A stretch of DNA of 63,639 bases, the filler included, from an uncultured Ignavibacteriales bacterium (GTDB taxonomy: Bacteria > Zixibacteria > MSB-5A5 > GN15 > JAAZOE01): NCBI GenBank assembly GCA_964611355.1. It is 5 parts of 5 records of this genome, joined end to end, with 100 filler letters (N's around TTAATTAATTAA, not from the genome) between each part and the next. Parts side by side here need not be neighbours in the genome. Positions count along the whole stretch, not along the records: positions 1 to 14,048 come from CAZSYD010000056.1; 4 more parts are not named here. One strand, given 5' to 3'. A program made the translations under genes and the position numbers. Below the pieces are notes generated by a model. That model was not told the DNA's origin, made no database searches, and saw nothing but the letters and a program-made list of their open reading frames with translations. Below are positions 1 through 63,639 of the stretch, piece after piece (position 1 is the first letter of the stretch; every line of letters starts with the position of its first letter).

Positions 1-53
1 GGGTGCCTTACCCATTTATAAGTAGGATGACACGCCCCTAAAACTCACGTCTT

Positions 54-1936
<1,883 letters not shown>

Positions 1937-2001
1937 TTCGCATTTTATTCCGGTTTGAGCCGGACTAAGCTAACGAAGTACAAAACTCCGGGCAAGTAAA
2001 T

Positions 2002-4428
2002 TCAGGCTTTTTTGGCCTTTGTCGCCGGTCTTTTCGGGCCGGCCGCGGGGCCTGATTTCCCGGCCTTTTTCGAGGCTTTGAACAGTTCCGGGCCAAAGAC
2101 GATTTTCAACGCCTCCTCGACTTTTTTGACCTTATGTAGTTTAAGCCCGTTGACCAACTCTTTGGGTAGTTCCGATATCTCCTTGGCGTTTTTCCGCGGT
2201 ACGATAATCTCCGTAATGCCGCTTCGTTTGGCCGCCAGGAGTTTTTCGTTGAGACCGCCAACCGGAAAAATCGAACCGGTCAGCGATATCTCGCCGGTCA
2301 TGGCGACCCTGGTCGAAATCCGCTGCTTTTTCAGCGCTGAAATCATCGCCGCCACCATGGTAATTCCCGCCGAAGGACCTTCCTTGGGAACCGCACCCTC
2401 GGGTACATGGATATGTATTTCCGTGTTGCTGATTTTCTTCAAATCGATCCCCAGCCGGTGGGCGTGCGACCGAATCCAGGTCAGCCCGGCCGTGGCCGAT
2501 TCCTGCATCACCTCGCCGATTTTTCCGGTGATCGTCAGCTTGTGCGACCCCGGAACCAGCGATACCTCGACCGGAAGGATTTCGCCGCCGACCTCCGTCC
2601 AGGCCAGCCCTACCGCATAACCGTAATCGGCAACCCGGGGCACCTCTGTGTACTGGTAAGTCGGCACTCCAAGGTATTTGGCGATATCTTTAGCGTCAAG
2701 CTTGTAAGACCTGTGCTTTTTGCGGTTAACTTCCCTGAGAGTAATCTTTCGATATATGGCAGTCAGCTTGCGCTCGAGCTCCCGGACGCCCGATTCCCGC
2801 GTATAATCGCGAATTATACGAACCAGCGCATTGTCGTTTATCTTAATGTTTAGATGCTTGATACCCAGTTCCTTCCGGATCTTCGGCATCAAAAACTTCC
2901 GGGCGATGTTTATCTTTTCGAACTCAAGATATCCCGGCAACCGGATAATCTCCATTCTATCCTGAAGCGGAATCGGAATATCATGCAGGGTATTGGCGGT
3001 AGTCAAAAAGAGCACCTCGGAAAGATTAAAGTCCAGTTCGAGGTAATTGTCGGAAAAATAGGCGTTCTGCTCGGGATCGAGGACCTCCAGCAGCGCCGAT
3101 GCGGGATCGCCCCGGAAATCGGAATCGATCTTGTCAACCTCGTCGAGTAAAAAAACCGGATTGGAAGACCCGGCCTTCTTGATCGACTGAATTATCCGGC
3201 CCGGTAGAGCGCCTATATACGTCCGGCGATGGCCGCGAATTTCGGCTTCATCATGAATGCCGCCCAGCGACATTCGGACGAATTTGCGATCCAGCGCCCG
3301 GGCGACCGACCGGCCCAGAGACGTCTTCCCGACTCCGGGAGGCCCCACCAGGCACAGGATAGGACCTTTCACTTTACCTGCCGTACGCAGCACGGCCAGA
3401 TGCTCCATCATCCTTTTCTTCGGTTTCCCCAGACCGTAATGGTCCTCGTCGAGGATTTTCTGGACTTCCTTGAAGTTGGTTCGATCTTTCGTTTTAATAT
3501 TCCATGGCAGCCCCAGAAGCCATTCGAGATAACCGCGCAAAACACCCGATTCGGCCGAATACGGATGCATCCGGGAAAGCTTTTTTATCTCCTCCTCACC
3601 CCGGGCGCGCACTTCCTCGGGGGGATCAGCCTCTTCAAGTTTGGCGTACAATTCATCGATCTCACCGGCGGTGTCGTCGTACTGGCTCAACTCATCTTTA
3701 ATCGCCTTTAACTGCTGTTGAAGATAATACTCCCGCTGACTGCGCGTCAGCGACTCCCGAACATTGCCGTCAATACGCTGTTCAATCTTCAGGATTTCAA
3801 TTTCGCTGGTCAAAAGGTCGGCCAGTGCGAGAAACTGATCCTTGAGGGTGGCGCTCTCCAGCACCGCCTGTTTCTGATCATTTTTCTGCAACAGGTGGGC
3901 AGAAATGGTATCGGCCAGGCGGCGGTTGTCGTTGATAGTCGCCAGTTGCGTAATTACCTCATTTGGTATCCGCCGGTTGTGATGAACATAATCGGAAAAA
4001 AGGTCCAGCACCCGCCGGGCCATCGCTTCGCTTTCGGCATCCCGGGTTTGTCTCTCCGGCTCGATTATTATTATTCGGGCCAACAGGTAACCGGATGATC
4101 TCACAAAAGCGCCAATCCGGCCACGAAGCAAACCTTCCACCAGCACCTTGAGGGTGCCGTTCGGAAGTTTCATAACCTGTATTACCCGGGCCACCACCCC
4201 GACCTCGTAAAGGTCTTTGGCAGTGGGCTTGTCGACGCCCGGCCGCTTCTGCGCCACCAGAAAGACAAGTTTATCCATAACCATCGCTTCCTGGAGAGCG
4301 TTAATCGACATCTGGCGGCCGATCAGCAACGGATATATCATGTACGGGAATATCACCGCGTCGCGCATCGGCAGAACCGGCAATCGGGATTTAACCTCAA
4401 TCATTTCATTATCGTGCAGGTACTTCAT
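2002..4428 (-). CDS. lon: ATP-dependent Lon protease
   Basis: LON N-domain (LPVLPMRD), Walker A GPPGVGKT, LLDEVDK, catalytic GPSAG and GGLNEK. Start placed at ATG 4428 (AAGGTG just upstream); the ORF is open to 4476. Confidence 0.97.
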   Translation of the reverse strand: MKYLHDNEMIEVKSRLPVLPMRDAVIFPYMIYPLLIGRQMSINALQEAMVMDKLVFLVAQKRPGVDKPTAKDLYEVGVVARVIQVMKLPNGTLKVLVEGLLRGRIGAFVRSSGYLLARIIIIEPERQTRDAESEAMARRVLDLFSDYVHHNRRIPNEVITQLATINDNRRLADTISAHLLQKNDQKQAVLESATLKDQFLALADLLTSEIEILKIEQRIDGNVRESLTRSQREYYLQQQLKAIKDELSQYDDTAGEIDELYAKLEEADPPEEVRARGEEEIKKLSRMHPYSAESGVLRGYLEWLLGLPWNIKTKDRTNFKEVQKILDEDHYGLGKPKKRMMEHLAVLRTAGKVKGPILCLVGPPGVGKTSLGRSVARALDRKFVRMSLGGIHDEAEIRGHRRTYIGALPGRIIQSIKKAGSSNPVFLLDEVDKIDSDFRGDPASALLEVLDPEQNAYFSDNYLELDFNLSEVLFLTTANTLHDIPIPLQDRMEIIRLPGYLEFEKINIARKFLMPKIRKELGIKHLNIKINDNALVRIIRDYTRESGVRELERKLTAIYRKITLREVNRKKHRSYKLDAKDIAKYLGVPTYQYTEVPRVADYGYAVGLAWTEVGGEILPVEVSLVPGSHKLTITGKIGEVMQESATAGLTWIRSHAHRLGIDLKKISNTEIHIHVPEGAVPKEGPSAGITMVAAMISALKKQRISTRVAMTGEISLTGSIFPVGGLNEKLLAAKRSGITEIIVPRKNAKEISELPKELVNGLKLHKVKKVEEALKIVFGPELFKASKKAGKSGPAAGPKRPATKAKKA

Positions 4429-4558
4429 CACCTTTTCCGTTTTTGATAACATTTCAATATGCAACAAAACCGCCAAAAATCAAGGCTGTTCCCCGAGTTA
4501 TTGCCTGTCAGGCCGTCGGAGGGGCGGCAGACAACCATACCCCGGATTCCAAAAACAG

Positions 4559-4586
4559 TTGACAATCGGAACTGTTGGGCTATATT
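4559..4586 (+). promoter_or_regulatory. Sigma70-type promoter of the tRNA-Lys pair
   Basis: TTGACA-16nt-TATATT, 25 nt before the first tRNA. Confidence 0.7.
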
Positions 4587-4611
4587 GCGTACCCTGAAAA
4601 ATAACCATCAT

Positions 4612-4683
4612 GGGGGTGTAGCTCAGGGGTAGAGCATCTGCCTTTTAAGCAGGTGGTCGAAGGTTCGATTCCTTCCACCCTCA
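4612..4683 (+). tRNA. tRNA-Lys (anticodon TTT), CCA not encoded
   Basis: Cloverleaf: GGGGGTG/CACCCTC acceptor, D arm GCTC/GAGC, anticodon loop CTTTTAA, T loop TTCGATT. Confidence 0.96.
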
Positions 4684-4691
4684 TAGAGAAT

Positions 4692-4764
<73 letters not shown>

Positions 4765-4837
4765 TTTTTTTTATTGGGGAAGACGATATCTTGTTTAATC
4801 AATGAACTATTTGAGGAAAGTCCATTCCATTTATCAG

Positions 4838-4866
4838 TTGACATAATTTGACCGAATGGCTATATT
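4838..4866 (+). promoter_or_regulatory. Sigma70-type promoter of the secreted-protein / TPR-bEBP operon
   Basis: TTGACA-17nt-TATATT. Confidence 0.75.
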
Positions 4867-4984
4867 TCTAATGTGAGGGGGTGGTTTTCGTTCAAACCCC
4901 TCATATCCCCTCCCACCCCCACTGCCTTGGCAAAAAGATTAGCGTATTAAAATACAGGTTCACACTCAAACAAGGAGTAGTACC

Positions 4985-5380
4985 ATGTGGCCCAAAACCT
5001 TTATAGCGATTCTGACGGCCTTATGTCTTGTTCTGGCCGTCGGATTTGCCGGCACGGTTAATGCCGGCGACTCGCCCTACCAGGTCGACCCGGCGGGTGA
5101 TGAACACCCATGGGGCGGCGAATATTTTAGCGGTGACGACGGCGGCACCCCGACCATTAGTGGCTCTGTTTCGCAGACGTGCGGTTCAATCCCCCAGATT
5201 GACGGCGCTCCCTACTACCTGGCGAGAACCTTTATTCTGCATTCCTGGTCGAAACTCACTCGCTATTTTGGAAATTACTTCAGCGCCTCGACAACAGATA
5301 AAAGGGCGGTACGTATTTCCCGGTCAACCACCAAAATGTCGGGTTCCGTCAAACCATACAGAGGAGCGAGGAATAGGTAA
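4985..5380 (+). CDS. Small secreted protein (131 aa), candidate signalling-peptide precursor
   Basis: AAGGAG RBS; Sec signal peptide ending VNA|GD; acidic segment with DEHPWGG; basic tail; stop 2 nt before the next ATG. Confidence 0.8.
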   Translation: MWPKTFIAILTALCLVLAVGFAGTVNAGDSPYQVDPAGDEHPWGGEYFSGDDGGTPTISGSVSQTCGSIPQIDGAPYYLARTFILHSWSKLTRYFGNYFSASTTDKRAVRISRSTTKMSGSVKPYRGARNR

Positions 5381-5382
5381 TC

Positions 5383-7641
5383 ATGATAAAGGAAAAGCCA
5401 AAGAAACCGGATATCCGTTCCGAACTGTTGCGACAATTGTCGCAGGCGGTTCTGCAAGGGGATGTCACCGGCGGTTTGCGGCTGGCCGAAAAGGCCGGAA
5501 AAACCATCGCCGACCGGGACGATCCGAGGACCGGACAGTTTCGGTGTCTTGAAGCCAGGCTGTTTTTCCTTTCCGGTGATTACCAGAAAACCCTCGCCTC
5601 CTCAAGACTGGCAGCTTCGCTTCTGGCCCCCTTCGGGGAAACCGAAGATCTGGCCCGAGCATATCTGCTATCAGGCAAGGCACTGGTGAGTCTGGGTAAT
5701 TATCGGGAAGCGGAAACGGCGCTTCTCGACGCCATTTCCCTGTTCAGACGTTGCGATAACGTAGCCGAGAGAATAGACGCGGCCAACCAACTGGCACGGG
5801 TCTATTTTACCCGCGCCGAATACAAAAGCGCCCTCAAGTATCTGCTGGACACCATAAAGCTGGCCGACCGGCAGGGCGACCGGCGTAAGCTGGCTTTTCT
5901 CTGGGGCAATCTGGGCCGCGTATATACTCTGCTTGGCAATCTCAAAAAGGCCGCAGAAGCGCTCCGGCTTAATCTCGAAATATCGGACGATCTGGGCGAC
6001 GAAAAAGAAAAGGCCAAGGCCCTGTTATCACTCGGTTATATCGGTCTTCAAAACGAACAATACGAAGAAGCCGAATCTCATTTTGACCAGGCCCGGCTGA
6101 TTATAATCGCCAACGGCATGCGGCGCGAGATGGTCATCCATCATACCTATCTGGGCGAACTTAAAATCAAGTGCGGTGACCACGCCTCCGCCCGCAGATT
6201 CCTGAACGAGGCAATCGACGGCGCTCGCTCGCTGGCCCCGGAATCCTCTCTTATGGCCGCCCCTCTGCGGCATCTGGCCGCCCTGGAACTTGCCGAAGGT
6301 AACGCTTCGGCTTCGTCGCGGCTGGCCAACAAGGTCCTGGCGCTGACCAAAAAGATCGGAGAACTCGTAGAAAAAGGCGCAGCGTTAAGGATTCTTGCTC
6401 AGGCTACTCTCGCCGAGGGGAAAAATGATGGCCGGTCGCCGGCCAAAGCGGCTGATCTCTTCGCCGAAGCGCTGGAGGTTTTCGACGAAATAGACGCTCG
6501 CTTTGAAAAAGCCGAAACCTTCGTCCAGATGGCCGTTTCCGGATTGGGTTCTTCCCATCGTATTCTGGTCAACCTTTTCCGAGCAGCCGATATTTACCAG
6601 AAACTGGGGATAAGCTCCAAGCATCAAAAAACCCAGGAACTTATCAATCAATTTGAAGCCCCGGCCGCCAATGTACCCCCGAAAGAATCGGTTTCCTCGA
6701 ACCAGGCCACGACAATAGTTACCGCCAACCGAAAAATGAAAAAGATAATGCGCGACATCGGTCACGCCGCAAAATCCGAAATGCCGGTTCTTCTCATAGG
6801 CGAAACCGGTACCGGTAAAGATCTCCTGGCGCGGCATTACCATGCCATGTCGGGCAGGCAGGGCCGGTTTGTGGCGGTCAACTGCGCCGCTTTCCCGGAT
6901 ACGCTTCTCGAATCGGAGCTGTTTGGGTATAGGCGAGGAGCCTTTACGGGCGCGGTAACCGATAAGGATGGTCTGTTGCAACGGGCTGACGGGGGAACAT
7001 TCTTTCTCGATGAAATCGGTGAGATGTCGCCGGCTTCACAAGCCAAGCTGTTGACCGTAATCGAAACCTGTCAATCCCGGCCACTCGGCGGCCTGAAGGA
7101 AGACAAACTCGACCTCAGGATTATCACGGCCACCAACTGCGACCTGGCCGGTATGGTTGAAGAGGGACGCTTCCGTCGCGATCTCTATTATCGTCTCAGC
7201 GGGATAACTTTCACGATACCGCCCCTGGCCGAACGCCCTGAAGATATACCTCTCCTTCTGCATCATTTCCTTTGCCGGCAGGGCGTAATCGGCGAAGACC
7301 AACAGGTCGATATGGCCATGATTGCGGAGTTTACCTCCCGGTCATGGCCCGGTAACGTGCGTCAGCTTGAATCGGAAGTAAAAAAGCTGGTGTTGTTTTC
7401 GACCATGGCCCGTGAGGATACTCTTGGCGATCTGGCCGGTTTATTGGTTCAGAACGATATTGATGGCCAAACGACATCGCTTTTTAGCCAGATAGAGGAG
7501 TTTGAGAGGACATTGATCCTCAAAGCGCTCCGCCGCGCCGACTGGAACAAATCGAAAGCCGCCCGTTCGCTGGCGATTCACGAATCAACTCTTCGGGCGA
7601 AAATGAAGCGGTACCATCTGGCCCCGGCGTCTGTTTCGTAA
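5383..7641 (+). CDS. TPR-repeat sigma54-dependent enhancer-binding protein (TPR array + AAA+ + Fis-type HTH)
   Basis: About 420 aa of TPR-like helical repeats, then GETGTGKD, intact GAFTGA, FLDEIGE, FRRDLYYRL, WPGNVRQL and a C-terminal HTH (NKSKAARSLAI). Confidence 0.93.
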   Translation: MIKEKPKKPDIRSELLRQLSQAVLQGDVTGGLRLAEKAGKTIADRDDPRTGQFRCLEARLFFLSGDYQKTLASSRLAASLLAPFGETEDLARAYLLSGKALVSLGNYREAETALLDAISLFRRCDNVAERIDAANQLARVYFTRAEYKSALKYLLDTIKLADRQGDRRKLAFLWGNLGRVYTLLGNLKKAAEALRLNLEISDDLGDEKEKAKALLSLGYIGLQNEQYEEAESHFDQARLIIIANGMRREMVIHHTYLGELKIKCGDHASARRFLNEAIDGARSLAPESSLMAAPLRHLAALELAEGNASASSRLANKVLALTKKIGELVEKGAALRILAQATLAEGKNDGRSPAKAADLFAEALEVFDEIDARFEKAETFVQMAVSGLGSSHRILVNLFRAADIYQKLGISSKHQKTQELINQFEAPAANVPPKESVSSNQATTIVTANRKMKKIMRDIGHAAKSEMPVLLIGETGTGKDLLARHYHAMSGRQGRFVAVNCAAFPDTLLESELFGYRRGAFTGAVTDKDGLLQRADGGTFFLDEIGEMSPASQAKLLTVIETCQSRPLGGLKEDKLDLRIITATNCDLAGMVEEGRFRRDLYYRLSGITFTIPPLAERPEDIPLLLHHFLCRQGVIGEDQQVDMAMIAEFTSRSWPGNVRQLESEVKKLVLFSTMAREDTLGDLAGLLVQNDIDGQTTSLFSQIEEFERTLILKALRRADWNKSKAARSLAIHESTLRAKMKRYHLAPASVS

Positions 7642-7673
7642 GCTTGTACGAAGCCGCACCGTTTTTCGTCATT

Positions 7674-7708
7674 TGCCATAAGCGCGTGCGTTGCACGTGC
7701 TTATGGCA
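7674..7708. repeat. 16-bp-arm inverted repeat (enhancer site or operon terminator)
   Basis: TGCCATAAGCGCGTGC-GTT-GCACGTGCTTATGGCA, one G:T mismatch, followed by TTTT. Confidence 0.7.
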
Positions 7709-7830
7709 TTTTCGATAGTCAGCAATTCGCAAAACTATACGAATTCAGCATCCCTTTCAATTGTATAATATATTGTAATCGACTGCTATATCGAGAGATA
7801 CGGAGAATACAAACATAAAGAAACAGGCCA

Positions 7831-7847
7831 AGGCATACCGCTTGCTA
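7831..7847 (+). promoter_or_regulatory. Sigma54 (-24/-12) promoter
   Basis: AGGCATACCGCTTGCTA = GG-N10-GC, matching TGGCAC-N5-TTGCW; AT-rich IHF-like segment at 7766-7778; directly downstream of a GAFTGA activator gene. Confidence 0.75.
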
Positions 7848-7856
7848 AAAAATATA

Positions 7857-7948
7857 ACGTCATTTTTAGCTCCTTTTTGCGCTACTTTGTGGTCCTTTTT
7901 TCTCGGAGAAGCTGCCTGCGTCAGAGGGGTACGCAGGCAGCCTTTTTT
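7857..7948 (+). ncRNA. Putative sigma54-dependent small RNA (~92 nt) with anti-Shine-Dalgarno motifs
   Basis: Lies between the sigma54 promoter and a strong intrinsic terminator; contains no ATG or RBS; CU-rich 5' part with CATTTTTAGCTCCTTT and GGTCCTTT. Confidence 0.6.
7911..7948 (+). terminator. Intrinsic terminator
   Basis: GCTGCCTGCGT / ACGCAGGCAGC 11-bp stem, then CTTTTTT. Confidence 0.88.
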
Positions 7949-8028
7949 ATGCGAATATATTGCAGGCAGAAATGGGTGAAATCAAATAGATATTGCCCTG
8001 CGATTCGATAGGGATTATATATAGCGGC

Positions 8029-8559
8029 ATGAATAACTACCATGAAAACGAGCGGAAGGAACTGACCCGGCTATCGAAAGAGAAGCTTATCGGCATGCTT
8101 GAGGATGCCGCCAAAAACTGGCTGGCCCATGATGGTCTCTGGTTTTTGGCCGTAGAAGCTGACCATGGCATGGAAACCGCCATAAAGCACGATCGCACGG
8201 CTTGGGAACGGTTTACCGTTATCGAAGCCAAACGGATCATGAAACGGCACGGCATCAGGCCGGGTTGCGGATTGGAAGGCCTGAAAAAAGCTCTCAACTA
8301 TCGTCTGTACGCCCATCTCAACGTACAGGAGATTGTCGAAGAAAACGAAAACAGTTTCGTATTCCGCATCAACGATTGCCGGGTGCAGTCAGCCCGCAAA
8401 CGCGACAACCGCCCCGATTTTCCCTGCAAACCGGTCGGCCTGGTCGAATATTCAAAATTCGCCGAAACAATCGATCCGCGGATAAAAACCGAATGTATTT
8501 GCTGCCCTCCCGACGACCATCCGGACACTTATTATTGCGCTTGGAAATTCAGCCTGTAA
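8029..8559 (+). CDS. DUF6125-like protein (Cys-containing, V4R/ATC-hydrolase-like)
   Basis: WLAHDGLWF, CRVQ..R, FPCK, IDPRI...C..CPPD..P....CAW pattern; ATG 8029 preferred over TTG 7993. Confidence 0.75.
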   Translation: MNNYHENERKELTRLSKEKLIGMLEDAAKNWLAHDGLWFLAVEADHGMETAIKHDRTAWERFTVIEAKRIMKRHGIRPGCGLEGLKKALNYRLYAHLNVQEIVEENENSFVFRINDCRVQSARKRDNRPDFPCKPVGLVEYSKFAETIDPRIKTECICCPPDDHPDTYYCAWKFSL

Positions 8560-8564
8560 TAAAT

Positions 8565-8597
8565 CAGACGGCCGGTTTGCGCACGGCCGTCTGCTTT
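8565..8597 (+). terminator. Probable terminator hairpin
   Basis: CAGACGGCCG / CGGCCGTCTG 10-bp stem just after the stop codon. Confidence 0.6.
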
Positions 8598-8931
8598 AGC
8601 AGGGGCAATTAAGGCAAGGAGGTTACTATCCGCCGCGTTTTTCTGGGGAAATTACCCGGCGAATCAACAGCGGTTGGATACTGTTCAATAGACTCCTGAA
8701 AAGTACCGGCAACCACTTTATATATCTTAAACAAAATCCGAAACACAACTGTTCCGAATTCAACCGATTTTTATATGGAAAACGACCGGTTTACCCTCCG
8801 ATTTTGACATTGTCATAAGCCCAAAAACAGATATATTGATAATTGCTGCCGGAAAAATCGGCGAAACACGAGGCTAAGGCGGGACGAAGGCTTCTTTGGC
8901 GTGATAACCCTTAAAACGACAGGATGACCAC

Positions 8932-10110
8932 TTGGATAAAGTCAGAATTCAACAGATTCAGGGCGAGTTGGCTCGATTGGGTATCGATGGCTGGTTACTT
9001 TATGATTTTCACGGGCACAATGACATCGCCGTTCGTTTCTTAGACCTGCACGGGATTATCACCCGGCGGTCGTTTTACCTGATTCCGGATAGCGGCACAC
9101 CCACCGCTTTCGTTCATGCAATCGAGAAAAAACCGTTCGATTCGCTGCCGGGGAACAAGTTTTATTACTCCTCCTACAGAATTCTTGAGGAGGAATTGGG
9201 ACGAACCGTCGGTAGTATGAAACGCCTGGCCATGGAGTACTCCCCCAAAGGCAGGCTGCCGTACATCGGCAAAGTTGACGCCGGAACGCTGGAGTTGATA
9301 CGGTCTTTCGGGGTGGAAATCGTATCTTCCGCCGACCTGGTGGCCAAATTCGACGCCTGTCTGACTCCGGAGCAGATTGAAACTCACCGCGAAGCGGCCC
9401 GCCTCCTGCACCAGATAAAAGATAATGCGTTTCAATTCATTAAGGACAAGCTGGAATCAGGCGATACGGTAACCGAATTCGATGTGGTTCAGTACATTCT
9501 TGATCGATTTAATCAGGCCGGCATGGTGACCGACCATGCTCCGATCTGTGCCGTCGGCACCAACGGCGGCAATCCTCACTACACGCCTGTTGATCCCGGT
9601 TCGGCCGAAATCACGCGCGACAACCTGGTGCTGATTGATCTCTGGGCCAAGATGCAAACGCCAAAAGCGGTTTACGCCGATATCACGTGGATGGCCTACA
9701 CCGGCAGTTCCCTGCCGGATCGATACGCCCAGAATTTTGAATTGCTGTGCATGGCTCGCGACGCCGCCGTAAAATTCATTCGGGAAAACTGGGGCAAAAG
9801 GAACATCTACGGGTACGAGGTTGACGACGTCTGCCGAAATGTCATCTCTCACGTTGACCTCGGTAATTATTTCACTCATCGAACCGGTCATTCAATCACC
9901 GAATTGAGCCATGGTTCCGGGCCGAATATCGACAATCTTGAAACCGAAGACCGCCGGAAACTTATTCCCGGGCACCTTTTCTCAATTGAACCGGGATTAT
10001 ATTTTGATGATTTCGGTATGCGAACGGAAATCGACGTATTAATCACGCAGGACGGCCCGGAGATTACCACCCGGCCGGTACAGCAAAAGGTAATCCTCTT
10101 TTTCGAGTAA
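8932..10110 (+). CDS. M24 family Xaa-Pro aminopeptidase/dipeptidase
   Basis: NPHY, IDLW...YADIT, HRTGHSI, FSIEPGLY, GMRTE metal-ligand motifs. Confidence 0.9.
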   Translation: MDKVRIQQIQGELARLGIDGWLLYDFHGHNDIAVRFLDLHGIITRRSFYLIPDSGTPTAFVHAIEKKPFDSLPGNKFYYSSYRILEEELGRTVGSMKRLAMEYSPKGRLPYIGKVDAGTLELIRSFGVEIVSSADLVAKFDACLTPEQIETHREAARLLHQIKDNAFQFIKDKLESGDTVTEFDVVQYILDRFNQAGMVTDHAPICAVGTNGGNPHYTPVDPGSAEITRDNLVLIDLWAKMQTPKAVYADITWMAYTGSSLPDRYAQNFELLCMARDAAVKFIRENWGKRNIYGYEVDDVCRNVISHVDLGNYFTHRTGHSITELSHGSGPNIDNLETEDRRKLIPGHLFSIEPGLYFDDFGMRTEIDVLITQDGPEITTRPVQQKVILFFE

Positions 10111-10124
10111 CGTCAGGCGATTGA

Positions 10125-10685
10125 GTGGTCATGTACGTAACCTACCGGCAAATACGGGAAGCCGCCGACAGGTACGGTTACCCGCCGATCATTCATATGA
10201 CTGCGCCGGTTGATTCGGAAGAATTCGAATTTATTCGTTCCACCCAGCATTACGGCCGCTCGCATGATATCACCATGTTCATTTTCAAAGGCCGGCGGAT
10301 CATTGTCATCGCCAAGCATAATTATCCGGAAGGGCTTTATCGCCCGCCGTCGGGAGCGATCAAGCCGGGCGAGTCGCTTGTCGCCGGGGCGTTGCGCGAG
10401 GCGTACGAGGAAACCGGCTGCCGGATCGAACTGACCCGTTATATCTTACAGGTAAATGCGAACTTTACCGACGGCCATGGCCATATCCCCTGGAAATCGC
10501 ACGTATTTGCCGCGCGGTATCTTTCGGGTGAACCGAAACCGATAGATACGCATGAGATTCGCGACGTCGCCCTGGCGACGCTGGATGATTTTGTAAAGTA
10601 CAAGGAAATAATCCGCAATAAAACCACCTCCGGAGGCCTTAACTACCGAACCCACCTGCATGATGAAGTATTGAAACTGCTGTGA
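10125..10685 (+). CDS. NUDIX hydrolase
   Basis: Nudix box GAIKPGESLVAGALREAYEETG. Confidence 0.88.
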   Translation: MVMYVTYRQIREAADRYGYPPIIHMTAPVDSEEFEFIRSTQHYGRSHDITMFIFKGRRIIVIAKHNYPEGLYRPPSGAIKPGESLVAGALREAYEETGCRIELTRYILQVNANFTDGHGHIPWKSHVFAARYLSGEPKPIDTHEIRDVALATLDDFVKYKEIIRNKTTSGGLNYRTHLHDEVLKLL

Positions 10686-11070
10686 ACGAACCGGCATCAA
10701 TACCGTCCCTGGCGGCGTTTTTATTTTTCCCGCCAAAAATCGCTTAATATGTGGAACGGGCTTTCTTTTTCTCTATGACCATCTCCGGTCTTATCTCATC
10801 CGAGGGGGGAATTACGAAACGCGCGTTGGTCACGTATGACAGTATAACCCAACGCATATATCAAGCCTTTTTCGATACTGTTTTGTGAGACATCGCTACC
10901 ACGCTTATTATGAGATATGTCGTAACCGGCTCGAAACTCCAATGACGTCCGATCCAAAACAGCTTTTGGGTTACTTCCATATCCTTCAACGATATCATTG
11001 AAAGATTCTTTTCACTGGGGCAAATAACCTGCAGATCAAGAAATAGTCAATAAGATGAAAAAACCGCACA

Positions 11071-12537
11071 TCACGACTCCGATAAGCGTGATTGACCATC
11101 CGACATCACGCCTGCGGCGGGCCGGAAAAGACTGAATATCGGATTGACCGCCAATGATACCATCATGCCGATTGTCCCCGCCTGGGGGGACGGCATTCCT
11201 TCGATATATAATATCAGGCAGACGGCAAGGCCGAGTACGGATGAAGAGATTGCTCCGAATTTGTTCGCTCTCCTGCTGAACAAGCCCCAGATGAATGGAC
11301 CCAGAAATACCGAACCGATTGCTCCCCAGGAAATACCCAGCACGGCGACAATCGTGGCCGGTTTGAAATAGGCCATGATGACGGACAGGCATATAAAAAA
11401 GCCGCTCGATAATCTCATGAGCAACGTTAACCTCCTGTCGGAGACGTTCCTGTTTACGAATCCGGCGTACAGGTCCTTGGCGATCGACGAACTGGAGACC
11501 AGCACCAGCGCCGCAAGGGTTGACATGGAAGCCGACAGTATCAGAAGCAGCATTATAACCGACAGGGTTTCCGGAATCACGTTGGCCAGCAGTTCCGGCA
11601 TCAAGGCGTCAAAAACAGGTTTTCCGTTACTAAAAGCGTTGGGAGCGCTTTCAGGGGACAGGAAAAACCTGGTGGCCGCCCCGGTAAAGTAGGCGATGCC
11701 GCCGACCAGAACCGCGAAAGCGGTTGAAGCAACCATCCCGATTTTAATAGACCGTCTATCCTTAATCGCATAAAACTTCTGAACCAACTGCGGCATGGCA
11801 AAGGGCGCAACACTGGTGAGAAAAACTAGGCAAAAAAGAGGCCATGCTCCCGGCGGCCCGATCAACCCGGTCAGTTTGGGATTGATGGATGACAATTTTG
11901 CCGTCATGGCGGCAAAGCCGTCGGCTTTATCCATGACGCTCCACAGAAGAAGAAGAACTCCAACGCTCATTATCATTCCGAACACAACGTCGATCATCGT
12001 CATTGATTTATATCCGCCCAAAACAAGGTATATAGCGGTGAAGCCTCCCATAAAAACCAGGGCCAGGGTATAGTCGATATTGAAATTCGACCCGAATAAA
12101 TAGGACAAACCCATGAAAACGGCGGCAGAATACGGTACGAAGAACACGAAAATCGACACGGCGGCGAAAAATTTCAGGAACTTGCTGTCGTATCGTTTTT
12201 CAAAATATTCGGCCATGGTGTGGACATCGTATTCAACCGACATCCGCTTGATCCTGGGACCCAAAAGCCACCAGACGCCCAGAACACCGACAAGCGCATT
12301 TCCCGCGGCGATCCATAAACCGGAATACCCAAAGCCCCAGCCGACCTTTCCGGCAAAACCGATAAACAGCACTGCCGAAAAATAGGCGGTTCCGTAAGTG
12401 AAGGCCGTCATCCAGGGGCCGATGCTCCGACCGCCGAGAAAGAAATCCGAAAAGGAACGGGTCTTTCTCATGCCCATTATGCCGATGACGACTATCATCA
12501 GGGCAAACGCCGAAATAACAAGCATCTTTACCGGCAT
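11071..12537 (-). CDS. Sodium:solute symporter (PutP/PanF-like)
   Basis: DFFLGGRSIGPW, ASMST motif, about 13 hydrophobic segments, GGAGGAG RBS. Confidence 0.9.
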   Translation of the reverse strand: MPVKMLVISAFALMIVVIGIMGMRKTRSFSDFFLGGRSIGPWMTAFTYGTAYFSAVLFIGFAGKVGWGFGYSGLWIAAGNALVGVLGVWWLLGPRIKRMSVEYDVHTMAEYFEKRYDSKFLKFFAAVSIFVFFVPYSAAVFMGLSYLFGSNFNIDYTLALVFMGGFTAIYLVLGGYKSMTMIDVVFGMIMSVGVLLLLWSVMDKADGFAAMTAKLSSINPKLTGLIGPPGAWPLFCLVFLTSVAPFAMPQLVQKFYAIKDRRSIKIGMVASTAFAVLVGGIAYFTGAATRFFLSPESAPNAFSNGKPVFDALMPELLANVIPETLSVIMLLLILSASMSTLAALVLVSSSSIAKDLYAGFVNRNVSDRRLTLLMRLSSGFFICLSVIMAYFKPATIVAVLGISWGAIGSVFLGPFIWGLFSRRANKFGAISSSVLGLAVCLILYIEGMPSPQAGTIGMMVSLAVNPIFSLFRPAAGVMSDGQSRLSES

Positions 12538-12785
12538 TTTATTCTCCTCCCCGCCAGGAACTATAATTTCTCAAGATACGGTCACTCCATTTTATATATG
12601 GCATATTTGTGGAGTACACTAACCGTCCCGAAGGCTAAACGCAAGCGTTAAAAGATGCAATTCGAGGAAAAACGCTTGTCAGCGCCAAACGTATTTGATA
12701 TTTTGCGCGCTGATTAAAACCTTCCGGCGGTACGTGAATTATGCGACTGCAAGCGGGATTATACGGGGCGAAAGTATAAGGTGAA

Positions 12786-14048
12786 TTGAAAATGAGAACG
12801 TTGTTGTTGATCGTTTTCGCGTCGGTGTTCTTTAACGCGGCAACGCTGAGGGCGGAGCCGCAAAAAGGCAATATTCATCCAAAGGTCAGGATAGGCTTTT
12901 CGGAACGTTTCAGAATGGTAATCTGGGATAACGCCGTCGGTCTCGCCGATTCGGCCGCCGCCGGTAATGCTTTTACGCGGCATCGCACCGGTATTGCCGG
13001 GCAGTGGTTTCCCAACGGCCGGTTTGAATGCGCTCTGAAACTTACCAACGAATTCCGTTACTATTTTGTCCCCGAAAACCGGGAATTCAGCTTTGGCGAA
13101 ATCATTATCGACCAGTTGTATATTAAATGGAACAATTCGGCCGTCCTGCCCGGAACCCTGACTCTCGGCCGCCAGAATATTATCCTCGGCGAGGGTTTTA
13201 TCGTTATGGATGGCCATCCCCTCGACGGCTCCCGATCCGTTTACTTTAATGCTGCTCGTTTTGATTGGAAATTAAGCCAAAAAGATAAATTGATTCTGTT
13301 CTATGCCTATCAACCCGAGACCGATAACATACTGCCGGTTATTCATGATTGCGACGCGCCGTTGATTGAGCAACCGGAAGAAGGCATGGGCGCATACTTT
13401 ACGGGGAAGCTCAAGCGGACAAATCTTGATATTTATTTCATTCGCAAGAACATCAAAGACACCGATACTCGTCCAACCGAATCAAGCATCAATACTTTCG
13501 GCGCCCGAATCGTGCATCCGGCAGCGGAATATCTGACGGCCACCGCCGAAGGCGCTTATCAGTTTGGAAAATACGGCGACGCTGACAGGTCTGCGTTCGG
13601 CGGCTATTTTTATTTGACGTATAGAACCGATTGGACTTCATATCTCCCGAAGTCTTTCACCGCCGGAGCCGTTTGCCTTAGCGGAGACAATCCTTCCACG
13701 ACCCACCGGGAAGCCTGGGAACCGATATTTGGCCGCTGGCCAAAATGGAGCGAGTCTTATATCTACACCCTGGTACGGGAAAACGGCGTCGCCTATTGGA
13801 CCAACCTCATTTCTCTGTATGGAAAAGCCCGGTTTGTAATTTCGCCGGAGTTGAAGTTTGGCTTCGATTATCATCATCTTATGGCGTCCCGGGAACCCGT
13901 CGCCGACCGACCCTTTCCGGGCGGCAACGGAAAAACCCGCGGCAATCTATTCATCGGAAAATTGAGTTTCCAAATCAACAGCCGTATGACCGGATACCTG
14001 CTGTGGGAAAAATTTGAACCCGGCAGTTACTATTTCAATAATGCCGAC
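12786..14048 (+). CDS. Alginate-export (AlgE-like) outer-membrane beta-barrel, truncated by contig end
   Basis: Signal peptide; DQLY, LTLGRQ..ILGEG, DGSRS, SGD motifs; aromatic alternating strands. Confidence 0.75.
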
Positions 14049-14148
14049 NNNNNNNNNNNNNNNNNNNNNNNNNNNNNNNNNNNNNNNNNNNNTTAATTAA
14101 TTAANNNNNNNNNNNNNNNNNNNNNNNNNNNNNNNNNNNNNNNNNNNN
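14049..14148. other. Artificial contig linker
   Basis: N44-TTAATTAATTAA-N44 (stops in all frames). Confidence 0.97.
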
Positions 14149-14373
14149 TTCGCTGTCTGTCACTATAAAGTATTTGCCCAAAATGGTCAATCAAGATTTT
14201 TACCGCAAGGCGGCCATCGGCAATCATGAAAAAACTACGTTCCGGGAATATTGCCTATATAGTCAAACATTGTATTCGCAATAATCTGATTAAATATGGC
14301 AGCCTTAGTTATATATACAAATGTCCCAAGCCAAAAAAAATACATTCCAGCCTAATTTAAAGATAAATATTTA

Positions 14374-14391
14374 TTGTGAATCAATTCACAA
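14374..14391. promoter_or_regulatory. Rex (NADH/NAD+ sensor) operator overlapping the promoter
   Basis: Perfect TTGTGAA-TCAA-TTCACAA; TATATT -10 at 14396-14401. Confidence 0.85.
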
Positions 14392-14469
14392 GTTGTATAT
14401 TAGCGCTATTGCCAAAAAGGGCAAGGCGTCCCGATTTCAATTCTGAAACGGTACGGGGAAGGGTAAAAA

Positions 14470-15321
14470 ATGGCTGATAGTAACATTTCGAGGATTCTGG
14501 GAAAGTACGAAGGCGGTCAGGGAGGGCTTATCGCGATCCTTGAGGAGATTCAAGCGATATATAGTTATCTTCCCAGGGAGGCGCTGGAAACCGTGGCCGA
14601 GAAGACCGGGCGATCCTTAGTCGATATTTACGGCGTGGCTACGTTTTACGGGGCATTTAGCCTTAAGCCTCGCGGCAAGCATCTGGTATCGGCATGTCTG
14701 GGAACCGCCTGCCATGTACGTGGGGGTCCGGCCATTGTGGAACAGCTGGAACGACAGCTGGGCATCAAAGCCGGGGAAACCACACCCGACAGGGAATTCA
14801 CCCTGAAAACAGTAAATTGTCTTGGGGCATGCGCTCTTGGGCCGGTTGTTGTCGTGGATGGTCACTATTTCCCCAAAATGAAAACATCAATGATCAAGGA
14901 CATCCTTGATAGAGTCCGAGCCGGCATTGATGCGATAGAAATAGAAACCGATCAGCGGGTATTTCCAGTCGAGGTTAGTTGTTCGCACTGTAACCACAGC
15001 CTGATGGATCCGGAGTTCATCATTGATGGCCATCCCGCCATTCGAGTCACTATATCTTTTGGCAACAAGCACGGGTGGCTGGCCTTGTCAAGCCTGTATG
15101 GCAGTTACAATGTTGAGTCTTTACACGAAATACCCAAAGACACCGTCGTCAACATTTTTTGTCCTCATTGCCACGCCCAGCTTATCGGAGGAGCCAAATG
15201 CGCCGAGTGCGGGGCGCCAATGGTACCTATGATCGTCCGGGGAGGCGGTGTTGTGCAGATATGCTCGCGTCGCGGGTGTAAAGGGCATATGCTTGATTTG
15301 GGTGGGACTACAATTGACTGA
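14470..15321 (+). CDS. NuoE/HydC-like [2Fe-2S] subunit with a Cys-rich C-terminal extension
   Basis: VATFY, CLGTACHVRG, CLGACALGP; extra CxxC pairs after residue ~165. Confidence 0.9.
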   Translation: MADSNISRILGKYEGGQGGLIAILEEIQAIYSYLPREALETVAEKTGRSLVDIYGVATFYGAFSLKPRGKHLVSACLGTACHVRGGPAIVEQLERQLGIKAGETTPDREFTLKTVNCLGACALGPVVVVDGHYFPKMKTSMIKDILDRVRAGIDAIEIETDQRVFPVEVSCSHCNHSLMDPEFIIDGHPAIRVTISFGNKHGWLALSSLYGSYNVESLHEIPKDTVVNIFCPHCHAQLIGGAKCAECGAPMVPMIVRGGGVVQICSRRGCKGHMLDLGGTTID

Positions 15322-15358
15322 TGCTTGATCGAATGTCGTTAGTAAGGGAGATTGCTCC

Positions 15359-18300
15359 ATGAGGAAGCTTTCATCAGTTGACGAACTTGTTGATTTTCGT
15401 CAGCGCATACTGAGCGAGAAAGAAATACAGCATGAGATTACAACCCTGGTAGTGTGTGCCGGGACCGGCGGCCAGGCCAGCGGCGCAAACGATATAATCA
15501 GAATTATAAAGAGATACATTATCGAGAAAGACCTTCGGGAAAAAGTGGCTCTCAGGGTTACCGGCTGTCAGGGATTCTGTGAAATGGATCCTTTTATTCT
15601 TGTTCAGCCAGGTCGGCACCTGTATCCCCTGCTAAAAATGGAGGATGTGCCACGGGTGATTGAAGCGGCCGTGGGTGGATTTGTTGACGAAGGATTAATC
15701 TATAAAGATCCCCGCGAGCTGAAACGATATCATAATCAAAATGACATTCCGTTTTTTAAGAAACAAACACGGACCATTTTAGGCTGTAACGAGAGGCTCG
15801 ATCCAATAAGGATATTTGGATATATTGAGCAGCATGGCTATGCCGCTTTGGAGAAGGTTTTGTTGAAGCATGATCCGGAGTGGATTATCCGGGAGGTCAA
15901 GGATTCTGGTTTAAGGGGTCGGGGCGGCGCTGGATTTTCCACCGGGAAAAAATGGGAACTGGCTCGGGCCTCCGGCAACGGGAAAGGGCCGAAGTACGTT
16001 GTCTGCAATGCCGATGAAGGCGACCCCGGAGCCTACATGGATCGCAGCCTTCTGGAGGGCAATCCGCATGCCATCATTGAAGGGATGATAATTGCCGGTG
16101 TCGCCATCGGCGCCAACAAAGGTTTGATCTATGTCCGCAGTGAATACCCGCTGGCCATCAAGCACGCGCTGATTGGCCTGGGTCAGGCCCGGGAACTGGG
16201 TCTTTTGGGAGACAATATCCTTAACACCGGTATCAATTTCGATGTTGAGATCTTCCGCGGGGCCGGAGCGTTTGTATGCGGCGAGGAGACGGCTTTAATT
16301 AAATCGATCGAAGGTCTGAGGGGTGAGCCCAGGCAAAGACCGCCCTATCCCATCGAGAGAGGAATCGGCGGATATCCCACTTGCATCAATAATGTCGAAA
16401 CGCTTGCCAATATACCGGTAATTATTAACCGGGGGGCCAAAGAGTATGCCAAAGTGGGCGTACCCGGTAACACCGGAACAAAAATATTCTCACTGGTCGG
16501 GAAAATCAAGAACACCGGTCTGGTTGAGATTCCTTTGGGTATGAAAATCAGCGAAGTAGTCTACGACATCGGCGGCGGCCCGGTTGGTGATGCAAAGATT
16601 AAAGCTGTCCAAACAGGCGGACCATCCGGGGGTTGTATTCCGGCCCGTATGTTTGACCTGCCGATTGACTACGATAGTTTGACCAGGGCAGGATCGATTA
16701 TGGGATCAGGCGGCATGATCGTCATGGACGAAAACACCTGCATGGTTGATATCGCAAAATATTTCATGGGTTTTTTGAAAAGCGAATCGTGCGGCAAATG
16801 TTTTACGTGCCGCAAAGGTACGCAGCGCATGTATGAGATCCTTGACGATATCACCAAAGGCAAAGCCCGGATGGAGGATTTGGATTTATTAGAGGAATTG
16901 GCCCTCGTAGTTAAAGATACGACGATGTGCGGCCTGGGACAGACGGCACCAAACCCGATACTCAGCACCCTGCGCTACTTCAGGCATGAATATGAACGTC
17001 ATATAAAAGACAAACGGTGTGACGCTTTTGTATGCAAGGATTTGGTTGGCGCCCCGTGTCAGTCGGCCTGCCCGCTGGACACAGAGGCCTGGCGTTATGT
17101 GGCCCATATTGCTCGGGGCGAGTACGAGCAGGCTTATATGGTTATCCGTGAAGCCAATCCGTTACCGTCGGTATGCGGGCGTGTTTGCCATCATCCTTGT
17201 GAGTCCCGGTGCCGCGCGGGTACCAGCGGTGGCGATCCCATAGCCATTCGAGCCCTAAAACGATTTATTACCGATCGTGTTGATCCTTCAATATATAAAC
17301 CGAAGCGGCACTCCTGGCCTGGTGACGAGAGCCCGCGCGTGGCGATCATCGGGTCCGGTCCGGCCGGTCTTACCGCTGCTCATTACTTATCCCTGAAAGG
17401 TTGTAAGGTGACGGTCTTCGAGGCCGAAGACGAACCGGGAGGAATGCTCTATTGCGCCATTCCTTCTTATCGTTTGCCCAAAGAAGTAATCAGAAAAGAG
17501 ATAGATTCTCTCATTAACGAGAATATTACTCTTAAATGTAACACTGCTCTTGGGCGCGATATAACTATCGACAAGTTGTTTGAAGACGGCTATAAAGCGG
17601 TATTCTTGGCGCTTGGAGCGCATAAAAGCAAACCTCTTTGTCTTGAAAATGAGGATGTCGCCGGTGTTTATCCTTCCATTAAATTTCTTAAGTCATGCAA
17701 TATAAAAGGTGAACAACCTGCCAAAGGGAAGGTAGGCGTCATTGGCGGCGGCAACTCGGCAATTGATGCCGCGCGCGTGGCTATCCGTCAAAAAGATGTG
17801 GAAAGCGTGACTATTTTTTATCGGCGGACCAAAGATGAAATGCCTGCTTTTAGCGAGGAAATTGAAGCGGCTGACCAAGAAGGTATAAAGATTGAAACAT
17901 TGGTTGCTCCCATCAAGGTGATTGCCTCAGACGGGTGTCTTGAATCTCTTGAGTGTATCCGAAATGAACTTGGTGAGGTGGATTCCAGCGGACGACGCCG
18001 GCCCGTACCGGTAAAAGGCACCGAGCATATAATCGATCTCGATACTCTAATTGTGGCTATCGGTGAAGATTCCGGAATTGATGCCATTGCTCCGGCTCGT
18101 ATGAGTCGCATTGAAACGACCAAATGGAATACTGTTAAGATAGAGGAAGCTACTTTGCTCACTAATCGTCCCGGTGTTTTCGCGGGCGGCGATGTCGTGC
18201 GTGGGCCCAATACGGTGGTTGATGCTATTGCGGACGGGAAAAAGGCGGCCATGGTGATTGATCGCTATTTACGCAATGAACCGCTCGTGCAGAAAGCGGA

Positions 18301-18565
18301 ACCGATACTACCAAGCGTATATGTCAAACCGCCAGACGTGATTGGAGATGAAATGTTGTCGACTAATCGTATAGAGATACAGCGTGCTCCAGCAGAATGG
18401 CGCAAACGCAACTTTGTCGAAGTTGAAGTTTCTTTCTCTATTGATGAGGCAACTTTCGAAGCCAGGCGGTGCTTGCGCTGCGATCTGGAATTCACCCAGC
18501 CCAAAGAAGATGTATCAACAGAGGGGGAGACGATTAGTTCAGCGACCGAAGGAGAATCTGCATGA
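15359..18565 (+). CDS. NuoF/HydB-like NADH-FMN subunit fused to a GltD/NfnA-like FAD-NADPH oxidoreductase
   Basis: GLRGRGGAGF, NADEGDPGAYMDR, GAFVCGEET, ESCGKCFTCR, then PCQSACP, CGRVCHHPCESRC, GSGPAGL, GGGNSAIDAAR..YRR, AGGD, EARRCLRC. Confidence 0.93.
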   Translation: MRKLSSVDELVDFRQRILSEKEIQHEITTLVVCAGTGGQASGANDIIRIIKRYIIEKDLREKVALRVTGCQGFCEMDPFILVQPGRHLYPLLKMEDVPRVIEAAVGGFVDEGLIYKDPRELKRYHNQNDIPFFKKQTRTILGCNERLDPIRIFGYIEQHGYAALEKVLLKHDPEWIIREVKDSGLRGRGGAGFSTGKKWELARASGNGKGPKYVVCNADEGDPGAYMDRSLLEGNPHAIIEGMIIAGVAIGANKGLIYVRSEYPLAIKHALIGLGQARELGLLGDNILNTGINFDVEIFRGAGAFVCGEETALIKSIEGLRGEPRQRPPYPIERGIGGYPTCINNVETLANIPVIINRGAKEYAKVGVPGNTGTKIFSLVGKIKNTGLVEIPLGMKISEVVYDIGGGPVGDAKIKAVQTGGPSGGCIPARMFDLPIDYDSLTRAGSIMGSGGMIVMDENTCMVDIAKYFMGFLKSESCGKCFTCRKGTQRMYEILDDITKGKARMEDLDLLEELALVVKDTTMCGLGQTAPNPILSTLRYFRHEYERHIKDKRCDAFVCKDLVGAPCQSACPLDTEAWRYVAHIARGEYEQAYMVIREANPLPSVCGRVCHHPCESRCRAGTSGGDPIAIRALKRFITDRVDPSIYKPKRHSWPGDESPRVAIIGSGPAGLTAAHYLSLKGCKVTVFEAEDEPGGMLYCAIPSYRLPKEVIRKEIDSLINENITLKCNTALGRDITIDKLFEDGYKAVFLALGAHKSKPLCLENEDVAGVYPSIKFLKSCNIKGEQPAKGKVGVIGGGNSAIDAARVAIRQKDVESVTIFYRRTKDEMPAFSEEIEAADQEGIKIETLVAPIKVIASDGCLESLECIRNELGEVDSSGRRRPVPVKGTEHIIDLDTLIVAIGEDSGIDAIAPARMSRIETTKWNTVKIEEATLLTNRPGVFAGGDVVRGPNTVVDAIADGKKAAMVIDRYLRNEPLVQKAEPILPSVYVKPPDVIGDEMLSTNRIEIQRAPAEWRKRNFVEVEVSFSIDEATFEARRCLRCDLEFTQPKEDVSTEGETISSATEGESA

Positions 18566-19239
18566 TCAGACTTACAATAAATGGCCTTGAGGTATCGGTA
18601 GAGGATGGAACCACTCTGCTGGAGGCGGCCCGGTTTCTCGGTTTCCCCATCCCGACCCTGTGCCACGTGGACGGGTTGTCACCTTACGGCGCCTGCCGGC
18701 TCTGCGTGGTGGAGATAGGCGAACAACCAAAAAGCCGGTTGGTCTCATCGTGTACCTATCCGGCCGAGGAAGGCCTTAAGGTGCGTACGGCGTCGTCGCG
18801 CGTAATCAGGGCGCGTAAAATGATCCTGGAGCTTCTGCTGGCATCCTCCCCGCAGTCAAAGACCATCCAGGATCTCGCCGCCGCGTACGATGTGCGTCAG
18901 CAGCGATTCAAACAGGAATATGAGGATTGTATTCTGTGCGGCCTGTGTGTTCGGATGTGTAAAGAGCAGATGATGGCCGGGGCTATCGGCTTCCGCGGCC
19001 GAGGTGAAACCCGAAGTATCGGCACGCCGTTCGATATCAAGTCGGATGTCTGCCGACTGTGCGGAGGATGCATGTATATTTGTCCCGCCTGCCAGCTCAG
19101 GTGCACTTATACGGAGCCTGAAAAAGCGATCTGCGGCGCGTGTGCGAATATTAGCCCGCCATGCCTTGAGAAAGAAAAGTTTGACGATATGATGTGTTAT
19201 ATGGATCCCTGCGTTGCCTGCGAAATAAGAAAAGATTGA
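18562..19239 (+). CDS. NuoG/HydA N-terminal-like Fe-S subunit with no catalytic domain
   Basis: IPTLC..GACRLC..SSC [2Fe-2S]; CILCGLCVRMC and CRLCGGCMYICP [4Fe-4S]; ATGA overlap with the previous gene. Confidence 0.88.
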   Translation: MIRLTINGLEVSVEDGTTLLEAARFLGFPIPTLCHVDGLSPYGACRLCVVEIGEQPKSRLVSSCTYPAEEGLKVRTASSRVIRARKMILELLLASSPQSKTIQDLAAAYDVRQQRFKQEYEDCILCGLCVRMCKEQMMAGAIGFRGRGETRSIGTPFDIKSDVCRLCGGCMYICPACQLRCTYTEPEKAICGACANISPPCLEKEKFDDMMCYMDPCVACEIRKD

Positions 19240-19276
19240 GAAGTTTTGAATAAGTGAATAAGGAGGAATACCGATC

Positions 19277-20860
19277 ATGTCATACTCTCGAGTAAATGCC
19301 TCGGCTGCGACTCTTACGAAAAACAGAACCGAGGGTTCGATTGTTTCCGCTTCCGGCATGTGTGTTACCTGTGTGGACGGCTGTATCGGAATGTGCGAGA
19401 TCGGAAAATCCGCTTACCGCGGACACGAAGTAATCTATCCGCAGCCGTTCGGGGTTATCACGACAGCGGCCGAGAAAGTCTATCCTGTCGACTATTCGCA
19501 TTTCAGCATAATCAGCGGCGTAGTCGGCGCCAAAGGAATAGAAGCTGACAGCGATAAAGCTGTTTTTCCTAATGTCAATCTTGAAGTTGCCTTTGGTCAT
19601 GATAAAGGTTTGAAGTTTCGTTACCCCTGGATTATCCCCGGTATCGGCTCGACCGACATCGCAAAAAACAACTGGGAAGGACTGGCTATTGGCACGGCGC
19701 TGGCGGGTACCGGCCTGACCATCGGCGAAAATGTGGTCGGTATGGACACGGAGGCTGTCATTAAAAATGGCCGGGTGGTTGATACCGTTGACCTGAAGCG
19801 CCGGGTGAAGCTTTTCAAGGATCACCAGCGCGACGGGTATGGCGCGATTATCGTACAGGCCAACATTGAGGATACCCGCCTTGGCGTGCAGGAGTATGCT
19901 ATTGATAAACTCGGTGTCGAGTGGGTTGAACTCAAATGGGGCCAGGGAGCCAAAAATATAGGCGGCGAAGTCAAGATACGAAGCCTGGAAAAGGCTCAGA
20001 TGCTGTATAAGCGCGGTTACATAGTGCTTCCCAATCCCACTGATCCGGATGTAATCAAGGCCTTCGAACGCGGGGCGTTCAAAGAGTTCGAACGTCATTC
20101 GAGGGTCGGTATGGTTACTGAGGAATCGTTTGCCGCGAGAGTACAAGAGTTGCGTAATGCCGGGGCCAAATACATATCGCTTAAAACCGGCGCCTATCGT
20201 CCGGCTGCCCTGGCACAGGCCATGAAATACGCTTCCAAATATAAAATCGACGTCCTCACGGTTGACGGCGCGGGCGGCGGAACGGGCATGAGCCCCTGGC
20301 GGATGATGAACGAGTGGGGCGTGCCGCCGGTCGAATTGCACTCGCTTATGTATGAGTATGCCAAACGCCTGGCCGATCAGGGAGAACACGTTCCCGCACT
20401 GGTGCCGGCAGGAGGATTCACTTTTGAAGATCAGATATTCAAGGGCCTGGCGCTGGGCGCTCCGTTTGTGAAACTGATCGGTATGGCCCGCAGCCCGATT
20501 GCCGCGGCCATGGTCGGCAAAACTATCGGACGGACTATCGATGAACATCAATTGCCTGTCTACGTCGAACGTTTCGGAACAACCAAGGACGAGATATTTG
20601 TGACGGCCGCCGAATTGCGCAAGGAACTTGGCGACGAGGAGTTTGAAAAGGTCCCGACCGGCGCGCTCGGATTGTACACCTATTACGAACGCCTGGCCCA
20701 GGGCTTGCGCCAGCTTATGGCCGGAAGCCGTAAGTTCTCGCTGGAGTATATGACCCGTGACGACCTGACCGCTCTTACTCACGAGGCGGCTGACATCAGC
20801 GGCATCAGTTATGTGATGGATACGGACAAGGAAGAGGTTGATTCCATCCTCAAGGGTTAG
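19277..20860 (+). CDS. Stand-alone FMN-binding glutamate synthase domain protein
   Basis: ELKWGQGAK..GG, SLK, DGAGGGTG, GLALGA; N-terminal CxxCxxxCxxxC; AAGGAGG RBS. Confidence 0.88.
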   Translation: MSYSRVNASAATLTKNRTEGSIVSASGMCVTCVDGCIGMCEIGKSAYRGHEVIYPQPFGVITTAAEKVYPVDYSHFSIISGVVGAKGIEADSDKAVFPNVNLEVAFGHDKGLKFRYPWIIPGIGSTDIAKNNWEGLAIGTALAGTGLTIGENVVGMDTEAVIKNGRVVDTVDLKRRVKLFKDHQRDGYGAIIVQANIEDTRLGVQEYAIDKLGVEWVELKWGQGAKNIGGEVKIRSLEKAQMLYKRGYIVLPNPTDPDVIKAFERGAFKEFERHSRVGMVTEESFAARVQELRNAGAKYISLKTGAYRPAALAQAMKYASKYKIDVLTVDGAGGGTGMSPWRMMNEWGVPPVELHSLMYEYAKRLADQGEHVPALVPAGGFTFEDQIFKGLALGAPFVKLIGMARSPIAAAMVGKTIGRTIDEHQLPVYVERFGTTKDEIFVTAAELRKELGDEEFEKVPTGALGLYTYYERLAQGLRQLMAGSRKFSLEYMTRDDLTALTHEAADISGISYVMDTDKEEVDSILKG

Positions 20861-21050
20861 AGCCCCGCAAGGCAGAAATAACCGGAAATCAGATTTTCCG
20901 GCTATTTTGACAAAAGTAAGCGAAGGCCGGCTTGTTCAGAGTCGGCCGAGAAGTACGGCAAGCTTGGTAACTATGTCGTCGAAACCTGTGCCAGTCGGCG
21001 GGCGACCCGTTTACATTCCGCACTAAGATAAGCTTTTTACCATAATTGGA

Positions 21051-22196
21051 TCAATCGGGTCCAAAGGCGTGGGTTGGCTTATGGCCGAACTCTCTGACCG
21101 GGTGCGGGGTCTGTTCAACCGGCACCAGATCATCCAGCCAGTAGGCGTCATCGTCACGATGGAAGATCATAAACTTTCCCTCGTCCTCGGCATCGCGCGC
21201 CCGGTGGAACTTGAGATAGATATACTGATCGGTCAATCCGATTATTTCAATCTTACCCCGTTCGTGCGACATAACCAGCCGCGCCCGCTTGGCCAGTCCG
21301 CTGACGTTCTTTTTAGCTTCCTCAAAGGCCTGATATGATTGGGTCAGAGTTGTGGCATACGGCATATTACCGGTAGTTGGCCGACCCTGGAAGAAATAAT
21401 AAGGCGCCACGCCAACGAAAGACAGTTTACGCATCAGGTCGGCCAGAAGCCCCGGGTCGTCGTTGATCCCTTTAAGGATTGGAGTCTGATTACAGAGTAC
21501 TATTCCGGTTTTCAGCAGGATGTATATGGCCAAAATGGCCGTCTCGGTCAGTTCCTGAGGGACATTGAAATGAGTCATAATGTAGACTCTTCGATCACGC
21601 CGACTGTACCGCGCCAGCATGGCCGAAAGTTCCGGATCGTCAATTATCCGATACGGGTTGAAAGCAGGCATCTTGGTGCCGATCCGGATGATGGAAATAT
21701 GCTCAATCTCGTGCAGAGGACGAATAATATTTTCCAGCTTGGGAGTTGACATTAAAAGAGGATCGCCGCCGGTCAGAAGTACATTTGTAATCTGCTTGTT
21801 TTTGCGAATATATTCGATCCCTTCAGTGAGGTCGTTGACGATTTCGTCACTTTCATCCATAAAAATCCGTTTCCGGAAACAGAAACGGCAATAGCCGCCG
21901 CAGACTTCATTGCAAAGTAAAAGTGCCGTATGAGGATATTTATGCTGACAGCCGGGAGCCACGTAATTGGTTTCCTCGGCCGAAGCATCGAGCTCGCCGA
22001 AATCGTCAAGTTCGCTGACCTGCGGAATTATTATCCTCCGGATCGGGTCATCGGGATTATTCCAGTCGATCAGCGACAGATAATAATCGTTGGCGCGAAA
22101 TTTAAATCTGTCGGTAACCTCCTTGAGCGCCTCCCTGTCCTTTTCCGGCAGTTGTTCGATCTTATTAATATCTCTGATATAATGAACTCTAGCCAT
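21051..22196 (-). CDS. KamA-family radical SAM protein (lysine/glutamate 2,3-aminomutase-like)
   Basis: HKYP, CGGYCRFCFRK, LLTGGDPL, RIGT, HFN, NQTPILKGIND; AAGGAGG RBS before ATG 22196. Confidence 0.9.
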   Translation of the reverse strand: MARVHYIRDINKIEQLPEKDREALKEVTDRFKFRANDYYLSLIDWNNPDDPIRRIIIPQVSELDDFGELDASAEETNYVAPGCQHKYPHTALLLCNEVCGGYCRFCFRKRIFMDESDEIVNDLTEGIEYIRKNKQITNVLLTGGDPLLMSTPKLENIIRPLHEIEHISIIRIGTKMPAFNPYRIIDDPELSAMLARYSRRDRRVYIMTHFNVPQELTETAILAIYILLKTGIVLCNQTPILKGINDDPGLLADLMRKLSFVGVAPYYFFQGRPTTGNMPYATTLTQSYQAFEEAKKNVSGLAKRARLVMSHERGKIEIIGLTDQYIYLKFHRARDAEDEGKFMIFHRDDDAYWLDDLVPVEQTPHPVREFGHKPTHAFGPD

Positions 22197-22607
22197 GGCA
22201 CGGACCTCCTTTTCCAAGCCGGTTCTGACCATTCATTGGCCTAAAATATCTCCCGTTGCCGGGGGGGTTGTCGAAAGTATCGACCAGTGCGTAAACTCAA
22301 CATACAGAGCAACAGAACCGAGTCTTATAATACTATAAGGAAAACAACGGGGAAGCTCAAGAGATTTTAAGGATATTTTTTGCCGGCTTTCCCTAACCGT
22401 CGGAGTATCATGGTTTTACCAGGGGCCACAAACGTGACCATTAAATCTGAAACTTATAAATGTCGCCATCTTTTCTCCGGTTCCAATCCCGAAGTCAAAA
22501 AGTGAACCCAGTATTGATTAGCCTGACCGCCTGTTGTGGTGATGCCTTACGAAATCCAAAAAACTGACGAAAATATATAAAGGTATTGTATAAATACGGG
22601 AGAAATT

Positions 22608-23732
22608 ATGTCTATTTTAATGGAAATCATCGAATGGATGGATCCGACCGGCGAAGAGATGATTCATCGGATTCCCCAGGAGGGTTCCGTAGATTTCAAG
22701 TTGGGGGCGCAGTTGATCGTCAGAGACAGCCAGATGGCGATTTTCTTTAAAAACGGCCACGCCGCCGATTCCTTTACCACCGGCCGTCATACCCTGTCAA
22801 CTTTGAACGTGCCGATTCTGACCCGGCTTCTGGCGTTTCCGTACGGGTTTAACTCGCCGTTTCGGGCCGAGGTGTATTTCGCCAATCTGAAAGTATTTAC
22901 TAATCTAAAGTGGGGGACAAAGCATCCGGTTACTTTCAAAGACCGGGAGCTTGGCCTCGTGCGCCTGCGCACTCACGGCGCTTTCACTATGAGAATCGAG
23001 CAGCCGGCTCTGTTTCTCAATTCGATCGTTGGCCGCCAGTCGCGCTATACTACCGATGAAATCCAGGATTATCTGAGAGACGTCATTATAGCCCGTATGA
23101 ACGATCTCCTTGGTGAAAAGCTGGACACTATCCTCGAGCTTCCCGCTTTGTATACCGAGCTGGCCGGCGAATTCAAAACCATCGTCGAAAACGAATTCGA
23201 TAAATACGGGCTGGAACTGGTCGATTTCTATATTTCCTCCATTACGCCTCCGGAGGAAGTTTCCGAAATGATTGACCAGCGTTCCGGCATGAAGGCTGTC
23301 GGCGATCTTGATAAATTCCTCAAGTTTGAGATGGCCAAAGGACTCGGCGCACCGGGCGGACCTGCCGGCGCCGGAGCAGGAATGGGCATGGCGGCCGGCG
23401 TGGGCCTGATGGTTCCGGGGCTTCTTAATAAAGTATTTTCTCCGGAACAGAAGGAACTCCGTCGCGAGCCGGTGGCTACGGTAACCTGCCCGGTCTGTCA
23501 TACCGATACGCCGGAGCAGTCCCGATTCTGTTATCGTTGCGGACATCCTATGGTTAAGCAGAACGTTTGCCCGTCCTGCGGCAGGGAACTTCCCACGGAA
23601 GCTAACTTCTGCTTCCATTGTGGTCATAAGCTTGACGCTCGAACCAAATGCCCTCATTGTTCGGCCGAGGTTATTCCCGGCTCCAAATTCTGCGGCAATT
23701 GCGGCAAGAAAATAGAGGGTGATGAATCCTAA
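22608..23732 (+). CDS. SPFH/band-7 (YdjI-like) protein with C-terminal zinc ribbons
   Basis: GAQLIVRDSQ, SPFRAEVYF, KWGT motifs; Gly-rich linker; three CxxC..FCxxCG ribbons. Confidence 0.88.
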   Translation: MSILMEIIEWMDPTGEEMIHRIPQEGSVDFKLGAQLIVRDSQMAIFFKNGHAADSFTTGRHTLSTLNVPILTRLLAFPYGFNSPFRAEVYFANLKVFTNLKWGTKHPVTFKDRELGLVRLRTHGAFTMRIEQPALFLNSIVGRQSRYTTDEIQDYLRDVIIARMNDLLGEKLDTILELPALYTELAGEFKTIVENEFDKYGLELVDFYISSITPPEEVSEMIDQRSGMKAVGDLDKFLKFEMAKGLGAPGGPAGAGAGMGMAAGVGLMVPGLLNKVFSPEQKELRREPVATVTCPVCHTDTPEQSRFCYRCGHPMVKQNVCPSCGRELPTEANFCFHCGHKLDARTKCPHCSAEVIPGSKFCGNCGKKIEGDES

Positions 23733-25179
23733 AAAGGCCAAAGCCGGTTTCTATATCGGTGTAACCTGCCCCGGGTGCGGGGGAGAGTTGGAGCTTCAGG
23801 AAAATTTTTTCTCCCTCGAATGCTCTTATTGCGGTTCGGTGCTGCGGATATTTATGCCGGACACTCCGCCTGTTTATTTAATCCCCACGCAGAAGCATAA
23901 GCGGGAAGTCCGCTTTCAGGTTGATCGTTACCTTAAAACAAACATTTTCCCTTTAACCCGATCCGATTTTTCCATCCGGCGTATCTATTATCCCTACTGG
24001 AAAATTGACGCTGTTCGCCTGAAAGTTTATGAAGAGAAAATACAACAGCCGGATAGGCAAAAGGTCTCGTATGGCGATTTAGTGTTCCCCGGCATCGGCG
24101 CTGCCGCGATAGGATCAGCATTGACTGCGAATACCTCTTCAACCGAGGAACAAAAGATAAAAGTGTCGTTGTCCCCGTATGCGGCAACCCGGACAGCAGG
24201 TCCGAATGTCACCGGCCTGCCGGCATCACTCGGTCTTCGAACCGAATATATCAAAGCCATACCCTTTTCCGCCGAGAATTGCGACGAAGAGTATGAATAT
24301 CTGCCGGTGACTATTCCCTGGAATATTGTCTGCGCCAATTTGGCCAAATCCGTGGCCTTGAAAGCCAGACTTAACGCCGGCCCCGGACGCAGGACAAAAT
24401 CGGAGCTGTTTCACCCCGTTGGCTCACTGATTTATTTCCCGTATATTTTCGCTCGGTCAGATACCGGCGGAGAAGCAAACTTCTTTATCGTTGACGGCAT
24501 CTCCGGCCGGGTGGTGTACGCCGGGTACGCGCCGGAATCGGAAAACATCCCCGAAACAATGTCAGACTCGCTGGCGGGGTTTTCGCAATTAAAGGTCGAT
24601 TTCCACCGCTGCAGCAATTGCGGTATCGATTTACCGGCCACCCGGTCATCGGTTTACATATGTCATAATTGTCATACGGTTATATCCCTGGATAAAAACC
24701 AGGTTTTAGGCGACGGCATGTCGGCGGCGATGCCGGAGAAACGCTGCACAGATGATCAATTCCCCTTCTGGTCATTCAGGATTTCTTCGGAATACGTTAG
24801 AAAAATAACCTCAATGCATGTCGGGTCCGAACCGCAGGACCAATTGCTGGTGCCGGGTTTCAGGATTTCGAATTTTGAAGCTATGCGCCGCCTGTGTCAG
24901 AGAATGACCGGCGGCTGTCCCCGGATGTCGATGCAACCGATCGATAAACACGATCAGCGCTTTCTGCCGGTAGAGATAAGCATGACCGAAGCTTTAACCC
25001 TGGCAGAAATACTTCTCTATCGTGAAATAGTCATCAAGAATCCAGCTCTCACCGCCGATTCAATCAGAATTCAACCCGAGCAGGTCGGGCTGGTTTATGT
25101 TCCGTTTCATCCCGAGCATTACTTTTATGTTGACTCTGTGATCGGTTCGGTAACATTTGAAAAAAGCCTGATCGACTAA
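23719..25179 (+). CDS. Zinc-ribbon protein of unknown function (YdjG-like)
   Basis: CPGCG..CSYCG and CSNCG..CHNC; YYPYW and VDGISG motifs; overlaps the SPFH gene. Confidence 0.7.
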   Translation: MMNPKKAKAGFYIGVTCPGCGGELELQENFFSLECSYCGSVLRIFMPDTPPVYLIPTQKHKREVRFQVDRYLKTNIFPLTRSDFSIRRIYYPYWKIDAVRLKVYEEKIQQPDRQKVSYGDLVFPGIGAAAIGSALTANTSSTEEQKIKVSLSPYAATRTAGPNVTGLPASLGLRTEYIKAIPFSAENCDEEYEYLPVTIPWNIVCANLAKSVALKARLNAGPGRRTKSELFHPVGSLIYFPYIFARSDTGGEANFFIVDGISGRVVYAGYAPESENIPETMSDSLAGFSQLKVDFHRCSNCGIDLPATRSSVYICHNCHTVISLDKNQVLGDGMSAAMPEKRCTDDQFPFWSFRISSEYVRKITSMHVGSEPQDQLLVPGFRISNFEAMRRLCQRMTGGCPRMSMQPIDKHDQRFLPVEISMTEALTLAEILLYREIVIKNPALTADSIRIQPEQVGLVYVPFHPEHYFYVDSVIGSVTFEKSLID

Positions 25180-25200
25180 ATCCGGCCTTAAAATCGGAGA

Positions 25201-25229
25201 TTGACAAACTGACCCAAAAGACCTAATTT
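25201..25229 (+). promoter_or_regulatory. Sigma70-type promoter
   Basis: TTGACA-17nt-TAATTT upstream of the S9 peptidase. Confidence 0.6.
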
Positions 25230-25269
25230 TGTGTTTATGAATTTAAAACGGAAGCGGGAGAAGGGTCGT

Positions 25270-27282
25270 ATGAAACCAAAATCGAAATCGAAAAAGCGTT
25301 ATTTCAATGCGGAAGATATTTGCCGGTTGAATGTTATCACCTCGGTTGCCATTTCGCCGGATGAGAAAAAAATTGCCTACACTATGGAACAAGTTTCCGA
25401 AGATAAACGGAAGTACCGTTCACATATTTATCTGGTCGATATCGGCACAGGAGAGTTGCGCCGGTTTACTTTCGGAGAGGTACACGACCGCGGTATAGTG
25501 TGGTCGCCCGATGGGGAATATATCGCCTTTATCTCTACTCGCGACAAGAAATCAGGCGTCTATATTATTCCCTCCGAAGGGGGCGCCGAAAGGAAACTGC
25601 ACGAGGCTGACGGCAGCTTTGATTGGCTTTGCTGGACGCCCGACGGTGAGGAACTGGTTTTTCAGTTTCGCTACAACGATTCGCATGCCGTAAGAGAGGA
25701 AAAGAAAAAAAAGGAAGCCCCCCTGTATCGGCATATTACGAGGCTGCTCTATCGTTACGACGGTGAGGGTTTTCTGCCGAAAGACCGGTCCCATATCTGG
25801 AAGGTCGGCGTTGAGAGCGGAAAAGCGCAGCAGTTGACCAAAGGGAAATATGACGATCTCCATCCGGCCGTTTCTCCCGATAGCAAGTGGGTTGCCTTCG
25901 TATCCAATAGAAATAAAGTGCCGGAGCTTAACAGCCTGAAAGATGACCTGTATATAATTCCGCTTGGCGGTGGAAAAGAAAAAAGGATTCCCACTCCCGG
26001 TGGTCCGGTTATGGCGCCGGCGTTTTCTCCGAACGGCAAAAAAATCGCCTATTTGGGGCATGCCGATCCTAACGCTGTCTGGGGAGTAGCCAATTTTCAC
26101 GTCTGGACGGTGGGGATTGGCGGCCGGCCGGCCGCTCGTGACCTCATTCCCGGATTTGACCGGCAGGCATTCGATCAGACTATCGGTGATCTGGGCGAAG
26201 GATTCGGCGTGGAACCGCCGGTATGGTCGCCGGACGGCAAACGTCTCTATTTTGCCGCTTCCGATACCGGCAGCACTCACTTGTTTTATGTTCCCGCCAA
26301 AGGCGGGCGGTCGACGCGGATAACCGAAAAGAATTGCCATATCAAAAATTATACCTTGAATGGCCGGAAAAGACAGATAGCTGCCGTTGTTTCCGATCTG
26401 ACTACCCCCGGCGAAGTGCATCTTATTCCTGCCGTTTATGATGGTGACAGAAAATCCAGGGTACTTACGATTTCAAATAAGGCGCTTTTCTCAGGCATTT
26501 ATTTTCCCAAAATCAAAGAAATGTGGTTCAAGGCTTATGATGGCACTGACCTTCAGGGATGGCTTGTGACGCCGCCCAATTTCAATCGGAATAAGAAATA
26601 TCCGGCTATTCTGGAAATCCACGGTGGGCCGCAGGCTCAATATGGCTTTACGTTCTATCACGAGATGTTTTACCTGGCTTCCAAAGGTTATGTGGTTTTC
26701 TATACCAATCCGCGAGGCGGCGGCGGGCGGGGCGAGACCTTTGCCGGATCTATTGTCGCCGACTGGGGCTCGATCGACCACATGGATTGTATGGCGGCGG
26801 CCGATTATCTGGAAAAGCTTTCCTTTGTGAATAAAAATCGTGTCGGCGTAACCGGCGGCTCGTATGGCGGGTATATGACCAACTGGATAGTTGGCCATAC
26901 GAACCGATTTAAGGCGGCGGTAACTCAGCGATCGGTGGTTGATCTTAATTCCTTCGTGGGCACTTCGGATTTGGGTTTTGATTTTGAGCGCGATTTTGGC
27001 GGGTATCCCTGGACTAATCCGGAGGTTTACGACAGATGCTCGCCGCTGACTTACGCAAAAAATATCAGGACGCCGTTGCTGATTATCCATTCCGAACAGG
27101 ACCTTCGCTGCAGTATTGAACAGGCGGAACAGCTTTTTGTAAGGCTTAAGCTAATGAAAAGGAAAGTCGAGATGATCCGCTTCCCCGAAGAACCTCACGG
27201 CCTTTCCCGACACGGTCGTCCGGACAGGCGCGTCGCCCGGCTGGAATGGATTAGCAGGTGGTTTGACAGGTATCTGAAATAA
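25270..27282 (+). CDS. S9 family peptidase (acylaminoacyl/dipeptidyl peptidase)
   Basis: WSPDG beta-propeller repeats, IHGGP, GGSYGG nucleophile, D(LRC), H(GLSR). Confidence 0.93.
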   Translation: MKPKSKSKKRYFNAEDICRLNVITSVAISPDEKKIAYTMEQVSEDKRKYRSHIYLVDIGTGELRRFTFGEVHDRGIVWSPDGEYIAFISTRDKKSGVYIIPSEGGAERKLHEADGSFDWLCWTPDGEELVFQFRYNDSHAVREEKKKKEAPLYRHITRLLYRYDGEGFLPKDRSHIWKVGVESGKAQQLTKGKYDDLHPAVSPDSKWVAFVSNRNKVPELNSLKDDLYIIPLGGGKEKRIPTPGGPVMAPAFSPNGKKIAYLGHADPNAVWGVANFHVWTVGIGGRPAARDLIPGFDRQAFDQTIGDLGEGFGVEPPVWSPDGKRLYFAASDTGSTHLFYVPAKGGRSTRITEKNCHIKNYTLNGRKRQIAAVVSDLTTPGEVHLIPAVYDGDRKSRVLTISNKALFSGIYFPKIKEMWFKAYDGTDLQGWLVTPPNFNRNKKYPAILEIHGGPQAQYGFTFYHEMFYLASKGYVVFYTNPRGGGGRGETFAGSIVADWGSIDHMDCMAAADYLEKLSFVNKNRVGVTGGSYGGYMTNWIVGHTNRFKAAVTQRSVVDLNSFVGTSDLGFDFERDFGGYPWTNPEVYDRCSPLTYAKNIRTPLLIIHSEQDLRCSIEQAEQLFVRLKLMKRKVEMIRFPEEPHGLSRHGRPDRRVARLEWISRWFDRYLK

Positions 27283-27284
27283 GA

Positions 27285-27674
27285 TTAGAAGCCATTTTCC
27301 AGTAAAATCTTTTCGGCCTCTTCCCTGGTGCGCACGATTCGGCTTATTCCGGCAGTGCCGCCAATGGCAAACATTTTTTTCAGTTGATTGATGGTAACGC
27401 GGTTTTCGATGATATTGACCGAAAGGGCCATACCGTTCTCCCTGCACCAGCGGAGATGTTCGCCGATGATCCTCACCATTTCGGGGTAGGACGATTTCCA
27501 TTTAATCAGGTCAATAAGCTTGGCCCATTTTCCGCCGGTCAGCGGCTTGGCCACTTTCCTGAACTCGTCGCAGTATTCGCGGGCGGTTTCAACATTCCAG
27601 GTGCCGTATATCTTTTCAATGATAATTTTTCTGTCAGGATCGGCATCGATCGTAAAATTCATGCTGATTGTCAT
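27285..27674 (-). CDS. Small STAS/SpoIIAA-like hypothetical protein
   Basis: 129-aa ORF with G.W, LIDL and C-terminal TREEA pattern typical of STAS/SEC14-like proteins. Confidence 0.6.
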   Translation of the reverse strand: MTISMNFTIDADPDRKIIIEKIYGTWNVETAREYCDEFRKVAKPLTGGKWAKLIDLIKWKSSYPEMVRIIGEHLRWCRENGMALSVNIIENRVTINQLKKMFAIGGTAGISRIVRTREEAEKILLENGF

Positions 27675-28007
27675 CTCAAATCTCTCTCTGATAACAGGGT
27701 TGTTAGTGCAATATCCGTTAGATTATCAGTTAAAGGCTGCCTGTACATGTAACGCATGAACAGGCAACGGATATTCGAAAAATGGAAATATGTTCTTTCC
27801 CAGCGTGTAACGGATACAATTAACTGAGTAAACCGTGGGATAGCAATAGTTTTTTATAGATAAATATTCGGTCATTTTCTGCCGGGCAGCATTATATGGT
27901 TTTACAATTTATCGTATTCCTTTAATCCATATCAAAATAAACTTAATGTGGATCTTTTGTAACAGCCGCTTATCCCCGATACAGTGGGCTTGCGGTTGAT
28001 TATAGAG

Positions 28008-28038
28008 AAGCGGGGAAACCTTTCGGCTTCCCCGCTTT
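28008..28038. terminator. Terminator-like hairpin
   Basis: AAGCGGGGAA / TTCCCCGCTT stem. Confidence 0.6.
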
Positions 28039-28058
28039 GAATACCATATCGATCAGGC

Positions 28059-28158
28059 NNNNNNNNNNNNNNNNNNNNNNNNNNNNNNNNNNNNNNNNNN
28101 NNTTAATTAATTAANNNNNNNNNNNNNNNNNNNNNNNNNNNNNNNNNNNNNNNNNNNN
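28059..28158. other. Artificial contig linker
   Basis: N44-TTAATTAATTAA-N44. Confidence 0.97.
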
Positions 28159-28343
28159 TAGCCGCCGAGCGTGTCGCTGTTTTCGTAGTAGAAATCGAAG
28201 GTGCACGAATCATCGATCCGAATGGTGTCAGCATCGACAACACCGTCCACCGTGAGGCCGATATCCATTCTGCAGACCAATTGGGCATCGGCCTGGCCGA
28301 AGCAAAGAAACGGCACGATGAGTAATAATAGTTTACTTTTCAT
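28159..28343 (-). CDS. N-terminus of a secreted protein, truncated by contig end
   Basis: GGAGGT RBS; signal peptide MKSKLLLLIVPFLCFGQADA. Confidence 0.7.
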
Positions 28344-28909
28344 AAAGCTTACCTCCGCATGCGTTATGCATTGATATTTACCACAGGTTACTTGTATCTT
28401 CTTCCTTTACCGTCTGCCTTCTCTGACTCGCGTGCGTCAGGGCAGAATACCAAAAGTGGGGCGTTGCCGTACCAAGTTACGAAAAAAATCTCCTTCGTCA
28501 ATAAGAAAAAACAACTTTTTACGTCGGCACCCGGAATGCAGTACTTCTGCACCGCCGTATGGACGCCGTTCGGGTCGGTCATTTCCCGGGTTACCGTACG
28601 CAGTCCGGGATCCTGATCCGATGAAACGCCGACGCCAAACGAAGTTCTTCCCGGCGCCAGACAACATGCCAAAACCGGAACTGCAGCGCTACGCATCATA
28701 ATTCTCCGGCCCTAATTTCCAATGTTCCCTATTCTGTTGACGGCAAGCGGGTACGCAATGTTCAAAGGATAAAATACCCCGGGAGACATTAATCAAGAGG
28801 TGAGCCGGCATGTATAATATACACGCTTTCGGCATTCCGTCAACTGATTTCTTCATAACCTTCAATTACGATAACCCTCACGGCCGTTTTGTCAGGCCGG
28901 TTATTAGTT

Positions 28910-31900
28910 TTACGGGCAGACCGGTTCTGGACCGCCCTTCATGAAATAATTTATCAGGTAAACCACATCGCCAATATTGACCATGCCGTCGGCATTAGTG
29001 TCACCCTCGGCCATATATACCGGCGTCGGCCCTTTACTGAAGACGAAGTTCAAAATATAGACCATATCAGCGATGTCGTTTACGCCGTCATGGTTTGCGT
29101 CACCGGGAACGTCGCAGTCGCCGCCGCCCAGGCAGCCGATTTCCGGATGATCGGCGATGAAATCATGCGCAATGTCAATCATGTCGGTCAGATACGGCAG
29201 ACCATCTCTGGAGGCGGCCAAGATTTTAACCACGCATTCGGTATCGCCCGGCACGAGATCATATTCGCCAAAGGTCACCAGCGTCGAGATATCGGTGTAT
29301 TGGGAATCCGGATTCTGCGACTGGTAAATGGAAAATACATCGCTTTCTTTCATCAGCCTGTAGGTCGGGCCGGGTGGAAGCGGCGCATCGTCGCCGTAAG
29401 GACCTCCATTATAGATATAGGTCGCGTTTTCAAGGGTCATGGCGTTTTTGAACGACGCCCCCGGACCGGCGGCGATACCGCCGAAACGGTCATCGGATTC
29501 CTGGGGACATAGTACCTCGGTTGCGTCATCCTGATCGTATTCCGCGCCGAAATGATAAATCAACTGGCGACTGATGTCATACCCGGAACCGTTATCGACG
29601 CCGGAGTCGGAGGGAACGTCCCAGTCGAGAATCTCGCCTACCAGAACATCCGGCATGGCCTCCGAGGTCATGTTGAAGAAACTCAGCTTTTCAATAACAA
29701 AGCTGCAATCCCCCACCCCCACCGGCAGATAATACTCGGCCATAAAACCGATGGCGGTATCGGCGGTGGCAAACACGGATGAAGCATAGTTGTAGTCTGG
29801 ATTTCCGGTTTCATCGAGCGTAAGCGGGGAGAGCGGACGCAGAGCGTCATTGCCGGTAAATTCACGGGAAAAACTCATAAAACGCAGAGTGTCTCCGTTC
29901 CCGTCTATCCGGCAAATCACCGGCGAAGCATCACTCAGATAAACGGCCGAGTTGGTAAATTGATTCAAAGTATCGCAATCGCCGGCGAAATCCAGCGCAG
30001 CATAAGCGGTATTTTTAACCAGTTCGCCGGTGTTGAAGACTTTTACACGGGTGCAGGCGGTCGCCAGGACGGACGCTTCGGGACGAATAAACTCGGAAGC
30101 GACCATCAGGCAGATCGGAATAATTCGCGGGCTGCCTTCGGCATAATGACTGATTACAACCTCGGCCAGCCAGACGGACGGATCGGGCGCCATGGACGGA
30201 GCCGATATGGCCATGCTTATTTCCCGACTGTTGTTGAGGCCCGATTCGACAACCCCGGATGCCGGTTGCACGTTTATCCAATCCAGACCGGAGGTGTAGT
30301 TGACGCCGACGGAAAAGTTATTATCCAGCGTCCCCTCGTTTTCAATGGTGAAGGTTATCACGGTGTCGCGGCCCGGTTCAAGCACGAGCGGTTCTTCGCC
30401 GTAGCATTCGCCATAGGCATCGGGGGCGTTGTCCTCGTAATCCGGTTCGGCGACGATATCACGGCAAACGGTCGGAAACCACATAACCGGATTGGTCGTC
30501 CAGACCCCGGACTCAACCTGGATGGCGCCTCCGGCGGAGCGGTCATTGATATAGATAATATCAAGCACCGGCGTGCCCTGCGTTATCCCTTGGCAGCCGG
30601 ACTCATCAATCCTTCCGTAACGAGCCATGGAAGCCCAGTAATCGCTTTCGCAATCGCCCGGAACACAACTGTCGGTGACGGTGTTGGTCAGGTTTTGCGG
30701 CTTGTCCCAGTTCAAACCCTGATTATTTGACGCTGTGAGGTAAAGCTCGCCGTTGATGACGCTGTTTACGGCGTCAACGTCGTAGCATGGAGCGTTAGCA
30801 TTGCCGAACTGGGTATAAAGGACATATAGTTTGCCGTCGCATTCGGAAATCGACATCTTGGCGGCATCGCTTCCCCATGAATGGCCAAAGCAATAACCTC
30901 CGGTGTCCCATTCCGCCTTGACGACCGGACGAATAACCGGCATATCTTCCGACCAGTGAAAGATGGCCGATTGCCGGCGAAAAAGTACGCTCGTTCCTTC
31001 CCACCTGCGACATCCCCAGACGATATGGAGATTATTGTCGGCGCTTATCAGGGCCGACATGTCGCAATACGCCTTCCAGGAGCTCAGTGAATCATATTTC
31101 GTAATATTATGCCGGCCATTATCAACTTCATGACCGATGGAACCGTTACCGATATTGGCAATCCAGTCGGCCCCCTGTTCGGTCGATACGGCGTACCAGA
31201 CATCGTTTTCGTACTGATTGTTATATTCGATTTCGGCGCTCTGGTCCCGGCGATAATCAACCGGGGCGTTCCAGGCGATGGCCACCTTATCGCTAATCGG
31301 CGACGCAGCCACGACAGCGTTTATATTCATGACCGTATCAATCAGCCGTTGAGCGGACCACTGCGCAGTTGATCCGCCGGGCCCGGTTTCTTCACCATAA
31401 GGCCCAACCCGGCGATAATACGAAATTGTCTGGGGATCACCGCCGGAGCCGCCGGATTCGGCGCAAACCATATGCAGAATCGTCTCCGTGCCGGTTTGCC
31501 AGTCGATTTTGGGCCAGAGATTCTGATTGGTCGGGCCAATACCGGCATTTTGATACCAGCCGTACTTATCGTCGGGGTAATCATTATAGGTAAACAACCC
31601 TTGCGGACCGCCCGTGCCGAAATCCCACCAGGCTCGCGAGGCCATATCTCCGGACGTACTACCGGCATGTGCGACAGGGACGGCCCGCGAATACTCATCG
31701 ACGTCAACACAGACATATCCCCCGTAGCCGCTGTTAACCTCTCCGCCGCCGCTACCGAAAATAACATTGCATAATTCCAAATCATATGCTTCGTATGCCA
31801 CAACCCGGTCGCCCGGGTATTCAAAACTGGTCTGCTTCATCCAGTCAAAATGGAGAAAATCGGTATTCCGGTGCTCCACCTGGCGACCCATCGAGCAGTT

Positions 31901-32167
31901 ATGCTGGTAGTCATAGCTGGTGATACCTATTTGCAGACCGACGGCATTGGTAGCCACGGTGGAAAAAGACACCATGGAAGCTTTGCCTGACGCGGCCAAC
32001 GATAGATCTTCAGCTCCCCCAAAGCCGTATATCGGCGCCAGACGGGCGGGAATAGCTGCTCTGTTGGGGAGCGGTTTTATCGGTTTATCGGCGCCGAGGG
32101 CCGGCGGCGAAGCAATGAAGATTAATATGAAGCTGAGGAGGGACGCGGCTGCAAGTTTACTTGTCAT
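28910..32167 (-). CDS. Secreted 1085-aa protein: propeller-like N-region, Ig-like domain and C-terminal type I dockerin
   Basis: Signal peptide; Asp-box-like S.EQGADW / SNNQGLNW; GDANHDG..DIAD / GDTNADG.VNIGD dockerin duplicate; AAGGAG RBS. Confidence 0.88.
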   Translation of the reverse strand: MTSKLAAASLLSFILIFIASPPALGADKPIKPLPNRAAIPARLAPIYGFGGAEDLSLAASGKASMVSFSTVATNAVGLQIGITSYDYQHNCSMGRQVEHRNTDFLHFDWMKQTSFEYPGDRVVAYEAYDLELCNVIFGSGGGEVNSGYGGYVCVDVDEYSRAVPVAHAGSTSGDMASRAWWDFGTGGPQGLFTYNDYPDDKYGWYQNAGIGPTNQNLWPKIDWQTGTETILHMVCAESGGSGGDPQTISYYRRVGPYGEETGPGGSTAQWSAQRLIDTVMNINAVVAASPISDKVAIAWNAPVDYRRDQSAEIEYNNQYENDVWYAVSTEQGADWIANIGNGSIGHEVDNGRHNITKYDSLSSWKAYCDMSALISADNNLHIVWGCRRWEGTSVLFRRQSAIFHWSEDMPVIRPVVKAEWDTGGYCFGHSWGSDAAKMSISECDGKLYVLYTQFGNANAPCYDVDAVNSVINGELYLTASNNQGLNWDKPQNLTNTVTDSCVPGDCESDYWASMARYGRIDESGCQGITQGTPVLDIIYINDRSAGGAIQVESGVWTTNPVMWFPTVCRDIVAEPDYEDNAPDAYGECYGEEPLVLEPGRDTVITFTIENEGTLDNNFSVGVNYTSGLDWINVQPASGVVESGLNNSREISMAISAPSMAPDPSVWLAEVVISHYAEGSPRIIPICLMVASEFIRPEASVLATACTRVKVFNTGELVKNTAYAALDFAGDCDTLNQFTNSAVYLSDASPVICRIDGNGDTLRFMSFSREFTGNDALRPLSPLTLDETGNPDYNYASSVFATADTAIGFMAEYYLPVGVGDCSFVIEKLSFFNMTSEAMPDVLVGEILDWDVPSDSGVDNGSGYDISRQLIYHFGAEYDQDDATEVLCPQESDDRFGGIAAGPGASFKNAMTLENATYIYNGGPYGDDAPLPPGPTYRLMKESDVFSIYQSQNPDSQYTDISTLVTFGEYDLVPGDTECVVKILAASRDGLPYLTDMIDIAHDFIADHPEIGCLGGGDCDVPGDANHDGVNDIADMVYILNFVFSKGPTPVYMAEGDTNADGMVNIGDVVYLINYFMKGGPEPVCP

Positions 32168-32390
32168 TTGGTTCTCCTTTCTTATGCAGCGGTCGCAATT
32201 CGTGCAAACATCTTAGCTCTGTCCGGCGAGCCCTGATGCCTCACCATGTACCGAGGTCATTCGTGCCCGCGAACTTGCCATGTCCCTCCAGCATCCTTCC
32301 TGATTTATGATATTTTTCCGTATCGGGGAGCCGGGGTCGCCTCCCGACCTCGCCTCCCTGACGATAACCGATTCGTTTATCTCCTTTTCA

Positions 32391-35300
32391 TTATTTACCC
32401 TGATATGGCCGCGGTCCGCTCTTGAAGATGTAGTTAACCAGATAGATGGCATCGGAGAGATTGATTCGGCCGTCAAAATTGGCATCGGCCGCTTCATCTA
32501 CCACCGGCGGTTCGCCGTCTCTGAAAATATAGACGATAAGGAAGGTAACATCGCCGATATTTACCTGTTGGTCATTATTGGCATCGCCGCGCGCCAACGA
32601 CACGACGCTGATATGACTGATGACCGTATCCGCCGCCCCGCCCGTATCGGTGGCGATATACTGGAAATTGAAAGTAAATCCAACATGCGATTCTTCGGGC
32701 AGCCAGACCATGTCGCCGACGCCGTTCCCGGAATCGACAAAGACGACACCGGTGGGGTTGCCGATCAGGGAAAGGATAATCGAGTCTTTTTCCGGATCCG
32801 CGGTAATTATATGTTGATGTATGGGATCGCCCAGGATGACCGTCTCATTCTCAGGCGGCGGGGGATCGAAATAAGGCGGCTGATTGCCGGCTTCCACAAC
32901 CGTTATAGTAACATATTCGGAATCGGACTTGGTAATGTTAGTGGCCACAAACAGCACGATATATTCGCCGGCTTGCAGATAATCGGGCGTGAACCGGAAT
33001 GTCCTGGGCACGCCGGTACCCAGCAGTACCGAATTCGCGGGTGCGTCATAGACATCGACAGTTGGGGTTCCGCCGCCGGGATCGGTAGCGTTAACCTCAA
33101 ATTCCAGCGTATCTCCTTCTGTAACCGACCTGGGACCGATCGGATCGAGAACCGGGGTCGCCTCAACGTCATAGACCGTGAATACCCATTTCTGCGTGGC
33201 CGTGGAATCGTTCGGGTAGCGCGCGTCGCCGTCGTGGGCCACAAAGTGAACATCAAAAGTCCCGGCCTGAGTATAATCTGGCGTAACCACCATGTAGCCG
33301 AAGCCGTCCAAAGAATCGGTAAAGGTGAAGTTTGGATACTCCTCATTCATCGACAGAAGCGGCAATATGCCGTCATCGTCACCGGCTTCGACACGGAAAA
33401 CAAGGGTATCCCCTTCGTTGACTTCCGTGCTTTGGCCGCTGAACGGATTGGGGATAATCCACGGCATCCGGTTGTTGTTTTCCACTATGATTTCTATGGT
33501 AATACTGTCCACCAGTAATGGATCGGTTCCGTCGGTGGCATAGAAGGTGACAGTGTCGGTGCTTTCGTCATCGTAGCCGGTCGCCCAGTCAAATGTGCCG
33601 GTGTAATCCAGGTTATCCACGAAAGTGGCCGTGCCCGGGAGCGTCGAAGTCGTCAGAATCGGCACTACCGAATCGACGTCAACCACGCTAATGTCGAAAT
33701 CTATCGGGTCAGTTTCAATAACATGGACGTTACTTATCGGGTCAAGATCCGGCATCTGGTTGCCGATATCAGTCACCGTTATCCGAACCAGTTGGCTGTC
33801 GGCCAATTCACCGTCAGTGGCAATGAAGTAAATATCATAGTCACCCTGCTGCGTGAAATACGGCGTAAAGGTAAAGGTCGCCGTGCCGTCGCCGCTGTTA
33901 ACCAGTTCGGCATTGTCCGGAATCGTGTCGGTTTCAAAAGTAGGCAAACTACCGTCAGGATCGTCGCCGGAGATGGTAAAGATCAGAGTCTCGGTCTCCA
34001 GCACTTCCTGATCGGGTATAAAGAACAGGTTCGGAGGCTGGTTGCCGGCTTCCAATACCTGTATCAGAACCGTCTCTTTATCAACGTCAATTCCGTCCGT
34101 GGCCTCGAAGACCACTCCATAAAGACCTGACATTATAAACGTTGGCCTGAAGGTAAAAGTGCCGGTTCCGTCAAGATTGTCGACAAAGGATGCGCTGTCG
34201 GGAAGATCGCTGGCGACCAGAGCAGGAATTTCTCCTTCGGGATCAGTGGCCGTAATGGTGAAGATCAGGGTGTCGCCTTCAAGTATCATCTTCGGTCCGA
34301 TATATTCGAGAACCGGCGGCTGATTGGAAGCAACCACCTCGATTTCGACGTCGATCCAGTCCGACATCTGCGGCGTGCCTTCATCGACAACAATGAACCG
34401 TACCGTTAAAATACCGACCTGGCTGAGAACCGGCGTAAAGCTGAACAGGCCGGTATCATTACCATAATCGACAAAATCGGAATTACCAGGCAAACCGGAA
34501 GCGGTCAGATAGAGTTTTCCTCCGGTCTGGTCGGTCGAATCATGGGCGGTTACGGTAAACTCCAGCGTCCGGCCAACCTTGGTGCCAAACGGCCCAATCG
34601 AATCGATAGTCGGAGGCTGATTAATCTCAAATGTAGTAACTTCGACCACCTCTGCATCAGAAAGCGGCGGTGTTCCGTTATCGGTGGCGAATATCCGGAG
34701 GGTATCAATACCGGCTGAAAAGTAATCAGGCATATATGTCAGCACGGCCGTACCGTCGAAATTATCCGCCAGTGTTATACCGGTCATCGGCTGGTTGGAA
34801 GTATAGGAAAAGACTATCGAATCCCCGTCGGGATCGGTAGCCGAGATATTTATGGTCAGCGTGTCGCCCTCATAAATCATCTGCGACGGTATCGAGTCCA
34901 TAACCGGCGCAAGGTTACCCAGTTCGGACACCGTCACCAGTACCAGTTCGCTGTCGGCCAGGACGCCGTCGTCGGCAATGAAGGTGACACCGTAAACTCC
35001 GGCCTGGGTAAAGTCGGGCGTAAAATCAAAAGTCCCGGTTCCGTCAAGGTTGTCAACAAAATCGGCACCCGTCGGCAGATTCAACGCCGTCAGACCCGGG
35101 ATGGTTCCATCAGGGTCGGAAGCGGTAATGATGAAATTGAGTAGCTCGCCTTCGATGACAAACCTGGGACCGATCGAGTCGAGGATCGGCGCCTGGTTTC
35201 CGGCTTCAGCAATGGTTATTACCACCAGTTCGGAATCTGTATCGGTACCGTCGCCGGCATAGAAGGTAATATTGTGCACTCCGGCCTGGGCAAAATCCGG

Positions 35301-37895
35301 CGTGAATTCAAACAGGCCGACGCCATTCAAGCTGTCGGTAAAGAATGCGTTGGGCGGCAGAGTTGACGTCGTAAGTTCCGGAATGCTACCGTCCGGGTCG
35401 GAGGCCGTTACAAGAAAGCTCAGCAAAACTCCTTCCGTACCCGGCTTGGGGCCGATGGGATCGAGAACAGGTTCCCGGTTGGTATTGAGAACCGTGATAA
35501 TCACCACTTCGGAATCGACCAGCGCACCGTCAAATGCCTTGAACGTAACCGGATAATCGCCTTCCTGATCAAAAGTGGGATTGAAGTCAAAGGTTCCGGT
35601 ACCGTCTCCGTGATCCGTAAAAGTGGCATTCTCCAAATCGGCCGCCGATAAAGACGGGATCGTACCGTCGGGATCGGAACCGGTAACGGTCAGATTAAGA
35701 TTCGTATTTTCATAAACGATCTGATCGCCTATCGGGTCAAGAATCGGCGCCTGATTGCCCTCCTCATTTACCGTTATCTCAACCACCTCGGAATCGATAT
35801 CAACACCATCATCGGCGTAGAAGGTTATCGGGTACAAGCCTGCCTGAGTGTAGTCGGGATCAAAATTAAACGTCCCGGTACCGTCACCGTTATCCACAAA
35901 GCTCACATTAGGCGGCGGAGTCGAGGTCGTGAGCGCCGGGGTAGTGCCGTCGGCATCAGACGCGGTAACGACGAAATTAAGATTTGCGCCCTCGTTAACA
36001 AGACGCGAGCCGATCGGTTCAAGCACCGGAGGCTGATTTATGTTATTTACCGTAATGGCGACTATTTCGGTGTCGGCCAACGCTCCGTCGGAGGCAATGA
36101 AAGTTACATTGTAAACGCCGGACTGAGTGAAGTCGGGCGTAAAGTCGAAGATGCCGGTACCATCGCCCTGATCGTTAAAGGTTGCTCCTACCGGACTATT
36201 CTCCGCAGACAGCACCGGGAAGGTTCCATCGGGATCGGAAGCGGTGACCGTGAAATTCAGGTTCTCGTTTTCGTTGACCGCCCTTGGGCCTATCGGATCA
36301 AGTACCGGCGGATCGTTGGTCCCCGTAACGGCAAAGATCGCCGCATTCGAATCAGTTAGAAGGCCAGGATCGGTGGCTTTGAAATAAATCGTCTCCGATC
36401 CGTTCCAGTCAACGGTCGGAATGGTGATCGTCGCAATTCTATTTACATCTACGTCAACCGTCAACTCGACGTTCCCGCTATATGTCCAGGTCATCTGGTC
36501 ATCGGTGTTATCCACGTCGCTGACATAATCGTCAAGAGTTATAGTCGCAAAGGTACCGCCTTCAGGAACAGTCTGATCGGGTATATCAGACACAACCGGA
36601 GCGTCATTGACGGCGTTGACCGTAAAGATAGCCGGGTCTTCATCATATAATGTCCCCGGATCGGTGGCCCGGAAGGTAATCGTCTCTGAATCGTTCCAGT
36701 CAACGTTGGGAATTGTGATCGTAGCCACCCGGTTGACATCTATATCAACCGAAAGTTCGATATTGCCGCTGTACGTCCAGGTCATTTCAGCGTCGGTATT
36801 GTCAAGGTCGCTGACATAATCGTCAAGGTTGATGGTCGCAAAGATTGAGCCTTCATCTATTATCTGGTCTGGAATATCAGAAACTACGGGGGCTTCGTTG
36901 GCGACATACGTAAACCCGCCGACCAGCGTGGACGAAAGGCCGGAAGCTGTATTGGTGACTACGATATCGACCGCGCCCTCCGTTCCGGCAGGCGTTTCAC
37001 CGGTTATTTCAAAAGGCGAAACGATTACCAGCGATGTCAGAGCGGCTCCGCCTATAGTCGCCGTGGCGGCAGCAGCATCAAAACCGCTGCCGGTAATGGT
37101 TACCGACGTGCCGCCGATCGTAAAACCGCTGTTGGGGATTATGGCATTCACGAAAGGGGCTTCGACCGTGGCCGAATTGACCGTAATAATCCCGGAATGA
37201 GGACTCAGATTCGTGGAGCCGTCCTCGGCAATAACCACATAATCATATTCGCTTACGCCATCCACACCGGTATCAACAAAGAAACTGTCAGCCACTCCGG
37301 GGTTGGCAAGCGATCCGGACGGATCGTCAATCCTGAAAAAGGAGCCATCCGAGGTTGCCGGCCGTCGATACACATGATAGGTATGACCGGCAACGCCGTT
37401 CCAACTAACTACTATTGAAGAGGATGAGACGGTTCGGCCGGTCAGACCTGTCGGAGCCGCCGGCCAGGAGATCGACGCGAGGACGATATTTTCCTCCTGG
37501 TACGAATTATCCGGGATCAGCTTGGACAGGACATACCCCTCCCCATTAGTGGAATTATAGAAATGGTGGTCATACGGATTACCCGGGGCTTCGGTGAGAT
37601 AGTTTTGGAAATCGTCGTACCAGTTACCGGCATCGTAACCGGCCCCGATAGATGATTCCAGACGTATCTCTTCGTCGGTATCATCCAGATAACCGAAAAA
37701 GTTGATCTCCCCATTGGCCGGAACGGTGGCATCGAAGTTATTCACCGTTCCATAAATTGAACCCTGGGCAAATGCCGCCGATGTCGACAGAAGAGTCAAC
37801 GCCACGACCAGCGCCGGGAACAGCCTCTTCAATGGTCGATCTTTATGGGCACTCACTTTTGCACCTCCATGTATGGCTGACAGAAGACATTTCAT
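32391..37895 (-). CDS. Giant surface protein (1834 aa): FN3, IPT/TIG, many cadherin/Ig-like repeats and C-terminal dockerin
   Basis: Repeated N(Q/E)PP(V/I)LDPIG...ASDPDG...DNGDGTG.F.FTP units; GDANNDQQVNIGD / ADANFDGRINLSD; alternative GTG start at 37856. Confidence 0.92.
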   Translation of the reverse strand: MKCLLSAIHGGAKVSAHKDRPLKRLFPALVVALTLLSTSAAFAQGSIYGTVNNFDATVPANGEINFFGYLDDTDEEIRLESSIGAGYDAGNWYDDFQNYLTEAPGNPYDHHFYNSTNGEGYVLSKLIPDNSYQEENIVLASISWPAAPTGLTGRTVSSSSIVVSWNGVAGHTYHVYRRPATSDGSFFRIDDPSGSLANPGVADSFFVDTGVDGVSEYDYVVIAEDGSTNLSPHSGIITVNSATVEAPFVNAIIPNSGFTIGGTSVTITGSGFDAAAATATIGGAALTSLVIVSPFEITGETPAGTEGAVDIVVTNTASGLSSTLVGGFTYVANEAPVVSDIPDQIIDEGSIFATINLDDYVSDLDNTDAEMTWTYSGNIELSVDIDVNRVATITIPNVDWNDSETITFRATDPGTLYDEDPAIFTVNAVNDAPVVSDIPDQTVPEGGTFATITLDDYVSDVDNTDDQMTWTYSGNVELTVDVDVNRIATITIPTVDWNGSETIYFKATDPGLLTDSNAAIFAVTGTNDPPVLDPIGPRAVNENENLNFTVTASDPDGTFPVLSAENSPVGATFNDQGDGTGIFDFTPDFTQSGVYNVTFIASDGALADTEIVAITVNNINQPPVLEPIGSRLVNEGANLNFVVTASDADGTTPALTTSTPPPNVSFVDNGDGTGTFNFDPDYTQAGLYPITFYADDGVDIDSEVVEITVNEEGNQAPILDPIGDQIVYENTNLNLTVTGSDPDGTIPSLSAADLENATFTDHGDGTGTFDFNPTFDQEGDYPVTFKAFDGALVDSEVVIITVLNTNREPVLDPIGPKPGTEGVLLSFLVTASDPDGSIPELTTSTLPPNAFFTDSLNGVGLFEFTPDFAQAGVHNITFYAGDGTDTDSELVVITIAEAGNQAPILDSIGPRFVIEGELLNFIITASDPDGTIPGLTALNLPTGADFVDNLDGTGTFDFTPDFTQAGVYGVTFIADDGVLADSELVLVTVSELGNLAPVMDSIPSQMIYEGDTLTINISATDPDGDSIVFSYTSNQPMTGITLADNFDGTAVLTYMPDYFSAGIDTLRIFATDNGTPPLSDAEVVEVTTFEINQPPTIDSIGPFGTKVGRTLEFTVTAHDSTDQTGGKLYLTASGLPGNSDFVDYGNDTGLFSFTPVLSQVGILTVRFIVVDEGTPQMSDWIDVEIEVVASNQPPVLEYIGPKMILEGDTLIFTITATDPEGEIPALVASDLPDSASFVDNLDGTGTFTFRPTFIMSGLYGVVFEATDGIDVDKETVLIQVLEAGNQPPNLFFIPDQEVLETETLIFTISGDDPDGSLPTFETDTIPDNAELVNSGDGTATFTFTPYFTQQGDYDIYFIATDGELADSQLVRITVTDIGNQMPDLDPISNVHVIETDPIDFDISVVDVDSVVPILTTSTLPGTATFVDNLDYTGTFDWATGYDDESTDTVTFYATDGTDPLLVDSITIEIIVENNNRMPWIIPNPFSGQSTEVNEGDTLVFRVEAGDDDGILPLLSMNEEYPNFTFTDSLDGFGYMVVTPDYTQAGTFDVHFVAHDGDARYPNDSTATQKWVFTVYDVEATPVLDPIGPRSVTEGDTLEFEVNATDPGGGTPTVDVYDAPANSVLLGTGVPRTFRFTPDYLQAGEYIVLFVATNITKSDSEYVTITVVEAGNQPPYFDPPPPENETVILGDPIHQHIITADPEKDSIILSLIGNPTGVVFVDSGNGVGDMVWLPEESHVGFTFNFQYIATDTGGAADTVISHISVVSLARGDANNDQQVNIGDVTFLIVYIFRDGEPPVVDEAADANFDGRINLSDAIYLVNYIFKSGPRPYQGK

Positions 37896-37913
37896 TTTTA
37901 TATCGCTCCTTAC

Positions 37914-40900
37914 TTAGGGTCCGGGGAAGGTATCGGCGGCCGCGGCGTTAGCCTGATACGGCTTACCGGCCCGAACCGGGAAATTCACCCCGAACCCGGC
38001 TGCGAAGCGTGATTCATAGCTTTGCGAACCGGCTATATAATGGTTCAATGTATTGAAACTGCCGGGCAGGTTATCTAATACATCCTGCGCAGTGGTAAAT
38101 TCCGATTCTCGTTCAAACGGCACCGCCAGGAAACTGAAATTCGTCGTACTGGTCGTTACCAGCGGATAACTGATCGTTCCCGCCGCCGGAATGTTGCCGG
38201 CCACCGAGAAAATCGTCTCAGCCGCGGCGTTGACCTGGTATATACCGCCGACAACAACGTTGAAATTAACCCCGAATCCTGCGGCAAATCGTGATTCGAA
38301 GTTCTGAGAAGACGGCTGAAAATTATTTACCGTGTTCACGTTGCTGCGACCGATGCTGTCAATTAAATCGTCCGCCGTGGCTATTCCGCTATTTTCAAAC
38401 GGAACACAGACCAAGCTGAAATCGGTCGTACTGGTCGTAGTGATATAATAATCAAATTCGCCGACCCGGTTGGAAACGTCAGACCGATTGCTGTATATAT
38501 CTTCGGCAACAATCACGTAGAAATAATTTTTCAGGGTATCCCCCACCACATCTGCGCCGAAGATATCGTTGTCGACAAAAGTCAACGTAACGTTGTCTGT
38601 AGCGCCGATAGAATCGCTCGACTCCGGAGTGAACCAGGCAACCGTGTCGCGATAGACAATATAGCTTGCGATAGTGGTCGGCACGCCCGATGTATCCTGC
38701 GTTATGGCCGACCAGGAAAATTCGATGCCATCGCCATTGATGCCGATGGCCATATCCGTGATCGCGACCGGCGGGGCCACGTTTATTGCCAATACCTGAA
38801 CGGTATCCGGATCGGAATAAAGATCGTTGTCGTTCACGGTCAACTCAAACAGATAGGTATCCGGCGTCATTGGAACAAATGTCGGCGTTGACGAAGAAGC
38901 GTCCGAAAGCGTTACGGCCGTACCGCCGACCTGAATCCAGGCATAGTACAGGGGATCATTATCCGGGTCGCTGGAGAGCGTACCGTCAAGCATAACCGTC
39001 GTTCCGACCGGCACATCGGCCTGGTCAGCTCCGACATCGGCCACCGGGGCGCGGTTGGTATTTGTTACAGTAATAGTGACAATTTCCGAATCAGTAGCAA
39101 TGCCATCGTCGGCATAGAAAGTAACGGGGTACGGACCCTCCTGAGTATAATCGGGATTGAAATCAAACGTTCCGGTACCGTCGCCATTATCAATAAAGGA
39201 AGCATTGGTCGGCAGCGGCGTTGAGGTCGAAAGAGTCGGAATCGTCTCATCAGGATCGGATGCCGTGACCGTGAAGTTCAGGTTACNNNNNNNNNNNNNN
39301 NNNNNNNNNNNNNNNNNNNNNNNNNNNNNNNNNNNNNNNNNNNNNNNNNNNNNNNNNNNNNNNNNNNNNNNNNNNNNNNNNNNNNNATCGTCTCATCAGG
39401 ATCGGATGCCGTGACCGTGAAGTTCAGGTTACCGCCTTCAGCCACCGCCCTGTCGCCAATCGGATCAAGCTCCGGCGGCAGGTTAGTGCCCGTAACCGTA
39501 ATAGTAACAAGTTCGGAATCGGTTTCGATGCCGTCAGAGGCATAGAAAGTAACCGGGTGCAGACCCTCCTGTGTATAATCGGGATTGAAATCAAACGTCC
39601 CGGTACCGTCGCCATTGTCAATAAAGGAAGCGTTAGTCGGCAGCGGTGTGGAGGTTGAGAGAGTCGGAATCGTCTCATCAGGATCGGATGCCGTGACCGT
39701 GAAGTTCAGGTTACCGCCTTCAGTCACTGCCCTATCGCCAATCGGATCAAGCTCCGGCGGCTGGTTCCCGGCTTCAGTAACGGTTATAGTTACAAGTTCA
39801 GAGTCAATTTCCACACCGTCCGAAGCGTAGAAATTTACATAATATGCTCCAACCTGTATATAGCTGGGATTGAAAACGAAGCTGCCGGTGCCATCGCCGT
39901 TATCTGTAAACGAGGCGTTCTCAGGAAGCGGTGTTGACGTCGAGAGAACCGGAATAGTTCCATCGGGATCGCTTGCGGAAACCGGAACCGTCAGGTTCTC
40001 ACCCTCAAGGACAGATTGTGGTCCGATCGGATTCAGCACCGGCGGTTGATTACCCGCTTCGGTTACGGTTATGGTAACCAGCTCGGAATCGGTTTCGATG
40101 CCATCGCTGGCATAAAAGGTAATAGGATATGTACCGGCCTGGGTATAATCGGGGTCAAACGTAAAGCTACCGGTGCCGTCGCCGTTGTCGGTAAAGCTTG
40201 CATTATCCGGCAGAGTCGAAGTGGAGAGCACCGGGTAGGTGCCGTCGGGGTCGGAAGATGTTACCGGCACCGCCAGGTTGCCGCCTTCAACAATCGCTTG
40301 ATCTCCTACCGGGTCAAGCACCGGCGGTTGATTGCCCGCCTCGTTCACCGTAATCGTAACAAGTTCGGAATCGGTTTCAATGCCGTCGGCGGCGTAGAAA
40401 GTAACGTAATGATCTCTCGCCTGGGTATAATCCGGCGTCCAGTCAAATGTTCCCGTACCGTCACCGTTATCCGTAAAACCGGCCCCGGCGGGTAGAGCAC
40501 TGGTCGAAAGAGTCGGAATGGTCGAGTCAGGATCAGCCGCAGACACGCCAAAGTTAAGATTTATTCCTTCAGTAGTAGATCGATTGCCGATAGTAAACAG
40601 TTCCGGATGCTGGTTACCGGCTTCCTCAACGGTAATAGTCACGACTTCAGAATCAACCGCGGAGGAATCATCGGTCGCATAGAACGTAACGGTGTATATA
40701 TTCGCCTGATTATAAACCGGCGTCCAATCAAACGTCCCGCTGCCGTCGCCGTTATCTACAAAACTTGCGCCGCTGGGAAGAGTCGATGTGCTGAGACCCG
40801 GAGCCACGCCTTCGGCATCGGCAGCCGTTACGCCAAAAATCAGATTATTGCCTTCGATAATATTTTTATCTCCAATGGCCGCCAGTTCCGGAGGCTGATT

Positions 40901-41858
40901 ACCGGCTTCAATAACGTTAATGCTAACCTGTTCGGTGTCGGTGTAAACGCCATCGGTGGCGTAGAAGGATACCGGGTAAGAACCGGATTGAACATAGGTC
41001 GGCGTCCAGTTGAAAGTGCCGGTGCCATCGCCGTTGTTTGTGAAACCGGCGCCTTCCGGCAGTGTCGAAGTCGAAAGGACGGGAGTGGTGCCGTCCGGAT
41101 CAGTGGCGGAAACGCCAAAATTCATATTGACGCCTTCGGTGGTTGACTGATTGCCGATCGTATTCCAGACCGGAGGCTGATTGCCCGATTCCAGAACATT
41201 AATTGTAACAACTTCCGAATCCACCGCCGATGAATCATCGGTAACATAAAATGTTACATAATAGAATCCGGCCTGAGTGAAATCAGGAGAAAACAGGAGT
41301 CGGCCCGTGCCATCGCCGTTATCGGTGAAACTTGCATTATCCGGCAACGGTACACTCGTCGTAAGAACCGGCGGAACTTTTTCCGCATCGCTGGCGGTAA
41401 TAGTCAGATCAAGCGTTTCCCCCTCCATTATGGCCTGATCGCCGATCGGATCCAAAACCGGCAGTTGATTGCCCATTTCCACGACGGTAATGGTCACCAG
41501 CTCTGAGTCCATAGCCTCACTGTCGTCAGCATAGAAAGTGATATCAATTGGCCCCGACTGCGTGTAATCAGGATTGAAATCAAACGTACCGGTTCCGTTG
41601 CCATTGTCTGTGAATATCGCATTTGGCGGTAGCGCCGAAGTTGTCAAGATTGGTGTCGTACCTTCAATATCAGACGCCGTCACGCTAAAGTTCAGATTTT
41701 TGCCTTCATCAACCGTTTGCGGCACAATCGGGTCAAGAACAGGAGGATCATTGATGGCATTGACCGTGAAAACCGCGTCATTCGAATCAGCCAGCGACCC
41801 GGGATCGGTCGCCTTGAAATATATCGTCTCCGTTCCGTTCCAGTCGATACCGGGAATA
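37914..41858 (-). CDS. Giant cadherin/Ig-like repeat surface protein (5'-truncated, spans the internal N gap), with a PKD-like domain and a duplicated C-terminal domain
   Basis: The same repeat frame is open on both sides of the 39287-39386 gap; LDGTLSSDPD...Y.W.Q PKD-like motif; two ESRFAAGFGVNF units. Confidence 0.85.
39065..39950. repeat. Near-identical ~282-bp tandem repeats within the adhesin gene, containing a 100-N scaffold gap
   Basis: ATCGTCTCATCAGGATCGGATGCCGTGACCGTGAAGTTCAGGTTAC occurs at 39241, 39387 and 39669. Confidence 0.85.
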
Positions 41859-41958
41859 NNNNNNNNNNNNNNNNNNNNNNNNNNNNNNNNNNNNNNNNNN
41901 NNTTAATTAATTAANNNNNNNNNNNNNNNNNNNNNNNNNNNNNNNNNNNNNNNNNNNN
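41859..41958. other. Artificial contig linker
   Basis: N44-TTAATTAATTAA-N44. Confidence 0.97.
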
Positions 41959-42447
41959 GTCATAATATTCGCCGTGATCTTCCGGCTTCAATGTAATTTT
42001 CCCGTCGATAAGGTGTCGCAATTCCGCTTGGATGACCGGCAATGGTGCTTTGGCTCTACTGAAAACCCCTCGCAGGTCACTTATCTTCTCAACAATCTGC
42101 CTTTTCAGCAACGACTCTTCTATAGAAGCGGCCATACATGAGGCTTGCCTAATCTTCTCTTCCAACGTTGAGATAATACGCTCTTTATCAACGATCATAT
42201 CTCTCACAGTAGACGAGGTATCCCCACCTTTGACAAATTCTATTAAGTTGGCCAGTTCTTTTCGTTCCTTTTGAAGCTGTCTCTTCAATCGGGGCAAGTC
42301 TCCATTCCGACTTTTTAAGATAGTTTTTATATATTGGGATGTCTTCTGATACAACCATGCTACCGTATCCGGGTTCAGGAGCCTTTCAGAAATAGATTCA
42401 AACAGGATATTTTCGATCTTACGTCGGTTCACCCGAACCCCGTTAGT
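41959..42447 (-). pseudogene. Fragment resembling the C-terminal (post zinc-ribbon, coiled-coil) part of a large serine recombinase
   Basis: TNGVRVNRRKIENILFESISERLLNP followed by a coiled coil; in-frame TAA immediately upstream; more AT-rich than its flanks. Confidence 0.5.
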
Positions 42448-42607
42448 TAGTTACCGGTTATGTGGTTACTACCCGGTACGTTAACATGGTAACTCAGAGT
42501 ATCACTGAGAAGTTGTTGGTTCAGGCGCGTTCGTATTCCAGGGAAACAATCGGGCGGGCCGTCAGAAAAGAACTGGATAAGGAACCAACGGTCGCTCCCG
42601 GCCAAAG

Positions 42608-42636
42608 CTAAGTATTTCGCGGAAATCTTCCGATAA
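42608..42636 (+). promoter_or_regulatory. Possible sigma28 (FliA/SigD) promoter
   Basis: CTAAG...TCCGATAA upstream of the HDOD gene; spacing is 1 nt longer than consensus. Confidence 0.4.
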
Positions 42637-42665
42637 TATAGATATTGCTTTCGCCAGGAGGGGAT

Positions 42666-43532
42666 TTGACGATAGAGACTGTCAGGTATACCCTGGACAG
42701 AATCGTTTCAACCGTCGGGGAACTACCGGCGGCGCCTTCTATCATCAGCGCCGCGATGAGATTGACCTCCGACATCCAATCTAATATCTCCGACATCTCC
42801 AAGATTCTGTCATCGGATCAATCCTTCACTGCCAAGGTACTGAAACTATCCAACTCCCCGTATTACGGGCGAACCAGGGAAGTCATGACCGTGCAAGAAG
42901 CTATCCTCGTTATGGGCTTCACGACCCTTCACTCTATCATCATCGCGGCCTCGATGCACAGCTTATACAATAGGGGAGATAAGAGCGGTTTGAAGGCAAA
43001 GCTCTGGCGACATTCTCTGTCAACTGCAATCGCCGCGAGACAAATAGCCGAACACATGAATCTCCCCGAGAAAGAAGAGATCTTTGTCGCAGGGTTGTTG
43101 CATGATATCGGTAAGATGGTCCTTTTGCTAAAACTGCCTGAATGGTATCGGAAAATTGTGGATGAAGTGGAGAAAAATGCCGACTCTTTCACCCGGGTCG
43201 AATCACGGGTATTCAATTTTGATCACTCCGACGTGGGCTCACTGCTTCTTGGAGAGTGGTCATTTCCCGTATCCCTGGTACGAGCCGTCTCCAGACACCA
43301 CCGACCGCCATCATTCAGAAAAGGTGGTACAATACCGATCGCACATATTATTAACCTTGCCAATTATATGGCAAAAAACCTTAACGTAGGTTTCAATGAC
43401 GAGAGGGTTGAGGAACTCTGCCGGACCAAGTCAGCCCGCGCAATGTCCCTGAACCAGGAATCGCTTGACCTGATTTTCGAGGAATTCCAAACCAACTATT
43501 GGGCCGAAGCCCACATTTTTGAAGACATTTGA
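42666..43532 (+). CDS. Stand-alone HDOD domain protein
   Basis: LPAAP, D...TAKVLKLSNSPYYG, LWRHS, AGLLHDIGK, FDH..VG..L...W.FP; AGGAGG RBS before TTG 42666. Confidence 0.92.
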   Translation: MTIETVRYTLDRIVSTVGELPAAPSIISAAMRLTSDIQSNISDISKILSSDQSFTAKVLKLSNSPYYGRTREVMTVQEAILVMGFTTLHSIIIAASMHSLYNRGDKSGLKAKLWRHSLSTAIAARQIAEHMNLPEKEEIFVAGLLHDIGKMVLLLKLPEWYRKIVDEVEKNADSFTRVESRVFNFDHSDVGSLLLGEWSFPVSLVRAVSRHHRPPSFRKGGTIPIAHIINLANYMAKNLNVGFNDERVEELCRTKSARAMSLNQESLDLIFEEFQTNYWAEAHIFEDI

Positions 43533-43619
43533 GTGGAATACCCCGGCAACCTCCATAATTATCCGGGCATGGTATTTTGTCGTGTTCATAACCTTATCCT
43601 GCAGATAAAGCTATCGCAA

Positions 43620-44516
43620 TCAACCGGCCCGGTCTTGTTTTACCGATACGTTGAGCGCCGGAGATTGTCCCTGTTTGTCCTCTCCCATATAAACGGTCAT
43701 GTGCGGGAACGGTATTTCGATATTTTTCTCGTCGAATTTCTTTTTCAACCGTCGGTTAAATTCCCGCCCGATACGCCACTGCTTGATCGGTCTGGTTTTA
43801 ATGCGTGCCTTTACCACTACCGCCGAATCGGCAAACTGGTCAAGACCGAGGATTTCGATATCATCCAGAATGTCATCTTTATATTCCGAATCGTTGCATA
43901 AATCCCGGCCGACTTCCCTGATGATCTCAATTACTTCGTCAATATCCTCCCGGTACGCCACGCCTATATCAAAGACATATTGCGAGAATTCCTTTGTCAT
44001 ATTGGTTACCACCTCGATCTTACCGTTTCTTACGTAGTGTACGTTACCCGCCAGGTCTCGAAGGACAACCATTCTCAGGTTGACCTTTTCCACCACGCCG
44101 TCTTTGCCGGCGATTTGCACCACGTCGCCGACGCGAATCTGGTCTTCCATGAGAATGAAAAAGCCGCCGATAATATCCTGCACCAGATTTTGAGCGCCGA
44201 AACCAACCGCCAAACCGACGATACCGGCGGCGGCCAGGATAGGCCCGATTTCAATACCCAGTTCGCCGAGAATCATAATCAGCGCCACCGCCAGAATAGC
44301 GACATTGAGTACGTGGCGAATCAAGGAACTGAGCGTATCCGCCCGTTTCTTCTTTTCCTCGTCTTCCGTAACCGATTTGAGAGTTGAGAAAAGGCGGTTC
44401 GCGATCAATCGCGCGGCTCTCAAAGCAACGAGAGCGATAATAATGACTACCAGGATTCTGAGTCCCGTGGTCGAGAGCCACTTTAAGATCGCTTCCAAAT
44501 AAGGCTGGATATCCAT
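43620..44516 (-). CDS. Small-conductance mechanosensitive channel (MscS/YbiO-like)
   Basis: GIVGLAVGFGAQNLVQD, EDQIRVGDVV, IEIPFP. Confidence 0.93.
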   Translation of the reverse strand: MDIQPYLEAILKWLSTTGLRILVVIIIALVALRAARLIANRLFSTLKSVTEDEEKKKRADTLSSLIRHVLNVAILAVALIMILGELGIEIGPILAAAGIVGLAVGFGAQNLVQDIIGGFFILMEDQIRVGDVVQIAGKDGVVEKVNLRMVVLRDLAGNVHYVRNGKIEVVTNMTKEFSQYVFDIGVAYREDIDEVIEIIREVGRDLCNDSEYKDDILDDIEILGLDQFADSAVVVKARIKTRPIKQWRIGREFNRRLKKKFDEKNIEIPFPHMTVYMGEDKQGQSPALNVSVKQDRAG

Positions 44517-44765
44517 CTTCTACTCCTTATGGCAAATAAACATATGCGACCCGCTGTTCTCAAATAACCGCGGGCCATGAATAAAGCAACCGAAATAAAA
44601 TACCGGCCTGGTTAAATAAAAATCAATAAGAAAAATAACTCCAACTAAAAACGAAAAAATGAATCAGCCGGCGGCAATCGTCCAATATAAAACAGGCGGC
44701 ACAGATGATACCGCCTGCCGAATATATTTGCAGGGATGACTCCCATCGACTAAAGCAGGGAGCGC

Positions 44766-47402
44766 TTACTCTTTTTTAACCGGTTTAAGGGCTTCCTCCT
44801 CGACTATTTCAATCGGAGAAATACTTATTTCATTGTTGACAAAATCAAGCCTGATAGTCTGACCGGACTTGATTTCTCCGGCGAGGATACTTTTGGCGAT
44901 AGTCTGACTGAGTTCCTTCCCGATCAGCCGTTTGATTGGGCGGGCGCCGTAAGCCGGATCATAACCGGCTTTGGCCAGATGGTTCAAAGCAGCGTCGGTC
45001 AAAACCGGCTTGATTCCCTTATCGACAAGAATCTTTTTCAACCAGTCAAACTGCAATCCGACAATCTGCCTGATCTCATCGGGAGTTAAAGCCGAGAAGA
45101 CGATTATCTCGTCAATTCGGTTCAGGAATTCCGGACGCATACTCCGCCTGAGAAGCGCCAGAACCTGATCTTTCATCCGCCGATATACTTCCTCGCGGTT
45201 GGATTCGTCAATCCCGGACGATTCGGACTGGATATATTCCGCGCCGATATTAGAGGTCATTATCAGGATGGCGTTCTTGAAGCTGACCGTCCGTCCCTGA
45301 TTATCGGTCAGGCGGCCGTCATCGAGGACCTGGAGCAGGATATTGAATACTTCCGGATGAGCCTTTTCGATTTCATCGAGGAGGATAACCGCATACGGGC
45401 GACGACGGACAGCTTCAGTCAACTGTCCGCCTTCTTCGTAGCCGACATATCCGGGTGGAGCGCCAATCAGACGCGATACAGAGAATTTCTCCATGTACTC
45501 CGACATATCAATTCTGACCATCGCTTCCTCGGTTCCATAGAGAAATTCCGCCAATGCCCGCGCCAGTTCCGTCTTACCGACACCGGTCGGGCCAAGGAAA
45601 AGAAACGAACCCAGGGGACGATTCGGATCAGACAGGCCCGCTCGTGATTGCCGGACGGCATCGGATACGGCGGTTACGGCTTCATCCTGACCGACGACTC
45701 TTTCATGCAGTTTTTCCTCCAAACGCAGGAGCGTTTCCTTTTCCGATTCAGTCAGACGGGAAACCGGGATGCCGGTCCATTTTGAGACGACGTCAGCCAC
45801 ATCGTCAGCATCGACTTCTTCCTTCAGCAACTTCCGTTTCGATTGTATCAACGCCAGCGAGTGGGTCAAAAACTCAAGCTTTTTCTCAGCATCAACCAGA
45901 TCGCCGTATTTTATACGGGCGACGTCTTCATAATCAGTCCGGCGTTCGGCTTCGGCGGCTTTCAATTTTAACTCTTCTATTTCAGCTTTTACCTGCCGAA
46001 TCGTATTCACCGTTTCTTTTTCTTTTTGCCACTGCGAACGGAGGTCATCGCGCTGCGCGTAAAGTTCCTTCAGTTCTTCTTCAATCGGCTTTAGTCTTTC
46101 TCCGGCGTCTTTTTCACGCTTGACGCCTTCCTTTTCTATTTCGAGCTGTCTGATCCGCTTTTCGACGGCATCAAGTTCCTCCGGCATCGAGTCTATGGAA
46201 ATCCGTAACTCCGCCGCAGCTTCGTCAATCAGATCAATCGCCTTATCCGGCAGGAAACGATCGGCGATATACCGGTCGGACAATTTGGCAGCCACGACCA
46301 TTGCTTCATCGGTGATCTTAACGCCATGATGCAATTCGTATCTCTCGCGCAGGCCACGAAGAATCGATACGGTTTCCTCAACGGAAGGCGGTTCCACCAA
46401 AACCGGCGCGAAACGCCTCTCCAGGGCGCCGTCTTTCTCAAGATGCTTACGGTATTCATCGAGAGTCGTGGCTCCTACGCAACGCAACTCTCCCCTGGCC
46501 AGAGCAGGTTTTAACATGTTCGAGGCATCCATTTCACCACTGACTGCCCCCGCGCCGACAATGGTGTGAAGTTCATCAATAAACAGGATGATTTTGCCCT
46601 GTGCCCCCTCGACCTCTTTCAGGATAGCCTTGAGGCGTTCCTCGAATTCGCCTCGGAATTTGGACCCGGCAATCAACGATCCCAAATCAAGAGCAACGAC
46701 CCGACGATCTTTCAGAGTCTCCGGCACCCCGCCGTTGGCGATTTTCTGAGCCAGGCCCTCGACGATGGCGGTTTTACCCACGCCCGGCTCGCCGATGAGC
46801 ACCGGATTATTCTTAGTGCGACGGGAGAGAATCTTAATCACCCGCCTGATTTCATCCTCGCGACCGATTACGGGATCAAGTTTGCCGGCCCGCGCCTGTG
46901 CGGTCAGGTCGCGGGAATACCTCTCCAGCGCCTGGTATTTTGATTCCGGGTTGTCGTCAGTCACGCGGTTTGTACCTCGAATTTCGGTAAGTGCTCTTAA
47001 AACCGCTTCGCGGTTAATGTCAAACTCCCTGAGTATCTCCTGAACTTTGCTTTTAACGTCAAGTATCGCCAGCAGGATATGCTCCACGGAAATATACTCG
47101 TCCTTCAGTTTGGCGGCTTCCATTTCCGCCTTTGACAGGACTTCCGAGAGCTCATTGGAAGCATAAAGCTGTCCCCCGGACTGGCGCGGCAAAAGTTTCA
47201 ATTGGTCATCAATCTCCCCCTGAATGCGTTCCAAGGGAGCGCCGATCTTCTTGATAATCTGCCGGACCAAACCTTCATCCTGCTTCAGCAAGGCTGTCAG
47301 AAGATGTAAAGGCATCACCTGGGGATGCGACTCCGACTGCGCCATCTGCTGCGCGTAGCCGAGCGCATCGGCCGATCTTTGTGTCAGCTTATTTAAATTC
47401 AT
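44766..47402 (-). CDS. clpB: ATP-dependent disaggregase ClpB
   Basis: Clp N domain, GEPGVGKT, middle coiled-coil domain, [24 protein letters not shown]. Confidence 0.97.
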
Positions 47403-47442
47403 TTAATATCACCTGCCTTAAAGATGCCGGTCTGTCGTATTC

Positions 47443-47475
47443 AAGCAAGGCTGGTCGATTCGACCAGCCTTGCTT
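47443..47475. repeat. Perfect 33-bp palindrome between hsp20 and clpB
   Basis: AAGCAAGGCTGGTCGA-T-TCGACCAGCCTTGCTT. Confidence 0.85.
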
Positions 47476-47509
47476 CGCCTGAGTGACACCGGTTCCAGCT
47501 CTATCACGT

Positions 47510-47947
47510 TTATGCAACCTTGATTTCGATCTCTTTCGGTTTGGCCTCCTCGCGTTTATTCAGCTTAACCTCCAGCAGGCCGTTTTTGTACTCAGCGCTT
47601 ATCGAATCGGGCTCAACCGTTTCAGGTAGAGTAAACTCACGGCAGAAAGAACCGGCCGCAATCTCGTTGCGGACATAATTAGCGCTGGAATCCTCCTTTT
47701 TGACCTCGCGACTGCCCGATACGCTGAGGACATTATCCCGGACCATGATCTTGACGTCGTTCTTGTCCATTCCCGGAACCTCAAAAGTCAGCGTCAGTTG
47801 ATCTTCAGTATCTCGGATATCCACCCTCGGCGAAAAGGACATGTCGTTTTTGGCGAAAACGGACGGAAACGGGAAAAAATCCTCCAAAAACGAACTTATC
47901 ATCAGGTCGTTCCCATTTCTTTTCGGTCTTTCAATTATTGCTCTCAT
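47510..47947 (-). CDS. Hsp20/alpha-crystallin small heat shock protein
   Basis: PRVDI.D, EVPGM, GSFCREFTLP, AEYKNGLL; GGAGGT RBS before ATG 47947. Confidence 0.94.
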   Translation of the reverse strand: MRAIIERPKRNGNDLMISSFLEDFFPFPSVFAKNDMSFSPRVDIRDTEDQLTLTFEVPGMDKNDVKIMVRDNVLSVSGSREVKKEDSSANYVRNEIAAGSFCREFTLPETVEPDSISAEYKNGLLEVKLNKREEAKPKEIEIKVA

Positions 47948-48009
47948 TTCTTTTACCTCCATAAGAAATCTTTAAGGTTTCGTTTTTTTCTGTTTCTACG
48001 CAAAATTAA

Positions 48010-48138
48010 ATCAAAAGGCGTGCCAAAATCTCTATTCTACTACCTATCAATGAGTTAAAAAAGGTGAGGTCTATTTATTTATTTTATACCTGTCATAATG
48101 ACAGCCTATATTCCCGATAACGGCAGTCATGCTGCCGT
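48010..48138 (-). promoter_or_regulatory. Sigma54 promoter, IHF site and palindromic upstream activator sites for hsp20-clpB
   Basis: Minus strand TTGGCACGCCTTTTGAT (48026-48010); TATCAATGAGTTA = WATCAANNNNTTR (48045-48057); CTGTCATAATGACAG (48090-48104); ACGGCAG-N5-CTGCCGT (48120-48138). Confidence 0.72.
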
Positions 48139-48273
48139 CCTGTCAGTATAATGAACTTCATAACGAAAAAACTCTGGAACCCGAAGAGTTTCCGGTTTTA
48201 TAAATACCCTTTAGTATGGAGGATATCGGTCAGGTCGTGCCGGTCTACCTGTAGCGGAAGCCGCTTCAGGCTC

Positions 48274-48302
48274 TTGACAGCCCGGTCGAAACAGCCTATT
48301 CT
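48274..48302 (+). promoter_or_regulatory. Sigma70-type promoter of the ABC operon
   Basis: TTGACA-17nt-TATTCT. Confidence 0.65.
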
Positions 48303-48383
48303 TATACCTTTATTTTGCTATGGGAATTGAAACAGAAGCACCTGAACGATATCGGCTATTAAGTCTGATGCGAGGATGGTCAT

Positions 48384-49154
48384 ATGAATAATGCTAAAGC
48401 CAGACCCATGATCGAAGCCAAAAACCTGACCAAGTATTTCGGCGCGTTCATGGCGATTAAAGGGATTACCTTTTCTATTCCGCAGGGTCAAATCGTGGCT
48501 TTTCTTGGTCCTAATGGGGCAGGGAAAACCACGACCATGCGGATATTAACCGGATTTCTAAGGCCGAGTGAGGGGTCGGCATCCATTGCCGGGCTCGATA
48601 TTACGCGTAACCGATTGGAAGCCGCCAGGCAATTCGGTTACCTTCCCGAAAACGGCCCGCTTTATGATAATATGACGCCTCTGGAGCTTTTACGTTTCTT
48701 CGGCGAGGCCAGGGGTCTTCGAAATAACACCCTGCAACGTCGGATCGACATTATCGTTGAGCAATGCGCACTGGACAATATACTCGAAAAGCCGATCGGC
48801 AAACTTTCCCGGGGATACCGGCAGAGGGTCGGGCTGGCCCAGGCTCTTCTGCACGATCCGGAAGTATTGATAATGGACGAGCCGACCGCCGGGTTGGATC
48901 CGAACCAGATACGCGAGTTCCGGGCCAACATTACCAACTTGGCTAATTCAAAAACGATCCTGCTTTCCACCCATATTTTACAGGAAGTGGAAGCGGTTGC
49001 CGGACGAGTCCTGCTGGTGCACAACGGGCAACTGATCTTTGACGGCTCCCCGGATGAATTAAGAAAAGGCAATTCTATGGAGGAATCATTTTATAAGATG
49101 ACCGAATACGGTAATGCCTCCTCTCTCGACGCCCGGGGAGGACCGGCACTATGA
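48384..49154 (+). CDS. ABC transporter ATP-binding protein (GldA-like)
   Basis: [32 protein letters not shown]. Confidence 0.93.
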
Positions 49155-51838
49155 AGCTGAATAGGAATATGATCGTCACCATCTGTAAGCGCGACCTGCG
49201 TCTTTATTTCAGCAGTCCCACCGGTTACGTGTTTATCACTCTCTTTATTTTCCTCAGCGCGGCGGCGGCTTTCTGGCAGGAACGCTTTTTTGCCGACAAT
49301 CTGGCCAACCTGGATCAATTAAACGGGTTTTTTCCGTACCTGCTCCTGTTTTTTATCCCCGCCCTGACCATGAGTATCTGGTCGGAAGAGCGTCGTCAGG
49401 GAACCGACGAACTTCTTTTAACACTTCCTGCGACAGACCTTGAAGTTGTGCTGGGCAAATACCTCGCTGTCCTTGGAATTTACACGGCTTCGCTGATTTT
49501 ATCCTTCAGCCATGTACTGGTTTTATTCTGGCTGGGTAGTCCCGATCCCGGTCTGATGATAGCCAATTATATCGGGTATTGGCTAATCGGGGCGGCCCTG
49601 CTTTCGGTCGGGATGCTGGCTTCGCTCCTAACGGCCAATGCTACAATCGGCTTTATCCTGGGAGCTCTTTTCTGCTCAGCCTTCATTTTCATCGGCTCTC
49701 TCGATTGGCTGGTCGGCGACCGGTTAAACAGCTTTATGGCGCGGCTTATGGTGTTTGATTATTTCGGCGATTTCGCCAAGGGGGTTATCAGTTTTTCCGG
49801 CCTGCTTTATTTCGTCGCAATGGCCGCAATCATGCTGTATTTGAACGTAGTCGTCATCGGACGTCGTCACTGGCCGGCCGAGGCGGGCGGCTACGGGATG
49901 TCGGTGCATTACGCGGTTCGGGCCGTCTCTCTGGTGATTGCCGCCGTCGCCTTAACCGGCATACTCGGTCGGTTTCCCGTTCGTATAGACGCAACCGCGG
50001 AAAATCTCCATTCCCTGTCCGGGGAAACAAGACGGCTCATCAGATCGCTGCCGGAAAATCGGAAGGTTCTTATCCAGGCGTTTGTCAGCCCCGAAGTACC
50101 TCAGGCTTACGTTGAAACGCGGGCCAATCTCATCGGTAAGCTGGGAGAAATCGGTGCCATCGGCGGCGATCAGGTGCAGGTTCTGATTCATGATACGCAA
50201 CCGTTTACCGAAGAGGCTCGCGACGCCAGGGAAAAGTTTGGCATCGTTTCCAGGGAAGTTTATGCGCCGGGAACCGCCCGTGCGGAAATGGTCCGGGTAT
50301 ACATGGGGGTCGCCTTCACCTGCGGGGCCGATGAGGAAGTTATTCCTTTCCTTGACCGCGGTCTGCCGGCAGAGTATGAACTTGTTCGGAGTATCCGGGT
50401 GGTTGCCGGAAGCGAACGAAAAACCATCGGAGTGGTCGGGACACCGGCCAAGCTGTTTGGCGATTTTGACTTTCAAACCGGAAGGCGTCTTCCCCGGTGG
50501 AAAGTGGTCGAGGAACTGGAAAAGCAGTACGAAGTGAATACAATTGATGCTTCCCGGCCGATCACCCGGCAAATGGACGCGATGCTGGTAACGCTTCCTT
50601 CGGCGCTGCCGCAGACTCATCTGGATAACATCAAAGATTATATTCTTAACGGTAACCCGACTCTAATTCTATGCGATCCCATGCCGCTCTTCGATCTTTC
50701 GCTTTCGCCCTTTTTGCCAAGCGACGCTCAGACCAACCCATTCCAGCAAGGCAATGCTCCGGCGTCGGAACCGAAAGGAGATATCGACGGGTTTATGAAA
50801 GCTGTCGGCGTGAAATGGAACCCTGCCCAGGTGGTGTGGGACGCTTATAACCCTCATCCCGATCTTTCGCCGCTTCAGCAGGAGATTGTTTTTATCGGCC
50901 GGGGAAATAAAAACCCGGAGGCTTTCAGCCAGTCTGATCCCTCCACTGCCGGATTGCAAGAGACGATCCTGTTATACTCCGGCCGATTGGAAGCGGCCGA
51001 GACCGATAAGATATCATTTAAGCCGCTTTTGCAGACCGGACGTACATCCGGTCTCCACCAGTGGCACAACCTGGTGCGCAGCGGATTCTTTGGCATGAGC
51101 ATAAATCCTCGTCCGCGACGGTTGACGACCAGCGATGAATACATAACAGCAGCCAGGATTACCGGCGTCGCCGATGTCGAAATCAAAAACGATACGCTGG
51201 CCGATTCCGTTATTGTCGAGCCGAAAACGGTCAATCTTATTGTTGTGGCTGACATCGATTTTATCTCGGAGCAACTGTTTGACATCAGAGCCAGGGGCGT
51301 GGGCGGTTATAATTTTGATAACGTCTCGTTTTTCCTGAATTGTATCGATATACTGGCCGGCGACAATTCGTTTATCGACCTGAGAAAACGCCGCGCCAGA
51401 CACCGCACCCTGACCACCGTGGAAGGCAAAACGGAGGATTACATCCAGCGACGGATAAAGGAAGAACAGGCAGCGAAGATTGAAGCGCAGCAGGCCCTGT
51501 CGGATGCACAGCGGCGGCTGGATGAAAAAGTCGCCGTGGTGCGCAATCGAAAAGATCTCGACGATCAGACCAAGCAGATTATGACCAGAAATCTGCAGGA
51601 AGTGGAAAACCGCCGCTTCGAAGCTACCAGGACCGGTATCGAGGCCGACAAGAACGCCACCATCGCGCGCAGTAAAGAGAACATGGAAATGGCCATCCGT
51701 CGCATTCAGACGCAGATAAAAACTATGGCCGTTCTTCTGCCGCCGATTCCGGTTTTTGTCATTGGCGTAATGATTTTCATCCGGCGTCGCCGCCGAGAAC
51801 ATGAAGGAACAATAGCGGCAAGGAGATTAAGGAGCTAA
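49151..51838 (+). CDS. Fused ABC-2 permease (GldF-like) and GldG-family domain protein
   Basis: [28 protein letters not shown]; then ID.T....HSLS, EYEL...[16 protein letters not shown]-terminal coiled coil and TM. Confidence 0.88.
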
Positions 51839-51841
51839 ACG

Positions 51842-53206
51842 ATGACTGAAACAAAAAAAACCGTCTGGTTTGTCGGGATCGCTCTGGGTCTGGCGATAAT
51901 AGCTCTGGCGGTGTCTCCCGGTCGCATCACGCCCACGGCTTTTCTGGATCAGGGAGAATCGTTTTTCCCGGATTTCACCGATCCCAACGCGGCCACGACT
52001 CTGGAGGTGATAGACTTCGACGATGCCACCGGCACGGCGCGGCCTTTCAAGGTAACTTTTGAAAAAGGCCGCTGGATTATCCCCTCCCATCATAACTATC
52101 CGGCCGATGCCAAAGACCGGCTGGCCCAGACCGCCGCCGGCGTTATCAGTTTGCGCAAGGATGATTTCAGGTCGGATAATGTTTCCGACCATGAAGCCTG
52201 CGGAGTGATCGATCCCCTCGATGAAACGACGACGATTTTTTCGGGACGAGGTCGGCGGGTAACGTTCAAGGATAAGGATAATAACATCCTTGCCGACCTG
52301 ATTGTCGGAAATCAAGTGCCGGAACGTTCAAGCTTTCGCTTCGTCCGGATGCCGGGCCAAAAAAGGATTTATGCGGCACGGACGGATATGGAGATTTCGA
52401 CCAGATTCGAGGATTGGATTGAGACCGATTTGACGGATGTTGAACGCAATCAGATCGATCAGGTGAGAATATTGGATTATTCCATCAACGAAAAAACCGG
52501 CCGGGTTGAAGAAAGAGACGATCTGATTCTTACCCTTAAAGACAGCGTGTGGATCGCCAACCGCATGAAAGCGTCGGAAAAGGTTGATGGTAGCAAGATA
52601 AGTTCCCTTCTCGGAGCAATTGACGAGCTTGCTATTGCGGGCATCCGGCCCAAGCCGGAGGGTTTATCAAAAACGCTCAGGAAAGCTGCCAGAGAAAATA
52701 ATATAAGCAGGGACGATATGCTGTCACTGCAAAGCAAGGGGTTCTATCTTACCCGCGACGGTGAGCTAAAATCTAATGAGGGAGAAATGCTGGTTCGGAC
52801 CACCGCAGGAGTTGTTTACACTCTTCGCTTCGGCGAGGTGCTTTATGGCTCCGGCCTGGCGGTGACCGCCGGAACCGAAGAAGGAGAAAAAAAAGGCGCG
52901 GGCGAAAGCCGGTACCTGTTTATTACTACCGAATTTGATCCTTCCGTATTCCCGGAACCGAAAAAGCCGAACAACACCGAATTTCTCAAAAAGGCAGATA
53001 GTCTCTTCACCGACGCGGACCGCAAACAGAAAGACCTATATGAAGCCCACGAAGAATGGAAACGCGAAATTGACGCGGGACAGTTAAAGAGCGACAAACT
53101 CAACGCCCGTTTTGCCGACTGGTACTACGTCATTTCCGCCGACAGCTTTGATAAATTACATTTGATGCGAAAAGATTTAGTCGTTAAAAAAGATAAAGAA
53201 GCTTAG
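51842..53206 (+). CDS. DUF4340-like membrane-anchored protein
   Basis: N-terminal TM; W.I.....YPAD, LIVG...FVR motifs; usual third gene of GldA/F/G-like operons. Confidence 0.75.
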   Translation: MTETKKTVWFVGIALGLAIIALAVSPGRITPTAFLDQGESFFPDFTDPNAATTLEVIDFDDATGTARPFKVTFEKGRWIIPSHHNYPADAKDRLAQTAAGVISLRKDDFRSDNVSDHEACGVIDPLDETTTIFSGRGRRVTFKDKDNNILADLIVGNQVPERSSFRFVRMPGQKRIYAARTDMEISTRFEDWIETDLTDVERNQIDQVRILDYSINEKTGRVEERDDLILTLKDSVWIANRMKASEKVDGSKISSLLGAIDELAIAGIRPKPEGLSKTLRKAARENNISRDDMLSLQSKGFYLTRDGELKSNEGEMLVRTTAGVVYTLRFGEVLYGSGLAVTAGTEEGEKKGAGESRYLFITTEFDPSVFPEPKKPNNTEFLKKADSLFTDADRKQKDLYEAHEEWKREIDAGQLKSDKLNARFADWYYVISADSFDKLHLMRKDLVVKKDKEA

Positions 53207-53290
53207 CCGGATAATCCGACGCTCTGACACGAGATTTCACGCGGTGCGGTTTCTTATGACTGTGATCGCGAAAATCCAAATTGTCCGAAT

Positions 53291-53323
53291 CCGCCATTCC
53301 TCTCAGGAGGATGGCGGTTTTTT
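53291..53323 (+). terminator. Intrinsic terminator of the ABC operon
   Basis: CCGCCATTCCT...AGGAGGATGGCGG followed by TTTTTT. Confidence 0.75.
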
Positions 53324-53615
53324 ATTACAACCTTTCGAAAAAGCTTGCTAAATTAGCGCACAATTTGTATTTTACGTTTGGCTTCTCGATCGGCACGCTT
53401 GAATAAATCAGTCTCTTAATCGGAATTGGCAAATCACATTTCGAACTGTATTCTAATCGAGGGTTTCATGTTCCTGCCGACCTTCCAAACCGCCATCAGC
53501 ACCGACCAAACAATATGGCGATCTTTTCGAAGGGGGGTGATCAGGACCTGAGATTCAGAACCTAAGTCTCGCATCACTTTTATTTTTTCAAAAAACCAGA
53601 ATTGGGGAGTAAAAG

Positions 53616-55593
53616 ATGAAAAGGCTAACGATCCTCATCCTTATCGCGGTATTTGTTCTTGCCGGATTTGTCGTGGCCCAGGATCCGAAAATCATCAAGA
53701 ATGAATACGGTGAAAAGAAGATTTACGTGCCCTTCCATAAACCGCCGCCCAGCATGTATTATGTTCCCAACGAAATGGTGTTGAAACTCAAAGACAATGT
53801 CGAAACCACCGTCGCTGTGACTGCTGAAGAGATTACCTGCACCGGCGTGCCGGGTCTGGACAAACTGAACAGGAAATTCGGGGTTAGAAAGTTTGCCAGG
53901 CAATTTCCCGATATACCGGCCAGGATAAGGGAAGCGGAACGGGAAGTCAAAACTAAAGAAATCGATATGTCGCGTTATTATGTCCTCGATTTTGACGCAA
54001 AATACAAACTCGAGGAGGTAATGAAAGCTTATGCCGACGAAGTATCGGTCGAGAAGGTAGAGCCGATTGGCATTCACCCGGTTTACGAAAAGATTCCGAA
54101 TGACCAGTACTTCCTGACCGACCAGTGGAATCTCTATGAGCCTAATGATCATGATGTTGACGCCACCGACGCCTGGGACTACGAAACCGGCGACATAACT
54201 GTTATTCTGGGCGATCTCGATACCGGCCTGCAATACAATATGGCCGATCTCGGCGGCAGTTCGCCTTATACGCAGGGGAACGTCTGGATAAACTGGCCGG
54301 AGTATAATGGCGCAGCCGGTGTCGATGATGACGGCAACGGCTATGTAGACGACTGGGTCGGCTGGGACTTTGTAAACAATGTGTATAACGTCTGGCCGGG
54401 CGAAGACTCCACCAAACCGGATAATGAGCCGACTGACTTCAACGGCCACGGCTCTCACGTCGGCGGCATCATGGGCGCCATCACCAACAACAACAGAGGG
54501 ATCGCCGGACTGGCGGGGGGCTGGAACACCGGGGCCAATGATCCGGCCAATGGTGTTAAGGTAATGGCTTGCCGTATCGGTTGGTCGGCTCCGCATCCGA
54601 TCTACGGTTACGAGGTTGGCTACGTCCGAATGGACTTCGCCGCCGAAGCGATTTACTATGCCGTCAACAACGGGGCCGACGCCATTAATTGCAGCTGGGG
54701 TTCTTCATATACGGGCAACCTGGCCGCGGCGCTTGATTATGCCGCCGCCAACGACGTCGTTGTGGTGGCCGCTGCCGGCAATTCAGGGAATCAGCAGGCC
54801 GATTATTTGGGGACCCGCCCTGAAGTCATTGACGTTTGTGCCACCGACTCCTTCGATGTCAAAGCTTCATGGTCGAACTACGGCACCTGGGTTGATCTGT
54901 CTGCTCCGGGAGTTGATATATTAAGTACTTACTCGTTCCATTATGCCCATTATTACGCCTGGGTTAGTGGGACCTCGCAGGCGGCTCCGCACGTCACCGC
55001 GGCCGCGGGACTTCTAAGATCACATAACCCCGACCTGTCAAGCCAGGAAATTTTCGATATCCTCGTCAATACTACCGATGATATCGATCATCTAAACCCG
55101 TCTTATGCGGGTCTGATGGGTTCCGGACGGCTCAACGTATTTAAGGCGGTCGATGCCTCCTACGCGCCCTCAGTCACGGTTACTTACCCTAATGGAGGCG
55201 AGGTCTTTTACATCGGGCAAATTGTTACCGTTACCTGGGACGCTTCGGATAACGTCGGCATTACTTCCACCGACGTCGATTATTCCGTTGACGGAGGCGA
55301 CTCCTGGATGCCGATTGCCGGCCTGCCCGGTAATCCGGGCGAATACGACTGGACAGTTACCGGGCCGCCGTCGAGTACCTGCAGGATGAAGGTAACCTGT
55401 TACGATGCCGCGGGCACGGCCGGGGATGATATGTCTGATGAGGACTTCTGTCCGCCGTACAAACGTCTGACCAATCAGCAGTCATTTGCGATAGCAGGCG
55501 AGGGTGCTCTGCCGGCCGAATTTGCCCTGTACCAAAACCATCCCAACCCGTTCAACCCGACCACAAAGATAGAGTTCAGTTTGCCGCAGCCGT
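53616..55593 (+). CDS. Secreted S8 subtilisin-like protease with Ig-like domain and FlgD/T9SS-like tail (truncated)
   Basis: Signal peptide, LDTG, HGSHVGG, AAGNSG, GTSQAAPHV; PNGGE Ig motif; QNHPNPFNPTT. Confidence 0.93.
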
Positions 55594-55693
55594 NNNNNNN
55601 NNNNNNNNNNNNNNNNNNNNNNNNNNNNNNNNNNNNNTTAATTAATTAANNNNNNNNNNNNNNNNNNNNNNNNNNNNNNNNNNNNNNNNNNNN
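55594..55693. other. Artificial contig linker
   Basis: N44-TTAATTAATTAA-N44. Confidence 0.97.
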
Positions 55694-56550
55694 CCTGAAA
55701 TGACAAGGGCAAGGAATATAAACAGCCCGCCGATGGCGCCGTGCATCACGAATTTTTCGCCGCCGATAGTCCAGGCAAAAGCTCCGGCGAAGACCGGTTC
55801 CAGGGCAAAAATCAGCGAAACTCTGAGCGGCGAGGTAATCTTTTGAGCCAGCATCTGGATAACGAAAGCTGTCAGCGTCGGAAAGAGAGCCAGAAAGACA
55901 ACTGTCCAAAAGGCCGCTTTCGATCCCACTGTGAAAGGCAGCCCAAAAAGCAAACCGGTTATCAGGCTGAAAATTCCGACCAGAAGGAATTGCTGACAAC
56001 TGATTATGTATGGATCAACGCCCCCCTTCATATATTTATCGGAAAAAAGCAGATGCAGGGCGTACGCCATGGCGGCGATGAGAGTCAAAAGATCGCCGGC
56101 GTTGAATTTAGTAAGTCCGCCGGTGAGTATCCATAGACCGATCAGGGCCACGCCGGAGGCGATCACCTCCATTAGGGTCGGCCTGCGTTTGAATATCGTC
56201 CGCAGAAACAGCGGCACAAAAGCCACGAAAAGCCCGGTGATAAATCCGGAGTTGGAAGCGGTCGTAATCCCCAGCCCGATTGTCTGCGGAATATAGAGGG
56301 ACCAGAGGATAACGGCCAGAAAAAGGGCTTTGCCAAACCCTTCAAGAATCGGTCTTCGGGAAATCAGCAGAAAGGTTAAAAGAACCGCACCGGCCAAAAG
56401 AAAGCGATAAGCGACCATGATAACCGGGTCGATATCATCAAGGGCGCCTTTGACCAGAAAAAAGGTTGATCCCCAGACGGCCGCGGCATAAAAAAGGCCT
56501 AAGTCGGCCAGACGTTTTTTGCTTCGCGAATAAACAGGCTGTTCAGTCAT
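55694..56550 (-). CDS. EamA/DMT family transporter (3'-truncated)
   Basis: VWGSTF, RF, QTIGL..TTAS.SGFITGL, GDLLTL, LEPVFA. Confidence 0.9.
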
Positions 56551-56574
56551 GGCGGCTTATTGATTACTCAATGA

Positions 56575-58035
56575 TTATATATCCGGCGCTTCGTACTTTT
56601 TCACCCACCGCGAATAAAAATAGATACAGATAGCCGAGGCGAACCCGATAACGGCAAACCGATACCATAATTCATATGGATGATAAGTATTCCACAGAAG
56701 CGAGGTGGCTTCGACGGCGTCGATACCGAGATATTCCTGCAGTTTTATCATCGCTTCCGGCCGGGTAATCGCTTCGGTTATGCCGTGATGCTCGGAAAGA
56801 TACCTGATGGCCAGGTTGGCCTTGTCGCCCATATTTTCGTACACCGTGCCGCCCAGCCATGAGCCGTAAGCCCAGCCGATCGCAAGGGGAATATTGGCGT
56901 AACCCATGTAAAGAGCTTTTTCCCCTTCCGGAGCGATAACTCCGAGATATTCGTTCATCTTTGGCGAGGCCAGCATTTCGCCGACCGAGAAGCAGAGAAT
57001 ACCCAGAAGGCAGAAGTATCCGGAAGTCGTAAATCCTGCGGCGATAAGGCCGATTGAGGCGATGGTAATGCCAAGCATAATGGAATGGGTCCGGCGCAGG
57101 CGCGATACCAGCCAGGAGATAAAAACGACGCAAAGGATGATAAGTCCCGCGTTGGCGTTGATCAGCCATTCCTGGGCGATCTGGGTGCCGCGGGCCGTTT
57201 CGACCGTCATAAACCAGGGAAGGTGGAACCTTTCAACAATCATCGAGGAATCAACCCAATCGACAATGAAGTTGGGAAGCATATCAAAAAGCTGCATGAA
57301 CATCAGCCAGAAACCTGACATAATCAGGATAAACACCGCCAGTCTCGGTTGAATAATATTGCGAAGAGTTATTTTTACAATTTTCCAGACACCGCCTGTT
57401 TGAACTCCACCTGCCGGGATAGATTTATAGGTGAAAAGCATCAGGTAATTGACGGAAACGATAACGGCGCAGCCGTAAAAAACGGTCGGCCAGGACCAGC
57501 CGTAAAGATAATGGGCCAGCGGCGGGCCGAGAAATCCGCCGATATTGACCAGCATGTAGAATGTTCCCCAACCGATCGAGGAGTTCTTTTTGGTCAGCGT
57601 TCGTACCAGGGTACCCTGTACGCCCGGCTTGAAAATGGCCGTACCTGCGGCCAGGACGCAGCAGCCAAGTAAAAAGGGATAGAATTCCCGCTGGGTGGCC
57701 ATCATCAAATAACCGATAACCTTGACGGTAATGGAAAAGGCGATTGTCTTTTTATAGCCGTACCGGTCGGCGAAGCCGCCGGAAAAGACCGGCACCAGCG
57801 ACTGGACCAGCGCCCACCAGAAAAATATCCATCCCTTTTCGATTTGAGTGAAATGGAGGCCGTGGATCTCGTCGGCCTGAGCGATATAGATCGGGATAAC
57901 CACCCGGACGCCGTAGTAGGCAAGACGTTCGAACATCTCCATGATGTTGACCATCCAGAAAGCACGCGGGAAACGAATTATGGTCTTGAACATTTTTTCT
58001 TTTTTCCCGCCGCCTGCGGCAGATGTATCCGTCAA
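56575..58035 (-). CDS. MFS transporter, POT/PTR-like (possible peptide importer)
   Basis: ExxERxxYYG motif (EMFERLAYYG), GGFADRYG, FKP, FYMLVNIGG, GEMLASP. Confidence 0.85.
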   Translation of the reverse strand: MTDTSAAGGGKKEKMFKTIIRFPRAFWMVNIMEMFERLAYYGVRVVIPIYIAQADEIHGLHFTQIEKGWIFFWWALVQSLVPVFSGGFADRYGYKKTIAFSITVKVIGYLMMATQREFYPFLLGCCVLAAGTAIFKPGVQGTLVRTLTKKNSSIGWGTFYMLVNIGGFLGPPLAHYLYGWSWPTVFYGCAVIVSVNYLMLFTYKSIPAGGVQTGGVWKIVKITLRNIIQPRLAVFILIMSGFWLMFMQLFDMLPNFIVDWVDSSMIVERFHLPWFMTVETARGTQIAQEWLINANAGLIILCVVFISWLVSRLRRTHSIMLGITIASIGLIAAGFTTSGYFCLLGILCFSVGEMLASPKMNEYLGVIAPEGEKALYMGYANIPLAIGWAYGSWLGGTVYENMGDKANLAIRYLSEHHGITEAITRPEAMIKLQEYLGIDAVEATSLLWNTYHPYELWYRFAVIGFASAICIYFYSRWVKKYEAPDI

Positions 58036-58222
58036 AGCGGTATCCTCGTCTTGTGGTTGGCAGATTAGGGATAAAAGTATGGTATGGGATTATAAGTGTC
58101 AATAAAGGTCTGAATTATTTTCTCGCCTTGCCCGGCGAATATGATTTTCTACTCCAAGAAGTCGTATTATATTGCTCCTGCCGGGATGATTTTCCCGGAA
58201 AGACGGGAATTGCAGGATACGG

Positions 58223-59608
58223 ATGAACAGCAAGAAAACAATTTCCAAAGTGGCCGAAACCATCGCCGATTATTCTCTCGTCAACCAGGGGGATAAGGTT
58301 CTGGTGGGGTTTTCCGGTGGGCCGGATTCAGTGGCCTTGCTGCATATCCTTTCCCGATTGTCGCGAAAGCTGGGGATCAAACTGGGCGCCGTTTATCTAA
58401 ATCATCTCCTGCGTCGTCGCGCCGCTCAAAAAGAGGCTCGTTTCTGCGCCGACTTCTGCGGCCGTCTTTCGGTGTCTTTCTATTACGAGGAGGCCGACAT
58501 TAATGTCCTGGCCGAAAAAGAAAAAGCCGGCATTGAAGAGATAGCTCGCCGGCATCGCTACCGGGTTTTAACAACTCTGGCTCAAGATAAAGGTTATGAT
58601 AAAGTAGCCGTCGGCCATCACCGGGATGATAGGGTCGAAACGATTCTGTTCAACCTGTTTCGAGGGTCCGGACGGCAGGGAATAATCGGCATGCCGCCCA
58701 AGCGTCAGAATATCATCAGGCCTCTTTTTGATATCAATCGCGAGGAGATCATGGAGTACCTTCAGGTGAACAATCTCGCGTATATGATTGACCGTTCCAA
58801 CCTGAGTCGCAAATTCACCCGCAACCGGATTCGCCACAGGCTGCTTCCCCTGATTAAAAAAGAGATTGCCGATCGAGCCGACGAAAATATCATCCGCTTC
58901 TCCGATATAATGGCCGGGGAAGAAGATTTCCTGTATCAAAAATCGCACAGACTATACCAAAAGGTGACTTCAAAGACGCCTGGAGGGAAGATTAGGCTTG
59001 ATTTGACGGAGTTTATGGGGTATGATTTATGGTTAAAGCGGCGACTGGCGATGCAATTGCTGGACGAGATCGGTCTTTGGGATGCGGAGTATGCCGATGT
59101 TGAGCGGATACTTGCTCTGGCCGGTCGGACCGGCGATTCCCGCCTGTCGGTCAGGAAAGACCTGACGGCTGAGAAAGCGGGAGAATACCTGTATTTGTAT
59201 CGTCCTGGAAGCAGAATAGAAACGTGTCAGGCGGCTGTTCCGGGTGTTTTTCGTCTGAAGCATCCCCGGTTGTGGATCAGTTTTGAATATGTCGATCATT
59301 ACCGTGTAGAAAGGGTAAGAGAAAGCCGGGGCAAAGTTGCTTATATTGACGCCGATAAACCGGATGGAAAGCTGTACGTTGCCGGGTTGAAACGCGGGAT
59401 GAGAATTCATCCTTACGGGCGCCCGGGGTCGAAAAAGGCAGGCGATTTCTTAACCGATAGAAAATATCCGCGACCGCTTCGTGATGAGTTGGCGGTATTA
59501 TACGACGGGCGGGGAATTGTCTGGCTGGCCGGGCTTGAGATAGACGAAAGAGTAAAAGTAGATAAACAAACCATAAAGACGGTGAAACTTGAAGTCGGGA
59601 ACTACTAA
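58223..59608 (+). CDS. tilS: tRNA(Ile)-lysidine synthetase
   Basis: SGGPDS PP-loop, GHHRDD..ET, IRPL, D.SN, RNRIR. Confidence 0.96.
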   Translation: MNSKKTISKVAETIADYSLVNQGDKVLVGFSGGPDSVALLHILSRLSRKLGIKLGAVYLNHLLRRRAAQKEARFCADFCGRLSVSFYYEEADINVLAEKEKAGIEEIARRHRYRVLTTLAQDKGYDKVAVGHHRDDRVETILFNLFRGSGRQGIIGMPPKRQNIIRPLFDINREEIMEYLQVNNLAYMIDRSNLSRKFTRNRIRHRLLPLIKKEIADRADENIIRFSDIMAGEEDFLYQKSHRLYQKVTSKTPGGKIRLDLTEFMGYDLWLKRRLAMQLLDEIGLWDAEYADVERILALAGRTGDSRLSVRKDLTAEKAGEYLYLYRPGSRIETCQAAVPGVFRLKHPRLWISFEYVDHYRVERVRESRGKVAYIDADKPDGKLYVAGLKRGMRIHPYGRPGSKKAGDFLTDRKYPRPLRDELAVLYDGRGIVWLAGLEIDERVKVDKQTIKTVKLEVGNY

Positions 59609-60143
59609 ATTAAGGGCCGAGCCGTTTGAACTTCTATTTTCGCAGGAACGTATAGAGAGTAGGATAGGCGAGATCGGCCGGCTTATTTCGCGCGAATATG
59701 CCGGCAAAAACCCTGTGCTTCTGGGTGTATTAAAAGGATGTTTTGTATTTATGGCTGACCTGATCCGAGCCATTACCATTCCTTCCGAGGTGGAGTTTAT
59801 CTCCGCCCATAGTTACGGTTCGGACATCGACCCGGGGCAGTTGACTCTGTCGGGAGGGCCGGAAGTATCGCTTAAAAGCCGGCACGTTTTGATAATCGAA
59901 GGGATTGTGGATACCGGTCGGACGGCGGCTTTGATAGTGGGAGCGATTAAAAGGATGGAACCGGCCAGTTATGAGATTGTTACATTATTGAACAAGACCG
60001 GCCGACGGGAGGTCAATATTGATATTAAGTATTCAGGTTTTGAGATCGGCCATGATTTTGTCATCGGTTACGGCCTTGATCGTGCCCAGCTTTACCGCAA
60101 CCTGCCATTTATCGGAAAGGTTATTGAGAAAAACGGTGGCTAA
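59589..60143 (+). CDS. hpt: Hypoxanthine phosphoribosyltransferase
   Basis: VLKG..FMADL, VLIIEGIVDTGRT, FVIGYGLD...YRNLP; tilS-hpt-ftsH synteny. Confidence 0.93.
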   Translation: MKSGTTKLRAEPFELLFSQERIESRIGEIGRLISREYAGKNPVLLGVLKGCFVFMADLIRAITIPSEVEFISAHSYGSDIDPGQLTLSGGPEVSLKSRHVLIIEGIVDTGRTAALIVGAIKRMEPASYEIVTLLNKTGRREVNIDIKYSGFEIGHDFVIGYGLDRAQLYRNLPFIGKVIEKNGG

Positions 60144-60159
60144 TCTGGAGAACTTCCGA

Positions 60160-62139
60160 ATGGATGAAAAGCAGCGTAAAATGCTTCAATTGCCCGGTCG
60201 TGATCCCGGAGATAACCGGGACAAATCTCCAAAGGGCGACAAGGACAAGAAGGAAGGTTTATCCTGGCGCGGCCAGGGGCGGTCGCTGCTTTTCTGGATT
60301 GTCATCGCTCTGGCAGCCCTGGCCATTTTTAGTATCCTCAGCGGTACCTCTGGTGACATGGCCGCCATTTCCTACTCGGATTTTCTGAGGTATCTTGATC
60401 AGAATAAAATCGCCTCGGTCGTATTCGTGGAGAAAGATATCAATGGACGCTTTACCGAAGAAATAACCGTTGCCGGTGTCTCGGGAAGCAATAAGTATAA
60501 AAAGTTTTCAGTCAGAATTCCTTTCGAGGATCCAGAACTCGTGGAAAAGTTGACCGACGCCGGAGTGGCCATTAAAGCCATGGAGAAAGGTCTCAACTGG
60601 GGCGGGATACTTCTATCGATCGCGCCGTGGATGCTGTTTATTTTTGTCTGGCTGTTCATGCTGCGCCAGATGCAGGGCGGAGCGGGGGGACCAAAGGGGA
60701 TTTTCTCGTTCGGGAAAAGCCGCGCCAAACTGGTCAGCGAGGAGCGTCCCAAGATAACCTTTGCCGATGTGGCCGGAGCCGACGAGGCCAAGGAGGAGCT
60801 TTCCGAGATTATTGAATTCCTAAAGGACGCCGGTAAATTTCAGAGATTGGGCGGCAAAATTCCGAAAGGAGCCCTTCTTTTGGGCGCACCCGGGACTGGC
60901 AAAACGCTTCTGGCCCGAGCGGTGGCCGGCGAAGCCGGCGTGCCGTTTTTCTCCATGTCCGGTTCCGATTTTGTTGAGATGTTTGTCGGTGTCGGTGCTT
61001 CGCGGGTTCGTGATTTATTTGAGCAGGGGAAGAAAAATGCGCCCTGTATAGTATTTATCGACGAGATTGACGCCGTCGGGCGTCATCGCGGCGCCGGTCT
61101 GGGCGGCGGACATGACGAACGGGAACAGACGCTAAATCAATTATTAGTGGAGATGGACGGCTTTGAGTCAAAGGAAGGGGTTATTCTTCTGGCCGCGACC
61201 AACCGGCCGGATGTTCTCGACCCGGCGCTGCTTCGACCCGGACGATTTGATCGGCAGATAGTTGTCGATATTCCCGATGTCCGTGGGAGAGAAGGCATAT
61301 TCAAAGTCCATACCCGCAAGGTAAAAATTGATGATGATGTCGATCTCAAGATTCTGGCTCGCGGTACGCCCGGGCTTTCGGGGGCGGATATCGCCAACCT
61401 GGTCAATGAGGCGGCTCTGCTGGCGGCCCGGAAAGAAAAAGGCGCAGTCGATATGGATGATTTTGAAGAGGCCAAGGATAAGGTGATGATGGGGGCGGAG
61501 CGCCGGTCGATGGTGATAAGCGACAAGGAGAAGAATATGACCGCTTACCATGAAAGCGGTCATGCGCTGCTGGGCAAACTGGTTCCCAATGCTGACCCGG
61601 TTCACAAGGTAACCATCGTGCCGCGCGGCATGGCGCTTGGATTGACTCATTTTCTTCCGGTCGATGAAAAGCATACCTATCCTCGTGATTATCTTGAAGC
61701 CAAGCTGTTGTTTTTGATGGGCGGCCGGGTGGCCGAAAAACTGGTTTTTGACCATTTGACTACCGGCGCAGGTAACGATATCCAGCAGGCCACGGAACTT
61801 GCCCGCAAGATGGTTTGCAACTGGGGTATGTCGGACAAAATCGGCCCGCTTGGCTTTGGACACCAGCAGGAGCATATTTTCCTGGGCCGTGAGATTCAGC
61901 AGCATCGAGACTACTCGGAGCAAACGGCAGAGTTGATTGACAGTGAAATCAAACGTTTTGTCGAAGAAGCCGAGCAGAAAGCAACCGAACTTTTAGCGAA
62001 CAATATAGACAAACTGCACGCTCTGGCGAAGGCTCTTCTGGAGAAAGAAATACTCGATGGCAACGAAATCGATATCATCATCGGGAATAAAAAAGACCAA
62101 CCGGAGTCAACCCCCGAAAAAGCCCCGCAAAGCGATTGA
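60160..62139 (+). CDS. ftsH: ATP-dependent zinc metalloprotease FtsH
   Basis: Two TMs, [22 protein letters not shown]; start placed at ATG 60160. Confidence 0.97.
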
Positions 62140-62695
62140 CAAAGAAAAAGTCGCCGAAGGGGTGCGCCTGATCCTTGAAGGAATCGGCGAGGACGTTAAT
62201 CGCGACGGTCTGGTCAGGACTCCCCAGCGGGTGGCCGATTTTTACGAGGAAGCTTTTGCCGGACTGGGAGTTGATCCGCGGGAAAAGGTTACCCTTTATA
62301 CCGCCGATAATCGTGATGAGCTGATCATCGTCCGCGACATCTCTTTCTATTCGATGTGCGAACATCACCTGCTGCCGTTTTTCGGCAAGGCTCATATCGC
62401 CTATGTACCGGGTAACAATAAGATTACGGGGTTTTCGCATTTGGCGCGGGTGATCGAAACGCTGGCCAGAAGGCCGACCACACAGGAGGTTTTGACTTCC
62501 GAGGCGGCCAATATCCTTAAAAAAACTATCAGACCCAAAGGCATATTGATTGTTACCGAGGCCGAACATCTCTGCCTGACAATGCGGGGTATCAAAAAGC
62601 CGGGATCGATGACGATTACTTCGGCTATTCGCGGCTGCCTGCGCAACGAGGGGACGCGGGCCGAGGCGTTTGCTCTGATTAAGGGGGCAAGGTAA
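62057..62695 (+). CDS. folE: GTP cyclohydrolase I (start uncertain)
   Basis: GL..TP.RVA, SMCEHHLLPF, AEHLCLTMRG. Confidence 0.93.
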   Translation: MATKSISSSGIKKTNRSQPPKKPRKAIDKEKVAEGVRLILEGIGEDVNRDGLVRTPQRVADFYEEAFAGLGVDPREKVTLYTADNRDELIIVRDISFYSMCEHHLLPFFGKAHIAYVPGNNKITGFSHLARVIETLARRPTTQEVLTSEAANILKKTIRPKGILIVTEAEHLCLTMRGIKKPGSMTITSAIRGCLRNEGTRAEAFALIKGAR

Positions 62696-62737
62696 CGCTC
62701 ACTATCATTATAATTTTTTTTCCATGGACGGACAATA

Positions 62738-63568
62738 ATGAAATCTATTCCACTGGCCGACGGCAGAAAACTTGACCTGACCCGGCCACTGCTCATGGGG
62801 ATAATCAACTGCACGCCCGATTCATTTGCTATTCGTTATGAAACAACAGAAAAGGCGGTCGCTCAAGCCCGGCGGATGATCGACGAAGGGGCCGATATTA
62901 TTGATGTCGGCGGCGAATCGAGCCGCCCCGGGTCCGAGCCCGTTCCGACCGAAGTGGAACTTGAGCGGGTTCTGCCGGTGATAGAAAAAATCCACGGAAT
63001 GTCCGATATTGCCGTCTCAATCGATACCGTCAAGGCCGCCGTTGCCGAAAAAGCGTTGACAGCCGGAGCCGACATTATTAATGATATATCGGCGCTTTCA
63101 TTTGACGCGGCTATGGCGGAGATTGCCGTTCGTTTCGGCTGTCCCGTAGTTTTGCTGCACATGAAAGGGACGCCGAGGACGATGCAGGACGATCCTTATT
63201 ATGACGATGTAATAAAAGAGATCGCCGATTATTTTGAGCAAAGGATTGCCTTTGCCGCGACACGCGGCATTGCCGAAGAAAAGATTATTCTCGACGTGGG
63301 CATAGGTTTCGGCAAAAGAACCATTGATAATTTGATGTTGATAAAACACCTGTCGGCTTTTAAGAAGTTCGGTCGGCCGCTTATGGTTGGCGCTTCGCGC
63401 AAACGGTTTATCGGTGAATTAACGGGCGAAAACGTTGATAAACGAATTGACGGTTCCCTGGCGGCGGCGGCCATGGCTGTTCTGAACGGGGCCGATATTA
63501 TTCGTGTTCATGAAGTCGCTCAGACAAGAAACGTCATGGATATGGCGGCGGCGGTTCGCGAGGTTTAG
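62738..63568 (+). CDS. folP: Dihydropteroate synthase
   Basis: MGIIN.TPDSF, DVGGESSRPG, SIDT, D.GIGFGK, SRKRF, RVHEV. Confidence 0.96.
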   Translation: MKSIPLADGRKLDLTRPLLMGIINCTPDSFAIRYETTEKAVAQARRMIDEGADIIDVGGESSRPGSEPVPTEVELERVLPVIEKIHGMSDIAVSIDTVKAAVAEKALTAGADIINDISALSFDAAMAEIAVRFGCPVVLLHMKGTPRTMQDDPYYDDVIKEIADYFEQRIAFAATRGIAEEKIILDVGIGFGKRTIDNLMLIKHLSAFKKFGRPLMVGASRKRFIGELTGENVDKRIDGSLAAAAMAVLNGADIIRVHEVAQTRNVMDMAAAVREV

Positions 63569-63639
63569 ATGGAGCTTTTCACCATAGATTTCATCAAGTT
63601 CCGCCTGGTTGACCTGGTCGATATTCTTATCGTCGGCTA
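63569..63639 (+). CDS. cdaA: Start of a probable diadenylate cyclase CdaA (cut by window end)
   Basis: MELFTIDFIKFRLVDLVDILIVG immediately after folP; D..DI.IV first TM and folP-cdaA synteny. Confidence 0.6.
   Translation, partial: MELFTIDFIKFRLVDLVDILIVG

Follow-up and report, generated by a model that had tools for sequence, protein, structure and literature searches.

The locus described here raises the question of what is sensed, and what is controlled, by a sigma-54 activator that carries a TPR array and whose gene stands between that of a small exported protein and a terminated non-coding unit. It lies in a window of 63,639 nt (the whole stretch of DNA that was analysed) from an uncultivated Zixibacteria genome, and the first-pass annotation had read it as a cell-cell signalling module joining RRNPP-type peptide input to LuxO/Qrr-type sRNA output. 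Our analysis predicts a conserved circuit: a sigma-54 activator carrying a TPR sensor, together with its exported small partner, would control one sRNA, which would block the translation of an anti-sigma factor. The promoter, the two ORFs, the palindrome, the -24/-12 promoter and the terminated ORF-less unit listed in that annotation were all recovered where it had placed them and are kept in related loci. The elements of the locus are as follows.

4838–4866, plus strand: sigma70-type promoter of the two-gene operon, TTGACA-17-TATATT (consensus scan, 11 of 12 positions)
4873–4984, plus strand: 5' leader (about 112 nt, start approximate) containing a C-rich tract and a GAGGGGG...CCCCTC hairpin (read from the sequence)
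4985–5380, plus strand: gene of the 131-aa exported protein (translation)
5383–7641, plus strand: gene of the 752-aa sigma-54 activator (Pfam domains)
7635–7652, unstranded: candidate enhancer site 1, TTCGTAAGCTTGTACGAA, across the activator stop codon (13 of 13 family loci)
7674–7712, plus strand: terminator-like hairpin of the activator gene, 16 pairs and TTTT (terminator scan)
7726–7743, unstranded: candidate enhancer site 2, TTCGCAAAACTATACGAA (9 of 13 family loci fit the strict pattern)
7832–7846, plus strand: sigma-54 promoter GGCATACCGCTTGCT, with -24 GG and -12 GC (13 of 13 family loci)
7857–7948, plus strand: sRNA gene of about 92–96 nt (alignment, consensus fold and covariance model)

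The sigma70-like promoter indeed aligns in 13 of 13 same-family loci, and the general form of the leader is kept in the same 13-locus alignment. As had been described, the stop codon of the 131-aa gene lies 2 nt before the activator gene, and the activator combines a TPR array, an intact AAA+ domain with its GAFTGA motif and an HTH. In Pfam, TPR_12 and TPR_MalT cover residues 52–364 (TPR_MalT, E 4.2e-13) of an N-terminal sensor spanning residues 1–430, Sigma54_activat covers residues 445–609 (E 2.4e-61) and the Fis-type HTH_8 covers residues 704–744; no NCBIfam equivalog reached its cut-off with this protein. An orthologue of the activator was found in 60 of the 61 genomes searched. The comparison of homologues that had been proposed recovered the small ORF upstream of the TPR activator in 28 of 30 related loci from two families, where it ends 1–5 nt before the activator start or overlaps it, so that the activator has the small exported protein as an obligate neighbour. 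Among TPR activators of a paralogous class, 13 of 16 loci likewise show an upstream signal-peptide ORF, which carries an acidic-Trp motif, and paralogous pairs with different motifs co-occur, several in one genome.

The partner begins with a predicted signal peptide (residues 1–27: basic residue K4, a hydrophobic stretch and a cleavage-type site between VNA and G). Near the N-terminus of the mature protein lies DEHPWGGE (nt 5099–5122), whose P42-W43-G44 alone are invariant in the mature partner; they stay unchanged across families, though the sensors there share just 31–37% identity. Past the motif come a Gly/Asp-rich linker, a helix at about residues 76–101 and a polar tail; the length varies from 104 to 136 aa in the family, and the AF2 model of the 131-aa protein is disordered for the most part (pLDDT 62). 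Pfam and NCBIfam scans of this protein gave no match, and 199 relatives were found, the source names listed among them being Zixibacteria or 'FCB group'. One relative is annotated as 'exported hypothetical protein'.

From a structural point of view, the model of the TPR sensor (pLDDT 90) aligned best with Rap in its peptide-bound form (Z 31.5, 350 residues aligned at rmsd 5.0) and NprR (Z 28.9 and 27.6), LGN (Z 29.8) and MalT domain III (1hz4, Z 28.3) being close behind; its sequence identity with RRNPP receptors is only 10–14%, and Pfam gives only generic TPR families. Repeat proteins commonly give high Z values. Co-folding of the sensor with its partner, close to a check suggested earlier, placed the invariant DEHPWGGE in the sensor groove with a score of 0.72 (median of 3 runs) against 0.01 for the best control; the controls, two unrelated partners and a sensor swapped for an unrelated protein, scored 0.00–0.01, and the mark used is reached by 116 of 157 solved complexes and by 2 of 215 mismatched pairs. 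The runs have at least 44% of contacts in common, with a partner pLDDT of 41. The predicted interface involves partner residues 36–46, 48 and 94, W43 lying against N176, R179 and residue 139 of the sensor, and it includes 10 of the 33 invariant sensor residues among its 38 sensor positions (2.8 expected), a count that drew on the same alignments as the co-fold model. Such a pass may reflect likeness, because TPR-peptide complexes are abundant among solved structures. Co-folding supports, without demonstrating, partner binding, and we give a slight preference to the view that the DEHPWGGE motif binds the TPR domain.

The place of this contact is a separate matter: the partner looks exported, whereas the sensor is predicted to be cytoplasmic. 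We lean, tentatively, towards contact in the cytoplasm before export, the sensor then reporting the export or retention of a sentinel partner; taken on its own, this remains a doubtful proposition. In FlgM/sigma-28, IpgC-MxiE, SicA-InvF, SecM, VemP and MifM, the cytoplasmic amount of a secreted substrate sets gene expression, and in the type III secretion pairs IpgC-MxiE and SicA-InvF a TPR chaperone protein holds the substrate. The proposed pre-export sensing shares the logic of these regulators but differs in its means: they rely on type III secretion or ribosome arrest, while here a Sec substrate would be read by a sigma-54 activator. Two observations count against this lean, namely that several paralogous pairs with differing motifs per genome resemble private ligand-receptor pairs, and that the sensor fold is Rap/NprR-like. 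Contact after the re-import of a cleaved peptide comes as a close second, and is rather unlikely in itself.

Re-import is part of the RRNPP-like pheromone circuit, in which the partner would be exported and cut outside, and the DEHPWGGE peptide would accumulate with cell density, re-enter and bind the TPR sensor. Similarly to Rap-Phr, NprR-NprX, PlcR-PapR and AimR-AimP, a Sec-type exported small protein is encoded beside a cytoplasmic TPR receptor, and the predicted ligand lies in a groove against Asn and Arg residues. Three of the five published signature criteria (PMC10075063) are found here, namely a small exported protein nearby, a receptor with TPRs and the adjacency of the two genes. In line with this reading, peptide-bound Rap and NprR are the best fold matches, the motif is predicted in the groove, the linker that follows it could be cleaved, the same genomes carry paralogous pairs whose motifs differ, and a weak SBP_bac_5-like protein was detected in 11 of 14 family genomes. 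By contrast, the 131-aa partner (104–136 aa in the family) and the 752-aa receptor fall outside the published signature, which sets propeptides at 10–100 aa (21–50 aa in validated cases) and receptors at 250–500 aa (PMC10075063), and RRNPP systems are described from Firmicutes and their mobile elements. The invariance of P-W-G across families is unlike a private code, and the conserved helix and tail past the motif would have no role in a propeptide. A peptide of at least 10 residues must moreover cross two membranes, because the cell is probably diderm, and no clear Opp-type binding protein was found above the SBP_bac_5 cut-off in the genome. The system also differs from RRNPP in its output, an AAA+ sigma-54 motor, in its partner gene, upstream and translationally coupled, and in its motif, near the mature N-terminus and invariant across the order. 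The RRNPP-type input half of the first-pass annotation is therefore supported only in part: the adjacent exported partner, the Rap/NprR-like fold and the motif in the groove stand, while both protein lengths, two of the five signature criteria, lie outside the published limits. Cell-cell signalling is one of at least two live readings, because these lengths depart from the RRNPP signature, no clear Opp-type binding protein was found and the motif is invariant across the order; we regard the pheromone circuit as unlikely, albeit the best placed of the alternatives.

A further reading dispenses with direct contact: the small protein would have its own periplasmic or envelope job and merely be co-expressed, and the TPR array would sense another ligand or protein in the manner of MalT domain III and STAND sensors. 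The maltotriose-binding MalT, a STAND NTPase equipped with a LuxR-type HTH, likewise uses a TPR-like superhelix as the sensor arm of a transcription activator that is an ATPase; the Zixibacteria protein differs in being a sigma-54 AAA+ activator whose predicted ligand is a peptide. The TPR_MalT match and a Z for MalT domain III as close as the other fold matches are consistent with such a sensor, as are the frequency of high Z among repeat proteins, the possible origin of co-fold passes in likeness to solved TPR-peptide complexes, and the different compartments of partner and sensor. The translationally coupled pairing, kept at 28 of 30 loci as well as at 13 of 16 paralog loci, nevertheless argues for contact, together with the near-zero scores of the unrelated-partner and replaced-sensor controls and with a predicted interface that uses the sole invariant residues of the mature partner and shows an excess of invariant residues on the sensor side, so that we hold this second alternative to be distinctly unlikely.

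The output half of the earlier reading is, on comparative sequence grounds, well supported. The palindrome at 7674–7708 was confirmed in its presence (16 pairs), but it behaves as the terminator of the activator gene, since its arms covary in the alignment (loci L019 and L020) and a T run follows. Two TTCGTA-N6-TACGAA palindromes are likelier enhancer sites: site 1 lies 190–207 nt and site 2 lies 102–118 nt upstream of the -24 GG in family loci, family f3 also has the motif, at 15 of 16 loci, and only 5 such palindromes, site 1 among them, occur in the 2.57-Mb genome. The IHF-like label of the AT-rich tract is no better than chance: the window matches the consensus WATCAANNNNTTR at 7 of 9 positions, at least as good a match is reached by 64% of shuffles, and only 2 of 13 family loci exceed their shuffles. 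The -24/-12 promoter claimed downstream held in all family loci and occurs at the same offset in 14 of 16 f3 loci; rpoN is encoded in the genome, and among 31 strict sigma-54 sites genome-wide, only 7832–7846 has the enhancer motif within 300 nt.

The ORF-less unit with a strong terminator also proved real, and the promoter and terminated sRNA sought downstream of homologues are kept in the same position at 13 of 13 family loci. The sRNA comprises a 5' seed GUCAUUUUUAGCUCCUU (7859–7875), a small hairpin, an invariant single-stranded GUCCUUUUUUCUCGG and a terminator made of an 11–12 bp G+C-rich hairpin with an invariant GAGGGG loop and a U run. Its consensus fold (alignment A1) shows compensatory changes at 9 of 16 pairs, and one-base indels in the alignment argue against coding. 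Covariance model R1 matches 7853–7948 (E 3.5e-22) and, of 151 genomes of the order, finds the sRNA in 100, each with a single copy; in genomes with known activator coordinates, the match lies 255–518 nt past the activator match on the same strand in 4 of 5 f2 and 18 of 21 f3 genomes. Family f4 keeps the gene pair, yet only 1 covariance-model match was found in its 33 genomes, and no sigma-54 promoter in 17 f4 loci inspected. Rfam families gave no match to the sRNA, and Hfq was not found in the genome (96% complete). This conserved anatomy makes it very probable that the activator drives the sRNA.

Such an arrangement has precedents. The qrr1 gene lies just after the sigma-54 activator gene luxO in Vibrio. 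In the same way, nrsZ lies directly past ntrC. In Myxococcus, pxr follows nla19 after a spacer of 262 nt and has a sigma-54 promoter (PMC5568312), and in Pseudomonas crcZ, sigma-N-dependent and directly activated by CbrB, follows cbrB (PMC8871633). These four pairs resemble the present locus in that the sRNA gene lies on the strand of the activator gene, 200–300 nt past it, with its own enhancer sites, -24/-12 promoter and terminator. They differ in that their activators are kinase-fed response regulators, whereas here a TPR sensor is found without a receiver domain, and the sRNA has no Rfam match to pxr, crcZ, qrr1 or nrsZ. CrcZ sequesters Hfq/Crc (PMC8871633), whereas the Zixibacteria sRNA has a 5' antisense seed.

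A target for this seed, absent from the earlier reading, is new in this analysis. With its 5' end, the sRNA is complementary to both the start codon and the ribosome site of a zf-HC2 anti-sigma gene (G000:C69:6006–6024), which follows a SigW/RpoE-like ECF sigma gene in the same operon, elsewhere in the genome. This site ranks first of 8,867 candidates (-35.9 kcal/mol, against a mean of -12.7, sd 3.3, and a next best of -27.2), and the perfect 17-nt complement of the seed occurs once in the genome, the sRNA gene itself aside. In 8 of 14 family genomes the cognate duplex has an energy of -23 kcal/mol or lower, and none of 100,000 permutations of the sRNA/anti-sigma pairs, drawn from related and non-independent genomes, was as good. 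Paired changes in sRNA and target occur in three lineages, across genera, with G-U wobbles too; complementarity of 15–18 nt is found in 5 of 5 f3 genomes tested, and no complementary element in the 5 f4 genomes tested. Across 151 genomes there are 53 occurrences of the 14-mer GGAGTAAAAATGAC and 2 of its reversed control, and 16 of the 20 non-sRNA copies fetched lie at a sigma stop/anti-sigma start junction. The predicted pairing rests on sequence and covariation, and the anti-sigma start site is probably the target.

The main job of the sRNA might instead lie elsewhere, on another set of mRNAs or as a protein sponge by means of its U-rich or GAGGGG elements, with the anti-sigma match secondary or lineage-specific. 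This would accommodate the weak anti-sigma duplexes (-12 to -17 kcal/mol) of the remaining 6 family genomes, a second good site in the same genome (C59:9884, -25.8 kcal/mol) and the other 4 fetched copies, which lie at different genes (in two genomes of a single genus, at that of an orthologous exported protein), as well as GUCCUUUUUUCUCGG, the most conserved sRNA segment, and the GAGGGG loop, both without an explained partner. The first rank of the anti-sigma site, the complementarity with paired changes and wobbles across two families and the predominance of the sigma/anti-sigma junction render it improbable. The idea that the unit of about 95 nt is a leader with an attenuator for the downstream DUF6125 gene (8029–8559) is hardly tenable: a same-strand ORF does begin 45–105 nt past the terminator in 10 of 13 family loci, but that gene varies (DUF6125 in 2 of 13 family loci, BMC-domain proteins in 8 of 14 f3 downstream ORFs scanned, and PGI, short-chain dehydrogenase, DUF4416 and Panacea-domain genes elsewhere), unlike the conserved unit and its strong terminator, and the 5' end of the unit matches a distant mRNA.

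From a mechanistic point of view, the preferred circuit would run in four steps. The sigma70 promoter would transcribe two translationally coupled genes, for a largely disordered, Sec-type exported partner and for a cytoplasmic activator whose TPR superhelix would occupy the place of the receiver or ligand domain in other sigma-54 activators. The acidic, invariant DEHPWGGE is predicted to sit in the TPR groove and set AAA+ activity. The active protein, on the two TTCGTA-N6-TACGAA sites flanking its own terminator, would then open the 7832–7846 promoter and yield a single sRNA of about 95 nt, whose 5' end would pair over the Shine-Dalgarno sequence, spacer and AUG of the anti-sigma gene. Less anti-sigma synthesis relative to sigma would therefore mean higher ECF sigma activity, although binding at the operon junction could reduce sigma and anti-sigma alike. 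A precedent is found in Campylobacter jejuni, where the RpoN-dependent sRNA CJnc230 (FlmE) represses the mRNA of the anti-sigma factor FlgM and so raises partner-sigma-dependent expression (PMC11187230). FlmE arises by processing of the flgE mRNA and acts on the flagellar pair sigma-28/FlgM; here the sRNA gene is independent and the probable target is the zf-HC2 anti-sigma factor of a SigW/RpoE-like ECF sigma. The four steps taken together, wherever the contact takes place, have a little less than an even chance of being right. Should the pheromone circuit prove true, the sRNA, and through it the ECF sigma factor, would respond to population density.

The cassette lies on the contig that forms bases 1-14048 of the window, in a source genome of 2.57 Mb (110 contigs, 96% complete). 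It comprises a gene for a small exported-type protein (hereafter the partner), a gene for a TPR-bearing sigma-54 activator, and a unit of about 95 nt that reads as an sRNA gene predicted to act on the start site of an anti-sigma gene. The coordinates of the first-pass annotation were all correct on re-reading of the sequence, and the features are the following.

4559-4765: pair of tRNA-Lys genes in tandem (UUU and CUU anticodons) with their own sigma70-like promoter (4559-4586), directly 5' of the cassette
4838-4866: sigma70-type promoter, upstream of the two-gene operon and downstream of the two tRNA-Lys genes
4873-4984: leader of about 112 nt, between the sigma70-type promoter and the 131-aa ORF
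4985-5380: partner gene, 131-aa ORF, from translation
5383-7641: activator gene, 752-aa ORF, starting 2 nt after the partner ORF
7832-7846: sigma-54 promoter
7857-7948: sRNA unit
8029-8559: DUF6125 gene (Pfam E 3.9e-81), the next gene after the sRNA

The Rfam gathering score was reached by the two tRNAs only. The layout expected for control of the sRNA unit by sigma-54 was clearly visible in related loci. The -24/-12 promoter called after the activator gene was recovered in all 13 same-family loci, as GGCAY-N5-TTGCT located 185-207 nt past the activator stop and followed by about 95 strongly conserved nucleotides. The palindrome TTCGTA-N6-TACGA(A/G) spans the activator stop codon in 13/13 family loci, with a second copy about 90 bp further on in nine of the 13 (strict pattern), and in f3, a family of the same order, this motif lies ahead of the promoter in 15/16 loci. 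Five such palindromes occur in the whole genome, two of them at the cassette. The sRNA gene is probably the only direct target of the activator, because the 30 other strict sigma-54-like sites of the genome all lack a TTCGTA palindrome within 300 nt. The hairpin at 7674-7708, which sits between the two TTCGTA sites, was considered as an enhancer and set aside; with Ts on its 3' side and covariation in two loci (L019 and L020), it is read as the terminator of the activator gene. The label of IHF-like tract had to be dropped, its score being no better than that of shuffled sequences.

The consensus fold of the sRNA consists of a small 5' hairpin, a single-stranded segment GUCCUUUUUUCUCGG (window 7892-7906) which is invariant in 13/13 family genomes, and a terminator stem with compensatory changes. 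Nine of the 16 pairs of the fold change on both sides, and the terminator loop GAGGGG is invariant. The covariance model of the sRNA (R1) found it in 100 of the 151 genomes of the order, mostly as a single copy, with a distribution by family of 13/13 in f1, 5/5 in f2, 80/99 in f3 and 1/33 in f4. Where activator coordinates were known, the only genomes counted for spacing, the R1 match lies 255-518 nt past the activator match, on the same strand, in 4/5 f2 and 18/21 f3 genomes; the fifth f2 genome has activator and sRNA on separate small contigs, and the remaining three f3 genomes are without an R1 match. A search of Rfam over 7600-8050 at E up to 1 returned only snR161 (E 0.59), taken as a chance match, and no match to the Pfam family of Hfq turned up in the 96%-complete genome.

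Such a unit could have been the leader of the gene downstream. This reading is argued against by the identity of that gene, which differs among loci (DUF6125, BMC-domain genes and others), so that a leader is unlikely: DUF6125 follows the sRNA in only 2/13 family loci, and nine other family loci have at that place a 170-192-aa ORF without Pfam match, one of them on the opposite strand. Its promoter, terminator, covariation, absence of coding potential, and conserved seed and target would all place the unit among trans-acting base-pairing sRNAs. In the operon leader at 4873-4984, a C-rich tract (CCCCTCCCACCCCCA) occurs along with a GAGGGGG...CCCCTC hairpin, and it is conceivable that pairing of the leader with the invariant sRNA loop GAGGGG exerts a feedback on the operon.

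The predicted target was identified from the 5' end of the sRNA. When reverse-complemented, this segment (GUCAUUUUUAGCUCCUU, 7859-7875) reads as a Shine-Dalgarno sequence, a spacer and AUGAC, and the sole perfect 17-nt complement of the segment outside the sRNA gene, in the whole genome, is at position 6006 of contig 69 (G000:C69:6006). What is matched there is the start site of an anti-sigma gene (zf-HC2, 183 aa), located 3' of an ECF sigma gene whose product is of the SigW/RpoE kind, only the superfamily model having passed. Among 8,867 candidate start sites (mean -12.7, sd 3.3 kcal/mol), the anti-sigma site ranks first with -35.9 kcal/mol, the next reaching -27.2; this ranking was obtained with a scan of 29 nt of the sRNA, and the perfect complement with a seed search, a 54-nt part having given long, uninformative duplexes. 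When the whole sRNA was co-folded with the anti-sigma site, the gain was -29.5 kcal/mol. An orthologue of the sigma gene occurs in 13/13 family genomes, and cognate duplexes reach -23 or lower in eight of 14 genomes and are weak (-12 to -17) in the other six. The cognate mean was -21.8 vs -18.0 for non-cognate pairs and was reached by none of 100,000 permutations, in genomes that are related and hence not independent.

Paired changes of site and sRNA were observed in three lineages in all: GGAACC with GGUGCC in G008 and G013, GGACGC with ACGUCC in G005, and GGAAC with AGUUCC in G006 (site first, sRNA second). The seed of f3 is GUCAUUUUUACUCCC, and 15-18 nt of complementarity extend across the sigma stop and the anti-sigma AUG in 5/5 genomes tested; among the pairs are G-U wobbles and, once, an A>G change matched by U>C. 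The 14-mer GGAGTAAAAATGAC has 53 copies in 35/151 genomes vs two for the reversed control; 20 copies outside sRNA genes were fetched, 16 of which are at the sigma/anti-sigma junction and four in other genes. From these pairings we infer that the sRNA would block the start of the anti-sigma factor while the sigma factor is still made, and that free sigma would consequently rise.

Further targets are possible. A 454-aa protein (G000:C59:9884-11248, start region AAGGAGCTAAACGATGAC) ranks fourth with -25.8 kcal/mol, and in two congeneric genomes the 14-mer recurs without mismatch at an orthologous signal-peptide protein (MTF...; loci L206 and L210). A search for pairing sites of the invariant segment GUCCUUUUUUCUCGG gave G000:C10:1649 as best strict genomic complement, with two mismatches and without a clear start site; the 3' end of the anti-sigma gene, also tried as its pairing site, is complementary in 1/14 genomes, which was treated as chance. 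Family f4 keeps the pair of exported-type partner and activator, and no sigma-54 promoter was found after its activator gene (loci L024-L040). The activator stop is followed there by short terminator-ended elements with CCUUGG-type motifs, for which no convincing complementarity to the sigma/anti-sigma junction was found in five genomes.

The activator itself combines a TPR array (residues 52-364; TPR_12, TPR_8, TPR_1 and TPR_2 all match), a sigma-54 AAA+ domain (residues 445-609; PF00158, E 2.4e-61) with GAFTGA in the translation, and a Fis-type HTH (HTH_8, residues 704-744), according to Pfam. The genome encodes rpoN (G000:C3:88170-88646). Taken with the promoter and its upstream palindromes, these features mark the protein as a bacterial enhancer-binding protein. 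No Response_reg domain was found in it by Pfam, and no NCBIfam equivalog reached its cut-off, the LuxO model NF041946 giving 205 bits vs 800 needed. An orthologue was present in 60 of the 61 related genomes searched, and relatives of the TPR activator bear only source names of Zixibacteria or 'FCB group'; a search for related loci among genome contigs returned mostly AAA+-only relatives and served chiefly to identify the phylum. From these names and those of the partner's relatives, the source organism is taken to belong to Zixibacteria. One 984-aa open frame outside the window (G000:C11:55346-58117) matches both the TPR and the AAA+ parts, and a search with the TPR region gave relatives of 974-1000 aa that have TPR and sigma-54 domains, most of them with GAF too. 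Sigma-54 activators are known to receive their input through receiver, GAF, PAS, V4R and similar domains. If the predicted ligand is a segment of the co-encoded exported protein, the TPR sensor would be a new type of input for this class. Literature searches gave no paper on a sigma-54 activator fused to TPRs, as judged by titles or abstract openings, and none connecting Zixibacteria to sigma-54.

The pairing of partner and activator genes is conserved. The small ORF reported 5' of the activator gene was seen again in 28 of 30 related loci, the other two being masked (L029) or cut by a contig end (L033). It is signal-peptide-like in 27/30 fetched loci, with the motif [DE][DE][HQ]PWGG[DE], and either overlaps the activator start or stops 1-5 nt short of it; the motif of L012 is the variant DVDPWGGD. 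Only M1, P42, W43 and G44 are invariant in the alignment. A profile search gave 199 relatives, of which the 120 listed have 104-136 aa and names of Zixibacteria or 'FCB group'; no Pfam or NCBIfam family matched the partner, and the protein atlas had no usable match. Signal features (basic residue, hydrophobic helix, small-x-small site) were recognized by eye in 28 sequences, and one relative is named 'exported' by its source. The AF2 model (pLDDT 62) has a signal helix at residues 2-25, a disordered motif stretch, a helix at 76-101 and a disordered tail, whose R-G-N / A-R-N-R ending probably reflects the Shine-Dalgarno sequence of the activator gene.

TPR activators also occur as a paralogous class, about 35% identical to the activator of the cassette, with the same two-gene arrangement. 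In 13/16 loci of this class the activator gene is preceded by a signal-peptide ORF that has an acidic-Trp motif (GDESGWVD, DDPWGG or GDPWDE, for example); the loci from relatives are L181-L195. The source genome has one such paralogue outside the window, on the minus strand of contig 49 (match 475-2364; 727-737 aa depending on the start codon), whose upstream ORF has the motif YEGDESGWVD. A strong sigma-54-like promoter lies 139-160 nt after the paralogous activator gene in 5/16 loci, and a sixth has a weaker match 261 nt past it; some of these promoters lead into protein genes.

Binding of the partner by the sensor (activator residues 1-430) was assessed on models. The sensor model (pLDDT 90) has about ten helical repeats, and in Foldseek the best match was LGN/Pins (E 4e-11), with MalT domain III at rank 31; the first 50 rows held LGN, MalT and other TPR proteins, with no RRNPP receptor among the matches listed. 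After re-ranking with VIA, a peptide-bound phage Rap came first (Z 31.5, rmsd 5.0, 350 aligned), then RapJ and RapF, LGN (Z 29.8), NprR (28.9 and 27.6), MalT (28.3) and AimR (22.5), the top matches being 10-14% identical to the sensor. The modelled fold alone does not establish homology, because rank 50 still had Z 21. The proposed co-fold, run with alignments of 27 rows for the TPR domain and 28 rows for the mature partner (residues 28-131), placed the motif segment in the groove, as a model only, with a score of 0.72 (median of 0.78, 0.72 and 0.72) vs 0.01 for the best control; this mark was reached by 116/157 solved complexes and 2/215 mismatched pairs. At least 44% of the contacts were common to the runs, and the pLDDT of the partner was 41. 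On the partner side, the modelled interface comprises residues 36-46 (the DEHPWGGE segment), 48 and 94; groove contacts include the invariant N135, G175, N176, R179, A213, S216, Y219 and T255. Ten of the 33 invariant sensor residues are among the 38 interface residues vs 2.8 expected (p ~1e-4), in a model built from the same alignment. The co-fold thus supports the predicted binding of the motif in the groove, and its score may owe something to resemblance with TPR-peptide complexes already solved.

With an exported-looking partner and a cytoplasmic sensor, their meeting place is a problem of topology. The slightly favoured, still tentative answer is contact before export, the sensor reading how much of a sentinel partner is still inside the cell; this would fit the translational coupling of the gene pair, the envelope-type output and the invariance of the motif across the order, and would need no extra parts. 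Only slightly less likely is the re-import proposed in the first-pass annotation, with a cut peptide of the partner taken up again and bound by the sensor. It would fit the Rap/NprR-like sensor fold and paralogous pairs with differing motifs, and the evidence for an Opp importer is ambiguous (SBP_bac_5 at 26.5 bits vs a cut-off of 32.4 in the source genome, weak matches in 11/14 family genomes). That partner and sensor have no direct contact at all seems a little less likely again.

The comparison with RRNPP systems held in part. In the available text of the signature paper (PMC10075063), the propeptide has 10-100 aa (21-50 aa in validated cases) and the receptor 250-500 aa. The cassette shows three of the five traits of this signature, namely a TPR-bearing receptor, directly neighbouring genes with a 2-nt gap and, judged by eye, a putatively exported partner, and departs from it by size: 131 aa for the partner (104-136 aa in 120 listed relatives) vs a limit of 100, and 752 aa for the receptor, whose TPR sensor alone has about 430. 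Likeness to LuxO/Qrr was also partial: an sRNA gene does follow a sigma-54 activator gene, and the activator is not a LuxO orthologue, has no receiver, and comes with neither a Qrr match in Rfam nor a detected Hfq. At qrr1 and nrsZ, likewise, the sRNA gene comes after a sigma-54 activator gene. The same layout is described in the consulted parts of reports on pxr (PMC5568312) and crcZ (PMC8871633). An RpoN-dependent sRNA of C. jejuni represses flgM, according to the available text (PMC11187230), a comparable case of an sRNA acting against an anti-sigma factor. Both the layout and this kind of target are already known.

What may be new is the combination. We advance, as a possibility well below even odds, that the cassette encodes the first peptide-type ligand-receptor signalling pair outside Firmicutes: a Rap/NprR-like TPR sensor with a sigma-54 motor would read DEHPWGGE, either as a re-imported pheromone or as a sentinel of Sec export, and act through one sRNA on the anti-sigma factor of an envelope-type ECF sigma, the paralogous pairs providing several private channels per cell. 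Three regulatory layers would thereby be joined: sigma-54 control, sRNA control and control by an ECF sigma/anti-sigma pair. Were the partner read before export, cells would have a novel means of monitoring secretion; were it re-imported, this would be peptide signalling in a diderm. The circuit can be followed in the sequence from sensor through enhancer, promoter and sRNA to target site, natural compensatory mutations included, and it therefore opens to testing the regulatory biology of a phylum represented here by metagenome-assembled genomes only.
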